From Candidatus Micrarchaeota archaeon (GTDB taxonomy: Archaea; Micrarchaeota; Micrarchaeia; Micrarchaeales; CABMGC01): a DNA stretch of 64,000 nucleotides. The DNA is taken from positions 4,636 through 68,635 of the forward strand of contig JAGWHJ010000001.1 in assembly GCA_028866835.1 (NCBI GenBank). Reading direction: 5' to 3'. How positions within the stretch are numbered: the first letter of the stretch is position 1; each line of letters starts with the position of its first letter. A program made the translations under genes and the position numbers. Of this stretch, positions 1-64,000 are shown one piece after another. The notes under the pieces were generated by a model that had not been told where the DNA came from, searched no databases, and saw nothing but the letters and a program-made list of their open reading frames with translations.

Positions 1-2
1 AG

Positions 3-779
3 TTGCCGATGGTTAGGGAGATAACCACAAAGATGCTCAACATAGATCCTTCGAAGGAGCCGATACCGGTGAGGCCTGCGGCGCATTTCACGATGGGCGG
101 CATAGACAGCGACATAGACGGCCACGTGGTTGACAGTAATGGCCGCGCCATTGCAGGGCTGTGGGCCATCGGGGAGTGTGCGAGCGTCAGCGTGCACGGT
201 GCGAACAGGCTTGGCAGCAATTCCCTGAGCCAATGCTCTGTCTGGGGCAAGATCGTAGGGCGCGAATCGGCAAAGCGCGCAGTGGACATGAAGGCAGAAG
301 CACCGCACAGGGAGGGCGTCATGGAGCAGAGCGATATCTCGATGAAGGAGATTGACAGACTGCTCTCTGCAAAGAACGGCGATGATCCGTACGCTATAAG
401 GGACGAGCTTTTCGACACCATGGACAGCTGCTTCTACGTGTACAGGAATATGCCGGGGATGAGAAATGGTCTGAAGGTGCTCTACAGGCTCCGCGAAAGG
501 TACAAAAAGATAGCATTAAAAGACAAGGGTGCGGTATTCAATACGAACCTCAGGGATGCGCTTGAGATCGGTAACATGCTCGACATAGCCCTGGTCATTG
601 GTGAATGTGCAATAAGGAGGAAGGAGAGCCGCGGCGCGCACGTCGTTGAGGAGCATCCGAAGAGGGATGACAGACACTGGCTCAAGCACACAATAGCCTA
701 CAGGTCCGGAAACGGGATGGACTTCTCTTACAAGCCAGTTACGATAACAAAATGGCAGCCTGAGGAGAGGAAATACTAG
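3..779 (+). CDS. sdhA: succinate dehydrogenase/fumarate reductase flavoprotein subunit, C-terminal part (5' end outside window)
   Basis: Motifs HFTMGGI and GLWAIGECASVSVHGANRLGSNSL, plus the C-terminal ESRGAH helical domain typical of SdhA/FrdA. The ORF is open to the window edge. Confidence 0.9.
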   Translation: MPMVREITTKMLNIDPSKEPIPVRPAAHFTMGGIDSDIDGHVVDSNGRAIAGLWAIGECASVSVHGANRLGSNSLSQCSVWGKIVGRESAKRAVDMKAEAPHREGVMEQSDISMKEIDRLLSAKNGDDPYAIRDELFDTMDSCFYVYRNMPGMRNGLKVLYRLRERYKKIALKDKGAVFNTNLRDALEIGNMLDIALVIGECAIRRKESRGAHVVEEHPKRDDRHWLKHTIAYRSGNGMDFSYKPVTITKWQPEERKY

Positions 780-868
780 GTGTAACAACGAAGGAGACAA
801 CCGATCTTAGGGGCAGGCAACTGGGCATAATAAGGCAGCTGGCCTTCAATGGGGAGGCCTTCCTGCAC

Positions 869-1201
869 ATGATCTTCTATCGCGCTCTCATTATATTTGC
901 ACCGATAGTCGGCATTGTGATAATAGCGGATCTGCTTGCCCCCGGCGCGGCCATAGACAGCGACTTGGAGGTCATGATTGCGATAGTTTGGTTCCTCTTC
1001 ACTGTCCAGGTTTACGAGGAGACGAAGGCAGCCGTAGTGATCGCCACAAAGGGCGCGGTGTACGGCAGGCTTAACGAATCCTTCTCGAGCTATGGGACGA
1101 GCAAGCATTGGCTGAACGCGCTGCTCTGGCTCTTCCCTCCGGCTGCTACAGGCGCGTGGATAATAAGCTTCTTTGTGCTGCTGTACATGTGGTTCATATG
1201 A
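869..1201 (+). CDS. small hydrophobic protein (about 3 TM), candidate SDH membrane anchor
   Basis: 110-aa ORF between sdhA and sdhB with hydrophobic helices. Its stop overlaps the sdhB start as ATGA (1198-1201). No recognisable SdhC/D motif. Confidence 0.4.
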   Translation: MIFYRALIIFAPIVGIVIIADLLAPGAAIDSDLEVMIAIVWFLFTVQVYEETKAAVVIATKGAVYGRLNESFSSYGTSKHWLNALLWLFPPAATGAWIISFFVLLYMWFI

Positions 1202-2220
1202 GGGGATCCAGGGTAGCCATATGGCTTTATGCGGGCATGATAGGGGTCCCTATCCTGCTCTTCGTATTCCTTGTCTTGAACTTTGTAAGTGCTCCTTATT
1301 CAGCAATAGGGATGCGTGCAAGCCTCGCCCTAGCAGCGATGGGGATGATAGCGCTTGGTGCGGTTGGCATGGACGAGGTATTCTTGCACAGGAGGGAGGG
1401 CGCCTTTGGAGAGGTACCGAAGCAGCTGGTCCTGCCAGCGGTGATGAGGGAAAATACAAAGCATATACCAGGCAAGGGCAGGATCATAACAGTGAGGATA
1501 AAGAGGTTCAACAGCACGACCAAGAACTTCGAGACGGAGACGTACCGCGCTAAGGCCGATGAACTGCAGACCGTCCTCGGCGCGCTGCTCGACATCAAGG
1601 CCTACTCGGATCCGACGCTATCGATGAGGTACAGCTGCAGGATGGGCATTTGCGGCTCGTGCGGCATGGAGGTCAACGGCAAGCCGGTTCTCGCGTGCGA
1701 GACGAACCTGCTCAGCAGCCTTGACACGAACGGCGAGATAGAGGTGCAGCCCATGCATGGCCATCCGCTGCTGAAGGACCTTGTCACGGACTTCGACAGC
1801 TTCTTCGAGAAGCATAAGTCGGTAGGGGCCAATCTTTACAGAAAGGATGAGAAGGAGCAGTACGAAGCGAAGAGGATATACAAGCAGACCTCTGGGCAGA
1901 CGGAGAAGTTCCTGCCGTATTCGTTCTGCATAATGTGCGGCCTCTGCCTTGACGCATGCCCGGTGGTCAATTCCAACCCTAACTTTGTCGGGCCCCAGGC
2001 GCTTTCGCAGGTTTACCGCTACAACGCCGATTCCAGGGACCAGGGCGCAGCAAATCGCCTCGTTGGTATAGACAGCATCGATGGCGTGTGGGGCTGCGAG
2101 TTTGCCGGCTCATGCTCGAAGGTCTGCCCGAAGGGCGTAGATCCTGCATCTGCTATACAGCTCCTGAAAGGGGATGCGATGAAGGGCTTCTTTGAGAAGG
2201 GAGATGTGGATGAGGAATAG
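1198..2220 (+). CDS. sdhB: succinate dehydrogenase iron-sulfur subunit with N-terminal 2-TM extension
   Basis: Cluster motifs CRMGICGSCGMEVNGKPVLAC (2Fe-2S), CIMCGLCLDACP (4Fe-4S) and CEFAGSCSKVCP (3Fe-4S). About 95 hydrophobic residues precede them in the same frame with no stop. The ATG at 1198 is coupled to the upstream stop; the track ORF begins at 1108. Confidence 0.8.
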   Translation: MRGSRVAIWLYAGMIGVPILLFVFLVLNFVSAPYSAIGMRASLALAAMGMIALGAVGMDEVFLHRREGAFGEVPKQLVLPAVMRENTKHIPGKGRIITVRIKRFNSTTKNFETETYRAKADELQTVLGALLDIKAYSDPTLSMRYSCRMGICGSCGMEVNGKPVLACETNLLSSLDTNGEIEVQPMHGHPLLKDLVTDFDSFFEKHKSVGANLYRKDEKEQYEAKRIYKQTSGQTEKFLPYSFCIMCGLCLDACPVVNSNPNFVGPQALSQVYRYNADSRDQGAANRLVGIDSIDGVWGCEFAGSCSKVCPKGVDPASAIQLLKGDAMKGFFEKGDVDEE

Positions 2221-3589
2221 AATAGAATCGGACGTCCTTGGCAATGTAAGGATACCCTATGATGCTTATTACGGCTCGGAGACGCAGCGCGCGCTCAACA
2301 ATTTCAAGATCTCGCAGCTCAGGATGCAGCCAGAGCTCATAAAGACATATGCGATGGTAAAGCTTGCGGCTGCGCTCGCCAACATGAGGCTCGGAAAGCT
2401 GGACAGGACAAAGGGCAGAGCCATCTCAAGGGCATGCACGGAGATAATACACGGGAAGTTCGCAGACCAGTTCACAGTGGACGTGTTCCAGGCAGGTGCA
2501 GGCACGAGCACAAACATGAACGTCAACGAGGTCGTTGCAAACCGCGCCATAGAGTTCCTGGGAGGAAAGCGCGGCAACTACAGGCTTGTGCATCCCAACG
2601 ACCATGTCAACATGTCGCAGTCGACAAATGACACAATGCCATCGGTGATAAGGATAGCCACGTATCTCGCAATAAGGAAAAAGCTGATGCCGTCGCTTAA
2701 CATCCTTCGCGGATCCCTGCACCAAAAGGCGACAGGCTTCGAAAAGGTTGTGAAGATAGGCAGGACACACCTCGAGGACGCGGTGCCGATAAGGCTTGGC
2801 CAGGAATTTTCAGGTTACGCGGGCGCTGTCGAGAGATCGATCAGGTCGCTCGAGGCTGCTTCATCGAACCTTCTCGAGCTTCCGCTCGGAGGCACTGCCG
2901 TTGGCACCGGGATAAATGCGGGGCCCATGTACACGAAACAGGTCATGATCGAGCTCGGCAGGATCACGCGTGCGCGCTTCACTGCGGCCAAGAACATCTT
3001 CAATCTGATGCAGAGCCGTACCGACGAGCTCGAGGCGAGCAACGCGATAACTGAGGCTGCCGTCTCGATCAACAAGATCGCCAATGATTTCAGGCTGCTC
3101 AACTCGGGACCGAGGGCGGGCATAGGCGACATAGTCCTTCCCGCGGTGCAGCCGGGCTCGTCGATCATGCCTGGCAAGATAAACCCGAGCATCGCGGAGA
3201 TGGTGAACATGGTCTGCTTCCAGGTGATGGGCTCAAATGAGACGATAAAGCAGGCATCCGAGGCTGGCCAGCTCGAGATAAACGTCTTCATGCCCGTCAT
3301 AGCCTACAATCTGCTCTTCTCGATAGAGATACTCTCGAATGCGTCAAGGACCTTCGAAGCCAGATGCATAAAGGGGATAAGGGCGAACACCGGCGCCATA
3401 AACCAGCATCTTGAGAGGAACCTGTCGCTTGCGACTGCACTTACTCCGGTAATAGGCTACAAGAAGGCATCAAGGATAGCAAGGGTCGCGTATCTTAAGA
3501 ACAAGACGGTCAAGCAGGTCTGCCTTGAGATGAAGGTGCTTGACGAAAAGACACTTGACAGGCTTCTGGACCCGCACAGCGTACATTGA
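2210..3589 (+). CDS. class II fumarate hydratase / aspartate ammonia-lyase family enzyme
   Basis: Signature GSSIMPGKINP, SQSTND and N-terminal RIESDVLG. It overlaps the sdhB stop. Motifs are mixed between fumarase (PGK) and aspartase (SQSTND, VCFQV). The start could also be 2192 or 2204. Confidence 0.85.
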   Translation: MRNRIESDVLGNVRIPYDAYYGSETQRALNNFKISQLRMQPELIKTYAMVKLAAALANMRLGKLDRTKGRAISRACTEIIHGKFADQFTVDVFQAGAGTSTNMNVNEVVANRAIEFLGGKRGNYRLVHPNDHVNMSQSTNDTMPSVIRIATYLAIRKKLMPSLNILRGSLHQKATGFEKVVKIGRTHLEDAVPIRLGQEFSGYAGAVERSIRSLEAASSNLLELPLGGTAVGTGINAGPMYTKQVMIELGRITRARFTAAKNIFNLMQSRTDELEASNAITEAAVSINKIANDFRLLNSGPRAGIGDIVLPAVQPGSSIMPGKINPSIAEMVNMVCFQVMGSNETIKQASEAGQLEINVFMPVIAYNLLFSIEILSNASRTFEARCIKGIRANTGAINQHLERNLSLATALTPVIGYKKASRIARVAYLKNKTVKQVCLEMKVLDEKTLDRLLDPHSVH

Positions 3590-3592
3590 GGG

Positions 3593-4114
3593 TCAAGGCG
3601 GATAGCGGCTGCTGGTGTAGAAAGGAGATACGAATACTGTTCCGCTGCCAGTGGTGTTGAATGTCTCGTTGCTGCATACTGCACCCTGGCATACGGCGTA
3701 GCTGATTATGAACCGCGGCTGGAGCTGCTGGCCTATGCGGGTCTTTATTCCCAGGAGGGTTGAATTACAGACAGCGGTGGCTCCCTCCGAGAGATTCAGC
3801 GGCACGCATCCGCCGAAATATTCGCTTCCTGCGAACAGATATGGCTCTATGCCGAAGCTGTCAGGAACTATCCTTATGTTCGTTCCGAGCCCGTTCGTGA
3901 ATATGACAACCCCCTTTGTCCCGGTGCTGTTGCTCAATATCGCCATGGTATCGCAGTTGAGTGCTGTGCTTATGTAGCATGAGGATGCCTGGAATGTAGA
4001 TGAGGGCGAGGTGTTCAGGATGTTTATGGCGACAGCCGATATTATCACGGCTAGCACTACGAATGTCCACACGTACGCCCACAGGTATTCGATGCCGCTC
4101 TGCGCTTTCATCAA
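3593..4114 (-). CDS. class III signal peptide (archaeal type IV pilin-like) protein
   Basis: N-terminus MMKAQSGIEYLWAYVWTFVVLAVIISAV has a short basic leader, the KAQS processing motif and a hydrophobic helix. The remainder is secreted-like with N-x-S/T sequons. Confidence 0.65.
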   Translation of the reverse strand: MMKAQSGIEYLWAYVWTFVVLAVIISAVAINILNTSPSSTFQASSCYISTALNCDTMAILSNSTGTKGVVIFTNGLGTNIRIVPDSFGIEPYLFAGSEYFGGCVPLNLSEGATAVCNSTLLGIKTRIGQQLQPRFIISYAVCQGAVCSNETFNTTGSGTVFVSPFYTSSRYPP

Positions 4115-4188
4115 GACTTACCCTCGCCGGAAAACATTTGCACTAACCAGATTATATACAATCATGCAGATATTTTAATAATTCGGAT

Positions 4189-5487
4189 TCAGTTGTTGCC
4201 GAATAGATTCCCTATGACGAAGTCGGGGTCGTACGCTACAAGGTCCTCGTACCTCTCCCCGGTCCCGAAGAACAGGATCGGCACTGTAGTATCCCCCAGT
4301 ATGGAGAGCGTGTTGCCGCCCTTTGCATCGACGTCCAGCTTCGTGAGGATTATGCCGTCAATCGTCACGGCCTCGTGGATTACCCTCACCTGCTCCAGAA
4401 GCGAGTTGCCCGCTATGCTCTCGCCGACGAATATCTTCATGTCAGGCTTTGCTATCCTCACCATCTTCTTGAGCTCCTCGATGAGGCTCTTGTTCGTCTC
4501 CTGCCTTCCCGCGCTGTCCATCAGGACAACGTCTACGCCGTGCGCCTTCGCGTGTGCTATCGCATCGAAGGCCACGCTAGCAGGATCTGCACCGTACTTT
4601 CCTTTTATGACGCGTATTCCCAGGCGGTCCGCATGGACCGCGGTCTGCTCGATCGCGGCTGCCCTGAAAGTATCGCTCGCTGAGAAGACGCAGGATAGTC
4701 CATTGTCCGACATCATCTTCGCGACCTTCGCCATCGTGGTCGTCTTGCCTGCGCCATTGGGGCCGATGAACAGGACCTTGAACGGAATGTCGCCTGATGA
4801 TTTCTTCGATCTTGCAAGGCTGACCAGATTTACGCCGCTTCCCTTGACAAGTATGCCCTTCACGGATTCCTTGATGGCATCGGATATCTGCGAGTTTACG
4901 TCACGCGAGTTTACCACCTTCCCGACAAGGGCCGTGTGTATCCCGTCGGTTATCCTCTCAGCCACGTCGTAGTTAACGTCGGATTCGAGAAGGTCGATCC
5001 TTAGGCCCTCCATGAAGGGCTCCACGTCCTTCTCGCTTATCTTTACCTGGCCGAATACGAAGCCCTTTATCTTTGTGGTGAAGCTGACATCCGCTTTCTT
5101 CGTCTCGAGGGGCTTTGCGTGCGCCTGAACCCTGGCCTCGGCCTTCTTGGCTACATTTTCTTCATTGCGTGATGGTTCCGGAATGGGCTCATGCAGGGTT
5201 TTTTCAGTGGCGGAGGGCTGCTGGATATGTTCGGCGTGCTTTGCCTCCGCATGATGTGCAGGCTTTTCGGTGATGGCAGGCTTTGCAACTGGTTCAGCGT
5301 GCCTTGCCTCTGCATAGTGCACTGGATGTTCGGGTATCTCCTTTGGCTTGGCCGCTTCCTGCAGCTTCTTTTCGGGCCCCGGAGCCGGAGCAGCCTCTGT
5401 CTGTTCCTTCTCCTGGCTCTTCTCCTTTTCCCTGTCGGAAAGCTTGTTTATAAGATTAGAGAACCTTTTCTTAAGTCCTTCAAACAT
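4189..5487 (-). CDS. ftsY: signal recognition particle receptor FtsY
   Basis: NG domain motifs GPNGAGKTTT, DSAGRQ and TKLDVDAKGG, with a charged, repeat-containing N-terminal A domain. Confidence 0.95.
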   Translation of the reverse strand: MFEGLKKRFSNLINKLSDREKEKSQEKEQTEAAPAPGPEKKLQEAAKPKEIPEHPVHYAEARHAEPVAKPAITEKPAHHAEAKHAEHIQQPSATEKTLHEPIPEPSRNEENVAKKAEARVQAHAKPLETKKADVSFTTKIKGFVFGQVKISEKDVEPFMEGLRIDLLESDVNYDVAERITDGIHTALVGKVVNSRDVNSQISDAIKESVKGILVKGSGVNLVSLARSKKSSGDIPFKVLFIGPNGAGKTTTMAKVAKMMSDNGLSCVFSASDTFRAAAIEQTAVHADRLGIRVIKGKYGADPASVAFDAIAHAKAHGVDVVLMDSAGRQETNKSLIEELKKMVRIAKPDMKIFVGESIAGNSLLEQVRVIHEAVTIDGIILTKLDVDAKGGNTLSILGDTTVPILFFGTGERYEDLVAYDPDFVIGNLFGNN

Positions 5488-5505
5488 GCAGAACCCAGCT
5501 TATGG

Positions 5506-5964
5506 CTACTCGATGCCCGAGCCGGCCAGCTGCTGCTGGAGTGCGGTCATCTTGTACGCTATCTCTATCAGCTCGCCCTCAACCTTCCTCTTGTCGGCAG
5601 TAAGCCTGTTTAGCAGTTGCTCGCCCTTTGCCTCGTTCTCCTTCAGGAATTCGATTGCCTGCGGGACCTTCTTCTCGACCATGTATCCCGCGCCGATGTA
5701 GACGAGCACCCTCTTCATGTCCGCTATCCTCCCGTCTATGTAGGTGCCCCCCTCGCAGTCGATAAGTATGTTCGTGCCCTTAACCATGTCCGATTTGCCC
5801 AGCAGCTCTATGTTGTTGCGCAGGGAGCTCTGAGCTATCGTGTAAGTGGCTATGTTGTCCTCTAGCGCCTGGTACTGCTGGCTGTATATCTGCTGCAGGT
5901 ACTGCAGCTGACCGAGCAGTTCGCGCGGATCCATGCTTGCCGCCGCATTCCCCTCTTCTGCCAT
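5506..5964 (-). CDS. pfdA: prefoldin alpha subunit
   Basis: Coiled-coil, beta-hairpin, coiled-coil layout with VYIGAGYMVEKK in the centre. It sits in the conserved position between ftsY and aIF6. Confidence 0.8.
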   Translation of the reverse strand: MAEEGNAAASMDPRELLGQLQYLQQIYSQQYQALEDNIATYTIAQSSLRNNIELLGKSDMVKGTNILIDCEGGTYIDGRIADMKRVLVYIGAGYMVEKKVPQAIEFLKENEAKGEQLLNRLTADKRKVEGELIEIAYKMTALQQQLAGSGIE

Positions 5965-6011
5965 TTAATCACGCGGTATTATCTTGACAATTGAACATAT
6001 AAACGTTGACC

Positions 6012-6677
6012 TCAGAGGCCGAGCGCGTCGGTTATCCTCGATAGTTCGTAGCCCGTCGTCTGGTCGCCGACCACCGCGCCCTTCGAGTTGGCGATTATGC
6101 AGAGCCCGACGTTCGGGGAGCCCATGTTGGCCGTAGTCTGAGATACGCTTCCGACAAGCTTCATTATGGCCTCCTCCTCGTGCTCCGTTGTCCTGTTGTT
6201 CAGCACCATGCCATTGTTCGTTAGCTTGTTGTTTGCACCGACCGTCCCGAAGCCCCCTGTCGAGAGCCTCACGACCTCCACGTCGAGAGCATCGCCGATC
6301 TGCTTCATCTCACGGGCATCGTATTCGGGATTGACTATCGCGATCCTGTCGTTTGCAAGTATGTTGTTCCCCAATGCGTTGAGGTCGGTCTTGATGGTCT
6401 CTATATTGATGCCCGGCAGCTCCCTTCTGAGGAGCGCAATCTCGTCGCGCCTCGCAAGTTCGGGCACAAGCACGCCATTCGAGTTGGCAACAGCGAAGAT
6501 GCCTACGAGGTCGGAGCTGTCCACGGTGATGCGTATGGCCCTGGCGTCGAGATTCTCCCTTATGAGGCGCTCGTCGCCGGATGAGAGCATGCTCCCTATC
6601 AGTACGTATCCATCCGCCGCAGTTGCGAATGCACCCACATAGTCGTTGCCATGCACGGTGCCCTTAGCTACACCCAT
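6012..6677 (-). CDS. eif6: translation initiation factor 6 (aIF6)
   Basis: 221 aa with the five-fold pseudo-repeat pattern GNDYVGAF, LVGIFAVANSNG and VGANNKLTNNG typical of eIF6. Confidence 0.9.
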   Translation of the reverse strand: MGVAKGTVHGNDYVGAFATAADGYVLIGSMLSSGDERLIRENLDARAIRITVDSSDLVGIFAVANSNGVLVPELARRDEIALLRRELPGINIETIKTDLNALGNNILANDRIAIVNPEYDAREMKQIGDALDVEVVRLSTGGFGTVGANNKLTNNGMVLNNRTTEHEEEAIMKLVGSVSQTTANMGSPNVGLCIIANSKGAVVGDQTTGYELSRITDALGL

Positions 6678-6695
6678 TGGTATTGCCTGTTGGAA

Positions 6696-7124
6696 TTAAC
6701 TCTTAGGAGCTTCGGGCGGTTTGGCGCTTGGCTGTGCGGCGGTCTTCTTCTCGTCGGCCTTCGGCTTCTGCTGCGGAGGCTGCCCCTTTGCGGCTGGCTG
6801 CTTCTGCGCTGGCGCAGCCTTTGCCTGGGCTGCAGGCTTTGCGGCATTTGCAGCAGGCTTCGCCTCGGGCTTCTTCTCCTCGAAGAGCTTCACTGTGACA
6901 ACCCCTCCTATCTTGTCCACGCTCAGCTTGAGCGGCTTGAACCTTCTCGAAACGTTCCTAAATATGTACTCGTTAACCTTTGTATCGATCTTGACGGCAT
7001 CGGACGGGACGCGCTCCTGCCTCCCAATTGTCTCCCTGAGGTAATCTGGGGCCTTTGACCTTATCCTGGTCGAATGTATCTTTACCAGGCTGCTCCTTAG
7101 TTTTACCGTGACGGTCTTTGCCAT
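6696..7124 (-). CDS. rpl31e: 50S ribosomal protein L31e with Lys/Ala/Pro-rich C-terminal tail
   Basis: The N-terminal 80 aa match the L31e pattern (RSKAPDYLRETI, KIDTKVNEYIFRN, RFKPLKLSV). A low-complexity tail of about 60 aa follows. Confidence 0.85.
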   Translation of the reverse strand: MAKTVTVKLRSSLVKIHSTRIRSKAPDYLRETIGRQERVPSDAVKIDTKVNEYIFRNVSRRFKPLKLSVDKIGGVVTVKLFEEKKPEAKPAANAAKPAAQAKAAPAQKQPAAKGQPPQQKPKADEKKTAAQPSAKPPEAPKS

Positions 7125-7128
7125 GATA

Positions 7129-7287
7129 TCATGCCTTTATCCTTAGCTTCCTTCTCCTCCAGTCGCGCTGGAACTTGTTGTACTGTACTCGCCTGTGCGT
7201 CTTGAGCATGGCCAATGCAGGTATCCTTCCGTTCCTCTTCCTCCTGTTGCCCAGGATCATCTTCTTTTTCTGGCTCTTCTTGCCCAT
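7129..7287 (-). CDS. rpl39e: 50S ribosomal protein L39e
   Basis: Hand-translated 52-aa ORF absent from the track: MGKKSQKKKMILGNRRKRNGRIPALAMLKTHRRVQYNKFQRDWRRRKLRIKA. It lies in the conserved position upstream of L31e. Confidence 0.85.
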   Translation of the reverse strand: MGKKSQKKKMILGNRRKRNGRIPALAMLKTHRRVQYNKFQRDWRRRKLRIKA

Positions 7288-7291
7288 ATCA

Positions 7292-7618
7292 TCACTTGTG
7301 CTTGAACTCTATTCTTGTTTCAGGCTTGCTCGTGAGCTTGCCGAGAACGTCCTTGAGCTGCTGCTCGGTAAGCTTCCCGTAGAGCTTCTTGCTCTGAACC
7401 ATCGCAATTATGAGGTCGACAAGCTGCGAATACAGCTCGTAGTTTGAAACACGCACATTCATCAGCCTTTCATAGGCATCCGGCATTATGAACTTCCTTA
7501 TTATGGACCGCTTCTGCTGCTCTATCTGCAGTTCGCGCAGCCTCTTTGCCATCGCTTGCCTTACTTTCTGCTGTTCCTCGTTGTTGCCTTCATTCTCGCT
7601 CTCTTGCGCCAACTTCAA
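7292..7618 (-). CDS. DNA-binding protein, PDCD5/TFAR19 family
   Basis: The pattern IIRKFIMPDAYERLMNVRV...LTEQQLKDVL matches the archaeal dsDNA-binding PDCD5-like family. It sits in the conserved neighbourhood between S19e and L39e. Confidence 0.7.
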   Translation of the reverse strand: MKLAQESENEGNNEEQQKVRQAMAKRLRELQIEQQKRSIIRKFIMPDAYERLMNVRVSNYELYSQLVDLIIAMVQSKKLYGKLTEQQLKDVLGKLTSKPETRIEFKHK

Positions 7619-8031
7619 GCACCCTTGCTTATCTCGTTAGCTATCTTGTCAAGGAAGGACTTTCCCGTGCTCGTTATGACCCTTCCCTGCTTCGTGCTCT
7701 TCACGTATCCGAGCTTCTCAAGGGCAGTGAACGCATCCTTTATGATGCTGCCTCCTGCCCTGTAGTTGTGGTGCCTAGTAACTACGTGGCCTTTCTTGCT
7801 TCCGTACTTGAGCCTGAGCTTCGAGATGCCGACAGGCCCGTTTATGTAGACCTGCCTTATGACCGAGGCGCACCTGACGTACCAGAAATCCGGGTCTGCC
7901 GGTGGCCTCTCCCTGCCGGAGCCCGTCTTGACAAGCTGTATGTAAGGCGGCTTCTTTATGCCTGCCGTCTTCAGCTTCTCTGCCGTCCGCTTTATAAGCT
8001 CCGCGGTATCAACTTCAAAAACGTTTGCCAA
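7615..8031 (-). CDS. rps19e: 30S ribosomal protein S19e
   Basis: PPDPDFWYVRCASVIRQVY and GGSIIKDAFTALEKLGYV are typical S19e motifs. Confidence 0.9.
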   Translation of the reverse strand: MANVFEVDTAELIKRTAEKLKTAGIKKPPYIQLVKTGSGRERPPADPDFWYVRCASVIRQVYINGPVGISKLRLKYGSKKGHVVTRHHNYRAGGSIIKDAFTALEKLGYVKSTKQGRVITSTGKSFLDKIANEISKGA

Positions 8032-8145
8032 TATAACACCCTGTAGGATGCGTGCCTATCTATAAGATGCAGTAGATATATAATTATTCTGCTGTCTTAA
8101 TATGTACAATAAGCAGCACATTAGTATCTAAAATGAAGCTTATAA

Positions 8146-8430
8146 ATGTTTATGGTGGATCCCATGAAGGCAAATTTTATAGAGGATGAGACGAAAAGCC
8201 TGATTGTTGAATTCAGCGGCATTGACAGGAGCGTGCTCGAACTGATAAAGAGCAAGCTCATGGAGAGCAAGGACATCGAGTTCGTCAGCGTGAACAAGGA
8301 GCATCCGGAGACCGGCACACCGCGCCTGATCGTTAAGTCCAGCAAGAATGCAAGGTCGCTTGTCCTGAAGGCGATAGAGGAGGCCCAGGAGGAGATGAAG
8401 GAGCTGGCCTCGCACGTGCCGAAGAAGTAA
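8146..8430 (+). CDS. rpoL: DNA-directed RNA polymerase subunit L (Rpo11)
   Basis: Small protein whose SVLELIKSKLMESKDIEFVSVNKEHPETGTPRLIVKS matches the RpoL/Rpb11 pattern (HT..N.L...L..d..V.fa.Y...HP). A TATA-like cttataaa at 8137-8144 suggests the real, possibly leaderless, start is the ATG at 8164. Confidence 0.65.
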   Translation: MFMVDPMKANFIEDETKSLIVEFSGIDRSVLELIKSKLMESKDIEFVSVNKEHPETGTPRLIVKSSKNARSLVLKAIEEAQEEMKELASHVPKK

Positions 8431-8434
8431 TCCG

Positions 8435-8992
8435 ATGCTGAAGAGCGGCGTCAGGATAATAGCATTCGAGGATTCGCCCATCCTGAAGGGCAGGAAGGAC
8501 GTACTTGTCGTTGGGGTCATAGGCAGGCAGGACATAATAGAGGGCGTGCTCTCGTTCAGGGCAATTGTTGATGGGAACGACGCTACATCCAAGCTCGCAA
8601 GAGCTGTCAAGAGATCCAGATTCGCGGGCCAGATAAGGCTGCTAACGCTAAACGGGATAACAGTGGCAGGCCTGAACATAATCGACATGGCGAAGCTTAA
8701 CAGATCGCTAGGAATCCCGGTGCTTGCGATAACGAGGCAGAAACCAAACCCTTCGAAGCTGATGGAGGCGGTAAGGCATCACTCAGGGAAGGATTCCGCC
8801 AAAAAGATTGCCGTAATAAAGCGCACGAAGGAGGCGATGCTCCTGCTTAAGAGGTCGGGCCATTATTTCCAGTGTGTGGGCATCGAGAAGAAGGACCTGG
8901 CGAATTTTGCCGATCTTTCCGTCTCGCTGCTTAGGCTTGGGCATATCATAGCGAGCGGCGTGACAAGCGGGGAATCGCATGGAAGGATGTAA
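8435..8992 (+). CDS. DUF99/UPF0215 family protein (EndoV-like fold)
   Basis: The N-terminal VRIIAFEDSP...VVGVI pattern and overall size resemble archaeal UPF0215 proteins. Confidence 0.55.
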   Translation: MLKSGVRIIAFEDSPILKGRKDVLVVGVIGRQDIIEGVLSFRAIVDGNDATSKLARAVKRSRFAGQIRLLTLNGITVAGLNIIDMAKLNRSLGIPVLAITRQKPNPSKLMEAVRHHSGKDSAKKIAVIKRTKEAMLLLKRSGHYFQCVGIEKKDLANFADLSVSLLRLGHIIASGVTSGESHGRM

Positions 8993-9086
8993 TAATTATC
9001 GCCTTTGGCCTTATATCTTTGCAAGGTATTAATAAACTAATTCAAAACTTTTAAAAATCAATTCGCTCATCCTTAAATTGATTTTG

Positions 9087-10334
9087 ATGGCAGTGAGCCA
9101 AAGGCGGGTCGGTGTTACTACTGATGGCATCAGGTTTTCAAGGTTGAGGTGCCCGGATGGTGAGGAAAGATACCTATTAAGGGAAGGAGACATCCCGGGC
9201 CTGAAACTTGACGGCCCAACCTCACACAGGCTACTTGGCGAGGCGGGCTTGGTACCGGTTGAACAGAATGGAGAGCTGCCTTTTCTTGCACGCTATCCGG
9301 CAATTAGGGAGACGTTGACTGAAGGCGGGGAGCACACACGTTTCTATACCGCAGGGAGTGGACAGCTTTACCTGCCCGAATTTCAAGGTTTAGATGACGA
9401 TACAGGCAGATTGAAGGAGGGCAGGAGACATCCAGAGATCACAGTAAGGAATTTTGATGGGCCGCATCCGTTGTTGCTCATAATAGGATCGGATGAGGAA
9501 TCCGATTGGGCAGGCTACAGGTTCGTACGCGCTGCGGATGTGGAGCCAAGCGCTGGCGCCAACATAGTATACGGCAAGAAAATAAATGGTACGTACGCTA
9601 TGGGGGAGTTCTGGCGTCAGCAGGGATGGGTAAATGCGGACGGCACGCTTTCTCGTGCGCGATGGGCTGATTCTGGAACAAGGGTTGCAGCAATAAGATT
9701 CCTTGTTGAGAATGTATTGGATAAGGACCCGCGTGAGGTCACAAACGAGGATTTTAGGTCGAACGGACTTTGGGGACTTTTAACACACTTTTATAATAGT
9801 AGCAACTATGCTGCTGTTTCTGCGGCGTTCCCCGAACTTAATATAAGGGGATGGGAGATGATATGCACGCCTAGGGGCATATACCCTTCTCCAGAGAACA
9901 GAGTAGCCGCAGTAAGAGAGCTGGTGAAAGCATCAGGCAAAGGCGATCCCAGAGACCTTGCAAGAAGTGATTTTGAATCACACGGGCTTAGAGGGCTTTT
10001 ACACGGTCATTACAATGGCAGCACTTATGCGGCTGTTGTGGAGGCATTCCCTGAACAGATGATTAAAGAATGGGAGATGGCCATGACCCCCATGCGTTTC
10101 TACGAGTCACCGGAAAACAGGGTAGCTGCAGTGAGATGGCTAGCAGAGAAATTAGGTAAGGACCCAAGGGAGATAACACAAAAGGATTTCAAGTCAAACA
10201 GACTTTTGGGGCTTTTGGATTGGCATTATAACGGCAGCCCTTACGAGGCATTGCTGGAAGCAGGATTAGTTACAAAAGAAGATGAATACTTTATGAGGAA
10301 TAGAGGTCCGGTCATGAAATTAAGAAGGTCATAA
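9087..10334 (+). CDS. hypothetical protein with unknown N-terminal domain and three tandem 73-aa helical repeats
   Basis: Long ORF in an AT-richer islet. The repeat consensus is ENRVAAVR.L....GKDPR....DF.S.GL.GLL..HYNGS.YAAV.EAFPE....WEM. The ATG at 9087 is in frame with the track start TTG at 9078. Confidence 0.6.
   Translation: MAVSQRRVGVTTDGIRFSRLRCPDGEERYLLREGDIPGLKLDGPTSHRLLGEAGLVPVEQNGELPFLARYPAIRETLTEGGEHTRFYTAGSGQLYLPEFQGLDDDTGRLKEGRRHPEITVRNFDGPHPLLLIIGSDEESDWAGYRFVRAADVEPSAGANIVYGKKINGTYAMGEFWRQQGWVNADGTLSRARWADSGTRVAAIRFLVENVLDKDPREVTNEDFRSNGLWGLLTHFYNSSNYAAVSAAFPELNIRGWEMICTPRGIYPSPENRVAAVRELVKASGKGDPRDLARSDFESHGLRGLLHGHYNGSTYAAVVEAFPEQMIKEWEMAMTPMRFYESPENRVAAVRWLAEKLGKDPREITQKDFKSNRLLGLLDWHYNGSPYEALLEAGLVTKEDEYFMRNRGPVMKLRRS
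9678..10280 (+). repeat. three tandem coding repeats (about 219 nt / 73 aa each) inside CDS 9087..10334
   Basis: Repeat units start at 9678, 9897 and 10116 (the 9897 boundary was checked against the codons cca gag aac aga gta). Confidence 0.8.
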
Positions 10335-10378
10335 GCGCATTAACATTTAATGACATGTAAATTGTTTGAGGTATTTTT

Positions 10379-10657
10379 ATGGCAAAAATAAAAGGGAGGA
10401 ATGCAAGTTTTTTCAGAGCTATTGAGGACGAGGCCATGGCGCTTCAATATCATGACGGCCGTGGAATCATATTTCAGAACCTGGATGCTGCTAGGGCATA
10501 TGAGAGATCTAGTCTGCCAGAGCATCTTCGAAGAGCAAACGAAGCATGGATGAACATAAAGGCCGTTGTAAAAGATCCAAAATTAAGGGCAAGGATAGAT
10601 GGCAGGATCAAGCTTAATGAACAAAAAAGTGATGCTTCAGGGCTAAAAAGGGCCTGA
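10379..10657 (+). CDS. hypothetical small protein (92 aa)
   Basis: ORF only. It has the same strand and the same AT-richer composition as the upstream repeat protein. No recognisable motif. Confidence 0.4.
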   Translation: MAKIKGRNASFFRAIEDEAMALQYHDGRGIIFQNLDAARAYERSSLPEHLRRANEAWMNIKAVVKDPKLRARIDGRIKLNEQKSDASGLKRA

Positions 10658-10702
10658 ATGCATAACGTATAAGAATTTAATTGAAGTATAGAAATTGATC
10701 TT

Positions 10703-10867
10703 ATGGCAGGATTATCAACACCGCAGCAGCAGGCCGGGGTTCTGAGCTTCTACGATGCGCCTGAGCGAGGCCCTAGGATGAACGCTAGGGCAGTCATAAT
10801 CGTAATACTCATCTTCACGATACTTGTGCTAATCTTCGACCACGTGCTCAGCACTACGCTAGTGTGA
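10703..10867 (+). CDS. preprotein translocase subunit Sec61beta
   Basis: Hand-translated 54-aa ORF absent from the track: MAGLSTPQQQAGVLSFYDAPERGPRMNARAVIIVILIFTILVLIFDHVLSTTLV. The AG(L/V)..FYD..e.gp+...+.V motif followed by a C-terminal TM tail-anchor is typical of archaeal Sec61beta. Confidence 0.75.
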   Translation: MAGLSTPQQQAGVLSFYDAPERGPRMNARAVIIVILIFTILVLIFDHVLSTTLV

Positions 10868-11765
10868 ACAGGTCCTTCTTCTTTTCAGAGACGTCGCCGT
10901 TCTCGGAGAGCAGGCAAAGTATCGCCCGCGCACCGTCCTCGCTTATGCCCACGTCCCTTGCAATGCTGCTGACCCTTGATTCCCCCTTGTCCTTGAGGTC
11001 CTTTATTATCGCAGTGGCGTGCCTGTCGAAGTATTGCCTGAGTACGACATAGAACTTCTTGTTGAACGCTCTTGTGCCTAGGACAAGGCCGCGTCTTATG
11101 CTCTCCTCAAGCGCCAGAGAGAGCGATGACGCCTCGCCCTCTGTGGAGACGATGACGAAACCATCCTTCTCGAGTTTTTTGACGTTCTCGTTCTCAGGCA
11201 TCTTGTTTCTTACGTACATAAAAGGGGCTTCCTTGATTTGGGGAGAGACCTCCTCGATCTTTGCAGGCTCTGGACCAGCCTTCTTCTTCCTCATGAGGAA
11301 CTTGTCATAGACCTCCTTCGAGATGCTGTAGAGCTCCTTGCTTCGCATGTCCTTCCTGAAAGGCAGGACGGCCTTCTTGACTATCAGGCGGCTGAGCACC
11401 TCCTTCTCCCTGTCGCTCAGCATCCTGTTTACGCTATCGACATCGCGTGAGCCGTACCTGAGAGTATCGAGCTTCCTGAGAACGTCAAGCTCCTCCTGAG
11501 TAAGCCCTGCCTCTGACGCGCGTCTCTGCTGGGCAGGCGCGGATGGCTGCTGGCGTGGCGCGCCCTCTGGGCCTTCCTTTCCAAGCAGCAGGCTTGCGAC
11601 GTCGGATTTCTTGGCAAAGATGAACGTATTGTCCCCTGCCTTGAAGAAATCGACCTCGTCGTTCTCGCCGATCCTCAATCCCCTGACAACCTCGAAAGGC
11701 AGGTATACGATAAGCTTGTCCTTGCTTTTGTAGACCTTTACGATTTTAACACCGCCTCTAATCAT
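10854..11765 (-). CDS. hypothetical protein with N-terminal AbrB/SpoVT-like domain and probable wHTH domains
   Basis: N-terminus KLIVYLPFEVVRGLRIGENDEVDFF resembles the swapped-hairpin AbrB motif. The C-terminus SRVSSIARDVGISEDGARAILCLLSENG looks like a wHTH. Confidence 0.45.
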   Translation of the reverse strand: MIRGGVKIVKVYKSKDKLIVYLPFEVVRGLRIGENDEVDFFKAGDNTFIFAKKSDVASLLLGKEGPEGAPRQQPSAPAQQRRASEAGLTQEELDVLRKLDTLRYGSRDVDSVNRMLSDREKEVLSRLIVKKAVLPFRKDMRSKELYSISKEVYDKFLMRKKKAGPEPAKIEEVSPQIKEAPFMYVRNKMPENENVKKLEKDGFVIVSTEGEASSLSLALEESIRRGLVLGTRAFNKKFYVVLRQYFDRHATAIIKDLKDKGESRVSSIARDVGISEDGARAILCLLSENGDVSEKKKDLFTLA

Positions 11766-11795
11766 TTTAAGCTTATAGAGCAGATTAATATTGCC

Positions 11796-12728
11796 ATGAA
11801 GAATATAAAAGGGTTTCTAGAGAGCAAAACCCTATACAAAACAGGGCTGAGGCAACGCGCCGCAACATCCAGAGACCTTGCGAAAGCCGCACCGAAGAGG
11901 GGCATCTATTCGGACAAGTACTCGAACGGACGTATGGTGCTCATAGGCGGCAGTGGAAGGTTTCACGGCGCTCCGGCAATGGCTTCGCTGGCTGCGTACG
12001 GCACCCTTGCCGCGCTCAGGGTGGGAGCGGGCTATGCAAAGACCTATGTTCCTGAAGCGATGGCCGGCGCAGTACGTGCATCTTCGCCGAACATCATCGT
12101 GTCAAGCTGCGGCAAGGGGATAGCCCTGACAAACGACATGAAGAAGGACATCTCTAGGACCGATGCGGTTGTCATAGGAATGGGCATGGAGAGCGCACGG
12201 GCTTCTGAAACTGCATCGCGCAGGATCATACTTTACTGTCAGTCCAGAGGGATAAAGACCATAGTAGATGCAGGAGCGATAGCCTCGCTGAGGCCATTGC
12301 TCGGCAAACGGCTGAAGGAGATCCTCATAACGCCTCACGATTCGGAATTCTCGCGCCTCCTAGGAGTGGCAGTGCCGAAACGCGATTTGAAAGCTAGGAT
12401 TCGGACTGCTTTCGGTGCGTCGAAGGCATTTGGTATAAACATCCTTCTCAAGGGCCATGTGACGATAGTCACAAACGGCAAGGAGGTGAAGCTCGTCAAG
12501 TCCCATAGCGCATCGCTTGCAACAATGGGCACCGGCGACGTGCTTGATGGGATCATAGGAGGCTACGCAGCCACCGGAGCAGGCGTTTTCGATGCCGCTG
12601 TTGCAGGTGCGTATCTCCATTCGGAGATAGGTGACGAACTTTACAAGGAGAAAGGCAACCATATCCTTGCATCTGACGTGGTGGAACGCATACCTGCTAT
12701 TATAAAAAAGTTCGACAAGAGGAGATAG
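11796..12728 (+). CDS. nnrD: ADP/ATP-dependent NAD(P)H-hydrate dehydratase (YjeF C-terminal/carbohydrate kinase family)
   Basis: KYSNGRMVLIGGS..F.GAP..A..AA...GAG, and the C-terminal GTGDVLDGIIGG motif. Confidence 0.8.
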   Translation: MKNIKGFLESKTLYKTGLRQRAATSRDLAKAAPKRGIYSDKYSNGRMVLIGGSGRFHGAPAMASLAAYGTLAALRVGAGYAKTYVPEAMAGAVRASSPNIIVSSCGKGIALTNDMKKDISRTDAVVIGMGMESARASETASRRIILYCQSRGIKTIVDAGAIASLRPLLGKRLKEILITPHDSEFSRLLGVAVPKRDLKARIRTAFGASKAFGINILLKGHVTIVTNGKEVKLVKSHSASLATMGTGDVLDGIIGGYAATGAGVFDAAVAGAYLHSEIGDELYKEKGNHILASDVVERIPAIIKKFDKRR

Positions 12729-12735
12729 AGGAAGT

Positions 12736-14643
12736 GTGTCTATGAATTCGCCCAGCAGGGATGCAAAGTCGGAGTTCGAGAGGATAATTGACGATGCGAT
12801 ACTCTCGGCCTACGGCAAGGTGGATTTCGAGAGGAAGATGCTTGGGGATACGATAAAGTACGCGAGTTCCGAGTTCGGGGACCTGAGCTGTTCCATATCA
12901 TTTGCGCTCGCCAGAAGCCTCAGGAAGGACCCTAGGAAGATAGCCGCGGAGATTGCCAAGCATGCAAAGGCTGGAAGGCTCGTGGCCGAGATCGGTGCCG
13001 AATCAGGATACATAAACGCTAGGCTTGACAGGGCTTCTTACGGCAGTGCAGTGATCGAGAGGATCGCAGCCATGAAAAAGGATTACGGCAGGAGCGAGAT
13101 CGGCAAAGGACATCGCGTGTTCGTGGAATCGCCCAGCGTAAACCCGAACAAGCCATGGCACGTGGGCCACCTAAGGAATGCTATACTCGGCAGCGTCATC
13201 TCAAACCTCCTTGAGTTCTGCTCCTACGACGTCGAACGGGAGAACTACATAGATGACCTAGGCCTGCAGGTGGCAGAATCGGTATGGGGGTACATGCACA
13301 TGGGCAACGAGCCCGACAAGAAGTTCGACACGTGGCTCGGGGAACAGTACGTTATGGTAAACAAGAGGATGTCAGAGAAGGCAGCGGTCAAGGAGGAGAT
13401 AAACCATCTTGTGAAGAGAATGGAGGCGGGCGGGACAGACGAGGCGAAAACGGCAAGGGAGATCGCGGAGAAGTGCGTTGCGGCGCAGTACGAGACAGCT
13501 TCGATGTACGGCATCTGCCACGACATACTGGTTTGGGAGAGTGACATAGTCAGCGAGAAGCTGCTTGAGAAGGCCCTGTCAGTCGCAGACAAGGCGGGCA
13601 TGCTCGAGAAGCCGAAGGAGGGAAAGTATGCGGGCTGCGTAACAATAAATCTAGACAAGGTAAAGGAGCTTGCAAAAGACTTCGAGAACCCGCTTGAGGA
13701 CACAAAGGTGCTTGTCAGGAGCAACGGGACTGCAACATACGTGGCAAAGGACTTCGCATTCCACATGTGGAAATTCGGTATTATAGAGGACACGTTCAAG
13801 TACAGGACGTTCATAAGGAAGCAGGTCGACGGTGGAGAGCTCCGCACGACGTCCCCTTCGGGAGAGAGGAAGAGGCTGGGGCCTGCCGACAGCGTAATAA
13901 ACATAATAGATGACAGGCAGAGGTATCCGCAGCTCATCCTTAAGGCGGCATTCAAGCTGCTTGGCTACCCGGAGATCTCAAGCAGTATTGTGCATCTATC
14001 ATACGGGACCGTTGGAGTGAGTGGTGGCTCGTTGAGCGGCAGGAAAGGAGGGTGGATGGGCGAGGACGGCAGGAGCTACACCGCAGATTACCTTCTTGAG
14101 GAAGTCTCGAAAAAGGCCGCGGAGATAGTCGGCAACAGCAAGAAGGTAACAGACACGAGCAAGGTAGGCGAGATTGCCAGGGCCATAGCGCTTGGCGCGA
14201 TAAAATTCGATTTCGTGAGCGTGGCGCCGGAGAAGGACATGCTATTCTCCTGGGAAAGGGCGCTAAAGTTCGAAGGCGACACGGGGCCGTACTGCATATA
14301 CACCTATGCGCGCGCGACTAGGCTTCTCGAGAAGGCAGGTCCCGCAGAGCACAAGCTCGTTGAGAAGGATTACTCGGCCCTGGGCGCAGGCGAATTCGCG
14401 GTCATAAAGCTACTTAGCGTTGCGGATGAGATGGTTGAGAAGGCGTGCAGGGAGCGAAGGCCGAACATTCTGACAGACTACCTGCTCGAACTCTGCACCG
14501 CTTTCAGCAAGTTCTACGAGGCAGTCCCTGTTATCGGAAGCGGCGAGGCAGAGCGCGCAAGGCTTGCGGTAGTCTCATCAACAAGGCAGACGATAGGAAA
14601 CATGCTGCTCCTTCTTGGCATAAAGCCGCTCGAGCGGATGTAG
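12736..14643 (+). CDS. argS: arginyl-tRNA synthetase
   Basis: Class I HIGH region SPSVNPNKPWHVGHLRN, and the DALR anticodon-binding C-terminus ending in LGIKPLERM. GTG at 12736 or ATG at 12742. Confidence 0.95.
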   Translation: MSMNSPSRDAKSEFERIIDDAILSAYGKVDFERKMLGDTIKYASSEFGDLSCSISFALARSLRKDPRKIAAEIAKHAKAGRLVAEIGAESGYINARLDRASYGSAVIERIAAMKKDYGRSEIGKGHRVFVESPSVNPNKPWHVGHLRNAILGSVISNLLEFCSYDVERENYIDDLGLQVAESVWGYMHMGNEPDKKFDTWLGEQYVMVNKRMSEKAAVKEEINHLVKRMEAGGTDEAKTAREIAEKCVAAQYETASMYGICHDILVWESDIVSEKLLEKALSVADKAGMLEKPKEGKYAGCVTINLDKVKELAKDFENPLEDTKVLVRSNGTATYVAKDFAFHMWKFGIIEDTFKYRTFIRKQVDGGELRTTSPSGERKRLGPADSVINIIDDRQRYPQLILKAAFKLLGYPEISSSIVHLSYGTVGVSGGSLSGRKGGWMGEDGRSYTADYLLEEVSKKAAEIVGNSKKVTDTSKVGEIARAIALGAIKFDFVSVAPEKDMLFSWERALKFEGDTGPYCIYTYARATRLLEKAGPAEHKLVEKDYSALGAGEFAVIKLLSVADEMVEKACRERRPNILTDYLLELCTAFSKFYEAVPVIGSGEAERARLAVVSSTRQTIGNMLLLLGIKPLERM

Positions 14644-14644
14644 G

Positions 14645-15658
14645 CTAGTATGCGGAGTCGACCGTCGGCCAGTCTATGTAGCGCCTCCTCTCGGCTTCCT
14701 GCTCTTTTATCTCGGAAAATCCGCTTGCGCTGCTTACGGCAAGCACGATGAGGTTTATGAACAGCAGGAAGGTCATGGCAACGAGGTATATGTTTGACTT
14801 GTTGAGAATGTAGAAGGATGGGCTGCTGAAGTACTGGTAGCTGATGAATATAAGACCCATGCCGCAGACAATTGCAGCGAACGTGCTTACCTTCCTTCCG
14901 GGCCTGAAGAGCAGCAGGCCGGCCGCCAGCGACAGGAATCCTATGAGGATGTTCAGCACGGGAATGTCATAGCTCGAGATAAGGTTGTACAGGGCCATGA
15001 ACTCGGCAGGTATGGCGGTTGCCGTGCTGACGGTCTGTATGAAAGATCCGAAAAGGAATGCCATCTGCTGGTACATGTAGTAAAGCATGACCATGCCTAT
15101 CGCCAGGAAGATCAGCGAAGAGCCAAGGCTCAGGCGGTTCAGGCTCTGCTTCTTTGCGCTCGGCGCCCTTATCGAGGCCTCGTCTATGTCCTTTATGCAG
15201 TAGTACTTGCCGTTGAATAGCATTATCTCGGCATAGCAGTAGTTGAGGTTGCATATCTCACACTTAGCGAAAGCAGCCCTCCACGGATGGTTTATGCACT
15301 TTGCATTCTTTGGCACGTTCCTCTGTTTCTCTGTTGCGGTCTTGGCAGCGGCAACAGACTTGCTTTCGGACAGGGGAGCGGCAGAGATTGGCGCCGCTGG
15401 CTTGGCGAGAGGCGCAGGAGGCTGCTCAGCCTGCGCGGTGACTTCCTTTTGGGCGGCAGGCTTAGGCTTTGGTTGATTTATATTGATCCAGGGCGGTGCG
15501 CTGACTGCAGGCAGTTCATCCTTGGTAGTTTCTACCACATAGTCCTTGCTTTTCTTCGACTGCGCAACCTGGTTTATCGCACTTTCAGTAGCCTGTGAAA
15601 CGTGACCCCTAAGCCTGAAGATCAGGAGGTCTTCAGAGCCTTCATCGACCAAAACCAC
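14645..15658 (-). CDS. membrane protein with cytoplasmic Pro/Ala-rich linker and B-box-like zinc finger
   Basis: KCINHPWRAAFAKCEICNLNYCYAEIMLFNGKYYCIKD (C-x2-H...C-x2-C...C...C) is followed by about 5 hydrophobic helices. Confidence 0.55.
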   Translation of the reverse strand: MVLVDEGSEDLLIFRLRGHVSQATESAINQVAQSKKSKDYVVETTKDELPAVSAPPWININQPKPKPAAQKEVTAQAEQPPAPLAKPAAPISAAPLSESKSVAAAKTATEKQRNVPKNAKCINHPWRAAFAKCEICNLNYCYAEIMLFNGKYYCIKDIDEASIRAPSAKKQSLNRLSLGSSLIFLAIGMVMLYYMYQQMAFLFGSFIQTVSTATAIPAEFMALYNLISSYDIPVLNILIGFLSLAAGLLLFRPGRKVSTFAAIVCGMGLIFISYQYFSSPSFYILNKSNIYLVAMTFLLFINLIVLAVSSASGFSEIKEQEAERRRYIDWPTVDSAY

Positions 15659-15676
15659 ACCCGCATAAACATGCGT

Positions 15677-15910
15677 TTACATTTCTCCCCTGCTGGCTGC
15701 TCTCTGCGCCTGTTCCATCTTTCTCTTGAAAATTCCTTTATGTTTGGCGCAGCTGATGCAATAGTAAACTTTTCTCGTGGAGAAATACTTAACGTCAGCT
15801 TCCCTAAGGTCAGTGCCAAAGCGTATCGGCCTTTCATCTGATACGGCTTTGTTCCTAGGAACATTCCTGCCGCAGTTGGAACATCTTACTATTTGGTCTC
15901 GTCCTCTCAA
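15677..15910 (-). CDS. rps26e: 30S ribosomal protein S26e
   Basis: IVRCSNCGRNVPRNKAV and YYCISCAKH match the S26e zinc-ribbon pattern. The apparent start is TTG. Confidence 0.6.
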   Translation of the reverse strand: MRGRDQIVRCSNCGRNVPRNKAVSDERPIRFGTDLREADVKYFSTRKVYYCISCAKHKGIFKRKMEQAQRAASRGEM

Positions 15911-16048
15911 TATAACACCGTATTAGAGATATCTACCTCCTCATATATAAAAACATTCGCACCGCACCGACATAAGTGCTTTACACGGTCGTTGGCAGTT
16001 TTCCCGTAGGGAACAGGTATCTGTAACATTTCACAAAGTTATTAATAC

Positions 16049-16663
16049 TTGATTCGATACCAATTAGAGAATAATGGTGATTCGATAAAGATACTCGTTA
16101 TAAGCAATGTAAACGGAGTCACCGATTCGCTCATAGACGGCATGGATGTACCCAATGCAAACATAATTGCAAGGGATTTCGAGGGGGACGTTGACGCCCT
16201 CTCCAAGCAGGTTGCGAGGCTCTTCAAGGACAGGAAGTTCGATTACATAGTGGTAATACCAGACGATGTCATAGAGGCCGGGATAAACCTTAACAAGATA
16301 GAAGGCGCGAGGTCCGTAGTCTGCAAGTTCGAGGCGGACGCCGAGGCCGCAGCGGCCCACAAGGCCAACATCGTGATAATGGACGACCCTGATTCCCGCA
16401 TCTTCAACGACCTGATGGGATCGCTGCTGAAAGGACATTCTGGATCTTCTTCAAGGAGGGAGCCGGACAGCAGGCAGGCATCGATCTTCGGAGGCTTCAA
16501 GAAACCTCAGCCGCAGCAAAAGGAGACAAAGAGAGTGCATGAGGAGAAGGCGGAGGAAAAAGACGTGGATAAGGAAGAAAGGCAGCAGCAGGCTCCACGA
16601 GCCGGGAAAAGGAAGGGCGGGCTCGGCGGGATGCTGAAGGACTACCTGGGCATAATGGATTGA
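16049..16663 (+). CDS. hypothetical protein: RpiB/LacA/LacB-like alpha/beta domain (catalytic motif not conserved) plus basic low-complexity tail
   Basis: KILVISN...FDYIVVIPDDVIEAGINLNKIEGARSVVC...HKANIVIMD parallels the RpiB layout, but IPDD replaces the CGTG segment. Only a TTG start is available. Confidence 0.35.
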   Translation: MIRYQLENNGDSIKILVISNVNGVTDSLIDGMDVPNANIIARDFEGDVDALSKQVARLFKDRKFDYIVVIPDDVIEAGINLNKIEGARSVVCKFEADAEAAAAHKANIVIMDDPDSRIFNDLMGSLLKGHSGSSSRREPDSRQASIFGGFKKPQPQQKETKRVHEEKAEEKDVDKEERQQQAPRAGKRKGGLGGMLKDYLGIMD

Positions 16664-16665
16664 GC

Positions 16666-17874
16666 TTACCTCAATGCGGTAGACAGGATATCTGCCTCTA
16701 TCTTCTGTTCCTTCCCGCTTTCACCGCATCCGATCCTTACCGAAAACGGCTCTATTGCCTCACGAGGTATGCTCCTGAAGGCGTTAAGGCCTATGACCTT
16801 TGTATCGTAGCCGCCGTTTTCCAAAGGTGAGAGGAACCCGAATCCAACCCAGGGAGGGATATAATTATTGCTGCTTTTTCCATCTTTCAGTCTGTACTCT
16901 ACCCGACACATGCCTAACGAAGGGTCAGTTCCAGGAGGGTATGGGACAAACCCAGTTTTTATCGGGGCTATGACATTGCCAGAAAGGTCCATTGTCGAGC
17001 CGCCGAACAGTTTGAATTGGTATCGGGCAAGCGCAGTGCCGAGGTATTTGCAAACAAAGCCAATCTTCTCCTCGGTTGTAGCGTCCGGGTGCTCCGTCGA
17101 AACCCGGTCTATATAATGGTCTCTCATGGCCTGGGGCATAGTGCCCGTCCATCCGGCCTCTTGAAGCCTCTTGTATTCTTGGAGGGTATGCCACTTTGAG
17201 CTGTTGGGTGCCCTCGATGATGCAATCCAGTAATCGAAGATCAGTCCTGCATTTTCCGCGGCGCGCTCGATGAATGCGGCTGCCGTCACTCCCCTGCGTC
17301 CAAGTATCCTCGACTCGTCGATAAAGCTTATGTGCCCGGAGATGCCCAACGCATCGCATATGCCGTCGAGAGACCTCGAATACAGCTCGGTGAGCATGCC
17401 CAGATTGGCGATTTTTCCGGCAAGTATTCTTTCGGTGATGTCCTCCCTTATCACGCCGATGCTTATTCCAGGGGCATATATGCCAGTGACTCTTTGGTGG
17501 AGCTCCTCGAACCGCCTCAGTCCAAGCAGGTCAGCGACGTCTGCAACCACCCTGTCTGGCACTTGGCCGTATCCTTTAGTTGCACTCCATAGCGTGGATA
17601 CCTGTATAGGTGCACCTACCTCTATCCATCTGGCGACGCGCTCACTCATCTGGTGCCTTTGTTCCTCTGTTGGACTGCACCCTATCCTTGTTTTCCTAGA
17701 TGCGAAAAGGACGTCAGAAACCTGCCTTGCGGCAGTCTCTATGCAGTCAGGCCGCGTGGGGCCGCACCTTTCGGGCTCCCGTATCCTTAAGCAGTCTTCA
17801 AGCGATCTTGCAATCGCTTCTTCTCTTGCGGAGGCCTTAGAAGCGGCACATGTAAGACTCACGTTCCTTATCAT
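16666..17874 (-). CDS. hypothetical enzyme with PvcA/Dit1 (isonitrile synthase family)-like motif pattern
   Basis: A 402-aa ORF, clearly the coding strand because the antisense ORF is Ser/Leu/Pro-rich. PIQVSTLWSATKG...PD...L.RF..L......IYAPGISIGVIRED has the spacing I recall for PvcA (PI.........KS...PD...L.FL......YAPGA.I.I.SDG). Unverified. Confidence 0.3.
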   Translation of the reverse strand: MIRNVSLTCAASKASAREEAIARSLEDCLRIREPERCGPTRPDCIETAARQVSDVLFASRKTRIGCSPTEEQRHQMSERVARWIEVGAPIQVSTLWSATKGYGQVPDRVVADVADLLGLRRFEELHQRVTGIYAPGISIGVIREDITERILAGKIANLGMLTELYSRSLDGICDALGISGHISFIDESRILGRRGVTAAAFIERAAENAGLIFDYWIASSRAPNSSKWHTLQEYKRLQEAGWTGTMPQAMRDHYIDRVSTEHPDATTEEKIGFVCKYLGTALARYQFKLFGGSTMDLSGNVIAPIKTGFVPYPPGTDPSLGMCRVEYRLKDGKSSNNYIPPWVGFGFLSPLENGGYDTKVIGLNAFRSIPREAIEPFSVRIGCGESGKEQKIEADILSTALR

Positions 17875-17975
17875 GCAGTTTTTGGTAATTTTCTTGATAT
17901 AAATAGATTCGCATGAGAGCGCGCTTCAGGAGAATTAGCTTTAAAAATACCTGGCGCAGTCCCTAACCGGAGGCA

Positions 17976-18500
17976 TTATGAGTATTTCCTTGCGCTTACC
18001 TGCGTTGAGAAGTTGCCAACGTATGTCTGCATCTGGGGCGGCTGGCAACTGTTCTTGTTGTTGCTCGGGCATGCTGTTACGTTGACGTAGAGGATGCCGC
18101 TTATCACCGTGCCCGTCTTTATCTGCGTGTTGAATATGACATTGCACGTTATGCCGTTGCCTTCGGCGGCAGCGGCGGGCCTGCATCCTCCGCTGTAGTT
18201 TCCGTAATTCATGATGGACACGTTTATGTTGGGGTTCAGGACAAGGTAGGATTGAGAGTTGTTGAGCTTGACGCTTACGTTAGTAAACATCGCGTTCGAG
18301 TATGCGAAGGCGCCATTGCACGTTACCCCGTAGGCGAACTGGCACTGTCTCGAAGCGAAAGAGCTCTGAGCAGTGATGTACTGGAACATGAATGCGACCA
18401 TTATGCCGACGATTATCAGGGCCCATCCGTATGTTACAAGGAACTCCATGGCCGACTGGGCCTTGGGCCCGTCATGCAATGCAAAAACGCGATGCCTCAC
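17976..18500 (-). CDS. class III signal peptide (archaeal type IV pilin-like) protein
   Basis: GPKAQSAMEFLVTYGWALIIVGIMVAFMF has the same KAQS-x-x-E(F/Y)L motif as the 3593..4114 protein. GTG start at 18500, with an alternative TTG at 18479. Confidence 0.65.
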   Translation of the reverse strand: MRHRVFALHDGPKAQSAMEFLVTYGWALIIVGIMVAFMFQYITAQSSFASRQCQFAYGVTCNGAFAYSNAMFTNVSVKLNNSQSYLVLNPNINVSIMNYGNYSGGCRPAAAAEGNGITCNVIFNTQIKTGTVISGILYVNVTACPSNNKNSCQPPQMQTYVGNFSTQVSARKYS

Positions 18501-18585
18501 TCATACCACGTAGTTATAACTCCGCCCAGCTTTTATATCTTTTCGTGCGAGGGAGGATTTGGTTCCAACAAAGCCAGAGACGGGA

Positions 18586-19221
18586 TCAGAAGTGCAGGGC
18601 GTACGTGTTCTTGTACACGCGCTTGCCGTTCTTGACGCCCATCAACGTGAATGACGTGACTGGATGCATCTTCGCGTGCACCATGAACTCTGATGCGACC
18701 TTCTTGCTGCTTATCTGTATGTTCACGCCGTTGCTGACAGGATCCACCCTTGCTATGAACTCGCCGTTCCTCTCCACGTATCTCCTTATCCTCTCAAGGG
18801 TGCGCTCTACGCTTCCGGTGTTGCCCCGCAGCTGGATCACGGCCTCGTGGTAGTTGCTCGCCTTCTTGAAGTCCCTGTCGCAGAGTATCTTCTTGTACGC
18901 CAGCAGAAGCTCGTGGTCTATAGCTAGAATGCCCTTCTCGCTCTCCTCCGCAACCTCCACTATGGCCCTCTCCTCGTCGTATTTGAGCAGGTGTACAGTA
19001 TATTTGCTTAGTTTGCGCACGATTATCGCTTCAAGGGCCCTGCCCTCGAAATCCGAATAGGAATCGCGCATCTTTATCCTGCCGCACCTCTTGCAGCGCT
19101 CTATCTCTATAGTCGTTGGCAGTCTGCTCCTGAGCTCCTTGCCTGCGCAGTCGTAGCAGAAATCGCCGTAGAACTTGATCTCATTGCTTGACTTGCTGCA
19201 CGTCGGGCAGTGCTTCGGCAT
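18586..19221 (-). CDS. NMD3 family protein (60S maturation/export adaptor homolog)
   Basis: N-terminal Cys clusters CPTC...FCYDC...CKRCGR are arranged as in NMD3. It is shorter than typical family members. Confidence 0.55.
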   Translation of the reverse strand: MPKHCPTCSKSSNEIKFYGDFCYDCAGKELRSRLPTTIEIERCKRCGRIKMRDSYSDFEGRALEAIIVRKLSKYTVHLLKYDEERAIVEVAEESEKGILAIDHELLLAYKKILCDRDFKKASNYHEAVIQLRGNTGSVERTLERIRRYVERNGEFIARVDPVSNGVNIQISSKKVASEFMVHAKMHPVTSFTLMGVKNGKRVYKNTYALHF

Positions 19222-19225
19222 CGAA

Positions 19226-20818
19226 TCACTTCGCGTAGTGCCTGCTCAGGATCGCACCGTAGGAAGGCCTTGTCACGAACGCACCGAGAAGCGCGCCTAT
19301 TATGGTTGATTCAGAGAAGCCTATCACGCTTACCAGGGAGGTCGAGAAGAAGAGAGGCAGCATCGCAACTACCAGGAGCGCGGCGTCGGCCCAAACGATG
19401 TAGAACGCGTTACCGAGCTTGATCTTCATTGCGGTGTTGTCATTATGCTGGTAGAGCAGTTCATCTGATATTATTATCTGCGCGTCGACGCCCGTTCCTA
19501 TGACAGCTATTATTCCCGCTATAGCAGCGAGGTCTATGGTTCCTATGAGGCCGACTATGGAGAGTATTATGAACATCTCGCCCAGCGTCGTGAGCAGTAT
19601 TGGCGCTATGAGGAACAGCTTCCTGTACCTTATGACTATAACAGATGCAACTGCGATTACCGCAAGCAGCAGCGCAATTATGCTTATCCTCTCGAAGCTT
19701 GCGCCGAGAGTCGGCTGTACAACGGTGGGAACGCCGACTATCACCTGCACAGGCAGGGAACCTCCGCTGAGTATTGTGGATATCTCCTTTGCCTGCTGCG
19801 TCGCGTACGCGGTCGCCTGGTCCAGGGTCATGTTCGGAGGAGCTGCGCCGTTTATCGTGTATCCCGATGAGATGGAGCCGTTTGTTACGCCGGGGTTAAG
19901 TATGGGCGCGGATACGAGGCCTATCGCAGGCCAGCTTGATACAACAAAGGAGGTGTTGCCCACCCCGGCACCTTGTATTGGGCTGATGATTGGAGTCATG
20001 TTCGCGCGGCTCTGGTACACCAACGTGTAGTTGAGGCCGCTGAGATTTTCTGTTATGCTTGACGGCGTGTTGTTCTGGAGGAGAACCTTTGAATACCTGC
20101 CCCTGCTGCTGGCGAAGAACTTGTACAGTGTGTTCCAGTTGCTCGCAGCGGGGTTCAGCAGCTCCACCGGAATCGTCTTGTTGCCGAGGCGCGTCGCATT
20201 GTTTATCGCGCCAAGAGTTGCGGAGTTGGCTGAAATGAACTGGTTATTGTTAAGGAGGGACGTGTTCAGAAGGACGATGGTGCCTGTCGGCCTGTCCAGG
20301 AAGAAGTACAATGGCTTGTTTCCCTGGCCGAACGCGACCTTTGAGAAGTACACGGCCGCCTGCGGGTTTACATAGAAATTGACGGCCCACGTCACGCTGC
20401 GGTTTGTCTGTATCGGCTGCTGCGCCCCGATGCTTCCCGGAAGTATCGATGACCCATTGACGGCTACCCTGCCGTTAACGATTCCCTGGAATATGCCCTG
20501 GCTCTGGATTATGTTTATAGTGTTCTGGATCTCCTGCTGCGACACCGTTGCGATCTGGACGTCTACCTCTGAGGTGCCGATGGCCTCTATGGTTATCTGC
20601 TTGAGGCCGAATGTGGACAGCCTGCTCTGCAGCGTGTTGATTAGGTCGTTGAGCTGGTTGGGGTTTATCTGACCTGCAAGCGTGAGGGGTATGTTTGTTC
20701 CTCCGACGAACTCCACACCGAGGTGCAGCCCGTAAGTCGCGTCGAGTATGGAGAGCATTACGACTAGCACTATCAGGACGATTATGCTCGGATTCCTAAA
20801 GTAGTCCAGTCTTGTCAT
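19226..20818 (-). CDS. secD: protein-export membrane protein SecD
   Basis: N-terminal TM, a large sequon-rich extracytoplasmic domain, and a C-terminal six-TM RND-like block IRYRKLFLIAPILLTTLGEMFIIL...GTGVDAQIIISDE. The start is taken at the ATG coupled (ATGA) to the secF stop; the track ORF extends to 20872. Confidence 0.85.
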   Translation of the reverse strand: MTRLDYFRNPSIIVLIVLVVMLSILDATYGLHLGVEFVGGTNIPLTLAGQINPNQLNDLINTLQSRLSTFGLKQITIEAIGTSEVDVQIATVSQQEIQNTINIIQSQGIFQGIVNGRVAVNGSSILPGSIGAQQPIQTNRSVTWAVNFYVNPQAAVYFSKVAFGQGNKPLYFFLDRPTGTIVLLNTSLLNNNQFISANSATLGAINNATRLGNKTIPVELLNPAASNWNTLYKFFASSRGRYSKVLLQNNTPSSITENLSGLNYTLVYQSRANMTPIISPIQGAGVGNTSFVVSSWPAIGLVSAPILNPGVTNGSISSGYTINGAAPPNMTLDQATAYATQQAKEISTILSGGSLPVQVIVGVPTVVQPTLGASFERISIIALLLAVIAVASVIVIRYRKLFLIAPILLTTLGEMFIILSIVGLIGTIDLAAIAGIIAVIGTGVDAQIIISDELLYQHNDNTAMKIKLGNAFYIVWADAALLVVAMLPLFFSTSLVSVIGFSESTIIGALLGAFVTRPSYGAILSRHYAK

Positions 20819-21966
20819 TTTCTCTCCTTCCTCTTCATGTACAGAAGTATCATCGATGCGTTTCCGAACCATGTGGTGAACACGTCGCCTATGAGGCCGA
20901 ACAGCACAACTCCAGATATCTCGTAGTAGGTCGGCACGTAGGCCACCAGGGACACTATGAAGAGCACCGCGAATGAGACGATCGCTGTCATCGTCATTGT
21001 AAGGCCGGTCTTCATGGACGAATATGCGCGTTCCTCGGGGGTTCCCTCGTGCCTCTTTATTATCCTTATGGCGGTCAGCACATCCGTGTCAATGGAGTAT
21101 CCGAGGAGCATGAGCAGGCCGCCGATGCTCGCGATGCCGAGCGGTATCTTGAACAGGGCCATCGCCCCTAGTGCTACTATTATGTCGTTGCCTGCGCCGA
21201 AGATGACTGCAAGGGAGGGCACAAGCGTCCTGAAGATTATGAACACCACAACAGAGATGAGTATGAAGGCGATTATGATTATGTACTCCAGCTGGCCAAG
21301 GAAGTAGGAGCTCTGCTGCACCGTCACTTCCTGATAGGAGTATGACGTGAACGGCACTATTGTGCGCAGCGCGTTGATCGTGTCATTCTTGTACTTGGCG
21401 GTGGCATTTGTGTACTCGTTATATGCAGAGGAAGACATGCGGTTGGGAGTGCTTGTATTCCCTTCCGTTATGCCGAACGGCTTAAGTGCAGCGGTCTCGG
21501 CCGCAAGGCTTGCCGTCATTCCCGTTATGGACTGGTTCACGCCGTTTGATGCGTTTACAAGAAGCCCCTGGAGGACGGTGTTGCCAGGGTCTGTCGCTAG
21601 CGCGCCCCTTATTCCAGTCTCATTGAGGAAGTAAGCGTTGTAAGTGCTGTTGAAGGAGTAGAATTTTATCAGTTCGTCGTATGCCTGCGAGAGGCTCTTG
21701 TTCGATGCTATCGTTATCTGCAGGCCGGTAGGGCTTGACTGCACGGAGGAACTTTCAGCCGGGATCCTTGCTGCAAGCTGGCTGGCTATCTGGCTCGGAG
21801 ACATCGTCGTGTTGCTCTGGAGCACTATGCTGGCACCGCCGCTGAGCGAGAAGTCCAGCGTCAGGTTTGTGCTTAGGTAGAGGCTTATGACCATGAGCAG
21901 TAGTGGCACTAGCATCAGGAATTTCAGCCTTCTAGATGTGTATATATTCGGTAGTTTCAAAGCCAT
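20815..21966 (-). CDS. secF: protein-export membrane protein SecF
   Basis: C-terminal block IFRTLVPSLAVIFGAGNDIIVALGAMALFKIPL...LGYSIDTDVLTAIRIIKR is typical of SecF. It lies immediately upstream of secD. Confidence 0.85.
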   Translation of the reverse strand: MALKLPNIYTSRRLKFLMLVPLLLMVISLYLSTNLTLDFSLSGGASIVLQSNTTMSPSQIASQLAARIPAESSSVQSSPTGLQITIASNKSLSQAYDELIKFYSFNSTYNAYFLNETGIRGALATDPGNTVLQGLLVNASNGVNQSITGMTASLAAETAALKPFGITEGNTSTPNRMSSSAYNEYTNATAKYKNDTINALRTIVPFTSYSYQEVTVQQSSYFLGQLEYIIIIAFILISVVVFIIFRTLVPSLAVIFGAGNDIIVALGAMALFKIPLGIASIGGLLMLLGYSIDTDVLTAIRIIKRHEGTPEERAYSSMKTGLTMTMTAIVSFAVLFIVSLVAYVPTYYEISGVVLFGLIGDVFTTWFGNASMILLYMKRKERK

Positions 21967-22002
21967 CTGACCAACCGTAGCTGATGAATGGAAGCTGCTG
22001 CT

Positions 22003-22308
22003 TCAGCCGTACTTCTTCATGAACTTGAGGTGCAGGGAAGTTACCATGCCGTATATTACCAGCATAACAGCAAGCAGCAGGCCTGCTATCCCAAGAAAGA
22101 CCGTGGGCGTGAGGTTTATGTCCCCGTAAGAGAGCAGTATGATGCTTATCACCGTTATGTATATGGCCCAGTATGATGTCTGGAAGAGCATCCATCCGTG
22201 ATGCCTCTCCCTGTAATGGAGCATGCGCTCCATGTACATTTTTGGGTCCAATACCATTACGTTGTCATCCTTTGATTTAGGCATTAAAACACTGATTTGA
22301 TATTTCAT
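22003..22308 (-). CDS. small membrane protein (2 TM), hypothetical
   Basis: ORF with two hydrophobic helices, 36 nt upstream of secF on the same strand. Confidence 0.45.
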   Translation of the reverse strand: MKYQISVLMPKSKDDNVMVLDPKMYMERMLHYRERHHGWMLFQTSYWAIYITVISIILLSYGDINLTPTVFLGIAGLLLAVMLVIYGMVTSLHLKFMKKYG

Positions 22309-22405
22309 TAAGTTACTTTATAATCCTTTCCTTATCCCCGTTCCTGAAGGAGTGCCGCAGACGTAAAACGCAAAAGCACATTTATATATCAGGCAAGTCC
22401 CCACT

Positions 22406-22870
22406 TTGATCGGTTATATGGAATTTAGACAGCATGCAAGAAGGAGGATTGTCAATGCGAGCATGGTCGTGGCTGGAGAAGCTGCATTGCAGTACCTCAA
22501 GATACGTGAAGACGACATTAACCAAAAAGGCGTGGCACTTAAAAGGGGGGTGTTAGTTGCCGTAGCTGCGATTGATTTATTGAAACAGATAGGTTACAAT
22601 CGACTTAGGGAGGGTTTGGATAATCCAAAGCAGCAGACTTATCTTGACTTGGGGAAAGATGCGGTCGAGATCGGAGATGGAATAGCGGTTACAATGAGAG
22701 GCATTACGAAGGGATCGAAACTGCAAACGGGAATTGGGGTTCAGAGGGTTGTAGCTGGCAATTTAAATGCATATATGAATCTAAGGCGGCTTGGGGGCAT
22801 AAGGCTTGGTGAGGAATTAGAAGAGATGCTAAGAGATAGAGTTCACAAACATGGTGGAATACGGCTCTGA
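22406..22870 (+). CDS. hypothetical protein (154 aa)
   Basis: ORF only, in AT-richer sequence next to tRNA-Leu. Confidence 0.4.
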   Translation: MIGYMEFRQHARRRIVNASMVVAGEAALQYLKIREDDINQKGVALKRGVLVAVAAIDLLKQIGYNRLREGLDNPKQQTYLDLGKDAVEIGDGIAVTMRGITKGSKLQTGIGVQRVVAGNLNAYMNLRRLGGIRLGEELEEMLRDRVHKHGGIRL

Positions 22871-22874
22871 GAAT

Positions 22875-22889
22875 CTTTTTCTGAAAAAG
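22875..22889. terminator. short palindrome CTTTTT-ctg-AAAAAG giving T-runs on both strands
   Basis: It sits between the convergent 3' ends of CDS 22406..22870 and tRNA-Leu. Archaeal termination uses oligo-T. Confidence 0.4.
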
Positions 22890-22903
22890 CCAAATAAGCA
22901 GAT

Positions 22904-22993
22904 TGGTGCAGGGGGAGAGATTTGAACTCTCGCATCCACTAAAGGAAGCGGGCCCTGAACCCGTCGCGTTTGACCAAGCTCCGCCACCCCTGC
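22904..22993 (-). tRNA. tRNA-Leu (anticodon CAG), long variable arm, CCA encoded
   Basis: Reverse complement folds as GCAGGGG-TG-GCG/GAGCTTGGTCAAA/CGC-G-ACGGG/TTCAGGG/CCCGC, then a variable arm, then GAGAG/TTCAAAT/CTCTC-CCCCTGC-A-CCA. Confidence 0.85.
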
Positions 22994-23054
22994 GCGTTGC
23001 AGTGTAATACTTAATAATGTAGATATAAATAGATGAGTTGTAGCTGGTGTTTCG

Positions 23055-24224
23055 ATGCTCATAGGCATAGTCGGCGCTCCGAACAAGGGCAAATCAACGA
23101 TATTCTCAGCGCTAACCCTTGTAGAAGCTGAGATAGCGGACTATCCTTTCACAACTATAGATCCGAACATAGGCGTGGCTTACGCAACAAGGCCATGCGT
23201 TGACAGGGAACTTGGTGTAAAATGCAAGCCGAGGAACTCGCTATGCGTGAATGGAATTAGACACATTCCAATAAACGTCATAGACGTTGCAGGCCTCGTG
23301 CCAGGCGCACACCTTGGCAAGGGCAGGGGGAACCAATTCCTCAACGACCTCATGAATGCGGACGCCATAGTGCAAGTGGTGGACATAAGCGGCAAAACGG
23401 ATATCTCCGGCAGCAGGGCGTCTTACAGCGACCCTTACGAGGAGGTGAGGATGGTGCGCGATGAGATGTCAAGATGGCTTGGCGGCATAATACTGAAGCA
23501 TTCAGGTACACTTGCAAGGAGGCCCGATGGGGACAAGGCGCTTGAGGAGTTCCTCTCGGGATTCAAGGTTACTCTTGACCACATACAGAAAGCCGCTTCT
23601 GAGAGATCCCTGGTGCTTTCGAACATAAAGTGGGGGGAGAAGGAGGCGAACAAATTCGCGGAATCGCTTCTTAGGATAAGCAAGCCGATGATCATTGCTG
23701 CTAACAAGCTCGACCAGGCAAAACCCGAGGATGTCGATAAACTAAGGAAAAGGCTTGATGGGATCATTGTCATAGGCTGCTCCGGGGCGATAGAGCTCAC
23801 GTTAAGGAAGGCGGCTAAGTCAGGAGCAATAAGCTACGTTCCAGGATCGGCAGAATTCGTGACTGGCGAGGGCATAAGCCAAGAGCAGAGCAGGGCCCTG
23901 TCGTATGTCTCGGGATACATCAAGGCGCACGGAGGCACGGGGATACAGGAGCTGCTCAACACTGCCGTGTTCTCGGTGCTCATGAACATAGTCGTATATC
24001 CTGTCGAGGACGAGAACAAGTACTCGGACCATTTCGGCAACATACTCCCCGACGCCGTACTGATGCAGGACGGCTCGACAGCGCAAGATCTTGCCGCGCG
24101 CATACACACGGACATTGCGAAGGGGATGAAGTATGCGATAGACGCCAGGACGAAGCTCAGGCTGCAGAAGACCTACCAGCTGAAGGACAACGACGTGATA
24201 AAGATAGTTACCACTGCAAAATGA
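23055..24224 (+). CDS. Obg/OLA1-like translation-associated GTPase (YGR210-like) with C-terminal TGS domain
   Basis: P-loop GAPNKGKST, then YPFTTIDPNIG, DVAGLVPGA and NKLD. The C-terminus LKDNDVIKIV is TGS-like. Confidence 0.85.
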   Translation: MLIGIVGAPNKGKSTIFSALTLVEAEIADYPFTTIDPNIGVAYATRPCVDRELGVKCKPRNSLCVNGIRHIPINVIDVAGLVPGAHLGKGRGNQFLNDLMNADAIVQVVDISGKTDISGSRASYSDPYEEVRMVRDEMSRWLGGIILKHSGTLARRPDGDKALEEFLSGFKVTLDHIQKAASERSLVLSNIKWGEKEANKFAESLLRISKPMIIAANKLDQAKPEDVDKLRKRLDGIIVIGCSGAIELTLRKAAKSGAISYVPGSAEFVTGEGISQEQSRALSYVSGYIKAHGGTGIQELLNTAVFSVLMNIVVYPVEDENKYSDHFGNILPDAVLMQDGSTAQDLAARIHTDIAKGMKYAIDARTKLRLQKTYQLKDNDVIKIVTTAK

Positions 24225-24227
24225 GTG

Positions 24228-24737
24228 TCACTGGTTCATCTTCCTTGCATTGGACAGCATCGCAAAGACCACAGAGACGAACAGGACGATTATCACAGGC
24301 GCGAATATCCATCCCGCTATTATCGTGCCCAGGGACAGTACCGTGGATGGGAAGGAGTAGTTCACCACCTCGTAGACGACTATTATGGCAACGAAGTATA
24401 TCGCTGCGGCGTAGGCGCTGTGGAGTATGCTGCTCCTGACCGCTATCCTCATGTTCTTCGCACGCACGCCGACCTCTGCGCCTATTATGGCGCCAGCTAT
24501 AAGAGGCAGTACGATGAAGCCGGGTGTCGAAAGCACGAACTTCGAATAAGCGCTTAGAAGGTAATAAAGGGGAGGGACCTGCTGGAGGGAATTCTGGTTC
24601 ACGAGAACTATTTTCACGACAAGGCCAAGGAACAGAAGCAGAAGCCAGAAGAACATGGGCTCGTACAGGCTTACCGCGCCGAGGTCTTCGGCCTCCTTTT
24701 TCTCGGCCTTTTCTTTTTCCGGCTTATCCCTTTCCAT
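24228..24737 (-). CDS. membrane protein, hypothetical
   Basis: Charged N-terminus followed by about 4 hydrophobic helices. Confidence 0.5.
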   Translation of the reverse strand: MERDKPEKEKAEKKEAEDLGAVSLYEPMFFWLLLLFLGLVVKIVLVNQNSLQQVPPLYYLLSAYSKFVLSTPGFIVLPLIAGAIIGAEVGVRAKNMRIAVRSSILHSAYAAAIYFVAIIVVYEVVNYSFPSTVLSLGTIIAGWIFAPVIIVLFVSVVFAMLSNARKMNQ

Positions 24738-24789
24738 ACCTTTCTTTATGTAACGTATCTTTAAATACTTTGATGGGCATGTATCGGAA

Positions 24790-26016
24790 ATGTCTGATTC
24801 TATGCAAAAGGATTACGATGACATAGCGGCCATGATAGAATCCTCGAGGGGGGAGATGGTAAAGACGCTGTCGGATATGATAGCGATACCTGCCATTTCA
24901 CCCAAGAGCGGAGGCGCCGGCGAAGGGAAGAGGGCCGACTTCCTGAGCGCACTGCTAAAGAACTGGGGCTTTGACGCAAAGAGATACGAGTACACGGATG
25001 ATTCCGGGGTTAAAAGGCCGAGCCTGGTGCTCAGCTGCGGAAGCGAGGAGCGCACAGTATGGATCATAGGGCACATGGATACCGTTGCAGTTGGCGATCC
25101 GGGCCTGTGGAAAACGGATCCGTTCAAGGCGCACGTCGAGGACGGCAAGGTGTACGGGAGGGGCGCCACCGATGACGGCCACGGGATCTTGTGCAGCCTT
25201 TACGCGCTTCATGCGCTGAAGAGCTCTGGCATCAAGCTCAGGTACAACTTCGGCCTGGTGCTCGCCGCCGATGAGGAGATAGGGAGCAGGTTCGGCATGG
25301 CAAAACTAATGTCCGAAGGCATATTCAAGAAGGATGACATGTTCGTGGTTCCTGACTTCTGGTCGAAGGACGGGGACGAGATAGAGATAGGCGAGAAGGG
25401 CCTGCTCTGGATCAGGATAACGGTAAAGGGCAAGCAGGTGCATGCGAGCACGCCGGAAGCCGGAAAGAACGCGTACAGATTTGCCGCCATGTTCGTCATG
25501 GAGGTGGACAAGCACCTGCATTCCAAGTACGATGCGAAAGACCCGCTCTTCGACCCGAGCTACTCGACATTCGAGATGACCAAGCACGAGAAGAACGTTG
25601 ACAGCGTGAACATAATACCTGGGGTGGACGTCTCCTACATAGACTGCAGGATACTTCCCAGATACAAAATTGACGAAATAATTGCCGATGTAAGGTCCAT
25701 AGCGAAGAGGGACGAATTTTCAGGCGTGCAGATAGAGGTGGAACAGTTTGCAAGGGAGGACCCGGCGATGGCGACCAGCGCGGATGCGGAGGTAGTGAGA
25801 CTGCTCGAGGATTCCATATTCAAGCTGAGGCACATGAGGCCAAAGAAGATAGGCATCGGCGGGAACACCGTCGCGCTCTTTCCAAGGAAGCTGGGCATGC
25901 AGGCGGTTGCGTGGTCCACAGGTGACGACATTGCGCACCAGCCCAACGAGTACGTAGTGATAGACAATCTTGTCGAGGATACAAAGGTGCTGGCGCACCT
26001 CTTCTTCAGCGACTGA
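24790..26016 (+). CDS. M20 family metallopeptidase (DapE/ArgE-like deacylase)
   Basis: GHMDTVAVGDPGLWKTDPF, GRGATDDGHG and ADEEIGS metal-ligand motifs. Confidence 0.85.
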   Translation: MSDSMQKDYDDIAAMIESSRGEMVKTLSDMIAIPAISPKSGGAGEGKRADFLSALLKNWGFDAKRYEYTDDSGVKRPSLVLSCGSEERTVWIIGHMDTVAVGDPGLWKTDPFKAHVEDGKVYGRGATDDGHGILCSLYALHALKSSGIKLRYNFGLVLAADEEIGSRFGMAKLMSEGIFKKDDMFVVPDFWSKDGDEIEIGEKGLLWIRITVKGKQVHASTPEAGKNAYRFAAMFVMEVDKHLHSKYDAKDPLFDPSYSTFEMTKHEKNVDSVNIIPGVDVSYIDCRILPRYKIDEIIADVRSIAKRDEFSGVQIEVEQFAREDPAMATSADAEVVRLLEDSIFKLRHMRPKKIGIGGNTVALFPRKLGMQAVAWSTGDDIAHQPNEYVVIDNLVEDTKVLAHLFFSD

Positions 26017-26692
26017 AAGCGTTAACGATTATTGCCTTCAGGATTATGTAGCCGTCGCGGAAGGTCCTGAGCTTCCCCTCTCCGGCATTCCTCTTCTTCT
26101 CCGTGCTTGGGACTTCTATGACCTTCAGTCCCTTCTTGACTGCCTTTATGTTTATCTCCGTCTCTATCCCGAAACCCTTCTCCTTCAGGTTGAGCTTTGG
26201 TATTATCCTGCGGTTGAAGCTCCTGTACCCATAGCAGATGTCGGTGTAATGCGCCCCGAAAAGCAGGTTGACGAGCATCACGAAGAACTTGTTCCCGAGT
26301 ATTCTCACGAAAGTCATGTCTTCGGTGCTGCCTCCTGCGATAAATCGCGAGCCTGTGCATAGGTCATAGCCTATCGCTATGCTGTTCACAAGCAGCGTGA
26401 GTTCCTTCGGCTCATGCGAGAGGTCGGCATCCATGGATATCACTATCTCGCCATTTGCGGCGTGGAGCCCCTTTATCAGCGCGGAGCCCTTGCCCTGGTT
26501 ATCGTAAAGTATGCGTGCGCCATGCTTTTTAGCCAATTCAACGGTGTCGTCGGTAGAATGGCCGTCTACCACTATTATCTCGATGTTATTGCCCTTGAGG
26601 ACCCTGCGGACTCCCTGGAGCACCTTGCCGATGTTCTTGCCTTCGTTAAGCGTAGGTATGACTACTGAAACGCCCACTTTTTGTCCTCCCAT
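26006..26692 (-). CDS. family 2 glycosyltransferase (dolichyl-phosphate sugar synthase-like)
   Basis: VSVVIPTLNEGKNI, VVDGHSTDDT and DADLSHEP motifs. Confidence 0.85.
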   Translation of the reverse strand: MGGQKVGVSVVIPTLNEGKNIGKVLQGVRRVLKGNNIEIIVVDGHSTDDTVELAKKHGARILYDNQGKGSALIKGLHAANGEIVISMDADLSHEPKELTLLVNSIAIGYDLCTGSRFIAGGSTEDMTFVRILGNKFFVMLVNLLFGAHYTDICYGYRSFNRRIIPKLNLKEKGFGIETEINIKAVKKGLKVIEVPSTEKKRNAGEGKLRTFRDGYIILKAIIVNAFSR

Positions 26693-26799
26693 CTACACCG
26701 CCCAAAAGCGATAAAATTAGGCTGCCTGCAATTATAAATCCTTCTTGTAAACCGTACTCAGTGATGCCAATCGCACGCATTATGAATTGCAACGAACTT

Positions 26800-27630
26800 T
26801 CATGACCGGGTGAGTTCCTTATAACTTGCAATCCTGCCGGCTATAGCAGCTTCCCTGTCGCCTTCCACCATTTGCATTATCCTTTCGTGAACGACCGATT
26901 CAGGTGTGGTTATGGCGTCGACCAGCAGGCGCTCCGGCTGCATGCCGCTACCGATCAGATACATCGCCATTAGCCTTGTGCCGACATTATGCAGGCTGGC
27001 AGGCGTTCCTGTCAGATAATCAGATGAATCGTACTTTACTTTCTCATCATGAATTGGCGTAATGTCTAATCCGAGATGTCTTGCAAGACCGTTGCGGAGG
27101 TCTATGTAATGCCCGTATGTGTATGACATGCTCCGATACCACTTATCAAACAATCTTACCACATTGGCAACCATATCGTCGTCCCCGAGTTTTCGGGAAA
27201 TGAAAATTGCTGCAAATAATTCGGCTGTGCCTTCCTCGACAGGGGTCGTGCCCGATCTTCCCTGATACCATTCGTAAAACATTCCAGGGACGCTATTGAA
27301 GTTTACGTGGTGGCCGTTCTCATGGAGGGCGATAGCTTGCAACATATGCATGGGAGCATGGAGATTTATGCACAGCGTGGTGTTATCGTAATCATAATAC
27401 CCACCATAATAACCTGGTGCATAAAAAGTGGATATGCCAGGCATGAGGACGCGCCTGCCGCTGATTTCAGCGAAGTAGTCAAGGCTGCCTTGCACAGTGT
27501 GCGCTAGTATGTCCTCTATTAAAGGTGATGCGAGTTTTTTGCCTATACGCTTGCCATGCTCCTTGATGAATGTCATGGCAGGTGGTCCTTGCTCCGTAGG
27601 TGCCTGGTCGTTCCTAAATCTCAGCCTCAT
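26800..27630 (-). CDS. hypothetical gluzincin-like metallopeptidase (HEXXH + E)
   Basis: ALHENGHH is followed 25 residues later by EEGTAE. AT-richer sequence and no signal peptide seen. Confidence 0.4.
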   Translation of the reverse strand: MRLRFRNDQAPTEQGPPAMTFIKEHGKRIGKKLASPLIEDILAHTVQGSLDYFAEISGRRVLMPGISTFYAPGYYGGYYDYDNTTLCINLHAPMHMLQAIALHENGHHVNFNSVPGMFYEWYQGRSGTTPVEEGTAELFAAIFISRKLGDDDMVANVVRLFDKWYRSMSYTYGHYIDLRNGLARHLGLDITPIHDEKVKYDSSDYLTGTPASLHNVGTRLMAMYLIGSGMQPERLLVDAITTPESVVHERIMQMVEGDREAAIAGRIASYKELTRS

Positions 27631-27783
27631 GAAAATGCACTTTTGGAAGAAACTGGTTACTCTAAGCCAGCGTATATGAAAAGATGGTTATTTTTGATAT
27701 TTAAAAGTAACGAAACGGGACATTCCCGCCTAATCAGCAATATATATTAATCTGGCAATGCCCATTATTGTGCGGTATAATTC

Positions 27784-28851
27784 ATGAAGAGCTTAAGGAT
27801 GGCTGGGCTTGGCATCGAGGCTTTCAAGAACAACTTCACGATGCTCGACAGGCCGTACAAGCTGACTTTCTCGATGACATACTGGTGCCAGTCGAGATGC
27901 CTTACGTGCAACATATGGGAGATAAAGCCGAAGGGCGAGCTTACGCTTGACGAGATAAGGCAGTTCGCGGCCAAGAACAGGTACTTCAGGTGGATTGAGC
28001 TTACGGGAGGCGAACCTTTCCTAAGGAACGACATAGTAGAGATAGCGAAGGCCTTTGTGGAGAATTCGCCGGGGCTTTACATAATGACCATGCCGACCAA
28101 CTCGCTGTGCAACCAAGACATGGTCGTAAGCAAGATAGAGCAGATGCTCGATCTTGGCATACCGAAGCTTTCGATAACGCTCAGCCTCGACGGCTACCGC
28201 GAGCTCCACGACAAGATAAGAGGCGTGCCGGGCAATTTCGACAGAGTAATGTCTATGGCGAGGAGGCTGCAGGAGTTCCAGAAGAGGCACCCTAACCTCT
28301 TTTTCGTTTTCGGATACACCATGAGCAAGTTTAACCAGAACGAGTTCGCGAAGACCTACGAGGCGGTGAGCAAGGAGATACCGGGAATCACGTACAATAA
28401 TTTCCACTTAAATCTTGCGCAGTTGTCCGACATATACTACGAGAACACCAACCTCCAGATAAAGTCCGACAGGCAGATAGCTGCGGAGGAGATAGAATCG
28501 GTTATAAGGAATAGGCACTTCGAGGTAGGCGCGATACCCGCAATAGAGAACGTCTTCCTTAAGAAGCTCGTCCAGTACGCTAAGAGCGGCGAGGTGCCGA
28601 TAAAGAGCAAGAGCCTCGACGCTTCCCTATTCATGGACAGCTACGGCAATGTTTATCCTTCGATAATGTGGGGCCACAAGATAGGCAACATACGCGAGAG
28701 CGGATACGACCTGATGCCGCTGTGGCACAACCAGGAGGCCGAGTTCGTTAGGACGGCAATAAAGGAGGGGAAGGAACCTGTCGCCTGGACAGCCTGCGAG
28801 GCCTACCAGAGCATAGTGGGCAACATGGGCAGCATACTCGGCTTGCAGTAG
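27784..28851 (+). CDS. radical SAM protein
   Basis: CQSRCLTCNIWE (CxxxCxxC) and ELTGGEPFL motifs. First gene of a co-directional cluster. Confidence 0.8.
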   Translation: MKSLRMAGLGIEAFKNNFTMLDRPYKLTFSMTYWCQSRCLTCNIWEIKPKGELTLDEIRQFAAKNRYFRWIELTGGEPFLRNDIVEIAKAFVENSPGLYIMTMPTNSLCNQDMVVSKIEQMLDLGIPKLSITLSLDGYRELHDKIRGVPGNFDRVMSMARRLQEFQKRHPNLFFVFGYTMSKFNQNEFAKTYEAVSKEIPGITYNNFHLNLAQLSDIYYENTNLQIKSDRQIAAEEIESVIRNRHFEVGAIPAIENVFLKKLVQYAKSGEVPIKSKSLDASLFMDSYGNVYPSIMWGHKIGNIRESGYDLMPLWHNQEAEFVRTAIKEGKEPVAWTACEAYQSIVGNMGSILGLQ

Positions 28852-28898
28852 ATTGCAACTCTTTTTAAGTTTAAGGTCGAATCCTAATACGGGTAATT

Positions 28899-30596
28899 AT
28901 GTATATACTTGGTATCTGGGACGGGCACGATTCCGGAGCGGCGCTCGTAAAGGACAACAAGATACTCTTCGCTGCGAACGAGGAGCGCTACACCAAGAGG
29001 AAGCTGGAGGTCAGCTTCCCCAGCAATTCCATAAAGGCGGCGCTCGACTTTGAAGGGATCAAGCCGGACCAGATAGGCGTTGTCGCATTCCCTACACTTG
29101 AATTCACCAAGACCCTCTCCAGGATATTCCCGATGCAGAAGGAAACGTACTACAAGTTCAGGAGAAGGAAGATGCTAAGGCCCAGGACAACGCACCTGAT
29201 GCACTACGCCAAGTACTCCATGACGAGCATCGGCGTTCTGCCGCTTTGCAAGGCCATCAGCAACGCATCTGTCTCGCATGAGCTGAGAAGGCTGGGCTTC
29301 GGGCGGGTCAGGCTATACAACGTGGAGCACCATGCCGCCCACGCGGCCACCGCCGCATTCACGTCGGGCTTCGGGAAATCGTTAGTAGTGACCATGGACG
29401 GGGTAGGCGATGGGCTGTGCGGGACGATAAGCACGTTTGAGAACGGAGAACTCACGAGGAGGCAGGAGATAGGCGCCGCGAATTCCATAGGAATCTTCTT
29501 CGAGCAGGTCACAAACATAGTCGGTATGAGAGAGCTCGAGGATGAGGGGAAGGTGATGGCGATGGCCGACTACTCCTTCCCGTTCGAGTTCGAGAAGAAC
29601 AGGCTCAAGGAGTTCTATACTGTGAAGGGCCTTGAGATAAAGGCGAAATACGGGCCGATAAAGCAGTACAACATGCTGGACCGAATCGCATGGACCATGC
29701 CGAGGGAGCAGTTCGCGTACATGGCGCAGCAGCTCCTCGAGAAGACGCTGGTCGAGTTCTTCGGGAACGCGATCGGTGAGTTCGGGCTTTCCGACGTGGC
29801 GATGGCCGGAGGGATCATGTCGAACGTTAAGGCGAACATGAAGATAAGGAACCTTGACAGCCTCAAGAGATGGTTCATCTTCCCGCACATGGGAGACGGA
29901 GGAATAGCCCTGGGCGCAGCGCTCTACGCCAACTACGAGCTTAACGGAGTGACAAAATACGACTTTAACGATTCATACCTGGGAACAGGATACGATGACA
30001 GGTACATGGAGGATGTGCTCAGGGAGGAGAAGGACATAGAGTACGAGCATGACAGGAACAAGGCATCGCATGCAGCAGACATCATAGCCGACGACAATTA
30101 TCTGTTCTGGTTTCAGGGCAGGATGGAGTACGGGCCCAGGGCGCTGGGGAACAGGAGCATACTCGCAAATGCCGGTTCCGATAACGTAAAGGAGAAGCTC
30201 AATCTCTATGTTAAGCAGAGGGAATGGTACCAGCCCTTTGCGCCGTCTATGCTGGACAGCGAGGCGGACAACCTGCTGAAGAACATAAAGGGCCACGACA
30301 GGTTCATGACGATGGCATACGACGTGAGGAAGGACAGGGCCAGCGTGATGAAATCGGTGATGCACATAGACATGACAGCGAGGCCGCAGATGGTCGGCGG
30401 CGAGAACAAGGAGTACGAGAGGCTGCTAAGGAACTTAAAGAAGAAGACGGGATACGGCCTTGTGCTCAATACGAGCTTCAACCTGCACGGCATGCCGATA
30501 GTGCTGGATCCCAAGGATGCGCTGCTGACCATGAAGAAGACGAAGACCAGGCACATGTTTATGGGCAATTTCTACATTGAGAACAAGCAGGCGTGA
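28899..30596 (+). CDS. carbamoyltransferase (NodU/CmcH family)
   Basis: N-terminus ILGIWDGHDSGAALV...AANEERYTKRK, plus HHAAHAATA and GPRALGNRSILA motifs. Confidence 0.9.
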   Translation: MYILGIWDGHDSGAALVKDNKILFAANEERYTKRKLEVSFPSNSIKAALDFEGIKPDQIGVVAFPTLEFTKTLSRIFPMQKETYYKFRRRKMLRPRTTHLMHYAKYSMTSIGVLPLCKAISNASVSHELRRLGFGRVRLYNVEHHAAHAATAAFTSGFGKSLVVTMDGVGDGLCGTISTFENGELTRRQEIGAANSIGIFFEQVTNIVGMRELEDEGKVMAMADYSFPFEFEKNRLKEFYTVKGLEIKAKYGPIKQYNMLDRIAWTMPREQFAYMAQQLLEKTLVEFFGNAIGEFGLSDVAMAGGIMSNVKANMKIRNLDSLKRWFIFPHMGDGGIALGAALYANYELNGVTKYDFNDSYLGTGYDDRYMEDVLREEKDIEYEHDRNKASHAADIIADDNYLFWFQGRMEYGPRALGNRSILANAGSDNVKEKLNLYVKQREWYQPFAPSMLDSEADNLLKNIKGHDRFMTMAYDVRKDRASVMKSVMHIDMTARPQMVGGENKEYERLLRNLKKKTGYGLVLNTSFNLHGMPIVLDPKDALLTMKKTKTRHMFMGNFYIENKQA

Positions 30597-30599
30597 AGG

Positions 30600-31739
30600 A
30601 TGAAGATAGCTTTTGCGTATGACGTACCGTATCCGTGGCATATCGGCGGGATAGAGTTCCTGAATTTCAGCGAGGCCCAGGCGCTTGCGAGGCGCAACGA
30701 CGTGCACTTCTTCACGCTAAGATGGCCGGAGATGAAGGAGAACTTCAGGTACGAGGGCATACGCTACCACACCTTCCACAACGTGACGCAGAAGCAGGTG
30801 TACAGGCATGGAAGGAGGTCGATAAGAGAGGCGGTCTTCTTCTCATTCGGATTGTTCAAGATGTTCAGCTATGATTTTGACGTGGTCATAACCGACCAGT
30901 TCCCGGTGCTGCATCTGCCGACTGTAAAGCTCTATTGCTGGCTCAAGCACAGCAAGCTCGTGCTGGAGGTGGCGGAGGTGTGGGACCGTGCATACTGGAA
31001 CGAGTACCTAGGAAGCGGACTGGGCTGGATCGCGCACGGCCTGACAAGCCTTTTCATAAGGAATGCGGACATGTACGTAGTTGATTCCAGCACTACCGGG
31101 AACAGGCTTGCATCGATATTCAGGATAGACAAGAAAAAGATAGTCCAGTACGCACCGTCGGTTGATGACAAGCTCATAGGAAAGGTGAATAATGGATACA
31201 GCGGCCTGCGCGACAAGACGGTGATATTTTCAGGCAGGCTGATAAAGGAAAAACGGCTCGACAAATGGATCGAGGTTGTCGAGAAGGCGATCAGGAAGAG
31301 CCCCGGCATAAGGGGCGTGATTGTTGGCGCAGGGCCGGAATACGACAGCATAAAATCACTTATCGAGAAGAAGGGCCTTTCTGGGAAGATAGAGCTAAGG
31401 CCATTCTACAAGGAGAAGAGGGACTTCTACAGGGAGCTGAGGAGGTCCGGGATGATACTCCACATGTCCGAGAGGGAAGGCCTCGGCATAATCGTAATAG
31501 AGAGCGTTGCACTTGGCACGCCAGTGCTGTTGCCGGATTACACGCCGCTCCCGAAGGAAATAAAGGGGATGTGCGTTGTGGAGCATGAGAAGGACATGCC
31601 AGGTAAGATAGTCGAGATGCTGAACAGCAGATCGAAGGAAAAGTACATCTCCAACACGAAGAACATAGACCGATTCCTTATATCCAATGTGATCCCTGTA
31701 TTCAGCAGGATATTCAAGGACATCGGCTTGAAGGATTAA
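30600..31739 (+). CDS. family 4 glycosyltransferase (GT-B, Glycos_transf_1)
   Basis: SEREGLGIIVIESVALGTPVL, the E-x7-E region. Confidence 0.8.
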   Translation: MKIAFAYDVPYPWHIGGIEFLNFSEAQALARRNDVHFFTLRWPEMKENFRYEGIRYHTFHNVTQKQVYRHGRRSIREAVFFSFGLFKMFSYDFDVVITDQFPVLHLPTVKLYCWLKHSKLVLEVAEVWDRAYWNEYLGSGLGWIAHGLTSLFIRNADMYVVDSSTTGNRLASIFRIDKKKIVQYAPSVDDKLIGKVNNGYSGLRDKTVIFSGRLIKEKRLDKWIEVVEKAIRKSPGIRGVIVGAGPEYDSIKSLIEKKGLSGKIELRPFYKEKRDFYRELRRSGMILHMSEREGLGIIVIESVALGTPVLLPDYTPLPKEIKGMCVVEHEKDMPGKIVEMLNSRSKEKYISNTKNIDRFLISNVIPVFSRIFKDIGLKD

Positions 31740-31774
31740 ATACCATTCGTGCAATAACCATAGAGTGCGAGCGC

Positions 31775-34615
31775 ATGATAAACTATAAGGAGATAGAAAC
31801 AAAGTGGCAGGCCAGATGGTCAAGCGCCAGGATCTTTGAGGGCGAGATCAGCGACAAGCCCGCTTACATGGTCACCGCGGCATGGCCGTACACAAATGCG
31901 CCGCAGCACGTAGGCCACCTGAGGACCTTTGGCACCACGGATGTCCTTGCAAGGTACATGAGGATGAAGGGCTACAATACGCTCTACCCGATGGCTTTCC
32001 ATGCGACTGGCACGCCAATACTCGCATTCGCAAAAAGGCTCAAGAACAACGACCAGGATCTGATATCAGAGCTGCACATGTTCCATGTGCCGGACGACGA
32101 GATACAGAAGATGACAGACCCCATGTACATAGCGAGCTACTTCATAGACGAGATAGAGAAGGGCATGAAGAAGGCCGGATACAGCATCGACTGGAGGAGG
32201 AAATTCGTCTCCGTAGAGCCGCTGTTCAGCAAGTTCGTCGAATGGCAGTTCGGAATCCTCAACGAGAAAGGATATATAGTCAAGGGCAAGCATCCAGTAG
32301 GCTGGTGCCCCAACGAGAACAACGCTGTGGGAATGCATGACACCAAGCATGATGTGGAGCCGGAGATAGACAAGGAAACCGCGATAAAGTTCAAGATAGA
32401 CGGCGAGGACGCATACCTTCTGTGCACGACGTACCGCCCGGAGACGATATTCGGCGTGACGAACGTGTTCGTCAATTCAGATGTGGTGTACGCGCTCTGC
32501 AAGGTGAACGACGAGCCCATTCCTTACTACATGTCAAAGGCCACGTCGCAGATGCTTTCATACCAGCTGAAGATAGAGCGGATCTCGGAGGTGAAGGGAG
32601 CCGACCTGCTCCAGAGGATGTGCCTGAACCCGATCAACGGCGCGAAGATACCGGTACTGCCGGGCTTCTTCGTCAAGGAGGACATCGGGACGGGAATTGT
32701 GATGAGCGTCCCGGCCCACGCACCTTTTGATTACGTAGCGCTAGAGAAGCTAAGGTCCAGCGGCTACAGCATGCCTGAGATAAAGCCAGTGAAGGTCCTT
32801 GAGGTCAAGAAGGCCGGCGCTGCCGCCGAGGAGCCTTACGTGGACATGCCCGCGCTGGCATACATAAACCTCTTCTCCAAGGGCGAGAAAGAGCTCGACG
32901 CCGCGCTCGAGGAGGCGACAAAGGCTGAATACAAGGACGAATCGCATTTCGGCGTCATGATTGTCGAGGGTTATAAGGGCATGGGAGAGATGCAGGCAAG
33001 GGAGAAGATAACCGCCGACATGGTGAAGGCCTGCAGCGCTTTTGAGATATACGTAATCGTTAACAACCCAGTCTTCTGCAGGTGCGGATACAGGGTCACC
33101 GTCAAGCTCGTGGACAACCAGTGGTTCATAAACTATGGCGACCATGCATGGAAGGACAGGGCAAGGGAGGCCTTCATGTCGATGACAATACTGCCGGAGA
33201 AGAGCAGGAAGGCATTCGAATCAGCCATAGACTGGATAGACCTCAGAGCCACCGAGAGGGCGCAGGGGCTCGGGACAAAGTTCCCGCTCAACGAGGACCA
33301 CATAATAGAATCGCTCTCCGATTCGACGATATACATGTCCTTCTACACGATCTCGTATCTTGTCAGGAGCATCCCCATCGAGAACCTCAAGCCCGCATTC
33401 TTCGACTACGTCTTCCTGAAAAAGGGCAACATAGACGAGGTGTCGAAGGCGACGGGCATAAGCTACGAGACCATAAAGAGGTGCCGGGAATCTTTTTCGT
33501 ACTGGTATCCTAACACGTCAAGGCACTCCGGTCCTGACCTGATATTCAACCATCTGACAATGTACATCTTCAACCACGTTGCCGTCTTCCACAAGGAATA
33601 CTGGCCGAAGCAGATAGTCGTCAACGGCTCGGTCCTCAGCGAGGGGGAGAAGATGAGCAAGAGCCTCGGCAACATAGTGCCGCTCATGGACGGCATGGAG
33701 AAGTACGGCGCTGATCCGCTGAGGTTCGTTGTGGTCGCAGGCGCGGATCTCTTCAGCGATTCGGAGTTCAGCGCGGAGGCGGTCCGAGGAGTTGACGAGC
33801 GCCTGGAGTACCTCTACGACCTGGCGAGGAGGATCGATGAGTTCGAGTCGGGTGAACTGAAGCACATAGACTACTGGCTCTACTCCAAGCTCAACAGGAA
33901 GATAAGGGCGGTCACGCAGTCGATAGATAAGCTCGAGCTCAGGGGCGTATCGACACTTGCGCTGTACGATTCCATAATAGAGCTGAAGAGGTATCTCGCA
34001 CGCGGGGGCGGCAACGGTCTTGCCCTCCGCGATTACGTCACGAATGTGACCATGCTGCTTGCGCCGATAGTGCCGCACTTCTCTGAGGAATTGTGGGAGA
34101 TGCTCGGCAACGGGCCGTTCGTAGCAACGGAGAGGTGGCCCTCGGCTGACGAATCCATGATAAGCGACAAGATAGAGAGCGAGGAGGAGCTGCTCGACAG
34201 CGTGATAGGAGATTCGAAGCAGGTCCTTGACCTCCTCAGGAAGAAGACGGGCAAGGAGCCGGCCGAGCTCGTGCTCATAGTTGCCGACAACTGGAAGACC
34301 ATGCTGAACAACAGGCTTGCCAGGGAAAAGAACACGGGAAAGGTGATAAAGGAGCTCAACTTGGAAGACGAGATGTTCAAGGGCGTAGACAAGGACAGGG
34401 TCATGAAGTACGTGAACCAGCTGCTCAGGAAGCGCAACACGCTGCGCATTATAAGCACGGACCAGGAGGAGGAGTTCAGGCTCCTCAACGAATCCAAGCT
34501 TTACATAGAGAGCGTCCTGAGGTGCAGGCCGGTGATAGAGAAGGAGGGCTCGGCCAAGTCCCAGAGGGCCGCGCTCGCTATGCCGCAGAGGCCGGCTATA
34601 GACGCTAGAACCTGA
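31775..34615 (+). CDS. leuS: leucyl-tRNA synthetase (archaeal type)
   Basis: PYTNAPQHVGHLRTF (HIGH), KMSKSLGN (KMSKS) and a CP1 editing insertion; 946 aa. Confidence 0.95.
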   Translation: MINYKEIETKWQARWSSARIFEGEISDKPAYMVTAAWPYTNAPQHVGHLRTFGTTDVLARYMRMKGYNTLYPMAFHATGTPILAFAKRLKNNDQDLISELHMFHVPDDEIQKMTDPMYIASYFIDEIEKGMKKAGYSIDWRRKFVSVEPLFSKFVEWQFGILNEKGYIVKGKHPVGWCPNENNAVGMHDTKHDVEPEIDKETAIKFKIDGEDAYLLCTTYRPETIFGVTNVFVNSDVVYALCKVNDEPIPYYMSKATSQMLSYQLKIERISEVKGADLLQRMCLNPINGAKIPVLPGFFVKEDIGTGIVMSVPAHAPFDYVALEKLRSSGYSMPEIKPVKVLEVKKAGAAAEEPYVDMPALAYINLFSKGEKELDAALEEATKAEYKDESHFGVMIVEGYKGMGEMQAREKITADMVKACSAFEIYVIVNNPVFCRCGYRVTVKLVDNQWFINYGDHAWKDRAREAFMSMTILPEKSRKAFESAIDWIDLRATERAQGLGTKFPLNEDHIIESLSDSTIYMSFYTISYLVRSIPIENLKPAFFDYVFLKKGNIDEVSKATGISYETIKRCRESFSYWYPNTSRHSGPDLIFNHLTMYIFNHVAVFHKEYWPKQIVVNGSVLSEGEKMSKSLGNIVPLMDGMEKYGADPLRFVVVAGADLFSDSEFSAEAVRGVDERLEYLYDLARRIDEFESGELKHIDYWLYSKLNRKIRAVTQSIDKLELRGVSTLALYDSIIELKRYLARGGGNGLALRDYVTNVTMLLAPIVPHFSEELWEMLGNGPFVATERWPSADESMISDKIESEEELLDSVIGDSKQVLDLLRKKTGKEPAELVLIVADNWKTMLNNRLAREKNTGKVIKELNLEDEMFKGVDKDRVMKYVNQLLRKRNTLRIISTDQEEEFRLLNESKLYIESVLRCRPVIEKEGSAKSQRAALAMPQRPAIDART

Positions 34616-35339
34616 AGCTGTTGAAGAACAGCGACATCACAAGCGCGATTATGAGTATGAAGGCTAGTTCTATCATGAATAATATGGCCGGTATGCCCAT
34701 CAGTGTTGCCGCTATGAAGAAGAACACGAAGGTTATCAGCATCATTATCGCGAATACGCCCTTGTTCCACCTGAACACCTTGCTGCCGTCTAGAGGATAG
34801 ACCGGCAGCATGTTGAAGAATGCCAGGAGTATGCTTATGAACAGCGTCACAGACACGGCCATGTTCAGATACTGGCTTGACTGGAGCGCGCTCGAGTAGA
34901 CAATGCTTATGATGAAGAACACGATGAAGACCGCGAAGTTCGTCAGCGGCCCTGCAAGGGAGACGTATCCCTCCTCCCTCCGCGTGAACGTGCTGGTGTA
35001 TATTATGGTTGCTCCAGGCACGCCTATGAGGAAGCCGAAGAGCGCGGTCATTATCGTGAAGAATATGCCGTTTGTCGACTTCCTGAAGGCCGCTACCGCT
35101 CCGAAATGCTTCGCGGCAAGCTTGTGCATGTATTCGTGGAGCACGAACGAGAGCGTGACCGCCATGATGGTTATCGGCATGAGTGCGAGGAAGGCGTACG
35201 GCTTTGCAGCCGCATTGGCCAGGCCCCCGGAAAGCACAAGCGCGAAGCCCAAGCTGAGGATCAGGTCGGCTATGATTATGTCCTCTATCTCCTCCCTCAC
35301 AAAGGAACGTCCACTATTGTAATAATCGGCCATTGTCAA
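34605..35339 (-). CDS. site-2 protease family (M50) membrane metalloprotease
   Basis: HEYMHKLAAKHFG (HExxH in a TM helix) and NMLPVYPLDG (NxxPxxxLDG). Confidence 0.85.
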   Translation of the reverse strand: MTMADYYNSGRSFVREEIEDIIIADLILSLGFALVLSGGLANAAAKPYAFLALMPITIMAVTLSFVLHEYMHKLAAKHFGAVAAFRKSTNGIFFTIMTALFGFLIGVPGATIIYTSTFTRREEGYVSLAGPLTNFAVFIVFFIISIVYSSALQSSQYLNMAVSVTLFISILLAFFNMLPVYPLDGSKVFRWNKGVFAIMMLITFVFFFIAATLMGIPAILFMIELAFILIIALVMSLFFNSFRF

Positions 35340-35361
35340 ATCACGATTCCGCGCGAAGCCT

Positions 35362-36153
35362 TCAGCTCTTTGTCTGCACAGTGCCTTCCAGCGACTTCGA
35401 GCAGCTGCAGCTCTGCGTTTCGGGTATCTTCGGCACGATGTTGAGCACGAATTCCTTCGCCTTTGCCTGAAGCGCGCTGACTCCTTCTGCTGCCATCGGC
35501 GTTATGTCCGCCTTGCCCTCCATGCACGCGTCGTAGCCCGTGACGATACCCATGCCAAGGTAGCATATGCCGCTCTCCCTCGCGAGCGCAACCTCGGGGT
35601 ACTGGACCATGTCGATGACATGGAAGCCCTGCGAGCTGAAGAAAGATGATTCCGCCTTGCTGACCATGCGCGGCCCGTTCACGACGACGACTGTGCCGGC
35701 CTTGTGATACTTCATCCCCATGCCGTCCGCGGTCTTTGCAGCGAGCTCCCTGAGCTCGGGGCAGTAAGGCTCCGCCGTGCTGACCTGCGCGAAGCCGTCC
35801 TCGTCGAAGAAGGTCTCCGCCCTGCCGCTGGTCATGTTCACGAACTGGTCGAAGAAGACGAACTCGCCTGGTTTGTAGTCGGCGTTAAGCGAATTTACCG
35901 TGCAGGTTCCCAGTATCCTCCTCACCGTCATCGTCTTGAGCGCGGCGATGTTTGAGCGGTAAGGCACCTTCTCCGGGGAGATCCTGTTCTTGAAACCGTG
36001 CCTTGGTATGAATGCGACCATCTTCTCCCCCAGGTTTCCGACGGTGAAATCGTCGCTGGTCGGCCCGTACTTGGTGCTCTGGCTGAAGACAGCGGCGTTC
36101 TCCACCAAAGAGGAGAGAGTTGCGTCCCCTATAAGGCCTATCTCGGCTGGCAT
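35362..36153 (-). CDS. mtnP: S-methyl-5'-thioadenosine phosphorylase (PNP family), paralog 1
   Basis: FIPRHG, MTSGRAETFFD and VNMT motifs, with the C-terminal CSCSKSLEG CXC motif. Confidence 0.85.
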   Translation of the reverse strand: MPAEIGLIGDATLSSLVENAAVFSQSTKYGPTSDDFTVGNLGEKMVAFIPRHGFKNRISPEKVPYRSNIAALKTMTVRRILGTCTVNSLNADYKPGEFVFFDQFVNMTSGRAETFFDEDGFAQVSTAEPYCPELRELAAKTADGMGMKYHKAGTVVVVNGPRMVSKAESSFFSSQGFHVIDMVQYPEVALARESGICYLGMGIVTGYDACMEGKADITPMAAEGVSALQAKAKEFVLNIVPKIPETQSCSCSKSLEGTVQTKS

Positions 36154-36196
36154 GATATCGAATCTTATTAACAGCCAAATCTATAATAAATATATT

Positions 36197-36205
36197 CTTA
36201 TAAGA
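36197..36205 (+). promoter_or_regulatory. TATA-box-like element upstream of tRNA-Gln
   Basis: cttataaga about 25 nt upstream of the tRNA 5' end. Confidence 0.4.
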
Positions 36206-36228
36206 ATAGAACACCAGACCAAGCTTGA

Positions 36229-36301
36229 AGCCCCATAGTCTAGTGGTCAAGGATATCGGGCTCTGAACCCGGTGACGCCAGTTCGAATCTGGCTGGGGCT
36301 A
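36229..36301 (+). tRNA. tRNA-Gln (anticodon CUG), CCA not encoded
   Basis: AGCCCCA-TA-GTCT/AGTGGTCAA/GGAT-A-TCGGG/CTCTGAA/CCCGG-TGAC-GCCAG/TTCGAAT/CTGGC-TGGGGCT-A. Confidence 0.85.
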
Positions 36302-36342
36302 TTTCGGCTTCTGTTTATCAAGAAGGGGAATTAGAAGGAAGG

Positions 36343-39030
36343 TCAGCTCCATACCCCGTTGGCAAACTTTGCGGCGGAGATGGTAATCCCTCCGGTATTG
36401 CTGTTTGCGATGACCGAGTAGTAGTGGCTTTCAGTCTGGTTGCAGAGCGCGAGCGCAACATTGTCGCCGTATCCTGCGGGCGTGGAGAATGCGACATTGC
36501 AGCCCGAAGGCCAGGTTATGCTCTGGCATGCGGACCTGCCGCATGCGACCATGAGCGCAACGGCCTCAGGGTCGGGGCCGTAGTTTGTATTGTAAGTGAA
36601 GTTATACGGGCCCGAACTGCCGGAGGTGGCTCCAACCTGCCCCTCGTAGTTGATGGTGCCGCTGGAGGTGAGTGCGAAGCCGGCAACGCTCATGGCGCCC
36701 AGGCTTGCCTCGGTCATGTTGCATGACTGCGATCCGAAAGGCGCGCTCGCCTCGGAGACAGTGTATCCCGAACTTGATACGCTGTCCATCACGGGCCACT
36801 GGGAATTTATCGAATAGCCATTGGTAGAGCCCCAGCAGAATGTCCCAGGATATCCGCTTGCACTAACGGAGCATGAGGCGGATGTGGCGGACGATGGATT
36901 TGAGTAGCAGAAATGCGGGACAAGGATTGCGTAGCTGCCTGTCTGCTGCGCCGTTGTGGTTGGCGATGTCGTGGCCATGGAGGTGGTCTGGGACGTCGCA
37001 GGCACAGTCGTGCTCGGAGAGGTCGTGAAAACGCTCGTCGATGCCGTTGAAGGCGATGATGTGGTGCTCTGGATTGACGACGCGCTCCATACGCCGTTTG
37101 CGAACCTTGCGTCTGATACGGTAACTCCGCCTGGGCCCGAAAGGTACACGGTCACGTAGTAGGAGCTGCCCTCCGCCTGGTTGCAGAGCGCTAGATACGT
37201 GTTCTCATAGTTGTCCGAACCCGTATTGGACGAGACCATGCTGCATCCCTGCGGCAGAATTACCCTTGGGCAGCCGTACCATCCGCATGAGATCATGAGA
37301 GCTACCGCTTCTGAACCGCTGCCGGAATCGGTCGTGTAAGTGTAGGTGTAGCTCAAGACCTTGCTCGCGTTGCCACCGGATTCTCCGGTATATTGCACCT
37401 GGCCGCTTGATGATTGAACCGCTAGACCAGCAACCACGGTGTCAGCAGCCCCGGATACGCTGCATGCGGATGCGCCTTTGGATGCGAACGGGCGAGCAGT
37501 TTCGGATACGTCCGTGTAGCTTCCGCCGTTTGAACTTTCATCAATGGACCAGAATGGCGTATTCAGCGCTCCGTTTCCGGAGCCGGCCCAGCAGAATGTG
37601 CCCGATTGCCCGGAAGGGACGGAGCATGCTGCTGATGTTGTGCCTTTCGCGCTGCACGAGCTTGCTGTGTAGGTTTGCTCATTAGGAGGGACAGTGGTCG
37701 TGCCTGTAGTAGGAGCGGTTGTGGCCACCGTAGTGAAGCGGGTGGTGGTGTATATCGTGCTTGGATTGGTGGTGTAAACGGATGTTGCCACAGAGGTGCT
37801 TGAACCACACTGCGAGGTAGTGCCGTAGCAGTTCCGTGTTGTAGTGGAACCGCCGCCTGAGGAGATTGTTGTAGTAGGTATCGTGGAGTATATGGAGCTG
37901 GAATATACGGAGCTTGAGGCAGACGTATAAACGCTGGTAGTGTAAATGCTGCTGGTGTAGCAGTAGAAGCAGCTCGTGGTTGTTGAGCTTGTCGTCCGCA
38001 TGGACGTAGACACAGATGTCGGTACAGAGGTCGGGAAGCTTGTCGTTGATATGACAGATGTTGAAGTGGCCGGATTCACTATGTACACGACGGCACCGCC
38101 CACGCTGGTGTAGGGGCCTGGCGGCTGGCCTGAGCCGAACGCCTGCCAAGCCTCAGAAGGATACCAGTTCCCGTAGACGTAGCTGGGGCTGCTGGTGGTG
38201 TAAGGCGTCCATGCGTTGTTGTAGAAGTAGAAGCCGTAAGGCGGCGCCAGAGAAGCCTCGGATATCGAGTAGACCTCTTCGTAATCAGTGTAATCGTAGT
38301 AGCCGTAGTCGCTGTAGTTCAGGTACAGGAAGCCTCCGCCGGTTGGAGCGGTGTAGCTCCACACCAATGCCGAACCCTCGTATGCGAGGAACTGGACCTG
38401 CCCGTTGTTCGGTGCAATCATCTGGAAGGTGTAGGTGGCGCCAGGGGTAAGTACGGCTGCGATGGGCGAATAGTGGTATGTCAGGGCGTTCGGAGGCCCT
38501 GAAGTCCACGAGTAGACAAGCCCCCATTGGCCGTAAAAGTCAGAGAACCCGATCTGGTCATAGCTTCCTGCATTGTCCCATGCGGACATCAGGACGTAAT
38601 AGTAGTCGTCGGCCTGCGGTGCGGCGCCTGGAATCTGTATCGTTGTTGATACTCCCCTGGCCCATGCAGGCGCGGTGTCGACTGCACCAAGCCAGTAATG
38701 GGTTGAGACAACGGAGGCAGGCGAGGCAAAGTTATGAACGCATCCGGTATTGCTCAGCGCGGATTTAGGTTGCGCCGGAGGCGGGGCTTGGTGTCCGTTC
38801 ACTATCGGAATCCCGGTTGTCGAGTTCCAGTTCACTACGATAACGGTATTGCTAGGCGTGGTTATGGAAAGAGGATTCACGGAGGAGCATGAGGTGGCAA
38901 CCAATGGATTGTTCCCGAACTCTTTTGTTGCAGGCGGAGGAACCGACATGAAAAACGCAACGATTATGATGGCTGCCCCAAGAAAGACCAGGTTGTCGGC
39001 AATGCCGTGGATTGCCATTCTGCTTTTCAC
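36343..39030 (-). CDS. large secreted/anchored protein: signal anchor, G1 (eqolisin) peptidase-like beta-sandwich domain, Ser/Thr-rich stalk, two Cys-rich C-terminal domains
   Basis: N-terminal hydrophobic helix. Residues 100-320 carry HYWLGAV, VSTTIQIPG, MSAWDNAGSYDQIGF and DYEEVYS, which parallel the G1 motifs NWAGAV, FTVPS, AWVGIDG..QTG and AEWIVE. Residues 320-452 are almost purely S/T/Y/V. Two copies of a domain of about 190 aa each end in (R/K)FANGVWS. Confidence 0.6.
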   Translation of the reverse strand: MKSRMAIHGIADNLVFLGAAIIIVAFFMSVPPPATKEFGNNPLVATSCSSVNPLSITTPSNTVIVVNWNSTTGIPIVNGHQAPPPAQPKSALSNTGCVHNFASPASVVSTHYWLGAVDTAPAWARGVSTTIQIPGAAPQADDYYYVLMSAWDNAGSYDQIGFSDFYGQWGLVYSWTSGPPNALTYHYSPIAAVLTPGATYTFQMIAPNNGQVQFLAYEGSALVWSYTAPTGGGFLYLNYSDYGYYDYTDYEEVYSISEASLAPPYGFYFYNNAWTPYTTSSPSYVYGNWYPSEAWQAFGSGQPPGPYTSVGGAVVYIVNPATSTSVISTTSFPTSVPTSVSTSMRTTSSTTTSCFYCYTSSIYTTSVYTSASSSVYSSSIYSTIPTTTISSGGGSTTTRNCYGTTSQCGSSTSVATSVYTTNPSTIYTTTRFTTVATTAPTTGTTTVPPNEQTYTASSCSAKGTTSAACSVPSGQSGTFCWAGSGNGALNTPFWSIDESSNGGSYTDVSETARPFASKGASACSVSGAADTVVAGLAVQSSSGQVQYTGESGGNASKVLSYTYTYTTDSGSGSEAVALMISCGWYGCPRVILPQGCSMVSSNTGSDNYENTYLALCNQAEGSSYYVTVYLSGPGGVTVSDARFANGVWSASSIQSTTSSPSTASTSVFTTSPSTTVPATSQTTSMATTSPTTTAQQTGSYAILVPHFCYSNPSSATSASCSVSASGYPGTFCWGSTNGYSINSQWPVMDSVSSSGYTVSEASAPFGSQSCNMTEASLGAMSVAGFALTSSGTINYEGQVGATSGSSGPYNFTYNTNYGPDPEAVALMVACGRSACQSITWPSGCNVAFSTPAGYGDNVALALCNQTESHYYSVIANSNTGGITISAAKFANGVWS
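36346..37674 (-). repeat. tandem duplication of a 190-197 aa Cys-rich coding domain (37084..37674 and 36346..36915) separated by an S/T/P linker
   Basis: Aligned landmarks: SC/CSV..SG..GTFCW, EAVALM(I/V).CG, ALCNQ.E, (R/K)FANGVWS. Confidence 0.8.
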
Positions 39031-39152
39031 GACTTTATAGATGCTTGATAGGTTATTTAATTTTATCCATAAGGCTTAGCTCGGACCATATTGAACCTGC
39101 CCTCACTTTCGCAAGGTTCAAAAGTTTTGATGTTCAATATAGTGCGAGTAGC

Positions 39153-40346
39153 ATGCCTTCAGAACAAGCTAGTCCTCAGCAGGCTTCATCCGACCTTAGC
39201 GTGATCGAGAAGCTCAAGATGTTCAGGGGCCTTCTTGACCCCAATTACTTCAAGCAGTCGGTGCGGCCGATCATATTCAATAGGGCAAACGGCGATCCGG
39301 AGCGCGTCCATGAGCTTGTCCTTGACATACTGAAAAAGAATAATTTCGAGCTCTCGCTTGTTTCCGGGCTGTTCAATGCGCCTGAGGAGCTCAGGATAGA
39401 TGTGTACGGGAAGAGGCTGGTGCCTTTCGGCTCTGCGGCCGGACTGGACAAGACCGGCGACCCGCTCTTGCCCCTCTCGAACATCTTCGGCTTCCTTGAA
39501 CCTGGGACCATATGCGTCAACCCCAGGGAGGGAAATCCCAGGCCGAGGGTTGTCAACGACGACTCCAGCCTCGACCTGTACAACGCGCAGGGATTTCCAG
39601 GCAAGGGGCTTGATTATTTCCTGAACAACCTTAAGGACTACAAGATGAGGAAAGGGAAGGTGCCCGTCTACGTAAACATGTGCGGCATGCCCCTTTCGGA
39701 GCAGAATGCCATAGAGCTCGCGATGGAGGAGATGAGGACGCTGCTGAAGAGCCTGGAACCCTACTGCGACGGTTTTGTGTGGAACTGCGCGTCGCCCAAC
39801 ACGGAGGCGCTCAGGATGCTGCGGACGCCGGAGATATCGGAACAGACCTCTGCGCTAATGAAGGAGCTTGCGCCAGAGAAGCTTAGGCTCGTGAAGATAT
39901 GGCCTTACGAACCCGAGGAGAAGGAGGCCACGTTCAGGTTCATCGAGGGCTTCATGGACGGCGGAGGTCACGGGGTTGTGGCCATAAACACGAAGATATT
40001 TCCCAGGGAGCAGGTGCCGGCGCCGAACTGGGGATACAAGTCGGCGGGAAGGAGCGGCAAGTTCCTCAGGCCGTACCGCCTCAGGAGCGTGAAGGACATA
40101 AGATCCGCTTTTCCGGATTCCGTCATAGTGGCTGCCGGCGGAATTTTCGACGGCGATGACGCCTATGCCACGTTCAAGGCAGGCGCGAACATGCTTGAGG
40201 GCTACACGCCGTACACGTTCTACGGACTTGGCCTGCTGAAGCAGATCGAGAACGGCGTCGCGCAGAAACTTAGGTCTGATGGCTACAAGAGCCTTGCCGA
40301 CCTGCAGGCGAACGTCAGGGAAGGAGGTGCAAGGGCCGATGGGTAA
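39153..40346 (+). CDS. pyrD: dihydroorotate dehydrogenase, class 2-like
   Basis: GSAAGLDKTGDPL...FGFLEPGTICVNPREGNPRPRV...LYNAQGFPGKGLDYF matches G.AAG.DKn...GFgf.E.GtvTp.pQ.GNp.PR.fR...N..GF.N.G. The ATG at 39153 is preferred over the track start 39012, which overlaps the upstream gene. Confidence 0.8.
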   Translation: MPSEQASPQQASSDLSVIEKLKMFRGLLDPNYFKQSVRPIIFNRANGDPERVHELVLDILKKNNFELSLVSGLFNAPEELRIDVYGKRLVPFGSAAGLDKTGDPLLPLSNIFGFLEPGTICVNPREGNPRPRVVNDDSSLDLYNAQGFPGKGLDYFLNNLKDYKMRKGKVPVYVNMCGMPLSEQNAIELAMEEMRTLLKSLEPYCDGFVWNCASPNTEALRMLRTPEISEQTSALMKELAPEKLRLVKIWPYEPEEKEATFRFIEGFMDGGGHGVVAINTKIFPREQVPAPNWGYKSAGRSGKFLRPYRLRSVKDIRSAFPDSVIVAAGGIFDGDDAYATFKAGANMLEGYTPYTFYGLGLLKQIENGVAQKLRSDGYKSLADLQANVREGGARADG

Positions 40347-41298
40347 GCGCATAGACCCGCATGTCCATTGCCGCGACTGGGGTCAGTCTTACAAGGCGAC
40401 CATAAAATCCGTTACAGAGATAGCCCGCAGACAGGGCGTTGTTGCAATCATCGACATGCCCAACACGCAGCCCGCAATAACCTCTGAGGAGCTGGTAATG
40501 CGGAGGCTCAGCACCGCGGAATCTGAGGGATGCCTTGACGGCTATTACCTCTACGTCGGCGCGACCCGAAGCCCGGAACAGCTGAAGGAGGCGGTGAGGC
40601 TCGTGCGCGACAACCCGAAAGTTCTCGGCATAAAGATGTATGCTGGAAGATCGGTCGGCGACCTGGAGGTGCCGGACGAGGAAGGGCAGCGCGCGGTGTA
40701 CAGGGCCTTGGCTGGCGCGGGCTACACCGGGCCGGTCATGCTGCACTGCGAGAAGGAATCACTGTTCAGGATGGACCTGTGGGACCCCAAGCGGCCGCAC
40801 ACGTGGCTCATGGCAAGGCCGCCGGAGGCGGAGGTGGAATCGGTAAGGGACCAGATAAGGCTTGCAATAGATTCGGGATTGGAAGCGCACCTCCACATCT
40901 GCCACATCTCCGTGCCCGAAGCCGTAGAGCTGGTAAACGATGCAAGGAGGGAGCTTGACATAAGCTGCGGCGCAACTCCCCATCATCTCACGATGTCTAC
41001 CGATGACATGAAAACGCGGGATGGCATTACCTACAAGGTCAATCCCCCGCTAAGGGACCGGGAAACGGCTGCAGGGCTCATGGACCTCCTTAAGCACGGG
41101 AGGATAGACTGGATTGAGACGGACCACGCGCCGCACACAGAAGATGAGAAGGCCAGATCCTACCTGTCTGGGATACAGAGCCTCGGCACGTATTCGTCGT
41201 TCTTGGAGGGGCTGAGGGAGGACGGCTTTACCGATGCGCAGATAGAGAGGCTGACTTACTCAAACATAAAGAGGGTCTTCCCGAAGATAATCGAGTAG
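40339..41298 (+). CDS. pyrC: dihydroorotase (amidohydrolase superfamily)
   Basis: DPHVHCRD, MLHCE, HICHIS and ETDHAPHT metal-ligand motifs. AAGGAGGTG lies 9 nt upstream of the ATG at 40339. It overlaps the pyrD stop by 8 nt. Confidence 0.8.
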   Translation: MGKRIDPHVHCRDWGQSYKATIKSVTEIARRQGVVAIIDMPNTQPAITSEELVMRRLSTAESEGCLDGYYLYVGATRSPEQLKEAVRLVRDNPKVLGIKMYAGRSVGDLEVPDEEGQRAVYRALAGAGYTGPVMLHCEKESLFRMDLWDPKRPHTWLMARPPEAEVESVRDQIRLAIDSGLEAHLHICHISVPEAVELVNDARRELDISCGATPHHLTMSTDDMKTRDGITYKVNPPLRDRETAAGLMDLLKHGRIDWIETDHAPHTEDEKARSYLSGIQSLGTYSSFLEGLREDGFTDAQIERLTYSNIKRVFPKIIE

Positions 41299-41352
41299 AA
41301 GGTTTTTATTAGCTAGCCGGCAATGTTATATCAGGCCAGCCCGTGAATTCCT

Positions 41353-42687
41353 ATGGTGAAAAAGCCCCAAAAAAAGAGAGATTCGGACCTGTTCTTCAGG
41401 ATCGGGATAATAGTCGGGGTGCTACTTGTATATCTTGTTGCGGGAAAGGTGGGGCTGTCTCTGGCGCTCATCAATTCCAGCGTGACGGCGATATGGCCAC
41501 CCACGGGCATCGCCCTTGCAGCGCTGCTGATCTTTGGCTTCAGGTACTGGCCGGTGATATATGCCGGCGCATTCATCGTCAATTTCAGCACGACTGGAGA
41601 CATCATGAGCTCGGTATTCATAGCCCTCGGGAATACGCTTGAGGCTTACGTGGCCGCGTTCCTGGTGAAGAGGTTTGCAAACGGCATCAGCGCATTTGAT
41701 ACATGGCAGAATACGGTGAAATTCGGCCTCTCGGCCGTACCAGCAGCAGTCGTCGCAGCGACGGTGGGAGTAACGACGTTACTGCTGTCCGGATTGACCA
41801 CGTACGTAGCATACGCCCTCACCTGGGTGACATGGTTCCTTGGCGACTTCACAGGTGCGGTGATATTCGCCCCTGCAATAATACTACTCTACAGGAACCC
41901 GTACTTCAATTACGGGGAAAAGCCTGGCGAAAAGCTCACGTTCATACTCCTGGTGATCGTCCTTCCCGCTTTGATATTCAATACATCAATAGTAGCATAC
42001 CATCCCGGGGCGTACCTTTGTCTGGTACTGATAGGCATAATAGGCATGAAGTACACGCCCAGGGAAACGGCGCTGGCGGGCATTGCAATAGCAATGACGG
42101 CCATCTTCTTCACGGCACATGGAGTAGGTCCATTCATCATCTCTGGCGGCCAAGCCAATACGGCCCTCTTGCTTCTCCAGCTCTTTGTGGCGATACTCAC
42201 GTTATTCGGGCTGGTGCTCGCCGCGCTGACAAAGTCGGAGGACAACCTGCGCAGGCAGCTTCTTGCAGAACGAAACTCGCTCGATCTCCAGGTGAGGTAC
42301 ATGGAGGCGGAGATGGGGCAGGACAAGAAGCACCACGGCGTAATTCTAGAGCCAACGAAGACCGGATTCCTCGATCTTGATCTGGAAAACCATACAAGCA
42401 TAAGAAATGCAAAACACGACCAGGTCTATGGGCATTACAGCATGCTGCCGAGCTGGAACATGGACATATTCTACGAGCACGTGCTCCCGCAGGACAGGAA
42501 GGTGGCGCACAAGGCCTATGCAGAGGCGTACAAGACAGGGAAGCTGAGCCTGGAGTGCAGGATAAAGTGGCCCGACAATTCGATACACTGGATAGAGATA
42601 AGGGGCCTCGTCTCTTTTGATGAGGACCACAAGCCGCTGAGGATACTGAGCAGGGTAATAGAGCTTGCGCGAACCCCTTCGAGATGA
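41353..42687 (+). CDS. membrane sensor protein: MASE1 domain + single C-terminal PAS domain, no output domain
   Basis: About 300 aa of TM helices with a MASE1-like start (AGKVGLSLALINSSVTAIWPPTGIALAALLIFG), then a PAS-like C-terminus (LECRIKWPDNSIHWIEIRG...KPLRILSRVIEL). Confidence 0.6.
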   Translation: MVKKPQKKRDSDLFFRIGIIVGVLLVYLVAGKVGLSLALINSSVTAIWPPTGIALAALLIFGFRYWPVIYAGAFIVNFSTTGDIMSSVFIALGNTLEAYVAAFLVKRFANGISAFDTWQNTVKFGLSAVPAAVVAATVGVTTLLLSGLTTYVAYALTWVTWFLGDFTGAVIFAPAIILLYRNPYFNYGEKPGEKLTFILLVIVLPALIFNTSIVAYHPGAYLCLVLIGIIGMKYTPRETALAGIAIAMTAIFFTAHGVGPFIISGGQANTALLLLQLFVAILTLFGLVLAALTKSEDNLRRQLLAERNSLDLQVRYMEAEMGQDKKHHGVILEPTKTGFLDLDLENHTSIRNAKHDQVYGHYSMLPSWNMDIFYEHVLPQDRKVAHKAYAEAYKTGKLSLECRIKWPDNSIHWIEIRGLVSFDEDHKPLRILSRVIELARTPSR

Positions 42688-42718
42688 TCTATGCCTGCCA
42701 TGATTATGCGTGATCCAT

Positions 42719-43189
42719 ATGCCATTCAACATAAAGCCGCCCAAGAACGATGACGAGTACTTCGAAAGGATGACGCACGCGATCTTCCAGGCGGGTTTGA
42801 ACTGGAAGATGGTGGAGAACAAATGGCCGAACTTAAGGAAGGCCTTTGCGGATTTCTCCATAGACAGGGTCGCAAGATTCGGCGACAGGGAGGTTGAGCG
42901 CCTGATGAAGGACACGGGTATAATACGAAACGAGAAGAAGATAAGGTCGGTGATAGCAAACGCCAGGGAGTTCCAGAGGATAAAGGGTGAGTACAGGTCC
43001 TTCCCGGGCTACATACGCTCCTTCCACGGCTCGGAGCAGGGGATGGCCTACGACCTGCAGGAGAGGTTCAAGCACCTCGGCTCCTCAAGCGCGAGGATGT
43101 ACATGTGGATGATAGGGATGAAGCTCAAGCCCAATGCCGAGGAAAAGGCATGGATAGCCTCGCATGATAAGGAGCACCATGGTAGATAG
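42719..43189 (+). CDS. tag: DNA-3-methyladenine glycosylase I
   Basis: FERMTHAIFQAGLNWKMVENKWPNLRKAFADF...IIRNEKKIRSVIANA matches the Tag pattern. An alternative GTG start lies at 42710. Confidence 0.8.
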   Translation: MPFNIKPPKNDDEYFERMTHAIFQAGLNWKMVENKWPNLRKAFADFSIDRVARFGDREVERLMKDTGIIRNEKKIRSVIANAREFQRIKGEYRSFPGYIRSFHGSEQGMAYDLQERFKHLGSSSARMYMWMIGMKLKPNAEEKAWIASHDKEHHGR

Positions 43190-44656
43190 ATGGCACAGAT
43201 CATAGACTATATCCGCGCTGTTGCAGCGATATGTGTAGTGCTGATTCTGGCAGCGATCTTCCTTCTTAATGGGATGCCCAGGACCGCAACTTCCACGAGC
43301 ACGGCCATTCCGAGCAGCAGCTCCACGGCGCATGCGACAACCACAACAGTATCGCGGACATCGCAGAACTGGGAGGGCATGTACAGCCTGCTGAGCAACA
43401 ATACGTTCAACCTCCAGAGCATCTTCAACCTCTCCCAGCCGCAGCAGAACCTCACCGCAATAGAATACTCCGGGAACATAAGCAACTACGGCGCGAGAGC
43501 GCCCTTCAACCTGAGCTACGGGCTTGGCGTGAACTTCAGCGTTCTGGAGCTCAGCACGCTGAACGCGTACCGCGGCCACGGGGAGAACATAACGTCTGCA
43601 TACGTAGACGGCGGATACTACCAGTGCGTAAGGGCCGATGACATAGCGAACGGCGGGCCGCAGGGGCTCGTGTGCTATCCCGAATCGCAGTCCGGGTTCA
43701 ACAGCGGCAGCCTGATGTCCGGACTGGGGGCTGGCCTGGCCGATGCAGAGCAGCTCAGAGGCACGACGCAGTCGCTCATACCTGCCGCCTTTGCGATGCT
43801 GCTGGTACACTCGCCGCAGACGGCGATAACGCTGCGCAACACCAGCATAAGGAATTCCAGCTTCAATGGCCTTCCGTGCAAGCTTGTCAGCAGCAACTAC
43901 TCCACGAATTATGACAACGACACCGGGGGGACGGAGATGAAGGGAAGGATAACCACCTGCATCTCGAAAAAATACAACGTGCCGCTGACCGCGCATTTCA
44001 CGATAAGAAACGTGAGCACGAACGGGGTGACGCGGAACGGCACAAGATACAATAACTACCAATTGCTTCAGTTCAGCATAAACGTCACGGAGAGGAGCCT
44101 GGGCACTGGCAGGGGCAAGCCTTACTCGCTGCCATCCAGGACCGCGTGCTTCGGGGTTGCCGAACTGCTTACATGCTACAATCCGGTGATAGGGACGAAC
44201 GGCGTGCTCGAGCTGAACCTCTCGATAAGCAACGTCTACACGATACAGAACTACTACAACGGGAGGTACAGCTACTACGAGGTCAATTACACGAACGTGA
44301 CGATAGCGTGCTCGACCCTGGACCAGTTTGCGGAGCTTGGGGACAGCAGCGATGTCAGGCAGTACGAATTCGCCAAGCTCGCTGCACTAATAATGCACAA
44401 CCAGACGGTCTCTGGAAGGGTGGCGATACAGTGCTACAACCAGACCGGTGCCCCGATAACAAGCCTCAAGCCAGGGGATCCGCAGTACTTCAACCTGTTC
44501 CTGAATTATACGGAGGAGAACGCCACGTCGCCGAATGCGCCGCTTGGAAACGGGCTGCCGGGACCACATGTCTTCACCGCCACGGGGATAGCAAGCGCAT
44601 ACGTCTCCAATTCCAGCATAGATGCGCCGCAGTTCAACCTCCGCCTGAACCGATGA
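43190..44656 (+). CDS. signal-anchored extracellular protein, N-glycosylation sequon-dense, hypothetical
   Basis: N-terminal hydrophobic helix AVAAICVVLILAAIFLL followed by many N-x-S/T motifs. The opposite-strand ORF 43085..44062 is Arg-rich shadow. Confidence 0.6.
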   Translation: MAQIIDYIRAVAAICVVLILAAIFLLNGMPRTATSTSTAIPSSSSTAHATTTTVSRTSQNWEGMYSLLSNNTFNLQSIFNLSQPQQNLTAIEYSGNISNYGARAPFNLSYGLGVNFSVLELSTLNAYRGHGENITSAYVDGGYYQCVRADDIANGGPQGLVCYPESQSGFNSGSLMSGLGAGLADAEQLRGTTQSLIPAAFAMLLVHSPQTAITLRNTSIRNSSFNGLPCKLVSSNYSTNYDNDTGGTEMKGRITTCISKKYNVPLTAHFTIRNVSTNGVTRNGTRYNNYQLLQFSINVTERSLGTGRGKPYSLPSRTACFGVAELLTCYNPVIGTNGVLELNLSISNVYTIQNYYNGRYSYYEVNYTNVTIACSTLDQFAELGDSSDVRQYEFAKLAALIMHNQTVSGRVAIQCYNQTGAPITSLKPGDPQYFNLFLNYTEENATSPNAPLGNGLPGPHVFTATGIASAYVSNSSIDAPQFNLRLNR

Positions 44657-44662
44657 ACAGGA

Positions 44663-45280
44663 TTATCGCTTCAATGTTATCAAAACCTGGTCCGGATCCA
44701 CGCCCTCGCCAACACCATAGCCTTTGATACGCCCTTTATCGACGAACTCGTCCAATCGTTTCCCCACTGAACCCTTTAAGAATTCGTTAATTGGCTCTGC
44801 CGCTATTCTTTGGACGGCTTCGTTCGCAAGTATGTCCTCTACTACCTTCCTTAAAATGGTGGTATAGACGCCGTTTCTCCTTGCGGAATGATCGACGTAT
44901 GCAGAAGTTATGTCTATCCTACTTCTGCCATAGGCCGTAGTTATGATGTAACCAAGAATCTGACCTGTTAAGGGATGAGTTGCAAAATAGTCGGCTGAGT
45001 TGGGTCCGTGATATAGCGGTTCATCTTCCTCCAGCTGCAGGCTGCACCTTGTGAATTCATCAAACTCACGGCGCTGGGCAGGGCTAAGGGCCTTGTAATC
45101 AATCCTTGTGACCTCTATCTCAAGCCCCGGTTCGTTTGAAGGACCAGCTCGCGCCTTCCCGATTACATCCAATGGATCCCTGATTCGCCTTGGCATTTTA
45201 ACCATAGAGATGGTGGACTTTTTGATATTTACGCATTTTGGCCCATTTGGCGGCTGTTCAAGAGCGCGCTTATCCCGCAT
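44663..45280 (-). CDS. hypothetical protein, possibly GNAT-like acetyltransferase fold
   Basis: LGYIITTAYGRSRIDITSAYVDHSARRNGVYTTILRKVV weakly resembles GNAT motif A. AT-richer region; the start is uncertain. Confidence 0.3.
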   Translation of the reverse strand: MRDKRALEQPPNGPKCVNIKKSTISMVKMPRRIRDPLDVIGKARAGPSNEPGLEIEVTRIDYKALSPAQRREFDEFTRCSLQLEEDEPLYHGPNSADYFATHPLTGQILGYIITTAYGRSRIDITSAYVDHSARRNGVYTTILRKVVEDILANEAVQRIAAEPINEFLKGSVGKRLDEFVDKGRIKGYGVGEGVDPDQVLITLKR

Positions 45281-45305
45281 TCTTATTAGGCTTCATCTTG
45301 ATAGG

Positions 45306-45791
45306 ATGGATATTATGCATGTTTCGAAGAGGACCATGGTACTGTTCTTGGTAACAGGCACTACGATAGTATTATCGATGCTACTTACGCTGATCGTAGT
45401 CTATACTGGTGCTTATGCGATATCAGAGATGATATTTGCAGTTTCTGGACTTCTTGTGAGCATTTATCTTGTGCTGTACCAGTATCTCAGGGTGCCTCTT
45501 GCATGCCCGAGGTCAGGACTTGTGGACTGCAGGAAGGTGCTGGACAGCAAATACTCCTTCCTTGCCAGGAACATAAGGACGTCGGTGCTCGGCCTGCTCT
45601 TCTTCCCTCTCATGATCGCAGCGGTGCTCATCGGCAACCATCCTTTGGTGGTACTTTTCAGCTTTGCTGGCCTGATCTACACTTTCGAAAGGATCTACAC
45701 ACAGTACAGGATAGGGAGCATCTGCCTGTACTGCACATTTACATACATAATGGTGGTATCAATGCTGATGACCGCACTGATATCGGCATAG
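45306..45791 (+). CDS. vitamin K epoxide reductase (VKOR) family membrane protein
   Basis: Loop cysteines CPRSGLVDC followed by KVLDSKYS, and the active-site CLYC in the last TM helix. The start is taken at the ATG at 45306; the track ORF starts at 45108, inside the opposite-strand gene. Confidence 0.65.
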   Translation: MDIMHVSKRTMVLFLVTGTTIVLSMLLTLIVVYTGAYAISEMIFAVSGLLVSIYLVLYQYLRVPLACPRSGLVDCRKVLDSKYSFLARNIRTSVLGLLFFPLMIAAVLIGNHPLVVLFSFAGLIYTFERIYTQYRIGSICLYCTFTYIMVVSMLMTALISA

Positions 45792-45794
45792 CGC

Positions 45795-46220
45795 CTACAG
45801 CCTGAAGTGCTTCCTGAGAGGCAGCAGCTTGGTTACGGGCATCTCCTCGTAGTCCTCGTAGCCATCGACATAGATGAGGCATATGTCATCGTTCGGTATA
45901 GTGGTCTGCTTTAGCGCGTCCTTCGCAAAGGCCCTCGCCTTCGCGTCGAATATGTCCAGGAGCGTCTCCTCCTGCTTCACCGTGTCGTCGTCAGTGTCGC
46001 GCACGTAGACCAGCTGTATGTCCGTTGAGTTCTCGTTTATGTTGGAGAGCGCGAATCCCTTGAAAAGCTCCTTGTCGTAGAGGGCTATGTAATCTAGGCT
46101 GTCGCCCACGTACTCGAACATCGCGGTCATGCCGCTGAATTCGCCGGTTTTCTCGAACCTCGAGCTCCACGGATACAGATCGAATATCGTGACCTTTACG
46201 GGCAGGTTCTTGTTTGGCAA
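45795..46220 (-). CDS. hypothetical acidic protein (141 aa)
   Basis: ORF only, 20 nt downstream of the ferredoxin ORF on the same strand. Confidence 0.45.
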   Translation of the reverse strand: MPNKNLPVKVTIFDLYPWSSRFEKTGEFSGMTAMFEYVGDSLDYIALYDKELFKGFALSNINENSTDIQLVYVRDTDDDTVKQEETLLDIFDAKARAFAKDALKQTTIPNDDICLIYVDGYEDYEEMPVTKLLPLRKHFRL

Positions 46221-46240
46221 TTTACCACATCTGCTTTTGG

Positions 46241-46690
46241 CTATCTCATGTCAGGCTCGTCCATCGTCTGCGTCATCGACTTCCTGCGGTGCGGCCTGTA
46301 CACGTATTCGTTGCCCCACGGGTCCCTGACCTTCACGCGAGTGGGCCTTACCTTCGTGAACTTGGACAGCGCGAACTCGTCCTTTACCGGCTCCTCTGTC
46401 AGCATGGGTCCCTGCTTTACGGCGTATCTTGGCTCCTTGTCTGCCTGCAGTATCGTTATGCACGAGACAGGGCATTCCTCTGGGCAGATCATGCACCCTA
46501 TGCACTTGTTCACCTGTATCGGGTATTCGGTCATGTCGAGCGTGACCGTAGCCGTTTTTGTGGAGGATTCAACGTTCTTGTGCCTCGGCCTTGTGAAATC
46601 AAGCGCATTCACGGGGCAGGTGTCGCCGCATATGCCGCACTGTATGCATATGTCCTTGTCGAAGGTGAATTTGTACGGCGTTGTGCCACC
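46241..46690 (-). CDS. 2x[4Fe-4S] ferredoxin domain protein lacking a canonical start codon (see finding)
   Basis: CIQCGICGDTCP (hand-translated, 46613..46690) and CIGCMICPEECP (in track ORF 46241..46612). No ATG, GTG or TTG lies between the in-frame TAG at 46691-46693 and the GTG at 46612. Confidence 0.6.
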   Translation of the reverse strand, partial: GGTTPYKFTFDKDICIQCGICGDTCPVNALDFTRPRHKNVESSTKTATVTLDMTEYPIQVNKCIGCMICPEECPVSCITILQADKEPRYAVKQGPMLTEEPVKDEFALSKFTKVRPTRVKVRDPWGNEYVYRPHRRKSMTQTMDEPDMR

Positions 46691-47443
46691 CTACAGCTTG
46701 TCCTGCTGGGAAGGAGGCGGGCCCGGTGCCATGGGCTGCTTCACTATCGGCTTCGCGATCTTAGGTATCATGCCTCTCGGCATGTTCCCTCCGGTAAGCC
46801 CGTAGAGTATCGCTATGCCCCCTTCTATCAGGAGTATCGTGAAGCATATGTAGAATGAATACATTGCAAGTGTCGGATTGTTCTGGGAATCGAAGTTCTG
46901 GTTGAAGTAGCCCCATATGTTTGAGGTCGAGGTCGACACCGTCGCAGGGACTGGGTTGGTAAGGACCACGGCGCTCTCTGTGACGAAGACCGTGCCCATG
47001 ATGTAGAGGCCAGCCCCTATGACTACAAGCACTGTTATTATCGTATTGTATATTGGCTCCTCATCTGTGTCCTTCAGCAAGAGCAATACCAGTGCCGCGG
47101 CAAAGACATTCACTGCCAGCAGCTCGAACGGCACCGCTATGGGGAAATCCTCGTATATTCCTGGGTAGAAGAGCTCGAACCCGAGGAACACTATCAGGAA
47201 GATGCTGGCATCCCTGAGTATCACGAAGAGCAGCCACCAGATGTCTGCTGCAAGCCTAAGTGTGAATTTCCTCAGTATCCTGAGGAAGTAGCCCCGTGCT
47301 ATCTGTATGGAAACGGCAAGTATCGTAAGAAGCGTCAGCAGTACCGCTATAGTATTCTCCGTGTATGTTGCGCCTATCGCGACATAGGCAGTCTGGTTCA
47401 CGGGCCCCGCCTGCAGCAGAACCGGTACTAATGACAGATCCAC
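46691..47443 (-). CDS. polytopic membrane protein with Pro-rich C-terminal tail, hypothetical
   Basis: About 6 hydrophobic helices. It ends in KQPMAPGPPPSQQDKL followed by TAG, in frame with the ferredoxin domain. Confidence 0.6.
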   Translation of the reverse strand: MDLSLVPVLLQAGPVNQTAYVAIGATYTENTIAVLLTLLTILAVSIQIARGYFLRILRKFTLRLAADIWWLLFVILRDASIFLIVFLGFELFYPGIYEDFPIAVPFELLAVNVFAAALVLLLLKDTDEEPIYNTIITVLVVIGAGLYIMGTVFVTESAVVLTNPVPATVSTSTSNIWGYFNQNFDSQNNPTLAMYSFYICFTILLIEGGIAILYGLTGGNMPRGMIPKIAKPIVKQPMAPGPPPSQQDKL

Positions 47444-47475
47444 TCAATCCCTATCCAATATTCTATCAGGTATCT

Positions 47476-48153
47476 TTATTTACTTTTGGATGAGCCGCTT
47501 TTAGCGAGCTTATCCATATTCCTTGCCATCCTGATCTGCTCGGCTATGTACATCCTTTCGGACATCTTCTCCAGCGATTCTGCGCGGCCGAGGGCCTCAG
47601 CTATGCTCTTCCCTACAGCCACGGTGCCATGGTCAGCAAGCATCACTACTGTTGCGCCTTTCTGTACGGCGCTTGCAGCCGCACGCGCAATCTCCGGCGT
47701 TCCCGCCTTTATCCATCTCTGCCACGCAAACCTTCCGATGTAATATACATACTCTTCATGCTTGCTCTTGAGCGCTTTCTCGAAGAGGCTGCTGCCCAAT
47801 GCGTCTGCCAGGGCGAGCGAGAACGTGCCGTGTGGATGGACTATCGCACGCACTTCGGGCATCCTGAGGTAGATCTCGGAATGCAAACGGAATTCCGATG
47901 ATGGCTTAGGCCCATCGATCGATTCCTGCTCCTTAGAATGAATATCTACCAATGAGAGATGCTTTGCTGTTATCCGGTTCTTGTCCAGTGATGCAGGAGT
48001 TATCAGCATTGTGTTGCTGCTTAGACGCACGCTTATGTTTCCAGAAAGAGTGGTGTTGTGCCTCAGGAGATATAGCCTTCTGCTTGTATCGAGTATCGCG
48101 TCGGCCGCAGATTCCCTGTCCAGAGCCTCCGCCTTTATGCTGCCCGCTTTCAT
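47476..48153 (-). CDS. class II aldolase/adducin family protein (MtnB/Ald2/fuculose-1-P aldolase-like)
   Basis: SGNISVRL, PSSEFRLHSEIY, IVHPHG and ADHGTVAVG motifs. Confidence 0.8.
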   Translation of the reverse strand: MKAGSIKAEALDRESAADAILDTSRRLYLLRHNTTLSGNISVRLSSNTMLITPASLDKNRITAKHLSLVDIHSKEQESIDGPKPSSEFRLHSEIYLRMPEVRAIVHPHGTFSLALADALGSSLFEKALKSKHEEYVYYIGRFAWQRWIKAGTPEIARAAASAVQKGATVVMLADHGTVAVGKSIAEALGRAESLEKMSERMYIAEQIRMARNMDKLAKSGSSKSK

Positions 48154-48225
48154 AAAGCACGACCATTTGCATATCTTTTTGTGAATATATATTTGTATGC
48201 CTGCAATAGATTGGTGTCTGATTAA

Positions 48226-49272
48226 ATGGAGATTCCAAGGCCCGTAGAGTGGCAGCCTGACAGGAAAGATATTAGATGGCTCCTCCAGACAAAGCTTCCC
48301 GGGGAGATGGAGTACAAGACTTCACATGATATCGAGGAGATTTACCATGCAATCCGCGTGCTTGACATACGCGGTGCGCCGCTCATAGGGATAGGGGCAG
48401 CGTATGGCATAGCCGCGCACGTCTCCCATGTTAACGGGGGGACAGCAGATTTGTATTCTGAGGCAAAAAAGGCCGGAGAGCGTCTGGCAACAGCCAGACC
48501 TACTGCCGTAAACCTCAGATGGGCGGTTACGCGCATGCTTTCTGCAGCGAAGGCGCTGGCGGACCGGAATTTGAGCGCCGAGGAATTCAGGGAAGGGATC
48601 ATTGCAGAAGCCATCAAGATAGACAATGAAAATGCCGCAATGACGGACATGATAGCGAACTACGGCAAGGAGCTACTGAAGGACGGCGACGTTGTAATGA
48701 CGCACTGCAACGCAGGAACACTTGCCTGCGGAGGTCTTGGGACAAATCTTGCGCCGATAAGGGCTGCGCTCAAGGAGGGGAAGCGCATCAGTGTCATCCA
48801 GACGTGGACTGCGCCGCTTCTGCAGGGTGCGAGGCTTACGGCGCTAGAGCTGGCGATGGGGGGCATAGATGGCACGCTCATAGCCGATACGGCCGTTTCC
48901 TATGCAATGGAGCACATGGGCGTTACAAAGGTAATAGTAGGCGCAGACAGGATACTTGCCGATGGCAGAACCGCTAACAAGATAGGGACGTGCGGCATTG
49001 CGCTGCTTGCAAGGCATTACAAGATACCTTTCTACGTCGCGGCACCAACCTCGACTGTTGACATGAAATCCAGGGACATACCCATAGAGCAGCGCGATCC
49101 TAATGAAATCAAGAACATACTGGGCAAGCTGAAGATAGCCCCGGATGAGATAAAGGCGGCAAATCCTGCATTCGACATAACGCCCCCGAAGTATATAGCG
49201 GCCATAATAACGGAGAAGGGGATTGTGACCGCACCTTATAGGAAAAATTTCAAGGCTATTTTTGTAAGATAA
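48226..49272 (+). CDS. mtnA: methylthioribose-1-phosphate (5-deoxyribose-1-P) isomerase, eIF-2B alpha/beta/delta family
   Basis: IRGAPLIGIGAAYGIA, THCNAG and VIVGADRILADGRTANKIGT motifs. Confidence 0.85.
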   Translation: MEIPRPVEWQPDRKDIRWLLQTKLPGEMEYKTSHDIEEIYHAIRVLDIRGAPLIGIGAAYGIAAHVSHVNGGTADLYSEAKKAGERLATARPTAVNLRWAVTRMLSAAKALADRNLSAEEFREGIIAEAIKIDNENAAMTDMIANYGKELLKDGDVVMTHCNAGTLACGGLGTNLAPIRAALKEGKRISVIQTWTAPLLQGARLTALELAMGGIDGTLIADTAVSYAMEHMGVTKVIVGADRILADGRTANKIGTCGIALLARHYKIPFYVAAPTSTVDMKSRDIPIEQRDPNEIKNILGKLKIAPDEIKAANPAFDITPPKYIAAIITEKGIVTAPYRKNFKAIFVR

Positions 49273-49351
49273 GATTGAGCAGATTAACAGGAACGTGTTA
49301 TGATTCTGCTCAAAAAGATATATTTAAGAAGGAGAAATACCATAATTTAAT

Positions 49352-50134
49352 TTGACCAAAATGAGATTGCTTAGGGTACGTGATGCCGCGAAAACGCAGC
49401 CGACAATGCAAAGCATTCTAGACGAAAAGGATATCTTAAGACAAGGGGAGTTGATATCCCAAGTGAGAGACCCGAAATTGCAACTTAGGCTTGCACAGTC
49501 AGAAGATTGGGATATCAGAAATGAATTGGCTCGTAATAGGAACTTGGCTAATAATGTACAGCATGTACTTGCTTCAGATAGCCACCCGTATGTTAGGAGC
49601 AACCTTGCAAAACATACCAGAATACCTAAGATACAACTTGTACTTGCAACTGACCGTTCATCACGCATAAGACAAAGTCTTGCAGGAAATGAGAATATTA
49701 CTAAAGAGGTTCAGCTGATCCTGGCTGTGGATCCATCGGTGCACGTGAGATCCGTTCTCGCTTTGCAAGGAAACAAACTGGACCCCGAGGTCATCGAAAT
49801 ACTTCTGCAAGATAAAAAGTCTGAAGTACGGCACTCTCTTGCACTTACAAAGAATACAACAGACATAGAACTATTAAAGAGGCTGGCAGTCGACAGAAGC
49901 AGAAAGGTAAAGATAGAAGTTGTGGAACGTTTGTTTTACGGTCGCCCTGATAAGAGCTTGGTTGAAGAACTGCATCCAATACTAGAAATGGATCGAGATC
50001 CAGAAGTAATAAGGGCATTGGAGCGCATGGACTTTGAGAGACAATTGATGGCAGATACACCTAAGATGATGGATCTGATTAGACGGGGCGCAACAGGAAA
50101 GGAAGTAGTAAGAGCACTTAGACGCAAGGAGTAA
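49352..50134 (+). CDS. HEAT/LRV-type alpha-solenoid repeat protein, hypothetical
   Basis: About 8 degenerate units of about 24 aa with the pattern L(A/L).D.d..VR..LA.n.n...e....L, in AT-richer sequence. Confidence 0.55.
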   Translation: MTKMRLLRVRDAAKTQPTMQSILDEKDILRQGELISQVRDPKLQLRLAQSEDWDIRNELARNRNLANNVQHVLASDSHPYVRSNLAKHTRIPKIQLVLATDRSSRIRQSLAGNENITKEVQLILAVDPSVHVRSVLALQGNKLDPEVIEILLQDKKSEVRHSLALTKNTTDIELLKRLAVDRSRKVKIEVVERLFYGRPDKSLVEELHPILEMDRDPEVIRALERMDFERQLMADTPKMMDLIRRGATGKEVVRALRRKE

Positions 50135-50137
50135 AAG

Positions 50138-50950
50138 TCACTTATGGGTAATCACTGCGCCCTCCAAAGCCTTTGAGCATCCGCATGTTCGTTTCTCGGG
50201 TATCTGCGGTATTATGTCAAGTATGAGCCCTGTCGCCTTCTCGACGTTCTTGCCGAAGATCCTGATTACCTCGCTGGTCGAGACCGGCTTTATGTCGCTC
50301 CTGCCCTCGAGACCGGCATCATAATCAGTTATGAGGCCTATGCCGAGATAGCACATCTGCCTCTCCCTTGCCAAGGCGGCCTCTGGATACTGCGTCATGT
50401 TTATCATGTGCGATCCCTGCGAGCTGAATATACTCGATTCCGCTCTCGTTGAGAATCTTGGGCCGCTTATTACGGCAACTGTGCCGGAATCATGGAATGC
50501 AAGTTTCTCATTCTTGGCGGCTTTTGATGCGATCTTCCTAAGCTCGCCGCAGTATGGCTCGGCGGTGCTTACGTGCGCCACAACTTCATCGTCATAGAAG
50601 GTATCTGCCCTGCCGTGGGTGTAGTTCACGAACTGGTCGAATATCGCCAGCTGGCCGGGCTTGTAGTCGGGCCTCAGTGAGCCCACCGCACCAGTCGATA
50701 TTATCCTTTTGACCCCGAACTGGTAGAGCGCCTCTATGTTTGCGCGATAAGGCACCCTCTGCGGCGGTATTGTGTGCTTCCTTCCGTGCCTGGCTATGAA
50801 CGCAACCTCCCTCTTTCCCAGCTTTCCGATCATCACCGCGTCGCTGGGCCGCCCGTATCTCGTGGAAACGCGGTGCTCCTCGACATTCTTCAGGAGCGAA
50901 TAGAAGCCGGACCCGCCTATCACTGCGATATCTATTGCCATGTCAATCAT
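50138..50950 (-). CDS. mtnP: S-methyl-5'-thioadenosine phosphorylase (PNP family), paralog 2
   Basis: IAVIGGSGFY, FIARHG and YTHGRADTFYD motifs, with the C-terminal CGCSKALEG CXC motif. Confidence 0.85.
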   Translation of the reverse strand: MIDMAIDIAVIGGSGFYSLLKNVEEHRVSTRYGRPSDAVMIGKLGKREVAFIARHGRKHTIPPQRVPYRANIEALYQFGVKRIISTGAVGSLRPDYKPGQLAIFDQFVNYTHGRADTFYDDEVVAHVSTAEPYCGELRKIASKAAKNEKLAFHDSGTVAVISGPRFSTRAESSIFSSQGSHMINMTQYPEAALARERQMCYLGIGLITDYDAGLEGRSDIKPVSTSEVIRIFGKNVEKATGLILDIIPQIPEKRTCGCSKALEGAVITHK

Positions 50951-50974
50951 TGCTTAGCATTTTTCATCGCTAAA

Positions 50975-51943
50975 TTAAATATATTGCTCCTTCATGAGCG
51001 CGTCAACCTCGTTCCTGTCCGGATAGGACACTGAAGCGCCAACCTTCTGGACGCTTATGGCAGCCGCGCAATTGGCAAATTCGAGGGATTCCTTGAAGCT
51101 GCGCTTTTCCGCGAGGCCCGCTGCAAACGCGCCTATGAAGCAGTCGCCTGCGCCTGTGGCATCGACAAGGTCGACCTTTATGCCATTGACGCTTGTCATC
51201 TCGTTGTCGCGTATGCCTATCACGCCGCGGTCGGCCAGCGTCGTTATCACGGTCTGGCTGCCGCTCGTGCGCATCTCCTTCACATGCCTCATTACAGTAG
51301 AGGGATCCATCCGCAGGTCCTTGTGCTGCATGCTTACGTATTCCTTGTGGCCGGACCTGAAGGCGAGTTCCACTTCGTTGAGCACCAGGTAGTCGCACAT
51401 GCCAAGCAGCTCCTTTGATACCTCATAATTCGGAAAAAGGTTTAGTAGCGTCTTCGCTCCTGCTGCCTTTGCCTTCTCGAAAGCGTGATAGATGACATCC
51501 TGCGGTATGGCGAGCTGCGATATCACTATGTCGGATGATGAGAACTGAAGGTCCGGGAGATCCTTGATCGATGCCTTCATGCTGCTTCCTGTAAACACGA
51601 TGTGGCGTTCTGCAGTCCCGGTAAGGAGGTAAATCACCGTAGAGCTGTGGGTGTTTTCTATTATGCGGACATCCTTTGTCTCTACATCCTCGCTTTTGGC
51701 GAAATTAGTGAGAACCCTGCCGAAAGCGTCCTGGCCAACGAACCCCGTCAGGCTGACTTTGCCGCCGAGCCTTGCTGCTGCAACAGCCTGGTTAAGCCCG
51801 TTGCCCCCTGGTACGAAATGCAGCTGGCTTCCGTACAGGTATTCGCCAAGGTCAGGCAGCCTGTCGGCGACTATGACTATGTCCATGTTCATGTTCCCGA
51901 TGACAACTATCCTGCTTGATGCACTGCCTGCGCCTTTCTTTAT
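50975..51943 (-). CDS. rbsK: ribokinase (PfkB family); 5' end extended beyond the first ATG (see finding)
   Basis: GGNGLNQAVAAARLG and DATGAGDCFIGAF motifs. The conserved RIVVIGNMNMD strand lies partly upstream of the first ATG (51892). The candidate ATA start at 51943 is preceded by GGTGA. Confidence 0.7.
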   Translation of the reverse strand: MKKGAGSASSRIVVIGNMNMDIVIVADRLPDLGEYLYGSQLHFVPGGNGLNQAVAAARLGGKVSLTGFVGQDAFGRVLTNFAKSEDVETKDVRIIENTHSSTVIYLLTGTAERHIVFTGSSMKASIKDLPDLQFSSSDIVISQLAIPQDVIYHAFEKAKAAGAKTLLNLFPNYEVSKELLGMCDYLVLNEVELAFRSGHKEYVSMQHKDLRMDPSTVMRHVKEMRTSGSQTVITTLADRGVIGIRDNEMTSVNGIKVDLVDATGAGDCFIGAFAAGLAEKRSFKESLEFANCAAAISVQKVGASVSYPDRNEVDALMKEQYI

Positions 51944-52072
51944 GCAATCACCAGAACATTAATTGCCGCAAAGTAATAAAAGCAGGTAGCAATTGTCCTC
52001 TGCAAACCTTCACTTCCGCAAAACAGAAAAATAGTGGCAGTTTAACCTCAGAAGAGACTTCCGTTAATAAGG

Positions 52073-52441
52073 ATGCAAACAGATAGCTTTTTAAACCCAA
52101 AAATTATTTTTATCATTGCGACCGGTGAAAAAGTGTATTACAGCGAACATGAAAGACTTGAACAAATGGAGGGCCTCCTCGAGAGGTTTGCATACATCTC
52201 CATAGTATCTGACTTCCTTATCGCAATCTCAACATACTTCGTCTTCCAGAACATATCGTTCTCGAAGAACTTCCTTCTGCTCAGTGACTATCTCGACCTC
52301 ATAGAGGTGGTGATCGCTTCAGTAATACTAGTGCTAATCGTCACGCTCAGGTATTATAAACGAACGATCTCACGACTCCACCTCTTTATAATTAGAAGCA
52401 GGTACAGGGGCGACACCTGGATATTCGGTGCGCCAGCATAA
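52073..52441 (+). CDS. hypothetical membrane protein (122 aa)
   Basis: ORF with two hydrophobic segments in an AT-richer region. Confidence 0.35.
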   Translation: MQTDSFLNPKIIFIIATGEKVYYSEHERLEQMEGLLERFAYISIVSDFLIAISTYFVFQNISFSKNFLLLSDYLDLIEVVIASVILVLIVTLRYYKRTISRLHLFIIRSRYRGDTWIFGAPA

Positions 52442-52490
52442 TCGTTTTTGTGGTGCGCCCGCCTGCCCTAATCCTCCGATGGCAAGGCCA

Positions 52491-52910
52491 TCACTTCCTG
52501 TGTTCGGGACTCCCCGGCGGCTCCTTCTCCGTACGGTAGCAGATGGCAACCCCTATCATGAGCAGTGCGATGCCTATGACACTGAGGACGCTTATGAGAG
52601 CTATTGCGACGACAAGACCGCCAAAGAAACCGAACGCAAAGACATAGAGGCCGTACTCGCTTGAATCGAAAAGATCCCTGTATACGTGGTGAAGGATTAT
52701 GAAAAACACGCCGATGAACGACAGGATGGCGATTATGGTGAAGTAGAATGCATCTGCGCCGGCGAGATGCAGCACAGCTATCGTATGGTTTATGGCATTA
52801 GGTATCATTGATAGGTTGACGGGCAGGGTTCCTGCATGAATAAGTATGCCCATCAGTATACCGATGCCCGCGCCGAAGTAAAGCTTGTACCATAGCGGTT
52901 TTGATGCCAT
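52491..52910 (-). CDS. hypothetical membrane protein (139 aa, 4 TM)
   Basis: Strongly hydrophobic ORF. Confidence 0.5.
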   Translation of the reverse strand: MASKPLWYKLYFGAGIGILMGILIHAGTLPVNLSMIPNAINHTIAVLHLAGADAFYFTIIAILSFIGVFFIILHHVYRDLFDSSEYGLYVFAFGFFGGLVVAIALISVLSVIGIALLMIGVAICYRTEKEPPGSPEHRK

Positions 52911-53031
52911 CCAGACCAGTCACATTAGCATCAGATTGAGGCCGATTCTCCTATAAAAACCTAATACTTACCGAAATCAGTACAATCCTTTAAAAGAATT
53001 AAATTCGCTATAGTCTGGAGGGTGGGAGGAT

Positions 53032-53373
53032 ATGCAAAGCGCTTTGGAGCAGAACAGGATATTGCTAGGCATTGCGATATCGCAATGGTGGGCGTCGGTT
53101 GGTGCGGCAATGTTCACCATAGGCGTCATACTTATCGCACTGGCGTATGCCACAATAAGGATCATACCGAGCTTGCAGTCGTACTACACGGGCATCTTTC
53201 CTACAGTGAGCTTTGAGGCCTATACGATAGGCATAATCATTGTAACCATAGGCCTTGTGCTGATGCTCTACTCCAGATATAGTCTCGCAAGGCTGAACCT
53301 TGCAAACAGCAGGGCTTTCCGCTCCGCGTACAGGCAAACCGGGCCATTGAACTTGGAGAGCGAGAGGTCCTAG
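53032..53373 (+). CDS. hypothetical membrane protein (113 aa, 3 TM)
   Basis: Strongly hydrophobic ORF. Confidence 0.5.
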   Translation: MQSALEQNRILLGIAISQWWASVGAAMFTIGVILIALAYATIRIIPSLQSYYTGIFPTVSFEAYTIGIIIVTIGLVLMLYSRYSLARLNLANSRAFRSAYRQTGPLNLESERS

Positions 53374-53421
53374 GAACGACGCTATTTAAATATCAGAATC
53401 TTTGAGAGTACTTACGATACT

Positions 53422-53691
53422 ATGGGGCCTAGACTAATCAGGGTGCATGAGCATCCTGGCACATCAGGCCAACCCCTTAGGGAGATACCAGTGGAGCCCG
53501 GCTGGGGCGCGTACAGGGATATTACGGAGCTTGGTTCTGCGCTTGCGTTAAGTTCGGGCAAGGTGGTTTTGATATCGGACCTCGGGAACAGGGAGCAATC
53601 TATCAAGCAGATACGGGAGGCAACGGAAGGGCTGGACCCCGAAACAGCGCAGCGGTTTATAAACGAGGCCGAAAGGCTTCTAAGGGACTGA
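53422..53691 (+). CDS. hypothetical small protein (89 aa)
   Basis: ORF only. Confidence 0.3.
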   Translation: MGPRLIRVHEHPGTSGQPLREIPVEPGWGAYRDITELGSALALSSGKVVLISDLGNREQSIKQIREATEGLDPETAQRFINEAERLLRD

Positions 53692-53809
53692 ACCCGGCAC
53701 ACAAAAGGTTTAAATACGTTATTGGGGATACTATAAGCATTATCATCGTCATTAAGGCTCTCCAAAAGCCTATTTTTACGCTTAGATAATATATATTAGG
53801 TGAAAATGA

Positions 53810-55078
53810 ATGGCCGAAAAACCGCACATGAATTTGATCTTCATAGGTCACATTGACCACGGTAAGTCAACCACGGTAGGAAGGCTGCTTTACGACACGA
53901 AGGCAGTCTCGGAGCAGGACATGAAGAAGCTCAAGGAGGAGGTAGCAAAGTACAACAGGCCTACCTTCGAGTTCGCATTCGTAATGGACCAGCTCAAGGA
54001 GGAGAGGGAGAGAGGAATCACCATCGACATCATGCACCGTGACTTCCAGACCCCTAAGTACTACTTCACGATTATAGACGCACCAGGACACAGGGACTTC
54101 GTCAAGAACATGATCACAGGAGCAAGCCAGGCGGATGCAGCAGTGCTCGTGGTCTCATGCCCTGATGGCGTTCAGTCGCAGACAAGGGAGCACGCATACC
54201 TAGCAAGAGTGCTCGGAATAAACCAGCTCATAGTAGGGATAAACAAGATAGACGCGGTCAAGTACGATAAGGCGAAGTTCGACGAGACGAAGGCCAAGGT
54301 CAGCGAGCTGCTCAAGACAGTGGGATACAACGTCGACAAGGTAACGTTCATACCGTACTCTGCGCTTGAAGGCATAAACGTCTCAAGCAAGTCGGACAAG
54401 ATCGACTGGTACAAGGGACCGACGATGCTCGAGGCACTCGACACTCTTCAGGTTCCGGCAAAACCCACGGAGAAGCCATTGAGGCTCCCAATACAGGACG
54501 TCTACAGCATCTCAGGCTTCGGGACCGTCCCTGTAGGGAGAGTGGAGACAGGCTCTGTAAAGCCCGGCGACCAGGTAATAATCATGCCTGGCGGCGCAAA
54601 GACAGAGGTCAGGAGCATCGAGATGCACCACCAGCAGCTGCAGAAGGCAGAGCCTGGAGACAACATCGGCTTCAACATCAAGGGAGTTGACAAGAAGGAC
54701 ATAAAGCGCGGGGACGTCATCGGGCCGACAACGAACCCGCCAACGGTAGCGCAGGAGTTCACCGCGCAGATCGTGGTCATAAACCACCCGACGGCGATAG
54801 CTCCCGGATACACGCCGGTGTTCCACATACACACGATGCAGATAGCATGCACGATAACCGAGATCGCGGAGAAGAAGGATCCGAAGACCGGACAAACGCT
54901 TCAGAAGAATCCTGAATTCATAAAGAACGGGGACGTGGCCATAGTCAAGATAAAGCCGACAAAGCCGATATGCGTGGAGAAGTACAGCGAGTTCCCACAG
55001 CTCGGCAGGTTCGCAATCAGGGACATGGGCCAGACGGTGGCGGCAGGAGTGATCCTGGACGTTGTCAAGAGGGCATGA
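53810..55078 (+). CDS. tuf: translation elongation factor EF-1 alpha
   Basis: [17 protein letters not shown] and NKID G-motifs. AGGTGA lies 6 nt upstream of the ATG. Confidence 0.97.
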
Positions 55079-55082
55079 TTGG

Positions 55083-55388
55083 TTGCCGGTAGCGAGGATA
55101 AAGATAATCAGCAGGAACAAGAGGGACGCGAGCAGCATAGCCAATCAGATAGTCGAGATAGCCAAGTCGATAAACATAAAGTTCAGGGGGCCCATCCCCC
55201 TTCCAACACGGAGGCTGAAGATAGCGACGAGGAAGACCCCTTGCGGCGACGGCTCCCACACCTACGAGCACTGGCAGATGAGAATTCATAAGCGGCTCGT
55301 CGAGGTAGACGGAAGCGAACAGGCGCTCAGGCAGATAATGAGGATACTTGTCCCCGACACGGTGCAGATAGAGATGACGATCTCGTAA
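55083..55388 (+). CDS. rps10: 30S ribosomal protein S10
   Basis: ARIKIIS...GPIPLPTRRLKIATRKTPCGDGSHTYEHWQMRIHKRLVEV. TTG start at 55083 just after the tuf stop; the track uses TTG at 55062. Confidence 0.9.
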   Translation: MPVARIKIISRNKRDASSIANQIVEIAKSINIKFRGPIPLPTRRLKIATRKTPCGDGSHTYEHWQMRIHKRLVEVDGSEQALRQIMRILVPDTVQIEMTIS

Positions 55389-55449
55389 AGGACCTGTGCA
55401 TTCTGGAACCTTGGGTTATTCCATACACAACTCTTTAAAGAATATCCGG

Positions 55450-56064
55450 ATGGTGATCTTTGACTGGAGCGGAGTCATAAGCGACGACCGGAGGCCTGTA
55501 TACGAATCAAACATGCGGGTCCTTGAAGCGCATGGGAAAAAGCGATTCACTTTCGAGGAATGGTTGCCGAGGACGACACTGACCCCGATAGAGCTCTTTG
55601 CAAATCATGGAGTGACTGGAGACCGCGAGGTCCTATTCAGGGAGTACAGGGACAATCTTGCCCAGGTCAAGAAAGAAGGGATAGTCACTACGGTATACCC
55701 CGATGCGAAGGTTGCACTGCAGAGCCTGGCCGAGAAGGGCAAGGAACTTGTTGTGATAAGCAGCCATCCCGAGGAGCATCTGCTGAAAGAAGCAATTGAT
55801 TACGGCGTCAAAAGATATTTCTCGAAGTTCGTTGGTAATGTCAAGGACAAGGCGCAGGAGCTCTCGGAGCTGTGCTCTGTTCAAGGAATAAATCCGCTGG
55901 ACACCGTCTATGTGGGTGACACGATATACGACATACAGGCTGCGAAGAAAGCGGGGGTTCGTTCTGTCGGCATAACGAATGGCTACCACGTGAAGGAGAG
56001 GCTTCGAACGGAAAACCCGGAGTTCATAGTGGATTCGTTAACGGAACTCAGCTCTCTTTTCTAG
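55450..56064 (+). CDS. HAD superfamily hydrolase (phosphoglycolate phosphatase-like, subfamily IA)
   Basis: MVIFDWSGVISDD (motif I variant) and YVGDTIYDIQAAKKAG (motif IV). The track ORF starts at GTG 55396. Confidence 0.7.
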   Translation: MVIFDWSGVISDDRRPVYESNMRVLEAHGKKRFTFEEWLPRTTLTPIELFANHGVTGDREVLFREYRDNLAQVKKEGIVTTVYPDAKVALQSLAEKGKELVVISSHPEEHLLKEAIDYGVKRYFSKFVGNVKDKAQELSELCSVQGINPLDTVYVGDTIYDIQAAKKAGVRSVGITNGYHVKERLRTENPEFIVDSLTELSSLF

Positions 56065-56085
56065 AGCTTGCAAAAGCCAGGCAAA

Positions 56086-56763
56086 TCATGCGCGTATCTG
56101 TACTATTCCTTTGATGGCCTTTACCTCGTCGGTCGCGTAAGGCGATGCATATGCTTTCTGCGCTGACATCAGCATGGGCCTGTCCAGTCCGCTGTCGCCA
56201 ACAACCCTGCAATCCCGCAGCGTGAGCCCATGCCCGGCCAGCATCTGTTCTGTTGCATGCAGCTTCTCCTCGCCTGATGCTATAGCTGTCTTGAACCCTC
56301 TCAGCCTGCCCGAATCGTCAAAGATCTCGCGGTTGTGCCTTGAACCAGTAAGTTCTCTCCTGAAAAGATCCATCTGCGCGAACGTTGCCGCGGATGTCCC
56401 TGCAGCGGTCGCCAGGAACGCCATTCCACCAAGCCCCAGCTGCATGTCCACCATCCGGAAGACCGTTCCTATCAAGCGGCCCCTTATGTAATCTGCGGCA
56501 ATCCGGTACATCTCGTCACGCCTGCCCAGCCCATTTGCCAGGAGGAGCCCATAGAGCATCTCCTGCGCGATCATCTCCCCTTCGAAGCCGTTTCGGATCG
56601 CAAGCATCTCCTCTATCTCGGACTTGCCCTTCAGGCCGCGGGCAACCGTTGGCAGGTGAAGCCGCCTCAATTCCTGCATCAATATTGCTTTTCCGATGCC
56701 TTCGGTGACCCTCCCTCTCCATAAGGTATTGTCCCCATCAACTACCACTGCCCTTGTTGCCAT
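56086..56763 (-). CDS. HAD superfamily hydrolase (subfamily IB-like)
   Basis: AVVVDGDNTLW (DxD motif I) and VVGDSGLDRPML (motif IV). Confidence 0.6.
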   Translation of the reverse strand: MATRAVVVDGDNTLWRGRVTEGIGKAILMQELRRLHLPTVARGLKGKSEIEEMLAIRNGFEGEMIAQEMLYGLLLANGLGRRDEMYRIAADYIRGRLIGTVFRMVDMQLGLGGMAFLATAAGTSAATFAQMDLFRRELTGSRHNREIFDDSGRLRGFKTAIASGEEKLHATEQMLAGHGLTLRDCRVVGDSGLDRPMLMSAQKAYASPYATDEVKAIKGIVQIRA

Positions 56764-56964
56764 GCAAACACAAATTAGTGCTGGGTCTTCTCATATTTAA
56801 GCTTATTTTCGCGCCAGCCGCCCTCTGCATCATATATATCTGGGTATATGATTCTTACTTCCCAGTATGAACTTTTATTACAATACCGGTTGTGCCAGTA
56901 TTGCCGTTTTGGGGAAAAGGTATTTAAATATATACCCGTCTACAACTATAACTAGGCGATCAGC

Positions 56965-58020
56965 ATGGTAGAGTTCACAAATGAACTATTTGGTAATAAG
57001 CAGGCAGCAGAGGAGAGCCCATCGGCAATTGGGCCGCAGATAAAGATAGTAACAATCGGGTGCGGAGGAGCTGGGAACAACACTGTAAACAGGCTACTTA
57101 AGGTTGGCGTGAAGGGCACGGACCTTATTGCGGTAAACACTGATGTTCAGCACTTCAAAATAATCGATGACAGGATCAAGAAGATATTGATCGGGAAGAG
57201 CCTTACAAGAGGGCTCGGAGCGGGAGGAGACCCTGAGATTGGAGCAAAGGCAGCTGAGGTTGACAGGCAGCAGCTTGAGGAGATTCTGTCGGGCGCACAC
57301 CTTGTATTCCTGTGCGCAGGAATGGGAGGCGGTACAGGTACCGGATCCATATCGGTGATAGCGCAGATTGCAAAAGAGCAGGGCGCCATCGTCGTATCAA
57401 TGGTAACGTACCCATTCGACCTTGAGAGGGTAAGGAAGGTGAAAGCCGAGGAAGGAATACAGCGCTTGAGGAAGTACAGCGACAGCGTCATCATACTTGA
57501 CAACAACAGGCTGGTCAAGTTGGTGCCAAACCTTCCTATGAACGAGGCCTTCGGAGTTGCGGACGAGATACTTGCAAAGGCGATAGGCGGATTGGTCTGG
57601 ACGATAACGCAGCCAAGCCTCATAAACATAGACTTCGCTGACGTAAGATCAATCATGGGAAGCGGAGATGTCGGCTTCATATCGGTAGGAACAGGAAAGG
57701 GCAACGACAAGGTAACGAGCGCTGCTGACGCGGTGCTGAAGAACAAGTTGCTTGACGTTGACTTCGAGAACGCAAAAGGAGCGCTTATACACATTTCGGG
57801 CGCATCAGACCTGACGCTAGGCGACGCGATAAAGGCTGGTGAAGTGATCACGGAGCGCATGGACCCTAAGGCGAATGTCAAATGGGGCGCGAGGATCATA
57901 CCAGGGTATGAAGGCCAGCTTGAGATAGTAGCGATCGTGACGGGCGTACGGGGCTCCAGCATCGTAGGCAAGTTCGAGGAGCAGAAGCAGGTGCGCTACG
58001 GAGACGTCGACATGATATAG
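56965..58020 (+). CDS. ftsZ: cell division GTPase FtsZ, paralog 1
   Basis: GCGGAGNNTVNRL, GLGAGGDPEIG and GMGGGTGTGS (tubulin signature). Confidence 0.95.
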   Translation: MVEFTNELFGNKQAAEESPSAIGPQIKIVTIGCGGAGNNTVNRLLKVGVKGTDLIAVNTDVQHFKIIDDRIKKILIGKSLTRGLGAGGDPEIGAKAAEVDRQQLEEILSGAHLVFLCAGMGGGTGTGSISVIAQIAKEQGAIVVSMVTYPFDLERVRKVKAEEGIQRLRKYSDSVIILDNNRLVKLVPNLPMNEAFGVADEILAKAIGGLVWTITQPSLINIDFADVRSIMGSGDVGFISVGTGKGNDKVTSAADAVLKNKLLDVDFENAKGALIHISGASDLTLGDAIKAGEVITERMDPKANVKWGARIIPGYEGQLEIVAIVTGVRGSSIVGKFEEQKQVRYGDVDMI

Positions 58021-58066
58021 AACCGTTTTGGTTCTGTATCAGTCTCATGTTAAATGGTGACCAGGG

Positions 58067-59083
58067 ATGTCTGACAACCAGTTCGATTACGATGCGTTCT
58101 CACCGAAAGTGGCAGTGGTAGGCGTCGGTGGCCAAGGAAGCAACCTAGTGAATAGGCTGTACGGGTACGGCATGAAGAGCGCCGACACGATAGCCTTGAA
58201 CACTGACATAGGCCACTTGAACATAATAAAGGCCAGCAAGAAGCTGCTCATCGGAAAGGACATAACGAACGGGCTGGGTGCCGGCGGTTTCCCCGAGGTG
58301 GCAGCCAAGTGCGCTGATGCAAGCAGAGGAGAGATAGAGAAGGCCCTTGCGGATTACAACCTGATTTTCATAGCAGCCGGTATGGGAGGAGGAACGGGGA
58401 CTGGCGCTGCGCCGGTGGTCGCAAAGATAGCAAGGGAGACGGGGGCTACCGTAATAGCAACAGTGACCTATCCATTCGCGCTTGAGAGGAGCAGGAAGCT
58501 GAAGGCCGATTGGGGCCTCGAGCAGCTCCAGAAGGAGGCGGACTGCACGATTGTGATAGAGAATGACAAGCTGCTGTCATATGTGCCGAACCTTCCGATA
58601 GAGAGGGCGTTCGAGCTCGTTGACAACATAACGGGCAACGCTGTCAAGGGGATATCTGACGCGATAACCTTGCCGAGCCTGATCAACCTTGACTTCGCTG
58701 ATCTCAGGAACATTGTAAGGAACACAGGCACTGCGGTCATAAGCATAGGCTCGGGAAGAGGGGCAAACAGAGTGGAGCAGGCAATAGCATCCACGAAGGC
58801 CCATCCATTGCTTTCTGTAGAGTACGAAGGGGCAAAGGGCGCGCTCATCCATGTAGCAGGAGGAGGCAACCTTACGATAAGAGAGGCGACAAGGATAGGA
58901 GAGGGCGTAACGGACGGCTTGCTCGATAATGCGAACGTCATCTTCGGGGCAAGGATGGTTCCGGATCTCAGCGACGAGATACGCGTGATGTCGGTTGTCA
59001 CTGGAGTTAAGGCGAAGTTCGGCCAGAAGAGGGACGAGAAGGCGCCTGCGCTAAACCTGACAGCGATAGACACCCTCTACTGA
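58067..59083 (+). CDS. ftsZ: cell division GTPase FtsZ, paralog 2
   Basis: GVGGQGSNLVNRL, GLGAGGFPEV and GMGGGTGTGAAPVVAKIA. Confidence 0.95.
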   Translation: MSDNQFDYDAFSPKVAVVGVGGQGSNLVNRLYGYGMKSADTIALNTDIGHLNIIKASKKLLIGKDITNGLGAGGFPEVAAKCADASRGEIEKALADYNLIFIAAGMGGGTGTGAAPVVAKIARETGATVIATVTYPFALERSRKLKADWGLEQLQKEADCTIVIENDKLLSYVPNLPIERAFELVDNITGNAVKGISDAITLPSLINLDFADLRNIVRNTGTAVISIGSGRGANRVEQAIASTKAHPLLSVEYEGAKGALIHVAGGGNLTIREATRIGEGVTDGLLDNANVIFGARMVPDLSDEIRVMSVVTGVKAKFGQKRDEKAPALNLTAIDTLY

Positions 59084-59098
59084 TAACGCTTTACATTT

Positions 59099-59124
59099 GG
59101 GGGATTTCCCCCTTCTTTTTCTTC
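59099..59124 (+). terminator. GC hairpin GGGGG-attt-CCCCC followed by T-rich tract
   Basis: It lies 16 nt after the ftsZ2 stop, and the oligo-T TTCTTTTTCTT follows directly. Confidence 0.5.
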
Positions 59125-59225
59125 ATTGGTAATGCTTTTGTTTATCTGCGATGATTTGCAGAGGAGAAGGCTTTTTATAGTTGTCTTCAGTATATCAACA
59201 GCGTGATTCATTGCCAGAAGACATA

Positions 59226-59615
59226 ATGTACTCCTCAATGAAAGAGATCAAACCGGGAAGATTCATACTTATAGATGGAGTTCCTTGTAGGGTAGTGGAG
59301 ATGGACTTCTCCGCGCCTGGGAAGCACGGCGCTGCGAAGGTAAGGCTCACTGCGGTAGGCATATTCGATGGCCAGAAGCGCAGCCTTCTCAAGCCAAGCT
59401 CTGCCGATGTTGAAGTGCCGGTCATAAACAAGACAAAGGCGCAGGTCGTCTCAGTCACTGAGGCAAGCGCGCAGCTCATGGACCTGCAGAGCTACGAGAC
59501 ATATGAACTGCCCATACCGGAGGATCTCAAGGAAGGCGTCAAGGGTGGCGCCGAAGTGGAGGTCATGGAGAGCATGGGGAAGCGCGCCATAGTAAGAGTA
59601 CTTGGCAGCTCATGA
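59226..59615 (+). CDS. eif5a: translation initiation factor 5A (aIF5A)
   Basis: Hypusine loop SAPGKHGAAKVRL. ATG at 59226; the track starts at TTG 59181. Confidence 0.9.
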   Translation: MYSSMKEIKPGRFILIDGVPCRVVEMDFSAPGKHGAAKVRLTAVGIFDGQKRSLLKPSSADVEVPVINKTKAQVVSVTEASAQLMDLQSYETYELPIPEDLKEGVKGGAEVEVMESMGKRAIVRVLGSS

Positions 59616-59637
59616 TACTTACCAGACGGTTGATAGA

Positions 59638-59997
59638 ATGGAGATACGAATTGAACAGGATACAAACAACAAGCTGCTAGGCAGGAGGGAGGTCCACTTC
59701 ACTGCCACTTACGGTGACAAGACGCCATCCAAGGCGGAGGTGAAGGAGAGCATCTGCAAGAAGCTCAACATGGACCCGGAGGCCACGGAGGTGGTGAAGA
59801 TAAAGCAGCTCTATGGCAACAAGTCAAGCTCAATTGTCGTTTACGGCTATGAGACGAAGGAGCTAATGCAGAAGATGGCTCCAAAGGTGAAGGAGAAGAA
59901 GGCGAAGGCCGGAGGCAAGGAGGCGCCGAAGAAGGCGGAGGAGCCGAAGGCTGCCCCGAAGGAGGAGGAGGCCAAGAAGGCCGAGGCCCCTAAGTAG
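59638..59997 (+). CDS. rps24e: 30S ribosomal protein S24e with Lys/Ala/Glu/Pro-rich C-terminal tail
   Basis: [11 protein letters not shown]...[14 protein letters not shown] is the S24e core. About 39 aa of low-complexity tail follow. ATG at 59638. Confidence 0.85.
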
Positions 59998-60005
59998 GTG
60001 TGATC

Positions 60006-60197
60006 ATGGCCGACGCAAACGCTGCCGCCCCTGCAAAGGCCGCTGCCCCAAAAAAGGCGAAGAAGGCCGGGCCTTACAAGCCAGCATCCAAGTTCTGCCC
60101 TAAGTGCGGGGCCAGGATGGCCGCCCATGCCGACAGGTTCGCTTGCGGCAGGTGCAACTATACAGAATGGAAGAGCGCTGGCGGCAAAGGTAAATAG
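60006..60197 (+). CDS. rps27ae: 30S ribosomal protein S27ae
   Basis: Zinc ribbon [25 protein letters not shown], in the conserved position after S24e. Confidence 0.85.
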
Positions 60198-61109
60198 ATG
60201 GCCGCGAAGAGGAAGGCTAGGAGAAGGGCGGCAAGGAGGGAGGGGAAGAACCCGCTTGTCCTGATAGCAGCGTTCCTGCTCATCGTAGTGTTCGGTTCGC
60301 TCGCAGTGTCCGCGATGTGGCAGGTGCCATTGACCGCTAGCGCGGCGGCATCGCTTTCGGAGGCGCTTGTCGCAGTGATGGTGCTGTCAGGGATCATCTC
60401 GCTGGTGCTGTACTTCTTCCTTTACGACAAATTGGTAGCACCAGTGGTGTTCGGATGGATATACCTTCTCATCGCCCTTGTGATACTTGCCTTTGCGCTG
60501 GGCACCGGGCAGGTCTCGCAGTCGTACCAGAGCTTCGGCGCCGAGGCGGCAGTGCTGCTCGCATTCTCCATAGCCGTATTCGTATATCTCTGGATCTACA
60601 AGGGATGCTGGATAACCGGTCTCTGGCCCGACATTGGAAAGATAGCCAGGTCGCTGGGCCTTTCTCCTGACAGGATAAGCCTCAGGAACATTGGAATAGG
60701 CCTGCTGATGGCTGCGGCGGTGTTCGCGCTCGAGATCGTTGTCGGGCTAATAAGCACTGCCACGAACACGGCCATAAACACCAACGACACGGTGATGCTG
60801 ATCGGCGCGCCGGCGTGGTTCCTCTTCTTCATAGCCGTGATAGAGCCCATAAACGAGGAGGTGCTCTTCAGGGGGTTCATGGTGCCGAGGGTCGGCATAG
60901 TCATAAGCGCCGTGCTTTTCGGCGTCGGCCATGCAGGATACAACTCAACGTTCGCTGTGGAGGTCATTGCTGCGTTCATCTTCGGGCTGATAGCGGGATA
61001 TGCCTACAAGAGGACCAACTCGCTGTATCCGAGCATCATAGCGCACATAATAGTGAACAGCATAGCCGTGGCCGGATTCCTTTTCATGCCTACGGGTGTG
61101 TGCTGTTGA
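60198..61109 (+). CDS. CPBP family intramembrane glutamic endopeptidase (CAAX protease/Abi)
   Basis: EPINEEVLFRGF, FGVGHAGYN and IIAHIIVNS motifs in TM helices. Confidence 0.8.
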   Translation: MAAKRKARRRAARREGKNPLVLIAAFLLIVVFGSLAVSAMWQVPLTASAAASLSEALVAVMVLSGIISLVLYFFLYDKLVAPVVFGWIYLLIALVILAFALGTGQVSQSYQSFGAEAAVLLAFSIAVFVYLWIYKGCWITGLWPDIGKIARSLGLSPDRISLRNIGIGLLMAAAVFALEIVVGLISTATNTAINTNDTVMLIGAPAWFLFFIAVIEPINEEVLFRGFMVPRVGIVISAVLFGVGHAGYNSTFAVEVIAAFIFGLIAGYAYKRTNSLYPSIIAHIIVNSIAVAGFLFMPTGVCC

Positions 61110-61795
61110 AGCTCAAGGTAGTGATCGTAGAGCCGAGCTATGAGATAAACATAGGCTACATAGCCCGCGTCTCGAAGAACTTCGGCGTCTCTAAGCTCTT
61201 CTTCGTTAACCCTAAGGCGAACCTGAAGGGAGATCAGGCAATAATGTTCGCGAAGCATGCCAGGAACCTGCTCGAGAGCGCGAGGGTCTACAGGGATTTC
61301 GAATCATCAGTAAGGGACTGCGACATAGTGCTCGGAACGACAGGCGTATGGAGGAAGGCCAGGGCCAATTTCAAGCGCATATACCTGCTCGATGATGCGG
61401 TAACGATGCTGAAGAGGACGGGGAAGGGGAGCACCAGGGTTGCAATAGTGATCGGCAGGGACGACACAGGCCTTAACATGGCAGAGCTCGAGCGATGCGA
61501 CATGCTCGCTTACATAGGCACGAACGGCAGGTACCCGGTACTGAACATCTCGCACGCGCTCGCCATACTGCTTTACAGGCTCACAAAGGATGACTTCAAG
61601 GCCGAGTATGGCAGCATCTCGGACAGGACGGTAGATGCGAAGGAGGTGGAGCACCTGCTGAAGGTCTTTGACCGCCTTACCGGAAGCAAAAAGATAAGGA
61701 ATAGAAAAGCGGTGAGGGCAGTCTTTAAGCGAATGCTCTATCTCTCGCAGCCTAACAGGCAGGAGATACACGCCCTGATAACCGCCCTTAAATGA
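61106..61795 (+). CDS. SpoU/TrmH-class RNA 2'-O-methyltransferase (TrmJ-like)
   Basis: KVVIVEPSYEINIGYIARVSKNFG, VIGRDDTGL and VLNISHALAILLY motifs. The TTG start at 61106 overlaps the upstream stop (TTGA). The part of track ORF 60815.. upstream of this is shadow. Confidence 0.75.
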   Translation: MKLKVVIVEPSYEINIGYIARVSKNFGVSKLFFVNPKANLKGDQAIMFAKHARNLLESARVYRDFESSVRDCDIVLGTTGVWRKARANFKRIYLLDDAVTMLKRTGKGSTRVAIVIGRDDTGLNMAELERCDMLAYIGTNGRYPVLNISHALAILLYRLTKDDFKAEYGSISDRTVDAKEVEHLLKVFDRLTGSKKIRNRKAVRAVFKRMLYLSQPNRQEIHALITALK

Positions 61796-62170
61796 TTATC
61801 TCTGAGGAGGTCTCTTTCTCTTTATTATCTTGACCTTTGAAGGCGTTATCAATACCCTTGTGGCATCGATCTGGCCTATGTCACCGTTTAGAGATTCCAC
61901 GTACCTCTTGAGCTCCGTCACGACGTTGTTGCGCGTGTTGGGCCTCTTGTTGAGTTCGGTTATGTCGAGGAGTATGATGTTCTTCTTCGCTATCTCTTCC
62001 TCTATTGGCTTAACCTCTTCCTCACTGGTAATAGATACAGGCTTTATGTACATGTCTGCAGGTTCATGCATCATGTCCACATCCTCCATCTCTACCGAAT
62101 TCATGTAGTCCTCTATGTTTATCTCTTTAGACGAGCCAAATGCCTGGCCAAGCTTGTTAAAAACTCCCAT
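61796..62170 (-). CDS. sepF: cell division protein SepF (FtsZ membrane anchor)
   Basis: N-terminal amphipathic MGVFNKLGQAFG. The C-terminal domain MYIKPVSITSEEEVKPIEEEIAKKNIILLDITEL...GDIGQIDATRVLITPSKVKI matches the SepF/DUF552 layout. Confidence 0.7.
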   Translation of the reverse strand: MGVFNKLGQAFGSSKEINIEDYMNSVEMEDVDMMHEPADMYIKPVSITSEEEVKPIEEEIAKKNIILLDITELNKRPNTRNNVVTELKRYVESLNGDIGQIDATRVLITPSKVKIIKRKRPPQR

Positions 62171-62268
62171 TTTCTCACCGATCGCCGGTTGTTTTCCTGA
62201 GAATATCTATGTTCTCTTATTTTTATATAGCTTTCTGTCTTTTCTTTTTATGTCGGTGGCCATGATGG

Positions 62269-62294
62269 ATCGCAAAAACACCGGATTTTGCGAT
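62269..62294 (-). other. perfect 9-bp hairpin abutting the hel308 stop codon
   Basis: ATCGCAAAA-acaccgga-TTTTGCGAT. There is no oligo-T after it on the transcribed strand, so a terminator role is uncertain. Confidence 0.3.
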
Positions 62295-64000
62295 CAATTC
62301 CTGTCAAGCTGGTCCATTATCTTCTTCGCAATCTCCTTCCCGAAAAGGCGCTCCACAGTCTCCTGCGCTCCGGGCTTCCTGAGATCTGAAACGCCCTTTA
62401 TGCCGTTGAGGTACATGAGGCGGGCCCTTACGCGTCCCACCTGTTCAAGCCTTATGAGGTCGAGAAGCTCCCTCCTTATGCCGTAGCGCGTCCTCAGCCG
62501 CATCTCGATGAGCCGTATTGGGCTCACCCTGAGCAGCTTTGCGAGCTCGGAACATGAATAGAGCAGCCAGTCCGCATTGGTTATCTTTGTGAAGAGAGCG
62601 CCAGGTGTGGTGTTGTATTCATTTGTAATCTCGGGCTCCGTCTTCTCGCTTATCCAGTCCAGCAGCATTGTGGCGCTGCTGAACGCCCTCAATGGGTCGT
62701 AGAATATCGCCTCGTCGCTCTCATAGTTCGAGGAGGCGTGCTGGAGCATGTTCTGATACTGCGGAAACATCTCTATCGCTCGCTCCACCGTCTTCACGTG
62801 CGGCCTCATCTCGATGGTGTTGCAGATCATGAAGAGCACGGACAGGTCGTCGTTAGCCGATGGCAGGACGTCGATGAGCCATTTCGCTGAGAGAGGGTCT
62901 ATGTAGAGCTCGCTGACGCGCATGCCTATCCTTGTAGCCCTGTAGACGCTGCTGTTGCCCTTCTCTATGAATCCCCATGCAACGAACTCGCCAAGGATGT
63001 CGCGCAGGTTCTCCTTGACCTCGTACATGTTTGAGTACTGGTAGCCGTAAAGCGTGCCGCTGAGGAAGTCAAGTATTGATTCCTCTGTGGTGAGGAACTT
63101 CGTAGCAATGAATGCCAGAACATGCGTCCTCAGCACGGGCAGCATCGAGAGCTTTGAGGTGACAGGCTGCAGCTCCGCGTCAATGTACCTGTCGTACAGC
63201 TCGCGGACCTCTGCCCTGTGCTTGGCTATGAGGAGAGCCCTTCCGGATTTGTCGTACTTCGGCCTGCCGGCCCTTCCGAAGAGCTGCACGACCTCGTTGA
63301 CGCCAAGCTTCTCGCTCCCCTCCATCTCGCCGTACCTCGTTGTGTCGCGAACGACAACAGTATGGGCTGGCAGGTTCACGCCAAGGCCGAGGGTTGTCGT
63401 GGAGCATATTGCCTTTATCTCTCCTTTCCGGAATGCCTCCTCGACGATATGGCGCTGCTCGTTGACGAGGCCGCTGTGGTGGAAAGCAACGCCGTTGAGT
63501 ATCGCCTTGGAGAGCTTCTCGCACTGAAGCGTGGGCTTGCCAAGCACGCCAAGCACCTGTTCCGAGATTACCCTGAGCGTGGCCTTCTCCCCGACGGTGA
63601 GCCTTCTGCCAACGGCCCTTGACAGCTTGTCCGCGCCGGCCTCCGCATTCCTCTTTGTGCTGTAGAAGAGGAGCAGCTGCTTCCCCTTCTCGAGGGTATC
63701 TTCCGTTATGCGCATCTCCGCCATCTTGCTGTCACTTTCGAGCTTTTCGGACCTGTCGGTATTGTACGTTACCTCTCCCTCGAACTCTATGCCCTTCTCA
63801 AGCACAACAGGTCGATATTCGCTCTCCACGAGCTCCGCGCCGAGCCAATCCGCAAGCTCCTTAGAGTTTCCTATTGTAGCGCTCAGCGCGACTATCTGCG
63901 CGTGCGTGCACGTCCTCTTCATCCTCGCCGCGAGTATCTCGAGGGTCGGGCCGCGCTTCGGGTCGTCGAGCATGTGGATCTCGTCGAAGACGAGGCATCC
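62294..64000 (-). CDS. hel308: Ski2-like DNA helicase Hel308 (5' end outside window)
   Basis: DEIH (motif II) at the window edge, then SATIGN, AFHHSGL, TTTLGLGVNLPA and GRAGRP, with a C-terminal HhH domain. Confidence 0.9.
   Translation of the reverse strand, partial: GCLVFDEIHMLDDPKRGPTLEILAARMKRTCTHAQIVALSATIGNSKELADWLGAELVESEYRPVVLEKGIEFEGEVTYNTDRSEKLESDSKMAEMRITEDTLEKGKQLLLFYSTKRNAEAGADKLSRAVGRRLTVGEKATLRVISEQVLGVLGKPTLQCEKLSKAILNGVAFHHSGLVNEQRHIVEEAFRKGEIKAICSTTTLGLGVNLPAHTVVVRDTTRYGEMEGSEKLGVNEVVQLFGRAGRPKYDKSGRALLIAKHRAEVRELYDRYIDAELQPVTSKLSMLPVLRTHVLAFIATKFLTTEESILDFLSGTLYGYQYSNMYEVKENLRDILGEFVAWGFIEKGNSSVYRATRIGMRVSELYIDPLSAKWLIDVLPSANDDLSVLFMICNTIEMRPHVKTVERAIEMFPQYQNMLQHASSNYESDEAIFYDPLRAFSSATMLLDWISEKTEPEITNEYNTTPGALFTKITNADWLLYSCSELAKLLRVSPIRLIEMRLRTRYGIRRELLDLIRLEQVGRVRARLMYLNGIKGVSDLRKPGAQETVERLFGKEIAKKIMDQLDRN

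Follow-up and report, generated by a model that had tools for sequence, protein, structure and literature searches.

ORF A, an open reading frame in the 64-kb stretch of Candidatus Micrarchaeota DNA analysed here (hereafter the window), is as a whole best explained as encoding a chimeric modular binding protein, in which a lectin-like head is joined to a constant repeat body, a reading that we hold with moderate confidence. Three features of this protein and its relatives are absent from the family libraries searched: a sequence-novel C-type-lectin-like family, which appears to be DGR-diversified in uncultured archaea; a 73-aa helical repeat expanded in Micrarchaeota, of which a genome carries many paralogues and tandemly placed genes and which has a common ancestry with Bacillus DUF4046 plasmid proteins; and a seemingly unique fusion of the lectin-like domain with this repeat family. 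The head, which was missed in the initial annotation of the locus, is the most informative part of ORF A.

The ORF A locus

ORF A runs on the + strand from an ATG at 9087 to 10334, with a TTG at 9078 as an alternative start, and its product, which lacks both a signal peptide and membrane segments, is identical to the NCBI entry ‘hypothetical protein KGH72_00100’ from a Candidatus Micrarchaeota MAG. The initial annotation had described a 416-aa protein with three tandem repeats and a small companion ORF; of this anatomy the three 73-aa repeats, starting at 9678, 9897 and 10116, and the 92-aa ORF 44 nt downstream (ORF B) stand as described, and the length of ORF A is corrected to 415 aa plus the stop codon. 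The features of the locus are as follows.

9050..9057, + strand: TATA-box-like TTTAAAAA, read from the sequence, in an AT-rich spacer 30 nt 5' of the ORF A ATG
9087..10334, + strand: ORF A, from the ORF call, 415 aa
9087..9584, + strand: predicted N-terminal domain (head), aa 1-166, from homologues, AF2 and Foldseek
9468..9575, + strand: equivalent of the DGR variable repeat (VR), aa 128-163, PLLLIIGSDEESDWAGYRFVRAADVEPSAGANIVYG, from codon-level alignment to the VR and template repeat (TR) of locus L011
9585..9677, + strand: junction and pre-repeat motif, aa 167-197, ..YAMGEFWRQQGWVNADGTLSRARWADSG
9678..9896, + strand: repeat 1, aa 198-270, four predicted helices
9897..10115, + strand: repeat 2, aa 271-343, four predicted helices
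10116..10331, + strand: repeat 3, aa 344-415, with the conserved C-terminal tail of the family, EAGLVTKEDEYFMRNRG, at its end (nt 10257 on)
10379..10657, + strand: ORF B, 92 aa, 44 nt downstream of ORF A

The spacer upstream of ORF A (8993-9086) has a GC content of 0.27, and the putative TATA-box-like element within it suggests a separate promoter for ORF A, with a leader that would be very short. On the upstream side ORF A is flanked by an Endo_dU/DUF99 gene at 8435-8992 (Pfam E 1.6e-35) and on the downstream side by a Sec61beta-like ORF at 10703-10867, the latter a weak match (E 0.005) under the Pfam cut-off.

The locus had been described as an AT-richer insert between these two core genes, and its composition is indeed AT-richer. 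GC is 0.496 in ORF A and 0.437 in ORF B for a window value of 0.530, and inside ORF A it is 0.538 in the N-terminal 197 aa before the repeats and 0.458 in the repeats. Measured against the 51 long ORFs of the window (mean GC3 0.671, sd 0.090), GC3 is 0.484 in ORF A (z -2.1), 0.453 in its repeat part (z -2.4) and 0.380 in ORF B (z -3.2). In the nearest relatives available, DUF99 is only ~50% identical and the genes upstream of it are syntenic; downstream of it each relative has another gene, be it glutamine synthetase, arginase or an unannotated ORF, so that no conserved DUF99-Sec61beta junction exists that an insert could have interrupted. A DUF99 scan of the contigs of the GTDB representative set matched no relative, so neither the source genome nor any close relative of it is part of that set.

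The N-terminal head and its relation to DGRs

The N-terminal ~200 aa had been left as an unrecognised domain, a description now superseded for aa 1-166, which are predicted to be C-type-lectin-like and to belong to a family diversified by DGRs. Nine homologues of the head were found (E 6e-28 to 4e-4), standalone proteins of 169-237 aa, two of which are DGR variable proteins. An AF2 model of the head, made with 10 sequences, has a pLDDT of 89.3 and a pTM of 0.82, and in a Foldseek search of the PDB nearly every top match of this model is a C-type lectin domain; Mtd (1yu4) ranks 28th, and the statistics of the search are weak (best E 5e-3, probability 0.93; TM 0.35-0.5 normalised to the target). 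At the sequence level, the head has no match in Pfam, and no link was found to lectins or DGR proteins of solved structure, nor to the lectin and FGE families of Pfam. There is, on these grounds, moderate support for the head as a sequence-novel C-type-lectin-like domain.

Judged by their repeat pairs, two of the standalone homologues are genuine DGR targets. In P0045 (locus L011) a VR at 6388-6480 is matched by a TR at 6902-6994, and in P0051 (locus L015) a VR at 696-801 is matched by a TR at 1274-1379; in both pairs 14/15 mismatches fall at TR adenines, and an RVT_1 reverse transcriptase (RT) with the motif IGNLTSQ or LGNLTSQ is encoded just downstream. VR regions are systematically C-type-lectin folds and DGRs are able to act on remote targets (Roux et al. 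2021, PMC8144416), and DGRs are known in DPANN archaea (PMC8144416, PMC5758913). The head family, which is archaeal and unannotated, has members that serve as DGR variable proteins: in the two homologues the RT copies the adjacent template repeat, rewriting ~31-35 codons at adenine-templated positions. This rewriting would alter the face that binds the ligand and leave the scaffold residues constant.

ORF A retains the scaffold residues of the family, in whose alignment (A4) S135, R145 and G163 are invariant and D136 is near-invariant. A scan of both strands of the window for sequence compatible with a TR ({X or A}) gave a best non-self match of 74/108, which is background, and a reverse transcriptase was found in the window neither by tblastn nor with an RT HMM. 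Two metagenome scans, one for a template repeat with scaffold codons fixed and variable codons set to N and one with alignment A6, gave no match. With neither RT nor TR in the window, ORF A would be an orphan or a remotely served target. Of its variable-position codons, which do not seem to be recently templated, 8/12 end in A or G; this does not match an AAY-type template such as that of the two homologues, which leaves C or T. The VR-equivalent lies at 39% of the length of ORF A, and in the homologues the VR is at 65-72%. Probably, the head is an ex-DGR domain, now orphaned and fixed.

The repeat body

The body of ORF A (aa 198-415) consists of three 73-aa repeats, each with four predicted helices and the last ending in the conserved C-terminal tail, and in the AF2 model residues 170-405 are all helical with a pLDDT above 94. 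The alignment of ORF A with P0028, a paralogue from the same genome, starts at the junction (aa 167 on), and Met172 occupies the position of the conserved Met in the family motif tMdDFWxxqGW. Repeats 1 and 2 are 53% identical as protein and 57% identical as DNA, and a one-codon gap is required to hold repeat 3 in register; the family repeat HMM scores 312.7 bits on ORF A over three domains. Tandem Repeats Finder reported no repeat in the DNA, which marks the repeat as old, with a periodicity that survives in the protein alone.

The family comprises 176 repeat units in 43 proteins, each with 1-10 repeats, and its 32 loci in reference genomes lie nearly all in Micrarchaeota MAGs; by this distribution, the repeats are a multi-copy family almost confined to Micrarchaeota. 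One genome holds at least seven repeat-family loci, and the genes form tandem arrays at three loci.

Searches for a described counterpart of ORF A returned little. Queried by sequence with ORF A and with the profiles of repeat and head, the PDB yielded chance matches only, and Foldseek of the full-length model against PDB and BFVD gave no significant match, leaving the repeat array without a structural counterpart in these sets. ORF A matched no Pfam family at E <= 1, and NCBIfam, PHROGs and PADLOC gave nothing usable for ORF A or ORF B; the sub-threshold Pfam matches among the 43 family proteins (such as Frankia_peptide, PI-TkoII_IV and Ank_4) were set aside as noise from short motifs or helices. 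Some repeat-family genes are also present in Thermoplasmatota and Methanomassiliicoccales MAGs.

Relatives of the repeat occur in Bacillus, where profile comparison finds the repeats of ‘DUF4046’ proteins (PF13255) to be clearly homologous to the archaeal ones. The alignment of archaeal and Bacillus repeats by hhalign reached 97.5% (E 5.5e-12), and the archaeal repeat HMM found four in-register domains (84.9 bits) in Bacillus WP_071715013, from plasmid NZ_CP063160. By tblastn (E 1e-3, 7.3-Gb database) 179 plasmids were matched, 174 of them from Bacillus, and among the plasmid matches listed nearly all lie inside genes annotated DUF4046. The Bacillus member passes the PF13255 model narrowly (26.2 bits vs a cut-off of 22.8, residues 9-90) and ORF A falls below the Pfam gathering score; precomputed PF13255 matches exist for 11/43 relatives, and the one that carries a mark is marked ‘faint’. 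A literature search for DUF4046 or PF13255 found no paper mentioning either.

Alternative readings of ORF A

The head was found on none of 41 other repeat-bearing ORFs at the 32 loci in reference genomes (0/41). The fusion, observed in a single MAG, appears from this survey to be unique. ORF A might instead be two adjacent genes, a lectin-like one that stops near aa 166-170 and a repeat gene that begins at Met172, run together through an error of assembly or sequencing, or the result of a recent stop-codon loss with the repeats still translated alone. Such a reading would account for a fusion seen once among ~80 family members, for the standalone homologue P0046 stopping 11 residues past the VVYGK motif, for Met172 falling on the Met that is conserved in the pre-repeat motif and for the difference in GC3 between the two halves (0.53 vs 0.45). 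We nevertheless regard it as very unlikely, since the frame is unbroken with only ~6 linker codons, the conserved Met is internal elsewhere in the family, with 20-100 residues before it, inspection of the sequence revealed no alternative-frame stop-start arrangement that would make a sensible gene pair, and the NCBI annotation has a single CDS. The head may also be less inert than we propose: as an alternative to the orphan head, ORF A would be an active target of a distant DGR element, with RT and TR elsewhere in the genome acting in trans and residues 128-163 still hypermutated. In the two active-looking homologues the VR occupies the matching part of the domain, every scaffold residue is kept in ORF A, remote DGR targets are documented (PMC8144416) and the genome was inspected over 64 kb. 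These points make active diversification conceivable, but the lack of TR and RT in those 64 kb, the A/G-ending codons and the place of the VR-equivalent, far from intergenic space for cis elements, lead us to consider it rather unlikely; no GC-rich hairpin was seen just downstream of the VR-equivalent, a search that was uninformative.

A different account had been given in the initial annotation, in which ORF A and ORF B might be partners in a two-gene module of a mobile or defence type, with repeats that would bind nucleic acid as divergent units of the homing-endonuclease-associated kind (PF18780, HNH_repeat). Low GC3 is consistent with a foreign origin, and hhalign of 60 archaeal against 15 verified PF18780 repeats does align the elements helix-LGxxP...(G/N)S(W/P)xxA(L/V)xxA over 48 columns (P 0.0012); sub-threshold matches to PF18780 occur in 2/43 proteins (best E 0.003) and to PI-TkoII intein domain IV in 4/43. 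The resemblance stands in so far as the same elements align, but the hhalign probability is just 19.6%, an HMM made from HNH repeats matches nothing in the family, the Bacillus repeat relatives show no relation to PF18780 (0.1%), and ORF A has no PF18780 match, being below the gathering score where genuine members score 265-401 bits. No nuclease is found in ORF A or in the 25 most frequent Pfam matches of the 43 family proteins, in agreement with the earlier remark that no nuclease motif was evident. ORF B has a GAGGT Shine-Dalgarno-like motif 5 nt 5' of its ATG and matched only itself among 5.8e9 proteins; its candidacy as Avd, a DGR accessory protein, was rejected, as no Pfam family reached the cut-off and the sole weak match was a sub-threshold DUF6894 (E 0.005). 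ORF B is probably an unrelated orphan neighbour of ORF A, and across the 32 family loci no neighbour gene is conserved and no gene pair is kept. Against mobility, there is no integrase or transposase gene between 8435 and 11765, the search for flanking direct repeats found none, the nearest tRNA gene is ~12 kb off (tRNA genes at 22904 and 36229; an Rfam scan of the window reported one tRNA only), and neither a viral-contig (IMG/VR) scan with P0004 nor tblastn against phages gave a match. PADLOC gave a chance-level match for ORF A (E 0.048, 10 bits) and nothing for ORF B, and PHROGs gave nothing for either. In sum, we give the mobile or defence module with HNH-like repeats very little credence; the repeats by themselves may or may not bind nucleic acids.

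A working model and its implications

Members of the repeat family join the constant repeat body and tail to many unrelated N-terminal regions, and this combination of a constant body with varied N-terminal regions suggests a model in which a specificity-giving head sits on a constant helical stalk or adaptor. This is the most likely working model, conjectural as it is. The analysis shows the domain architecture, the homologies, the DGR status of two homologues and the lack of RT and TR in the window, and it is from these that we infer a ligand-binding function, a role as stalk or adaptor and the orphan status of the head. The low GC3, the apparently unique fusion and the lack of conserved context together point to ORF A as an accessory gene that is young, specific to the lineage and a product of domain shuffling.

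Micrarchaeota, whose genomes are tiny, depend on host cells, which makes multi-copy, fast-changing binding proteins natural candidates for host-interaction factors, the ORF A locus itself being without a retroelement in the window. More speculatively, the repeat body and tail could be the constant ‘handle’ of modular binders specific to Micrarchaeota, with heads that can be exchanged, and the ORF A head a retroelement-diversifiable lectin domain among these, making a programmable receptor by which these episymbionts would recognise, for example, their Thermoplasmatota hosts. We see this receptor as a long shot; if it were true, the repeat-family genes in Thermoplasmatota and Methanomassiliicoccales MAGs would represent symbiont-host exchange. 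The position of the head has a wider bearing, as the canonical VR site is the C-terminus, which Roux et al. argued keeps cis elements intergenic (PMC8144416), and a variable domain at the N-terminus bears on the idea of obligatory C-terminal VRs with intergenic cis elements.

Comparison with known systems

The repeats of ORF A resemble those of PF18780 in being short, helical and arranged in tandem, with a similar order of helix, LGxxP and an aromatic-(G/N)S-(W/P)-xxAL-xxAG end, and differ from them in the length of the unit (73 aa in the archaeal family, 54 aa in PF18780) and in that no nuclease partner was found. The likeness to the DUF4046 proteins of the Bacillus cereus group goes further. 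In both, units of ~73-75 aa follow one another in tandem and share one motif order, i.e. WE(M/F)xxTPxxF(Y/W), the helix A(L/V)xxW(L/T)(V/I)E and SP(Y/F)xx(V/I)xx(F/Y)P, and neither side has a signal peptide. Identity between the Bacillus and archaeal repeats is, however, only 24-26%, the PF13255 model reaches no further than residue 90 of the Bacillus protein and leaves ORF A undetected, and the Bacillus proteins are plasmid-encoded; the KDPRDxT loop, the conserved pre-repeat motif and the conserved C-terminal tail are present in the archaeal proteins and absent from the Bacillus protein.

The head, in turn, differs from DGR variable proteins in its lack of sequence similarity to any solved member, in its N-terminal position, with the VR-equivalent at aa 128-163 of 415 where the usual VR is C-terminal, and in the absence of a TR or RT from its 64-kb window. 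It is nevertheless predicted to share the C-type-lectin fold of Mtd (from Bordetella phage BPP-1), TvpA and the archaeal AvpA, and two of its homologues have, as DGR variable proteins do, a VR whose partner TR differs from it at adenines, together with a DGR-type RT.

Architecture and composition of the locus

On sequence comparison and structure modelling, the islet gene (ORF A) probably encodes a chimera, in which a C-type-lectin-like head, from an archaeal family diversified by diversity-generating retroelements (DGRs), precedes three Micrarchaeota-expanded helical repeats that are homologous to Bacillus DUF4046 repeats. The initial annotation drew the anatomy of the locus correctly, including the three tandem repeats, the small companion ORF and the AT-richer composition:

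8435-8992, Endo_dU/DUF99 gene, left flank (Pfam E 1.6e-35)
9087-10334 (+), ORF A, 415 aa
9678, 9897 and 10116, starts of the ORF A repeat units, 73 aa each
10379-10657 (+), ORF B, 92 aa, starting 44 nt past ORF A on the same strand
10703-10867, short Sec61beta-like ORF, right flank (weak Pfam match)

Identity between repeat units 1 and 2 is 53%, alignment of unit 3 takes a one-codon gap, and a DNA-level tandem repeat search over the repeats detected nothing. GC content is 0.53 in the window, 0.50 in ORF A and 0.44 in ORF B, and the contrast is sharper at third codon positions (GC3), where the mean over the window's 51 long ORFs is 0.671±0.090, compared with 0.484 for ORF A (z -2.1), 0.453 for its repeat half (z -2.4) and 0.380 for ORF B (z -3.2). 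Two further ORFs of the window have equally low GC3, namely 22406-22870 (+) at 0.435 and 49352-50134 (+) at 0.404; the former also lies directly beside a tRNA-Leu (22904-22993), and is therefore a possible further foreign islet.

Lectin-like head and the retroelements of its homologues

ORF A matched no Pfam, NCBIfam, PHROG or PADLOC model. Its N-terminal domain, initially described as unrecognised, is C-type-lectin-like by AlphaFold2 and Foldseek and has homologues; residues 1-187, run with HMMER against the full library, returned nine standalone proteins of 169-237 aa (E 6e-28 to 4e-4), none with a Pfam match, and L50, G54, L55, G125, S135, R145 and G163 are invariant in the family alignment. 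The model of the head (10-sequence alignment; pLDDT 89.3, pTM 0.82) matched overwhelmingly C-type lectin domains in the PDB, including snake-venom lectins, TC14, mannose-receptor CTLDs and MBP-A (best match E 5e-3, probability 0.93). On one short contig (L013:1-1464), lectin-like genes occur as two or three tandem paralogues, with 300-nt and 129-nt direct repeats that are 82-83% identical and spaced ~644 nt apart.

On two contigs, the gene for P0045, the closest homologue of the head, immediately precedes an RVT_1 reverse transcriptase (RT) gene, and a 104-nt direct repeat links P0045 codons 130-160 to the stretch right in front of that RT. Of 15 mismatches in the 93-nt core, 14 are A in the RT-proximal copy, which is rich in AAC codons, and another base in the gene. 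Similarly, in the second, divergent homologue P0051, 14 of the 15 mismatches between the variable repeat (VR, 696-801) and the template repeat (TR, 1274-1379) fall at TR adenines, with an RT downstream. The two RTs are ~64% identical and share the [IL]GNLTSQ motif, which is typical of DGR RTs. Both loci carry textbook DGR signatures; a third homologue, P0048, has neither RT nor TR on its 4-kb contig. Two complete cassettes of target gene, TR and RT occur at L011:6001-8107 (also L012) and L015:360-2502 (also L016), where the variable protein is an unannotated lectin-like protein of ~225 aa with the VR at 65-72% of its length and, beyond the VR, a tail that is helical or coiled-coil; the called L011 RT ORF extends through the TR.

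The DGR VR maps to ORF A residues 128-163 (nt 9468-9575), with every scaffold residue kept. In the 64-kb window, tblastn and an RT HMM found no RT, blastn found no TR, and a 'same base or A' scan stayed at background level, its highest non-self score being 74/108. Eight of the 12 variable-position codons of ORF A end in A or G, whereas in the two DGR homologues all AAY-templated codons but one end in C or T; this suggests that ORF A has been drifting in the ordinary way since retro-homing last occurred, if it ever did. The DGR-type domain of ORF A is therefore best regarded as an orphan or as one served from a distance, its coupling to a retroelement having been lost in this genome segment.

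Repeat family

A hypothetical protein from a Candidatus Micrarchaeota MAG has exactly the sequence encoded by ORF A, and 42 homologues align with the ORF A repeat half alone. A repeat HMM identified 176 units across 43 proteins (2-7 each), with the consensus ..KENRvAAVkWLVeKLgKDPRDlT.eDF.sNRL.GLL..yYngSPY.Av.EAfPeL.IkPWEM..TP.GF; N-terminal regions vary, and a pre-repeat motif (tMdDFWxxqGW) and C-terminal tail (EAGLVTxaDExYMR) recur. Nine of the 43 (P0010, P0017, P0003 and others) have sub-threshold matches to Frankia_peptide (PF14407; at most 40.8 bits, cut-off 48) over a ~20-residue stretch, e.g. SPYDALKEAGYDFHPWEM. AlphaFold2 with the 43-sequence alignment modelled residues 170-405 at pLDDT >94, with four helices per repeat and a last helix in the tail; the N-terminus was poor because this alignment lacks depth there. 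Foldseek found no significant match for the repeat array in the PDB or BFVD.

Among GTDB representative genomes, 32 repeat-family loci were found, almost all in Micrarchaeota MAGs, Burarchaeum included, with 1-10 repeats per protein and at least seven loci in one genome. In several Micrarchaeota genomes the repeat genes also form head-to-tail arrays of 2-3 (L019:4137-7497, L024:3736-5672, L038:2-5077). A few loci fall in Thermoplasmatota, Methanomassiliicoccales and Methanobacteriota MAGs (L043:3858-6077, L044:4506-6500, L045:4183-5604, L047:2150-3709), and the longest arrays (10 and 8 units) sit on Thermoplasmatota-binned contigs, which may reflect mis-binning or transfer; known Micrarchaeota hosts include Thermoplasmatota. 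All-against-all clustering of flanking ORFs gave no neighbour common to different genomes, the sole recurrent cluster being, judged from one member, antisense ORFs within repeat genes. Nucleotidyltransferase/HEPN pairs a few kb from repeat genes at two unrelated loci (L001:2395-3377, L002:7601-8573) are probably merely abundant toxin-antitoxin modules.

A tblastn search of plasmids matched 179 records, 174 from Bacillus, and among the matches listed nearly all lie in genes annotated 'DUF4046 domain-containing protein' (24-26% identity, ~190 residues). The Bacillus protein comprises four ~75-aa tandem units with the motif order of the archaeal repeat, whose HMM scores it at 84.9 bits in four in-register domains; hhalign gave 97.5% probability (E 5.5e-12), and the two repeat families are homologous. 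In the Bacillus protein the PF13255 model reaches no further than residue 90, and it misses ORF A; in the literature searched, DUF4046/PF13255 goes unmentioned.

The repeats had been likened to the homing-endonuclease-associated repeat, with nucleic-acid binding implied. Against 15 units from genuine PF18780 (HNH_repeat) proteins of haloarchaeal plasmids (Pfam 265-401 bits), hhalign aligned the named elements, but at only 19.6% probability (P 0.0012), and two of the 43 family proteins have sub-threshold matches to PF18780 (E 0.003). An HMM of the HNH units gave zero matches in the archaeal family, and no relation was found between the Bacillus repeats and PF18780. The resemblance is a lead and does not amount to membership. 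One haloarchaeal PF18780 protein has a near-threshold HNH match (20.9 bits, cut-off 21.4); no nuclease domain was found in ORF A, nor among the 25 most frequent Pfam matches of the 43 proteins. Nucleic-acid binding by the repeats is neither supported nor excluded. An HNH_repeat consensus also matched 17 Bacillus plasmid records, candidates for PF18780 proteins or for relatives of the DUF4046 proteins.

Probable fusion and the question of mobility

No lectin-like head occurs in the 41 repeat-bearing ORFs of the 32 reference loci or in the 42 homologues found first, and ORF A could be an assembly artefact, or its repeat part could be translated separately from Met172, which falls where the pre-repeat motif has its conserved Met. 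The frame across the junction is unbroken, with a linker of ~6 codons, and from residue 167 onward ORF A can be aligned with P0028, a paralogue in this genome (60% identity over the repeat region). A real gene fusion is the simplest reading.

The proposal of a mobile or defence two-gene module inserted between DUF99 and sec61beta was not upheld. At the islet there is no integrase, flanking direct repeat or nearby tRNA gene, and searches gave no phage, IMG/VR or defence-library match; low GC3 is its sole 'foreign' signal. Relatives whose DUF99 is ~50% identical share synteny on the upstream side (SRP54, prefoldin, L39e, dsDNA-binding protein, S19e, RpoL, DUF99), and the gene after DUF99 differed in every relative examined; synteny breaks at this site in general, and no conserved junction has been disrupted here. 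ORF B matched only itself among 5.8 billion proteins, apart from a sub-threshold DUF6894 match, and no functional tie to ORF A was found; its length, purine-rich coding strand and GAGGT motif before the ATG suggest that it may be a real gene.

The islet lies between the arms of a perfect 14-nt inverted repeat (AGAAGAAGGACCTG; 8886-8899 and 10869-10882). Both arms are intracoding and encode K-K-D-L, in DUF99 and at the C-terminus of a 303-aa minus-strand gene, and the match seems coincidental, not a sign of terminal inverted repeats. The 303-aa protein (10854-11765, -) has weak AbrB/MazE-like N-terminal and weak winged-helix C-terminal matches (HTH_9, DUF5817_CT, TrmB) and may be a lineage-specific transcription factor.

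Comparison with known DGR targets

Most likely, ORF A would act as a binding protein of modular build, in which the head confers specificity and the helical body and tail are constant. In the Foldseek list for the head, the prototype of DGR variable proteins, Mtd, ranked 28. Domain shuffling has been proposed for DGR targets, which the fusion fits (PMC8144416), and Roux et al. 2021 described VRs at C-termini, attributed to intergenic cis elements (PMC8144416). Unlike these usual targets, ORF A carries its lectin-like domain at the N-terminus, and the end of its VR equivalent falls 39% of the way along the protein.

Follow-up and report, generated by a model that had tools for sequence, protein, structure and literature searches.

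We consider here the product of a gene in a 64-kb stretch of Micrarchaeota DNA (the whole stretch that was analysed, called the window below), a 402-aa protein that is a 100% match to the NCBI entry 'MAG: hypothetical protein KGH72_00145, Candidatus Micrarchaeota archaeon'. The protein is a very distant relative of the isonitrile synthases and belongs to an unnamed sister family that stands apart from the classical PvcA/IsnA/Dit1 enzymes. Homology to these enzymes at the superfamily level, extending over almost the whole protein, is nearly certain. What is new is the family itself, which comprises 390 sequence clusters or more and keeps half of the conserved core, with the rest swapped. The explanation that we favor overall, and that we regard as likely, is a folded, probably active enzyme of this separate sister family, with a chemistry that is probably related to that of the classical enzymes but different from it.

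Isonitrile synthases are typically, but not universally, clustered with an Fe(II)/2-oxoglutarate oxygenase (PvcB/IsnB), and to our knowledge the presence of the IsnA/PvcA fold has until now been taken to mark natural-product clusters of bacteria and fungi. Enzymes are known to form isonitriles by two routes only (PMC12946266). In the canonical reaction, an α-amino acid and ribulose-5-phosphate give the isonitrile (PMC12946266, PMC7345447). Dit1 of Saccharomyces cerevisiae (PF05141) appears to make N-formyl-tyrosine for the spore wall and not an isonitrile, and its partner is the P450 Dit2 rather than an enzyme of the PvcB type (PMC7345447).

Sequence and profile evidence

Taken as a single sequence, the window protein is matched by Pfam DIT1_PvcA (PF05141) over residues 110-142 only, at E=0.054 and 13.4 bits, which is below the gathering threshold of 26.4 bits. 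Its match to PvcA in the PDB (E=0.17) is not significant, and it matches no NCBIfam model, that for L-tyrosine isonitrile synthase (NF045653) included. The profile of the family (117 members), used in a search of the PDB, matches PvcA (PDB accession code: 3e59) at E=1.1e-08 and PIsnA (PDB accession codes: 9dhm, 9dh4) at about 4e-07. Individually, 53 of the 117 members match DIT1_PvcA at E<=0.01 (best 6e-07) and ten weakly match the NCBIfam model TyIsonSynPvcA (NF045653, best 9.3e-05), while no other Pfam family is matched by any of them.

The canonical enzymes are represented in our comparisons by annotated isocyanide synthases, a reference set of only seven full-length sequences taken from plasmid records. 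Aligned to this set with hhalign, the family gives a probability of 98.0% and E=1.7e-13 over 238 columns, and in a more global mode 98.1% over 295 columns, covering residues 37-394 of the window protein. In the reverse test, an HMM of the seven canonical sequences finds the window protein as its sole match among 482 window ORFs (E=2.6e-05) and matches 84 of the 117 family members. A sequence-only reading of this DNA had proposed homology to PvcA/Dit1 on the spacing of its motifs, and the profile, hhalign and structural matches all bear this out; the two outcomes that would speak against it, a lack of PvcA profile or structure matches and a match to some other family instead, were looked for and neither was seen.

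The same reading had called the protein an orphan, and here it has to be revised, since an exhaustive search finds 390 homologous clusters at E<=1e-3. They make up a large family that has no name and is often met in viral contigs. Word-index searches had given only two to five relatives.

Predicted structure

The structure of the window protein was modeled with AF2, using no templates and an input alignment that contained no canonical ICS, and the resulting model has a pLDDT of 94.7 and a pTM of 0.93 (a model from a three-sequence alignment, with a pLDDT of 58, was too poor for use). The top eight Foldseek matches of the model are all PvcA (Pseudomonas aeruginosa, 3e59) or PIsnA (9dh4, 9dhm, 9dhn), which are IsnA-type L-Tyr/L-Trp isonitrile synthases, at E values from 5e-09 to 1e-07 and a probability of 1.00; the next matches are TyrRS, at E values of at least 4e-4. 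The window protein is thus predicted to have the PvcA fold. The sequence identity in these alignments is only 10-16%, and the TM-scores are moderate (0.44-0.51 on the query and 0.54-0.64 on the target) with an rmsd of 7-11 Å, which implies substantial insertions or domain shifts relative to PvcA and PIsnA.

Conserved, replaced and added residues

The features discussed below are collected in Table 1. The open reading frame is present exactly as the sequence-only reading had given it, and the translation contains all of the quoted segments, at residues 89 (PIQVSTLWSATKG), 117 (LGLRRFEEL), 132 (IYAPGISIGVIRED) and 340 (PPWVGFGFL). Two of the quoted spacers need correction, x5 being x4 (KG-YGQV-PD) and x8 being x9 (before LGL).

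Table 1. Positions in the window of the gene and of the segments of its product that are compared with the canonical enzymes
Feature	Position	Strand	Basis and assignment
CDS, 402 aa, ATG start	16666..17874	(-)	ORF call; divergent PvcA/IsnA/Dit1 (isonitrile synthase) fold superfamily member
N-terminal Rossmann-like core, residues 89-145	17440..17610	(-)	HMMER against PvcA/PIsnA, hhalign, 117-member conservation
Y165	17380..17382	(-)	Invariant in 117/117; aligns to invariant canonical Tyr (L010 Y131)
Family signature G241-W242-x-G244-x2-P247-x3-R251-x2-Y254-x2-R257, residues 241-257	17104..17154	(-)	hhalign, conservation
F-V-P-Y-P-P-G, residues 309-315, versus canonical S-I-H-P-Q-P-x-G	16930..16950	(-)	hhalign, conservation table
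I-P-P-W-V-G-F-G, residues 339-346, versus canonical T-P-W-H	16837..16860	(-)	hhalign, conservation table

The window protein shares with PvcA and PIsnA, besides the fold and the homology over residues 37-394, the motifs P-I-x9-K, D-x2-E/D and Y-x-P-G, the acidic position of 'SD', the Tyr at 165 and the Trp of PPW/TPW. The P89-I90-x9-K100 of the window protein corresponds to the P-I-x9-K of canonical 'FPxKSP', P89 and K100 aligning to P57 and K68 of the canonical sequence L010, so that the spacing claimed by the sequence-only reading is identical to the canonical P-I/V-x9-K. The canonical 'PDxxE' is found as D112..D115, which align to D81 and E84 (position 115 is Glu in 65% of the family); the P106-D107 that had been taken for this PD lies five residues out of register, and P106 aligns to canonical K74. 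Y133-A-P135-G136 is the canonical 'YxPG' (Y102, P104, G105), and R143-E144-D145 stands in place of canonical S-D-G, with x-E-D as the family consensus. This register, and that of PPW with tPWH, had been proposed from the sequence and is reproduced by both HMMER and hhalign. Canonical W273 is kept as W342. Across the 117 members, an alignment with a mean column identity of 19%, the conservation is 100% for K100 and Y165, 99% for D112 and W342, 97% for G136 and R63, 92% for D145 and 90% for E144.

Unlike PvcA and PIsnA, the window protein has both histidines, K74 and D203 replaced and the invariant canonical Gly (G114) changed to Asp. The invariant canonical H274 (PWH) becomes V343, a position at which 41% of the family have Arg, H249 of SIHP becomes V310 at a position that is variable across the family, and the invariant Asp of 'FLxED' (D203) becomes R257. 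These residues, K74, D203, H274, H249 and G114, are fully or almost fully conserved among the seven canonical sequences and are replaced family-wide. The alteration of conserved residues that had been noted from the sequence (R-E-D for S-D-G) likewise holds in the conservation table. The more telling changes are the loss of the two histidines, of K74 and of D203, and not that of SDG to RED, in which an acidic residue remains, as E144.

A further difference from PvcA and PIsnA is a family-specific set of Arg and Tyr residues together with a 13-residue insertion that includes GWxG, opposite which (residues 238-250) the canonical profile is gapped in hhalign. G241, W242 and G244 are conserved at 96-97% in the family. 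The conserved residues specific to the family are R63, the GWxG insertion, Y215, Y254, R257, Y277, R284, R324 and R/K328; in all, 14 positions and the GWxG insertion are conserved in the new family alone when it is compared with the seven canonical sequences.

Distribution and partner genes of the family

The family is found in DPANN archaea, in a few bacteria and in many viral contigs, whereas PvcA and PIsnA belong to the natural-product clusters of bacteria and fungi. It is unnamed in every library searched, and there is no PHROGs or PADLOC match for any member tested. Most of the members whose context was examined lie on viral contigs (18 IMG/VR loci and four phage-like metagenome contigs). 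The phage genomes that carry the gene include large ones, and minimal DPANN genomes retain it. In searches for related loci, the DPANN-clade alignment finds two GTDB loci only and none in IMG/VR, the single protein P0129 finds none in IMG/VR or INPHARED, and the IMG/VR loci were recovered with the alignment of the A6 subgroup.

No PvcB-like oxygenase is found by tblastn with a TauD-type probe in the whole window or in 25 family loci, which extends the sequence-only observation that none is adjacent to the gene; the probe was taken from the canonical cluster L011, and the canonical locus L009, used as control, scores 7.5e-39. In the same kind of search, only one of six canonical loci has a TauD-type gene within 3 kb, and L011 has one annotated beside its ICS. 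The only neighbor families that recur across the loci are those within a single clade of five phages, which are nearly identical to one another. A conserved flavin-reductase partner was considered and rejected, Flavin_Reduct occurring in two loci only (L001 and L041), with copies that are dissimilar to each other at E<=0.01.

Some bacterial members, in glycan-type clusters, are fused to an aldo/keto reductase. Four members carry this domain at the N terminus, and the four fusion proteins with individual matches to Pfam DIT1_PvcA score 22.2-25.7 bits, below the cutoff. One of these fusions sits between GT4 glycosyltransferases and beside a formyltransferase, while two others have a conserved 373-aa gene next downstream, one copy of which has a weak, sub-threshold glycosyltransferase match. 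From the fusions, the GT4 and formyltransferase neighbors and the 373-aa gene we infer a leaning toward sugar or carbonyl substrates. A tandem duplicate of the family gene also exists, and the fusion-partner regions of a 1155-aa Omnitrophota protein gave no domain matches.

Possible chemistry and alternative explanations

We turn to what the protein may do. Its predicted architecture, a class-I-aaRS-like Rossmann core followed by a C-terminal β region, is shared with IsnA/PvcA/Dit1, and the conservation of its residues makes an active enzyme highly probable. By analogy with the relatives, the substrate would be a primary amine (an amino acid or an amino sugar) and the co-substrate an anionic carbonyl compound, probably phosphorylated. 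The two would be condensed via an imine, with a putative role for K100, which lies in the loop that follows the first strand of the Rossmann core, and with the conserved Arg residues as candidate anion binders; we give such a condensation of amine and carbonyl about an even chance. The downstream steps and the product would probably be unlike the classical α-isonitrile amino acid because the classically conserved histidines are gone, and we give a product other than the classical isonitrile about an even chance as well. The enzyme would act as a single stand-alone step. Dit1, compared by description, offers a precedent for a PvcA fold with a chemistry other than the release of a free isonitrile, although Dit1 is a regular member of PF05141 and the window protein is not.

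A bolder and rather doubtful possibility is that the isonitrile-synthase fold has a third branch that had escaped notice, this family, carried by many phages and by DPANN archaea, with a new stand-alone amine-modifying reaction that serves host manipulation. Examples of such a reaction would be the making of a different N-C warhead, or the modification of an amino sugar or a nucleotide-linked amine with a phosphorylated carbonyl donor, and with it viruses and episymbiotic archaea would alter the metabolism, surface or defences of their hosts. If the family is active, either it widens the chemistry of the IsnA/PvcA fold or viruses make isonitrile-like or N-formyl metabolites in infection, and both phage biology and genome mining would gain something new from either outcome. 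For the biochemistry, the window protein provides a compact, confidently modeled, single-gene entry point.

Could the protein be a classical isonitrile synthase that has merely diverged very far? It would then convert an α-amino acid and ribulose-5-phosphate to an α-isonitrile amino acid, and the pathway would end with the isonitrile itself, which might bind metal or be toxic, for example. The full-length homology and the common fold agree with this, as does the retention of the Tyr, of the Trp of PPW and of the residues of the N-terminal motifs, and the missing PvcB partner does not oppose it, as the canonical loci with no TauD-type gene illustrate. We nevertheless consider it unlikely, given the family-wide replacement of K74, D203, H274, H249 and G114 and the 14 positions and GWxG insertion peculiar to the new family; moreover, Dit1, a closer relative, need not make isonitriles (PMC7345447).

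Two other explanations are much less probable. The loss of several canonical invariant residues, both histidines among them, and the lack of a pathway partner would suit a protein that has kept the fold and lost the chemistry, whether a relic without catalysis or a binding protein. This we think very improbable: in an alignment of such low mean identity, K100 and Y165 never vary and D112 and W342 hardly do, which argues for an enzyme rather than a relic. The polar and charged residues under this strong purifying conservation are of the active-site type, reduced DPANN genomes and compact phage genomes have kept the gene, and it occurs in aldo/keto reductase fusions in some bacteria and as a tandem duplicate. 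Least probable of all, and scarcely to be expected, is a protein like the class-I aminoacyl-tRNA synthetases or the cyclodipeptide synthases, acting on an amino acid and ATP or on aminoacyl-tRNA. Foldseek does return TyrRS and TrpRS at E values from 4e-4 to 5e-2 and the cyclodipeptide synthase 2x9q at 5e-2, and the best BFVD matches are giant-virus TyrRS (6e-4), but these scores are about five orders of magnitude weaker than those of PvcA and PIsnA, with TM-scores of only 0.2-0.33. No tRNA-synthetase Pfam family is matched by the window protein or by any of the 117 members, and the translation contains neither an H-x-G-H (HIGH) nor a KMSKS motif. The likeness is distant and confined to the Rossmann-like core, and it reflects a kinship already known, at the level of the fold, between PvcA and the Rossmann core of the class-I aminoacyl-tRNA synthetases.

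Setting of the gene in the window

The neighbors of the gene are housekeeping or core genes of the Micrarchaeota MAG, so that the archaeal core-genome setting described from the sequence stands; the context, being one of housekeeping genes, is uninformative, which counts against our preferred explanation of a separate, probably active enzyme, as do the sub-threshold Pfam score of the protein, its lack of an NCBIfam match and the moderate TM-scores. No P450 is found among the window neighbors scanned. An RpiB-like neighbor (16049-16663) was considered as a supplier of ribulose-5-phosphate and rejected: its Pfam match is below the cutoff, it has no PDB match, it is without the catalytic Cys/Thr motif and it is not syntenic in the other loci. 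The idea that composition shows a recent horizontal transfer was likewise rejected, the GC of the gene being at the window mean and its GC3 of 0.573 lying close enough to the mean (0.664) to give z=-0.97.

Homology to the isonitrile synthases

The 402-aa window protein is identical to an NCBI entry whose sole name is 'MAG: hypothetical protein KGH72_00145 [Candidatus Micrarchaeota archaeon]', and the sequence-only reading had taken it for an orphan with the motif spacing of PvcA/Dit1. Taken as a single sequence, its resemblance to PvcA is ambiguous: DIT1_PvcA is the sole Pfam match (E=0.054; 13.4 bits, cutoff 26.4), PvcA (3e59) ranks first among PDB sequences at E=0.17, and NCBIfam gives no match. 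It is no orphan, however, as an exhaustive phmmer search over 1.84 billion cluster representatives finds 390 relatives at E<=1e-3, of which 245 reach <=1e-10 and 40 reach <=1e-30. In a family alignment of 117 sequences, 53 members match DIT1_PvcA individually (best 6e-07) and none matches any other Pfam family, while the NCBIfam model for L-tyrosine isonitrile synthase is matched by 10. In the PDB, the profile of this alignment finds PvcA (E=1.1e-08) and, at ~4e-07, the PIsnA structures of 2025 (9dhm, 9dh4).

The same relation is recovered with the canonical isocyanide synthases (ICS), represented by seven sequences from plasmid and chromid records, five of them annotated as isocyanide/isonitrile synthases and two being unannotated ORFs found by tblastn. 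With hhalign, the new family aligns to these at 98.0% probability (E=1.7e-13); a more global mode gives 98.1% over 295 columns, pairing window residues 37-394 with residues 5-311 of a Streptomyces enzyme 313 aa long. The reverse HMM, built from the seven sequences, matches 84 of the 117 family members at E<=1e-3 and, out of 482 stop-to-stop ORFs in the window, the window protein alone (E=2.6e-05).

The fold gives the same answer. AlphaFold2 returns a poor model from three sequences (pLDDT 58) and one with pLDDT 94.7 and pTM 0.93 from the family alignment, run with neither canonical ICS nor templates. The top eight Foldseek matches of the latter in the PDB are PvcA/PIsnA chains (E 5e-09 to 1e-07, probability 1.00, TM 0.54-0.64 on target). 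Superfamily homology is thus solid, and chance resemblance is excluded. The PvcA/Dit1 reading stands, as do the quoted peptide segments, all of which are in the translation, and the P-I-x9-K spacing, which matches the canonical enzymes exactly. HMMER and hhalign also recover its pairing of R-E-D with S-D-G and of PPW with TPWH. Two of its spacer counts are each off by one, and its 'PD' is P106-D107, while in the HMMER/profile alignments the canonical PD..E falls on A111-D112..D115.

The altered core and a possible reaction

The window protein belongs to the isonitrile-synthase fold superfamily. Because it falls below the curated score of PF05141 and has neither the SDG motif nor the two C-terminal histidines, we class it in a new sister family.

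Residues of the window protein and their canonical equivalents (window numbering = canonical L010 reference numbering, where given; 117 family and 7 canonical sequences)
Class	Residues
Common to both families	P89; K100 = K68 of FPxKSP; D112 = D81 of PDxxE; D/E115 = E84; Y133-x-P135-G136 = YxPG; Y165 = Y131 (invariant in 117/117 + 7/7); W342 = W273
Conserved in both, residue differs	E144 for D113; D145 for G114; G97 for F65; E187 for L152
Canonical only, replaced in window protein	K74 to P106; D203 to R257; H249 of SIHP to V310; H274 of TPWH to V343 (Arg in 41% of family); G259; R198
New family only	R63, G65, S188, Y215, L237, Y254, Y277, R284, F309; P314-G315, R324, G346; 13-residue insertion with G241-W242-x-G244

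A divergent canonical-side homologue, unannotated on a Microvirga plasmid, has 'AEG' for 'SDG' and 'LPYHG' for 'TPWH', so these motifs drift within the canonical family too; it could be an intermediate.

Some bacterial members carry further domains. Four family proteins have an N-terminal aldo/keto reductase (AKR) domain. One of these fusion genes (L040) shares a 4-bp overlap with a GT4 glycosyltransferase gene, with a second GT4 gene and a formyltransferase gene flanking; in two others (L041, L043) a convergent 373-aa gene comes next, these two genes being 37% identical (E=2e-96), with a weak Glyco_trans_1_4 match (E=0.005) in one copy. From their gene content, these loci suggest that the substrate in bacteria is sugar-related.

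What might such an enzyme do? IsnA-type enzymes act on Tyr or Trp, condensing the alpha-nitrogen with a ribulose-5-phosphate carbon (PMC12946266; PMC7345447), and Dit1, within PF05141, apparently yields N-formyl-tyrosine and not an isonitrile (PMC7345447). Compared with these enzymes, the new family retains the Rossmann-core residues but lacks both histidines, K74 and D203, and has extra conserved arginines. K100 lies in the loop following the first Rossmann strand, where Rossmann-like folds usually bind phosphate. Taken together, the core residues, this loop, the arginines, the AKR fusions and the sugar-type clusters best fit an enzyme that acts alone and would link a primary amine with a phosphorylated carbonyl compound via an imine. 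Without the two histidines, K74 and D203, the steps beyond the imine would be altered.

A disguised classical isonitrile synthase would share the fold and the common residues but has to do without the replaced ones, and we consider it improbable, though the least so of the alternatives. An enzyme of the aminoacyl-tRNA synthetase or CDPS kind is the least probable: TyrRS/TrpRS-type class-I synthetase cores do come next in the Foldseek ranking, but some five orders of magnitude below PvcA/PIsnA, their signature motifs are absent from the protein, and Pfam lends no support. Hardly more credible is a catalytically dead relic. Mean column identity in the family is 19%, yet polar and charged positions are near-invariant, a conservation pattern that argues for an active site rather than a relic.

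Genomic surroundings

The core-genome setting proposed earlier holds, with ArgRS, ribosomal protein S26e, NMD3 and SecD/SecF around the gene. So does the absence of a PvcB-like neighbour: a TauD-type oxygenase encoded next to a canonical ICS, used as tblastn query, finds no match in the 64-kb window or in 25 family loci, while as a control it scores 7.5e-39 immediately beside the ICS of a canonical Burkholderia locus. All-against-all clustering of neighbouring ORFs gives no family shared more widely than within a single clade of five phages that are close relatives.

Coordinates of the features (window positions, or positions in fetched loci, L)
Feature	Position	Strand	Remarks
Window protein	16666..17874	-	ATG start
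RpiB-like ORF, 204 aa	16049-16663	+	converges on window protein gene; stop codons 2 bp apart
174-aa ORF	17976-18500	-	directly upstream, same strand; no Pfam match
337-aa ORF	14645-15658	-	no Pfam match; Pro/Ala-rich region; several predicted transmembrane helices
Low-GC3 ORFs	7546-8046; 9078-10334; 22406-22870; 44663-45280; 46214-46858; 49352-50134		GC3 0.40-0.50; window median 0.68
Pacearchaeota Flavin_Reduct gene	L001:9182-9712		9 bp downstream of homologue
Pacearchaeota radical-SAM/SPASM gene	L001:6037-7358		~650 bp upstream of homologue
Second Micrarchaeota AMP-phosphorylase-like gene	L006:5819-7399		Glycos_transf_3 + PYNP_C; ~4 kb from homologue
Microvirga plasmid homologue	L014:2731-3843		
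Omnitrophota member P0042	L018:8001-11468		1155 aa
IMG/VR family genes	L022-L039: about 8001-9100	+	
AKR + PvcA-like fusions	L040:2513-4603; L041:152-2320; L043:671-2623		

The convergent RpiB-like ORF has an N-terminal RpiB/LacAB-like domain and a ~70-residue C-terminal tail rich in Lys, Glu, Arg and Gln. We reject it as a supplier of ribulose-5-phosphate: its Pfam match is sub-threshold, PDB sequences give no match, synteny with family members is not found in other loci, and an alignment to E. coli RpiB shows the catalytic Cys/Thr motif to be absent, with VIPDD where RpiB has ICGTG. The N-terminus of the 174-aa product (…GPKAQSAMEFLVTYGWALIIVGIMVAF…) resembles the class III (type IV pilin-like) signal peptides of archaea. 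The 337-aa product has a B-box- or zinc-ribbon-like Cys-rich stretch (CINHPW…CEICNLNYCY…YYCIKD). The low-GC3 ORFs could be of foreign origin, or shadow ORFs that do not code for protein.

In the Pacearchaeota locus, a 76-aa ORF immediately precedes the radical-SAM/SPASM gene in a RiPP-like arrangement; neither this gene nor the Flavin_Reduct gene recurs in other family loci. A recurrent flavin-reductase partner is rejected, the genes near two members being mutually unrelated and the pattern absent elsewhere. AMP phosphorylase of the type seen in the second Micrarchaeota supplies the archaeal ribose-bisphosphate/RuBisCO salvage route, and a link of that gene to a pentose-phosphate co-substrate would be speculative.

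Distribution in archaea, viral contigs and bacteria

The nearest relatives of the window protein come from two MAGs, one of Pacearchaeota (41% identity) and the other a second one of Micrarchaeota (36%), and neither locus is syntenic with the window. There is no convincing compositional sign of recent transfer (GC3 0.573, mildly low; z=-0.97).

Family copies turn up frequently on viral contigs. Four of six further members looked up lie on phage-like contigs, with long co-directional runs of small unannotated ORFs and genes for Endonuclease_7, PD-(D/E)XK, AAA_24, DUF932, KTSC and DUF2786. Scanning IMG/VR with one 15-member subgroup gives 18 viral loci, on contigs 17-223 kb long; among the pooled neighbours are family-A DNA polymerase, DNA ligase, HNH, DUF5131, QueC, the anti-Pycsar Apyc1, a CCA-adding-type nucleotidyltransferase and HD domains. 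No member matches in PHROGs or PADLOC searches, and tblastn of one member (P0129) against deposited phage genomes finds no match; curated catalogues of phage proteins therefore lack the family. A crude neighbour-joining tree that carries no support values sets the new family apart from the canonical ICS, with the window protein in a DPANN clade, virus-context members at the base of that clade, and the bacterial fusions sister to a large IMG/VR clade. Neither this distribution over viruses and DPANN archaea nor the altered core was to be expected, and we found no prior description of them in the literature searched.

Across the viral-context loci (L022-L039, L007, L008, L016/L017, L019-L021), family copies lie mostly amid small unannotated ORFs, and Apyc1, QueC, the nucleotidyltransferase, HD-domain proteins and DUF932 are encoded near them. 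The Omnitrophota member adjoins an 888-aa radical-SAM gene; its PvcA-like domain is flanked by ~590 N-terminal and ~200 C-terminal residues without recognisable domains, and its N-terminus resembles a signal peptide. Another bacterial member (P0032, 876 aa, from a 14-kb NCBI contig) has tandem PvcA-like domains at residues 48-441 and 475-865.

What the first reader, a model, noticed from the sequence alone, without database searches (positions are those of the whole stretch)
36343..39030. 895-aa surface protein: glutamic-peptidase(G1)-like domain, Ser/Thr stalk and two copies of an unrecognised Cys-rich domain
Architecture read directly from the translation:
- a signal anchor;
- a domain of about 220 aa (38071..38733) whose landmarks HYWLGAV, VSTTIQIPG, SAWDNAGSYDQIGF and DYEEVYS parallel the G1/eqolisin landmarks, including candidate catalytic Gln (YDQIG) and Glu (YEEV);
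- about 130 residues of almost pure S/T/Y/V, a likely O-glycosylated stalk;
- two diverged copies (37084..37674 and 36346..36915) of a 190-197 aa module with about 8 conserved Cys, each ending in (R/K)FANGVWS.

I do not recognise this module from any family. An acid-active protease tethered to duplicated Cys-rich binding modules would be an unusual extracellular effector.

The gene lies directly next to tRNA-Gln. A VKOR gene at 45306 could supply the disulfide chemistry.
Basis: partly seen in the sequence, partly recalled or inferred. Interest (0 to 1): 0.6.

Follow-up and report, generated by a model that had tools for sequence, protein, structure and literature searches.

The report
Archaeal acid-protease-like enzyme with binding modules
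A tiny symbiotic archaeon (Micrarchaeota) encodes an exported protein that joins an unannotated relative of the acid-active "glutamic" proteases to two copies of a cysteine-rich binding module so far named only in DPANN archaea, which makes it a plausible tool for feeding on or attaching to other cells.

Summary
ORF 36343..39030(-) encodes 895 aa, identical to the public hypothetical protein MDE1860130.1 of a Candidatus Micrarchaeota MAG.

- **Order of parts:** N-terminal hydrophobic segment, a ~210-aa all-beta domain, a 132-aa Ser/Thr-rich region, then two 190-197-aa modules with 8 Cys each (44% identical, E 2e-36) separated by a second Ser/Thr linker.
- **N-domain:** No Pfam, NCBIfam or PDB sequence match. 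It defines a family of more than 50 proteins in Thermoplasmata, Bathyarchaeia and Micrarchaeota. Gln159 and Glu252 are invariant in this family.
- **N-domain fold:** The AlphaFold model (pLDDT 88.6) has glutamic peptidases as its 16 best PDB matches: YncM/CPAVM1, scytalidoglutamic peptidase, neprosin and HC7.
- **What is not shown:** Profile comparison with G1 is not significant, and I could not check the dyad geometry. The call is therefore a glutamic-peptidase fold, not a G1 member, with catalysis unproven.
- **Cys-rich module:** It is a real, rare family (20 cluster representatives among 1.84 billion). Every member that carries a taxon name is DPANN (Micrarchaeota, Nanoarchaeota, Nanobdella MJ1_0774 and MJ1_0776).
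- **Module fold:** The model (pLDDT 90.7) matches no solved structure. It resembles jelly-roll domains of phage minor tail proteins.
- **Ser/Thr region:** It links the enzyme to the modules. It is not a stalk off the membrane.

Verdict: a new variant of a known kind, moderately interesting.

The parts
36343..39030 (-). Whole gene: 895 codons plus stop, GTG start
   Evidence: ORF list. The translation is identical to public protein MDE1860130.1.
38941..38991 (-). N-terminal hydrophobic segment, residues 14-30 (LVFLGAAIIIVAFFMSV), preceded by K2 and R4. It is an export signal or signal anchor; cleavage is not determined.
   Evidence: It is the only 19-residue window with Kyte-Doolittle hydropathy above 1.6. 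Relatives also start with hydrophobic signal-like segments.
38770..38835 (-). Semi-conserved segment before the domain, residues 66-87 (VNWNSTTGIPIVNGHQAPPPAQ). The family motif is W-x-x-G-x-x-P-x-V-N-G-[KRH]-x-x-P-P-P. It is a candidate prosegment (inference only).
   Evidence: Column counts over 57 family sequences: W 22/42, G 32/42, P 26/33, G 24/37, PPP 28-36/46. This segment was not included in the structure model.
38071..38709 (-). All-beta domain with a glutamic-peptidase-like fold, residues 108-320
   Evidence: 31 relatives with E 7e-40 to 2e-11. AlphaFold2 pLDDT 88.6, pTM 0.85, 15 strands. Foldseek PDB ranks 1-16 are all glutamic peptidases, E 6.5e-7 to 2.8e-4, TM about 0.5.
38554..38556 (-). 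Codon of Gln159 (YDQIG), the candidate counterpart of the catalytic Gln53 of scytalidoglutamic peptidase
   Evidence: Q in 53/53 family sequences. It aligns to Q53 in the forced, non-significant hhalign. Codon checked.
38275..38277 (-). Codon of Glu252 (YTDYEE), the candidate catalytic Glu
   Evidence: E in 56/56 family sequences. The neighbour E251 is 54/56 (Q in paralogue P0032, V in P0004). Equivalence to G1 Glu136 is not shown. Codon checked.
37675..38070 (-). Ser/Thr-rich linker 1, residues 321-452, with 4 Cys. Probably glycosylated (inference).
   Evidence: Composition T 32%, S 23%. Only two short, low-scoring 15-nt tandem repeats in the DNA (TRF scores 48 and 43, 2.1 copies each).
37084..37674 (-). 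Cys-rich module copy 1, residues 453-649, 8 Cys
   Evidence: Internal repeat E 2e-36. Family found by exhaustive HMMER search. Alignment A3.
36916..37083 (-). Ser/Thr-rich linker 2, residues 650-705
   Evidence: Composition T 30%, S 25%.
36346..36915 (-). Cys-rich module copy 2, residues 706-895, 8 Cys, at the C-terminus of the protein
   Evidence: AlphaFold2 pLDDT 90.7, pTM 0.90, all-beta. No PDB match with E < 1e-3. BFVD matches to phage minor tail proteins, E 5.6e-5 and weaker, TM up to 0.66.
45108..45791 (+). VKOR-family gene on the same contig. It is context only: a possible source of disulfide-forming capacity for exported Cys-rich proteins.
   Evidence: Pfam PF07884, E 9.2e-16, above the curated cut-off. 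The loop Cys pair and CLYC are present in the sequence. No evidence of a functional link to the gene.

Best explanation
The gene encodes an exported, acid-adapted, modular hydrolase of a Micrarchaeota (DPANN) archaeon.

**Export (inferred).** Export goes through the N-terminal hydrophobic segment.

**Catalytic domain.** Residues ~108-320 fold into the two-sheet beta-sandwich of the glutamic peptidases. This is shown at the level of a confident model and fold search. The domain most likely works as an endopeptidase at low pH. By analogy with scytalidoglutamic peptidase Gln53/Glu136, an invariant carboxylate (best candidate Glu252) would activate the hydrolytic water. The invariant Gln159 amide would polarise the scissile carbonyl and stabilise the tetrahedral intermediate. 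This step is inferred. Invariant D152, D158 and near-invariant D249 and E251 line the same two sequence stretches.

**Possible prosegment (speculative).** The semi-conserved segment before the domain may be removed on activation.

**Linkers and modules.** Two Ser/Thr-rich, probably glycosylated linkers connect the enzyme to two copies of a jelly-roll module. Each module probably carries four disulfides (inferred from 8 conserved Cys that are lost in pairs). The module resembles receptor-binding domains of phage tail proteins in fold. Its relatives sit on other surface proteins; those that carry a taxon name are DPANN. The modules most likely hold the enzyme on a target surface: the host cell envelope, the organism's own S-layer, or polymeric substrate.

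**Purpose (inferred).** The likely purpose is to scavenge peptides or to remodel the contact site with a host.
For: - **Fold:** The model has pLDDT 88.6 and pTM 0.85. Foldseek PDB ranks 1-16 belong to four separately named sets of glutamic-class peptidase or peptidase-like entries: YncM 4hfs and CPAVM1 8xai, SGP 2ifr/2ifw/1s2b, neprosin 7zvc/7zva, and the di-glutamate mucinase HC7 8pn5. E-values run from 6.5e-7 to 2.8e-4. Lectins and GH16 enzymes follow at E >= 6e-4 (HC7 identity from PMC13003899).
- **Invariant residues:** Q159 53/53, E252 56/56, D152 53/53, S156 52/52, Y157 53/53, G161 53/53, Y250 56/56.
- **Collinear landmarks with SGP** (sequence verified 100% against 1s2b_A): HWYAG~NWGGA, IxVP~NVP, SAW~AAW, DQIG~LQTG, GxxY~GDSI. 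Spacings are similar: W113-P134 is 21 residues against W6-P26 20; Q159-E252 is 93 against Q53-E136 83 (sequence).
- **Position in the protein:** In all 23 genome loci the match lies near the N-terminal end of a multidomain ORF. It is followed by PQQ-type propellers, LamG, PKD, Ig-like or dockerin domains, as in secreted enzymes.
- **Habitat:** MAG and isolate names of relatives include SPRUCE, AcS5/SubAcS15 and Candidatus Lutacidiplasmatales, which I take from my own knowledge, not from a tool, to be peat and acid-soil material.
- **Composition:** The protein has very few charged residues. The N-domain has 0 Lys and 1 Arg, pI about 4.
- **Physiology:** Micrarchaeota lack most amino-acid biosynthesis and are thought to rely on extracellular peptidases (PMC5864196).
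- **Modules:** Model pLDDT 90.7. BFVD matches are to phage minor tail and CenC-like carbohydrate-binding proteins. Homologues are the only extracellular domain of small membrane-anchored proteins such as P0035. They also occur in Nanobdella surface proteins MJ1_0774 and MJ1_0776.
- **Disulfides:** Cys columns 1+2 are lost together in 6 sequences and 5+6 together in 1. A VKOR gene lies on the contig.
Against: - No sequence-based method links the domain to any peptidase family. There is no Pfam or NCBIfam hit. hhalign probabilities are 0.15-0.34%. The same comparison also fails for YncM against G1 (0.65%), so this test has little power.
- TM-scores to the peptidases (0.44-0.52 on the query) are only slightly above those to GH16 glucanases (0.45-0.48).
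- The forced alignment pairs SGP EDFEE with TDYEE. That places Thr248 opposite catalytic Glu136 and E252 four residues further on.
- I could not inspect the model coordinates, so the proximity of Q159 and E252 is untested.
- No activity data exist for any family member.
- The ligand of the modules is unknown.
- It is not known whether the N-terminal segment is cleaved.
Confidence: 0.55

Rival explanations
1. The N-domain is a non-catalytic concanavalin-like or lectin-type binding domain. The whole protein is then an adhesin made of three binding units on glycosylated linkers.
For: - The fold class is shared with lectins, galectins, LamG and neurexin domains. These appear from rank 20 onward in the fold search.
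- There is no sequence link to a peptidase.
- The top structural match, YncM, is itself deposited as an uncharacterised protein.
- A lectin-like surface protein has been proposed to take part in DPANN host recognition and attachment (bioRxiv 10.1101/2023.10.27.564410).
Against: - The invariant set is a dense cluster of carboxylates plus one Gln (D152, D158, Q159, D249, E251, E252). That pattern is more typical of an acid hydrolase site than of a sugar-binding site.
- The best 16 structural matches are glutamic-class peptidase entries or their close homologues, not lectins.
- In relatives the domain always comes first and is followed by recognised binding domains such as LamG, PKD, Ig-like and dockerin. 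That is the layout of an enzyme with binding appendages.
Confidence: 0.2
2. The N-domain is a glycoside hydrolase or other carbohydrate-active enzyme of the beta-jelly-roll clan (GH16/GH12-like). The C-terminal modules would then be its carbohydrate-binding modules, aimed at glycosylated cell envelopes.
For: - GH16 1,3-1,4-beta-glucanases (1cpm, 1zm1) and a putative sugar hydrolase (4qhw) match with TM 0.45-0.49, close to the peptidase values.
- Several invariant carboxylates are available.
- The layout of catalytic domain, Ser/Thr linker and binding module is classic for glycanases (established knowledge).
- A module relative sits on a pectin-lyase-like protein in Nanobdella.
Against: - The GH16 signature E-x-D-x-(x)-E on one strand is absent. 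The corresponding stretch is Y-T-D-Y-E-E, with Tyr at the nucleophile position, and E251 is not invariant.
- The invariant Gln and Glu lie at 24% and 68% of the domain length, as in G1 (26% and 66%). They are not mid-domain as in GH16 (my estimate from memory that the GH16 motif lies near mid-domain; not tested here).
- E-values to GH16 are 100 to 1000 times weaker than to the peptidases.
- No Pfam family (glycoside hydrolases included) matched at the thresholds used.
Confidence: 0.12
3. The protein is mainly a structural envelope component (S-layer-associated or filament-associated). The N-domain has lost any activity, and the modules mediate self-assembly.
For: - Module-bearing relatives P0036 and P0041 start with pilin-like class III signal sequences (QxSxEFL type; sequence).
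- The Nanobdella module genes lie next to archaellin-like genes MJ1_0772 and MJ1_0773.
- Heavy Ser/Thr content is common in envelope proteins.
Against: - Strict invariance of polar residues across phyla argues for a chemical function.
- There is no C-terminal anchor and no lattice-forming Ig-like repeats.
- The module is rare, not a universal envelope element.
Confidence: 0.08

Closest known systems
Peptidase family G1 (eqolisins): scytalidoglutamic peptidase (PDB 1S2B/2IFW) and aspergilloglutamic peptidase; Pfam PF01828
   Same: - Two-sheet antiparallel beta-sandwich of about 200 residues.
- Secreted, placed after a signal and a pre-segment.
- An invariant Gln followed by x-G-[FV], and an invariant Glu about 90 residues later, at the same relative positions.
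- Collinear counterparts of most of the conserved G1 segments.
- Occurrence in acid habitats.
   Different: - No significant sequence or profile similarity.
- The W-to-Q spacing is shorter (8 residues against 14).
- An insertion of roughly 11 residues precedes the Glu strand.
- Extra invariant Asp and Glu residues.
- Catalytic equivalence of E252 is not shown.
- Fused to long linkers and binding modules, whereas G1 enzymes are single-domain.
Bacillus YncM (PDB 4HFS) and protease CPAVM1 (PDB 8XAI)
   Same: Best structural match (E 6.5e-7). These are prokaryotic secreted or lipoprotein beta-sandwich proteins of similar size.
   Different: No sequence similarity (hhalign probability 0.2%). The YDQIG and YTDYEE motifs are not present in them (sequences).
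Neprosin (MEROPS G3, PDB 7ZVA/7ZVC) and the di-glutamate mucinase HC7 (PDB 8PN5)
   Same: Same sandwich fold (E 3e-5 to 3e-4). Both are acid-active or glycoprotein-directed endopeptidases. Neprosin is made as a zymogen with a pro-domain (PMC9343461 abstract). HC7 uses an attached carbohydrate-binding module to tune its activity (PMC13003899).
   Different: Those enzymes use a Glu/Glu dyad. Here the first position is an invariant Gln. No sequence similarity was found.
Thermopsin (family A5), the acid protease family restricted to archaea
   Same: Extracellular, from acidophilic archaea, often in several paralogues. Thermopsin-like proteins were proposed to degrade host S-layer proteins in the DPANN archaeon Nanobdella.
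   Different: No Pfam hit of any kind, Thermopsin (PF05317) included. Thermopsin motifs (QDV, DNVWN, YDKITI, DAELV, DTG; PMC3842238) are absent.
Jelly-roll distal domains of phage minor tail proteins and CenC-like carbohydrate-binding modules (BFVD models). Homologous N-terminal regions of Nanobdella aerobiophila MJ1_0774 and MJ1_0776.
   Same: - The C-terminal module shares the fold with the phage domains (E 5.6e-5 to 1e-3, TM on query 0.45-0.66).
- It is a true sequence homologue of the Nanobdella regions (E 5e-11 and 1.5e-10 with a two-sequence profile).
- Its terminal position on surface proteins matches a recognition role.
   Different: - No sequence similarity to any phage family (PHROGs).
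- The module was not found in IMG/VR viral contigs.
- It has eight conserved Cys, and I saw no comparable Cys pattern described for the phage domains.
- No solved structure matches (best PDB TM 0.35).

Membership tests
Peptidase family G1 (eqolisin, Pfam PF01828) | Statistically significant sequence similarity to the type peptidase or family profile | tested here: not met
   No PF01828 hit at E <= 10 for the window domain or any of the 31 relatives in alignment A1. hhalign of the family profile against SGP gives probability 0.15%. Against a 120-sequence G1 profile it gives probability 0.34%, E 0.18.
Peptidase family G1 (eqolisin, Pfam PF01828) | Beta-sandwich of two antiparallel sheets as in SGP and AGP | tested here: met
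   Model with pLDDT 88.6, 15 strands and no helices. Foldseek hits 2ifr, 2ifw and 1s2b at E 3e-6 to 2.6e-5, probability 1.00, TM 0.47-0.56.
Peptidase family G1 (eqolisin, Pfam PF01828) | Strictly conserved Gln/Glu catalytic dyad at equivalent positions and within bonding distance of one water | tested here: inconclusive
   Q159 and E252 are invariant and collinear with Q53 and E136. Q159 aligns to Q53, but E136 aligns to T248 in the non-significant forced alignment.
Peptidase family G1 (eqolisin, Pfam PF01828) | Acidic pH optimum, pepstatin insensitivity, autocatalytic removal of an N-terminal propeptide | not testable with these tools
   There are only indirect hints: an acid-type composition, relatives from MAGs whose names suggest acid or peat habitats, and a semi-conserved pre-domain segment.
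Glutamic peptidases with a Glu/Glu dyad (neprosin G3, HC7) | Two catalytic glutamates | tested here: not met
   The first dyad position is Gln in 53/53 sequences. The fold is shared.
Glycoside hydrolase family 16 | E-x-D-x-(x)-E catalytic motif on one strand | tested here: not met
   The only acidic strand reads Y-T-D-Y-E-E, with Tyr at the nucleophile position and E251 variable. No Pfam family of any kind matched the protein or its relatives in this domain.
Thermopsin (A5, Pfam PF05317) | Match to the family profile and its conserved motifs | tested here: not met
   No hit. The motifs listed in PMC3842238 are absent from the sequence.
Known carbohydrate-binding, adhesin or phage receptor-binding families (for the Cys-rich module) | Match to a curated sequence family or to a solved structure | tested here: not met
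   Pfam, NCBIfam and PHROGs give no real hit. PDB Foldseek gives nothing with E < 1e-3. There is only fold-level similarity to unsolved phage minor tail protein models.
VKOR (Pfam PF07884), neighbouring gene | Profile match above the curated cut-off, loop Cys pair and CxxC | tested here: met
   58.6 bits against a cut-off of 27.5. ACPRSGLVDC and CLYC are present in the sequence.

The most novel reading that the evidence does not exclude
The N-domain would found a new family of glutamic peptidases. This would be a new MEROPS G family, invisible to current profiles and, in the data searched, seen only in archaea whose MAG names point to acidic habitats. In DPANN symbionts it has been joined to a recognition module seen so far only in named DPANN proteins, which shares the fold of phage receptor-binding domains. 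Together with the pectin-lyase-like Nanobdella proteins that carry the same module, this would define a phage-tailspike-like toolkit of recognition module plus depolymerase. Ectosymbiotic archaea would use it to grip and locally digest the envelope of their hosts.
Probability: 0.25. Interest if true: 0.75.

Novelty: new variant of a known kind. Interest (0 to 1): 0.55.

Why it matters
- **Possible gap in annotation:** Acid-active proteases of archaea are poorly known. Thermopsin still has no established mechanism, and only a handful of archaeal G1 homologues are recorded (PMC3842238, PMC3009609). A family of more than 50 exported proteins with the glutamic-peptidase fold and an invariant Gln/Glu pair is missed by Pfam and NCBIfam. 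If the family is active, surveys that rely on such profiles would miss it in peat, acid-soil and mine-drainage metagenomes.
- **DPANN host contact:** How DPANN cells recognise and open up their hosts is an open question. A rare, disulfide-rich module that recurs on several DPANN surface proteins gives a concrete candidate to test. It includes two proteins in the cultivated Nanobdella system and is here coupled to a probable hydrolase.
- **Limits:** The finding rests on models and alignments only, so its weight depends on simple follow-up biochemistry.

Tried and rejected
- **Whole-protein scans:** Pfam, NCBIfam and PDB sequence scans gave only noise. A PDB search with the family profile also gave only noise.
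- **hhalign of the family profile:** Against SGP alone, a 120-sequence fungal G1 profile and YncM+CPAVM1, all non-significant. YncM against G1 is equally non-significant, so this route cannot decide homology within this fold.
- **Word-indexed homologue search with module 1:** No hit. The exhaustive HMMER search was needed.
- **Module in other collections:** IMG/VR viral contigs gave none. JGI metagenome contigs gave one failed call, one empty scan (83) and one scan with a single locus, which is P0035 next to uvrABC. PHROGs gave none.
- **Exact look-up of encoding contigs:** The window protein and paralogue P0032 are not on record.
- **DNA-level checks:** Tandem-repeat and promoter/terminator scans of the gene found nothing informative.
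- **Readings rejected:**
  - Thermopsin relationship: no profile hit and no shared motifs.
  - GH16 motif: absent.
  - DUF2180 and zinc-ribbon-like Pfam hits on the CGxxC stretch: below or near threshold, with no matched stretch passing on its own.
  - Functional meaning of the adjacent tRNA-Gln: none evident.
- **Literature:** Searches found no description of either family.

Full report
**Observation**

The ORF at 36343..39030 on the minus strand encodes 895 residues from a GTG start. Its product is identical to a public entry, MDE1860130.1 (KGH72_00245), a hypothetical protein from a Candidatus Micrarchaeota MAG. The window therefore comes from a DPANN archaeon.

There is a single hydrophobic segment at residues 14-30 and no C-terminal anchor. 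Residues 321-452 are 55% Ser+Thr. A second linker at 650-705 has the same character. The two C-terminal modules (453-649 and 706-895) are 44% identical, E 2e-36. Each has eight Cys in the same alignment columns. tRNA-Gln lies 42 nt beyond the stop on the other strand. The gene at 45108..45791 is a bona fide VKOR homologue.

**The N-terminal domain: family and conservation**

The whole protein has no Pfam, NCBIfam or PDB sequence match. A search of 5.8 billion proteins with residues 42-319 found 31 relatives (E 7e-40 to 2e-11). All are unnamed, and one is labelled Thermoplasmata. A scan of species-representative genomes found 23 loci. They are in Thermoplasmata (including Candidatus Lutacidiplasmatales and MAGs named AcS5/SubAcS15), Bathyarchaeia MAGs named SPRUCE, and unclassified Euryarchaeota and Methanobacteriota MAGs. 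I read those names as acid-soil and peat material from my own knowledge; the tools did not state habitats. A 2109-aa paralogue, P0032, is in the same Micrarchaeota MAG. Its N-domain is 46% identical, E 1.6e-60.

In every genome locus the match lies near the N-terminal end of the ORF. It is followed by assorted domains: PQQ-type beta-propellers, LamG, PKD, Ig-like and a dockerin.

Over 53-56 aligned sequences the invariant residues are:
- G115, P134, Y144, D152, S156, Y157, Q159, G161
- Y200, Y250, E252, P263, F269

T248, D249, E251 and D158 are nearly invariant.

**The N-terminal domain: fold**

An AlphaFold2 model built on this alignment is confident (pLDDT 88.6, pTM 0.85) and all-beta with 15 strands. 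Foldseek against the PDB returns glutamic-class peptidases or their close homologues at ranks 1-16:

| Match | PDB entries | E-value |
|---|---|---|
| YncM and protease CPAVM1 | 4hfs, 8xai | 6.5e-7 to 1.9e-5 |
| Scytalidoglutamic peptidase | 2ifr, 2ifw, 1s2b | 3e-6 to 2.6e-5 |
| Neprosin | 7zvc, 7zva, 9qr8, 7zu8 | about 3e-5 to 8e-5 |
| HC7 mucinase | 8pn5 | about 1e-4 to 2.8e-4 |

HC7 is described as a di-glutamate mucinase (PMC13003899). Sugar hydrolases, GH16 glucanases and lectins follow with weaker E-values. Their TM-scores are only slightly lower (0.45-0.49 against 0.44-0.52).

**Is it a G1 peptidase?**

I checked my recollection of the SGP and YncM sequences against the PDB. SGP was 100% identical and YncM differed at 2 residues. 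I then ran profile comparisons:

| Comparison | hhalign probability |
|---|---|
| Family profile vs SGP | 0.15% |
| Family profile vs a 120-sequence G1 profile | 0.34% (E 0.18) |
| Family profile vs YncM/CPAVM1 | 0.2% |
| YncM vs G1 | 0.65% |

None of the 32 rows of alignment A1 touches Pfam PF01828. The last comparison shows that sequence methods do not connect known members of this fold either.

The forced alignment is nevertheless collinear over most of the conserved G1 segments:
- HWYAG with NWGGA
- IxVP with NVP
- SAW with AAW
- YDQIG with ILQTG, placing Q159 on the catalytic Gln53
- G197 with G86

In that alignment the acidic strand TDYEE pairs with EDFEE. This places Thr248, not Glu252, opposite catalytic Glu136. 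The tools did not expose model coordinates, so I could not measure whether Q159 faces E252 or another invariant carboxylate.

My conclusion has three parts. The fold of the glutamic peptidases is shown. A G1-type Gln plus Glu pair is conserved and plausibly placed. Membership of family G1 is not met by the sequence criterion, and catalysis is inferred, not shown.

Two other readings can be set aside. The GH16 motif E-x-D-x-E is absent, because the stretch reads Y-T-D-Y-E-E. Thermopsin motifs and its profile are also absent.

**Pre-domain segment**

About half of the family, including this protein and its paralogue, share a motif between the signal segment and the domain. The motif is W-x-x-G-x-x-P-x-V-N-G-[KRH]-x-x-P-P-P. 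G1 enzymes are described as made with prosegments removed at acid pH (PMC3009609), and neprosin is a zymogen (PMC9343461 abstract). This segment is therefore a candidate prosegment. That is speculation.

**The Cys-rich module: distribution**

A word-indexed search found nothing. An exhaustive HMMER scan of 1.84 billion cluster representatives with the two-copy profile found 20 proteins, 13 of them with E <= 1e-10. Members that carry a name are from the following sources:
- Micrarchaeota MAGs (KGH62, KGH64, KGH67, KGH72)
- a Nanoarchaeota MAG
- the cultivated nanoarchaeon Nanobdella aerobiophila (MJ1_0774 and MJ1_0776)

The other representatives come from unnamed metagenome sequences, so a DPANN-only distribution is not established.

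MJ1_0776 has been described as a pectin-lyase-like extracellular protein possibly acting on the host envelope. MJ1_0772 and MJ1_0773 beside it are archaellin-like (bioRxiv 10.1101/2023.10.27.564410).

The module occurs in several settings:
- once on small membrane-anchored proteins (P0035, P0039)
- six times in paralogue P0032
- after pilin-like class III signal sequences (P0036, P0041)
- next to beta-propellers (P0037)

None of the Thermoplasmata or Bathyarchaeia relatives of the N-domain carries it. It was not found in IMG/VR viral contigs. It was found only once in JGI metagenome contigs.

**The Cys-rich module: structure and likely role**

Six Cys are invariant or nearly so. Cys 1+2 are absent together in six distant members, and Cys 5+6 are absent together in one. 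This pattern argues for disulfide pairs.

The AlphaFold2 model is confident (pLDDT 90.7, pTM 0.90) and all-beta. It matches no solved structure: the best E is 5e-3 and the best TM is 0.35. Against predicted viral structures it matches domains of actinophage minor tail proteins and a CenC-like carbohydrate-binding protein. E-values start at 5.6e-5 and TM on the query reaches 0.66. There are no PHROG or Pfam hits.

The module is thus a new sequence family with a jelly-roll fold of the kind used for receptor or carbohydrate binding. A binding role is inferred from fold and position only.

**Architecture and mechanism**

The order of parts is hydrophobic segment, pre-segment, enzyme-like domain, Ser/Thr linker, module, Ser/Thr linker, module. 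The Ser/Thr region therefore does not lift the protein off the membrane. It tethers the enzyme to its binding modules, as in secreted glycanases and some peptidases.

The protein is very poor in charged residues. It has 16 Lys+Arg and 37 Asp+Glu in 895 residues, and the N-domain has no Lys. That fits exposure to acid.

Micrarchaeota lack most amino-acid biosynthesis and are thought to depend on extracellular peptidases and on hosts (PMC5864196). The best reading (confidence about 0.55) is an exported, acid-active glutamic-type endopeptidase. Two disulfide-stabilised recognition modules would hold it on a target surface, for peptide scavenging or for local digestion of a partner's envelope.

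The rivals are a non-catalytic lectin-like domain (0.2), a glycanase (0.12) and a structural envelope protein (0.08).

**Novelty**

Neither domain is in the curated libraries or in the literature I could search. The kind of thing, a glutamic-peptidase fold with appended binding modules, is known. The sequence families and their combination in a DPANN archaeon are new. I rate it a new variant of a known kind, with interest 0.55.

Noticed in passing
window 45108-45791 (+): VKOR-family membrane protein with both Cys pairs, in a small DPANN genome. It suggests that extracytoplasmic disulfide formation matters to this organism. No partner thioredoxin-like gene was looked for.
   Followed up: partly
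window 43190-44656 (+): 488-aa ORF with an N-terminal hydrophobic segment, a Ser/Thr stretch and 22 N-x-S/T sequons. It has no Pfam hit and is probably another glycosylated surface protein of unknown family.
   Followed up: partly
window 41353-42687 (+): MASE1 membrane sensor domain fused to a PAS domain (Pfam E 2.4e-41 and 2.5e-10).
   Followed up: no
P0032 residues ~544-787 and ~1421-1674; P0036 residues ~478-715: The 2109-aa paralogue from the same MAG carries a second repeated domain of about 245 aa. The two copies are 44% identical (E 1e-67). It is also present at the C-terminus of P0036 (E 2e-50) and has no Pfam match.
   Followed up: partly
P0036 and P0041 N-termini; Nanobdella MJ1_0772-0776: Two module-bearing proteins begin with pilin-like class III signal sequences (…QPAIEYV…, …QQSSIEFL…). 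The Nanobdella module genes sit beside archaellin-like genes. The module may be displayed on or near type IV filaments.
   Followed up: no
window 39012-39030: The listed TTG start of the divergent dihydroorotate dehydrogenase ORF (39012..40346) overlaps the 5' end of the gene by 19 nt. The Pfam match starts only at residue 138, so the true start is probably further downstream. An A/T-rich TATA-like stretch (TAAAATTAAATAA) lies about 25-35 nt upstream of the GTG (sequence).
   Followed up: no
window 39012-41298: Pyrimidine biosynthesis genes (dihydroorotate dehydrogenase by Pfam; a dihydroorotase-like ORF by my reading of the translation) are present. Published Micrarchaeota are reported to lack de novo nucleotide synthesis (PMC5864196). 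This MAG may belong to a less reduced lineage.
   Followed up: no
L010 and L011 (same MAG, SMAG_U15158): Two paralogues of the N-domain family occur in one Thermoplasmata MAG, as in the Micrarchaeota MAG. I recall that secreted acid proteases such as thermopsin are also often multi-copy.
   Followed up: no
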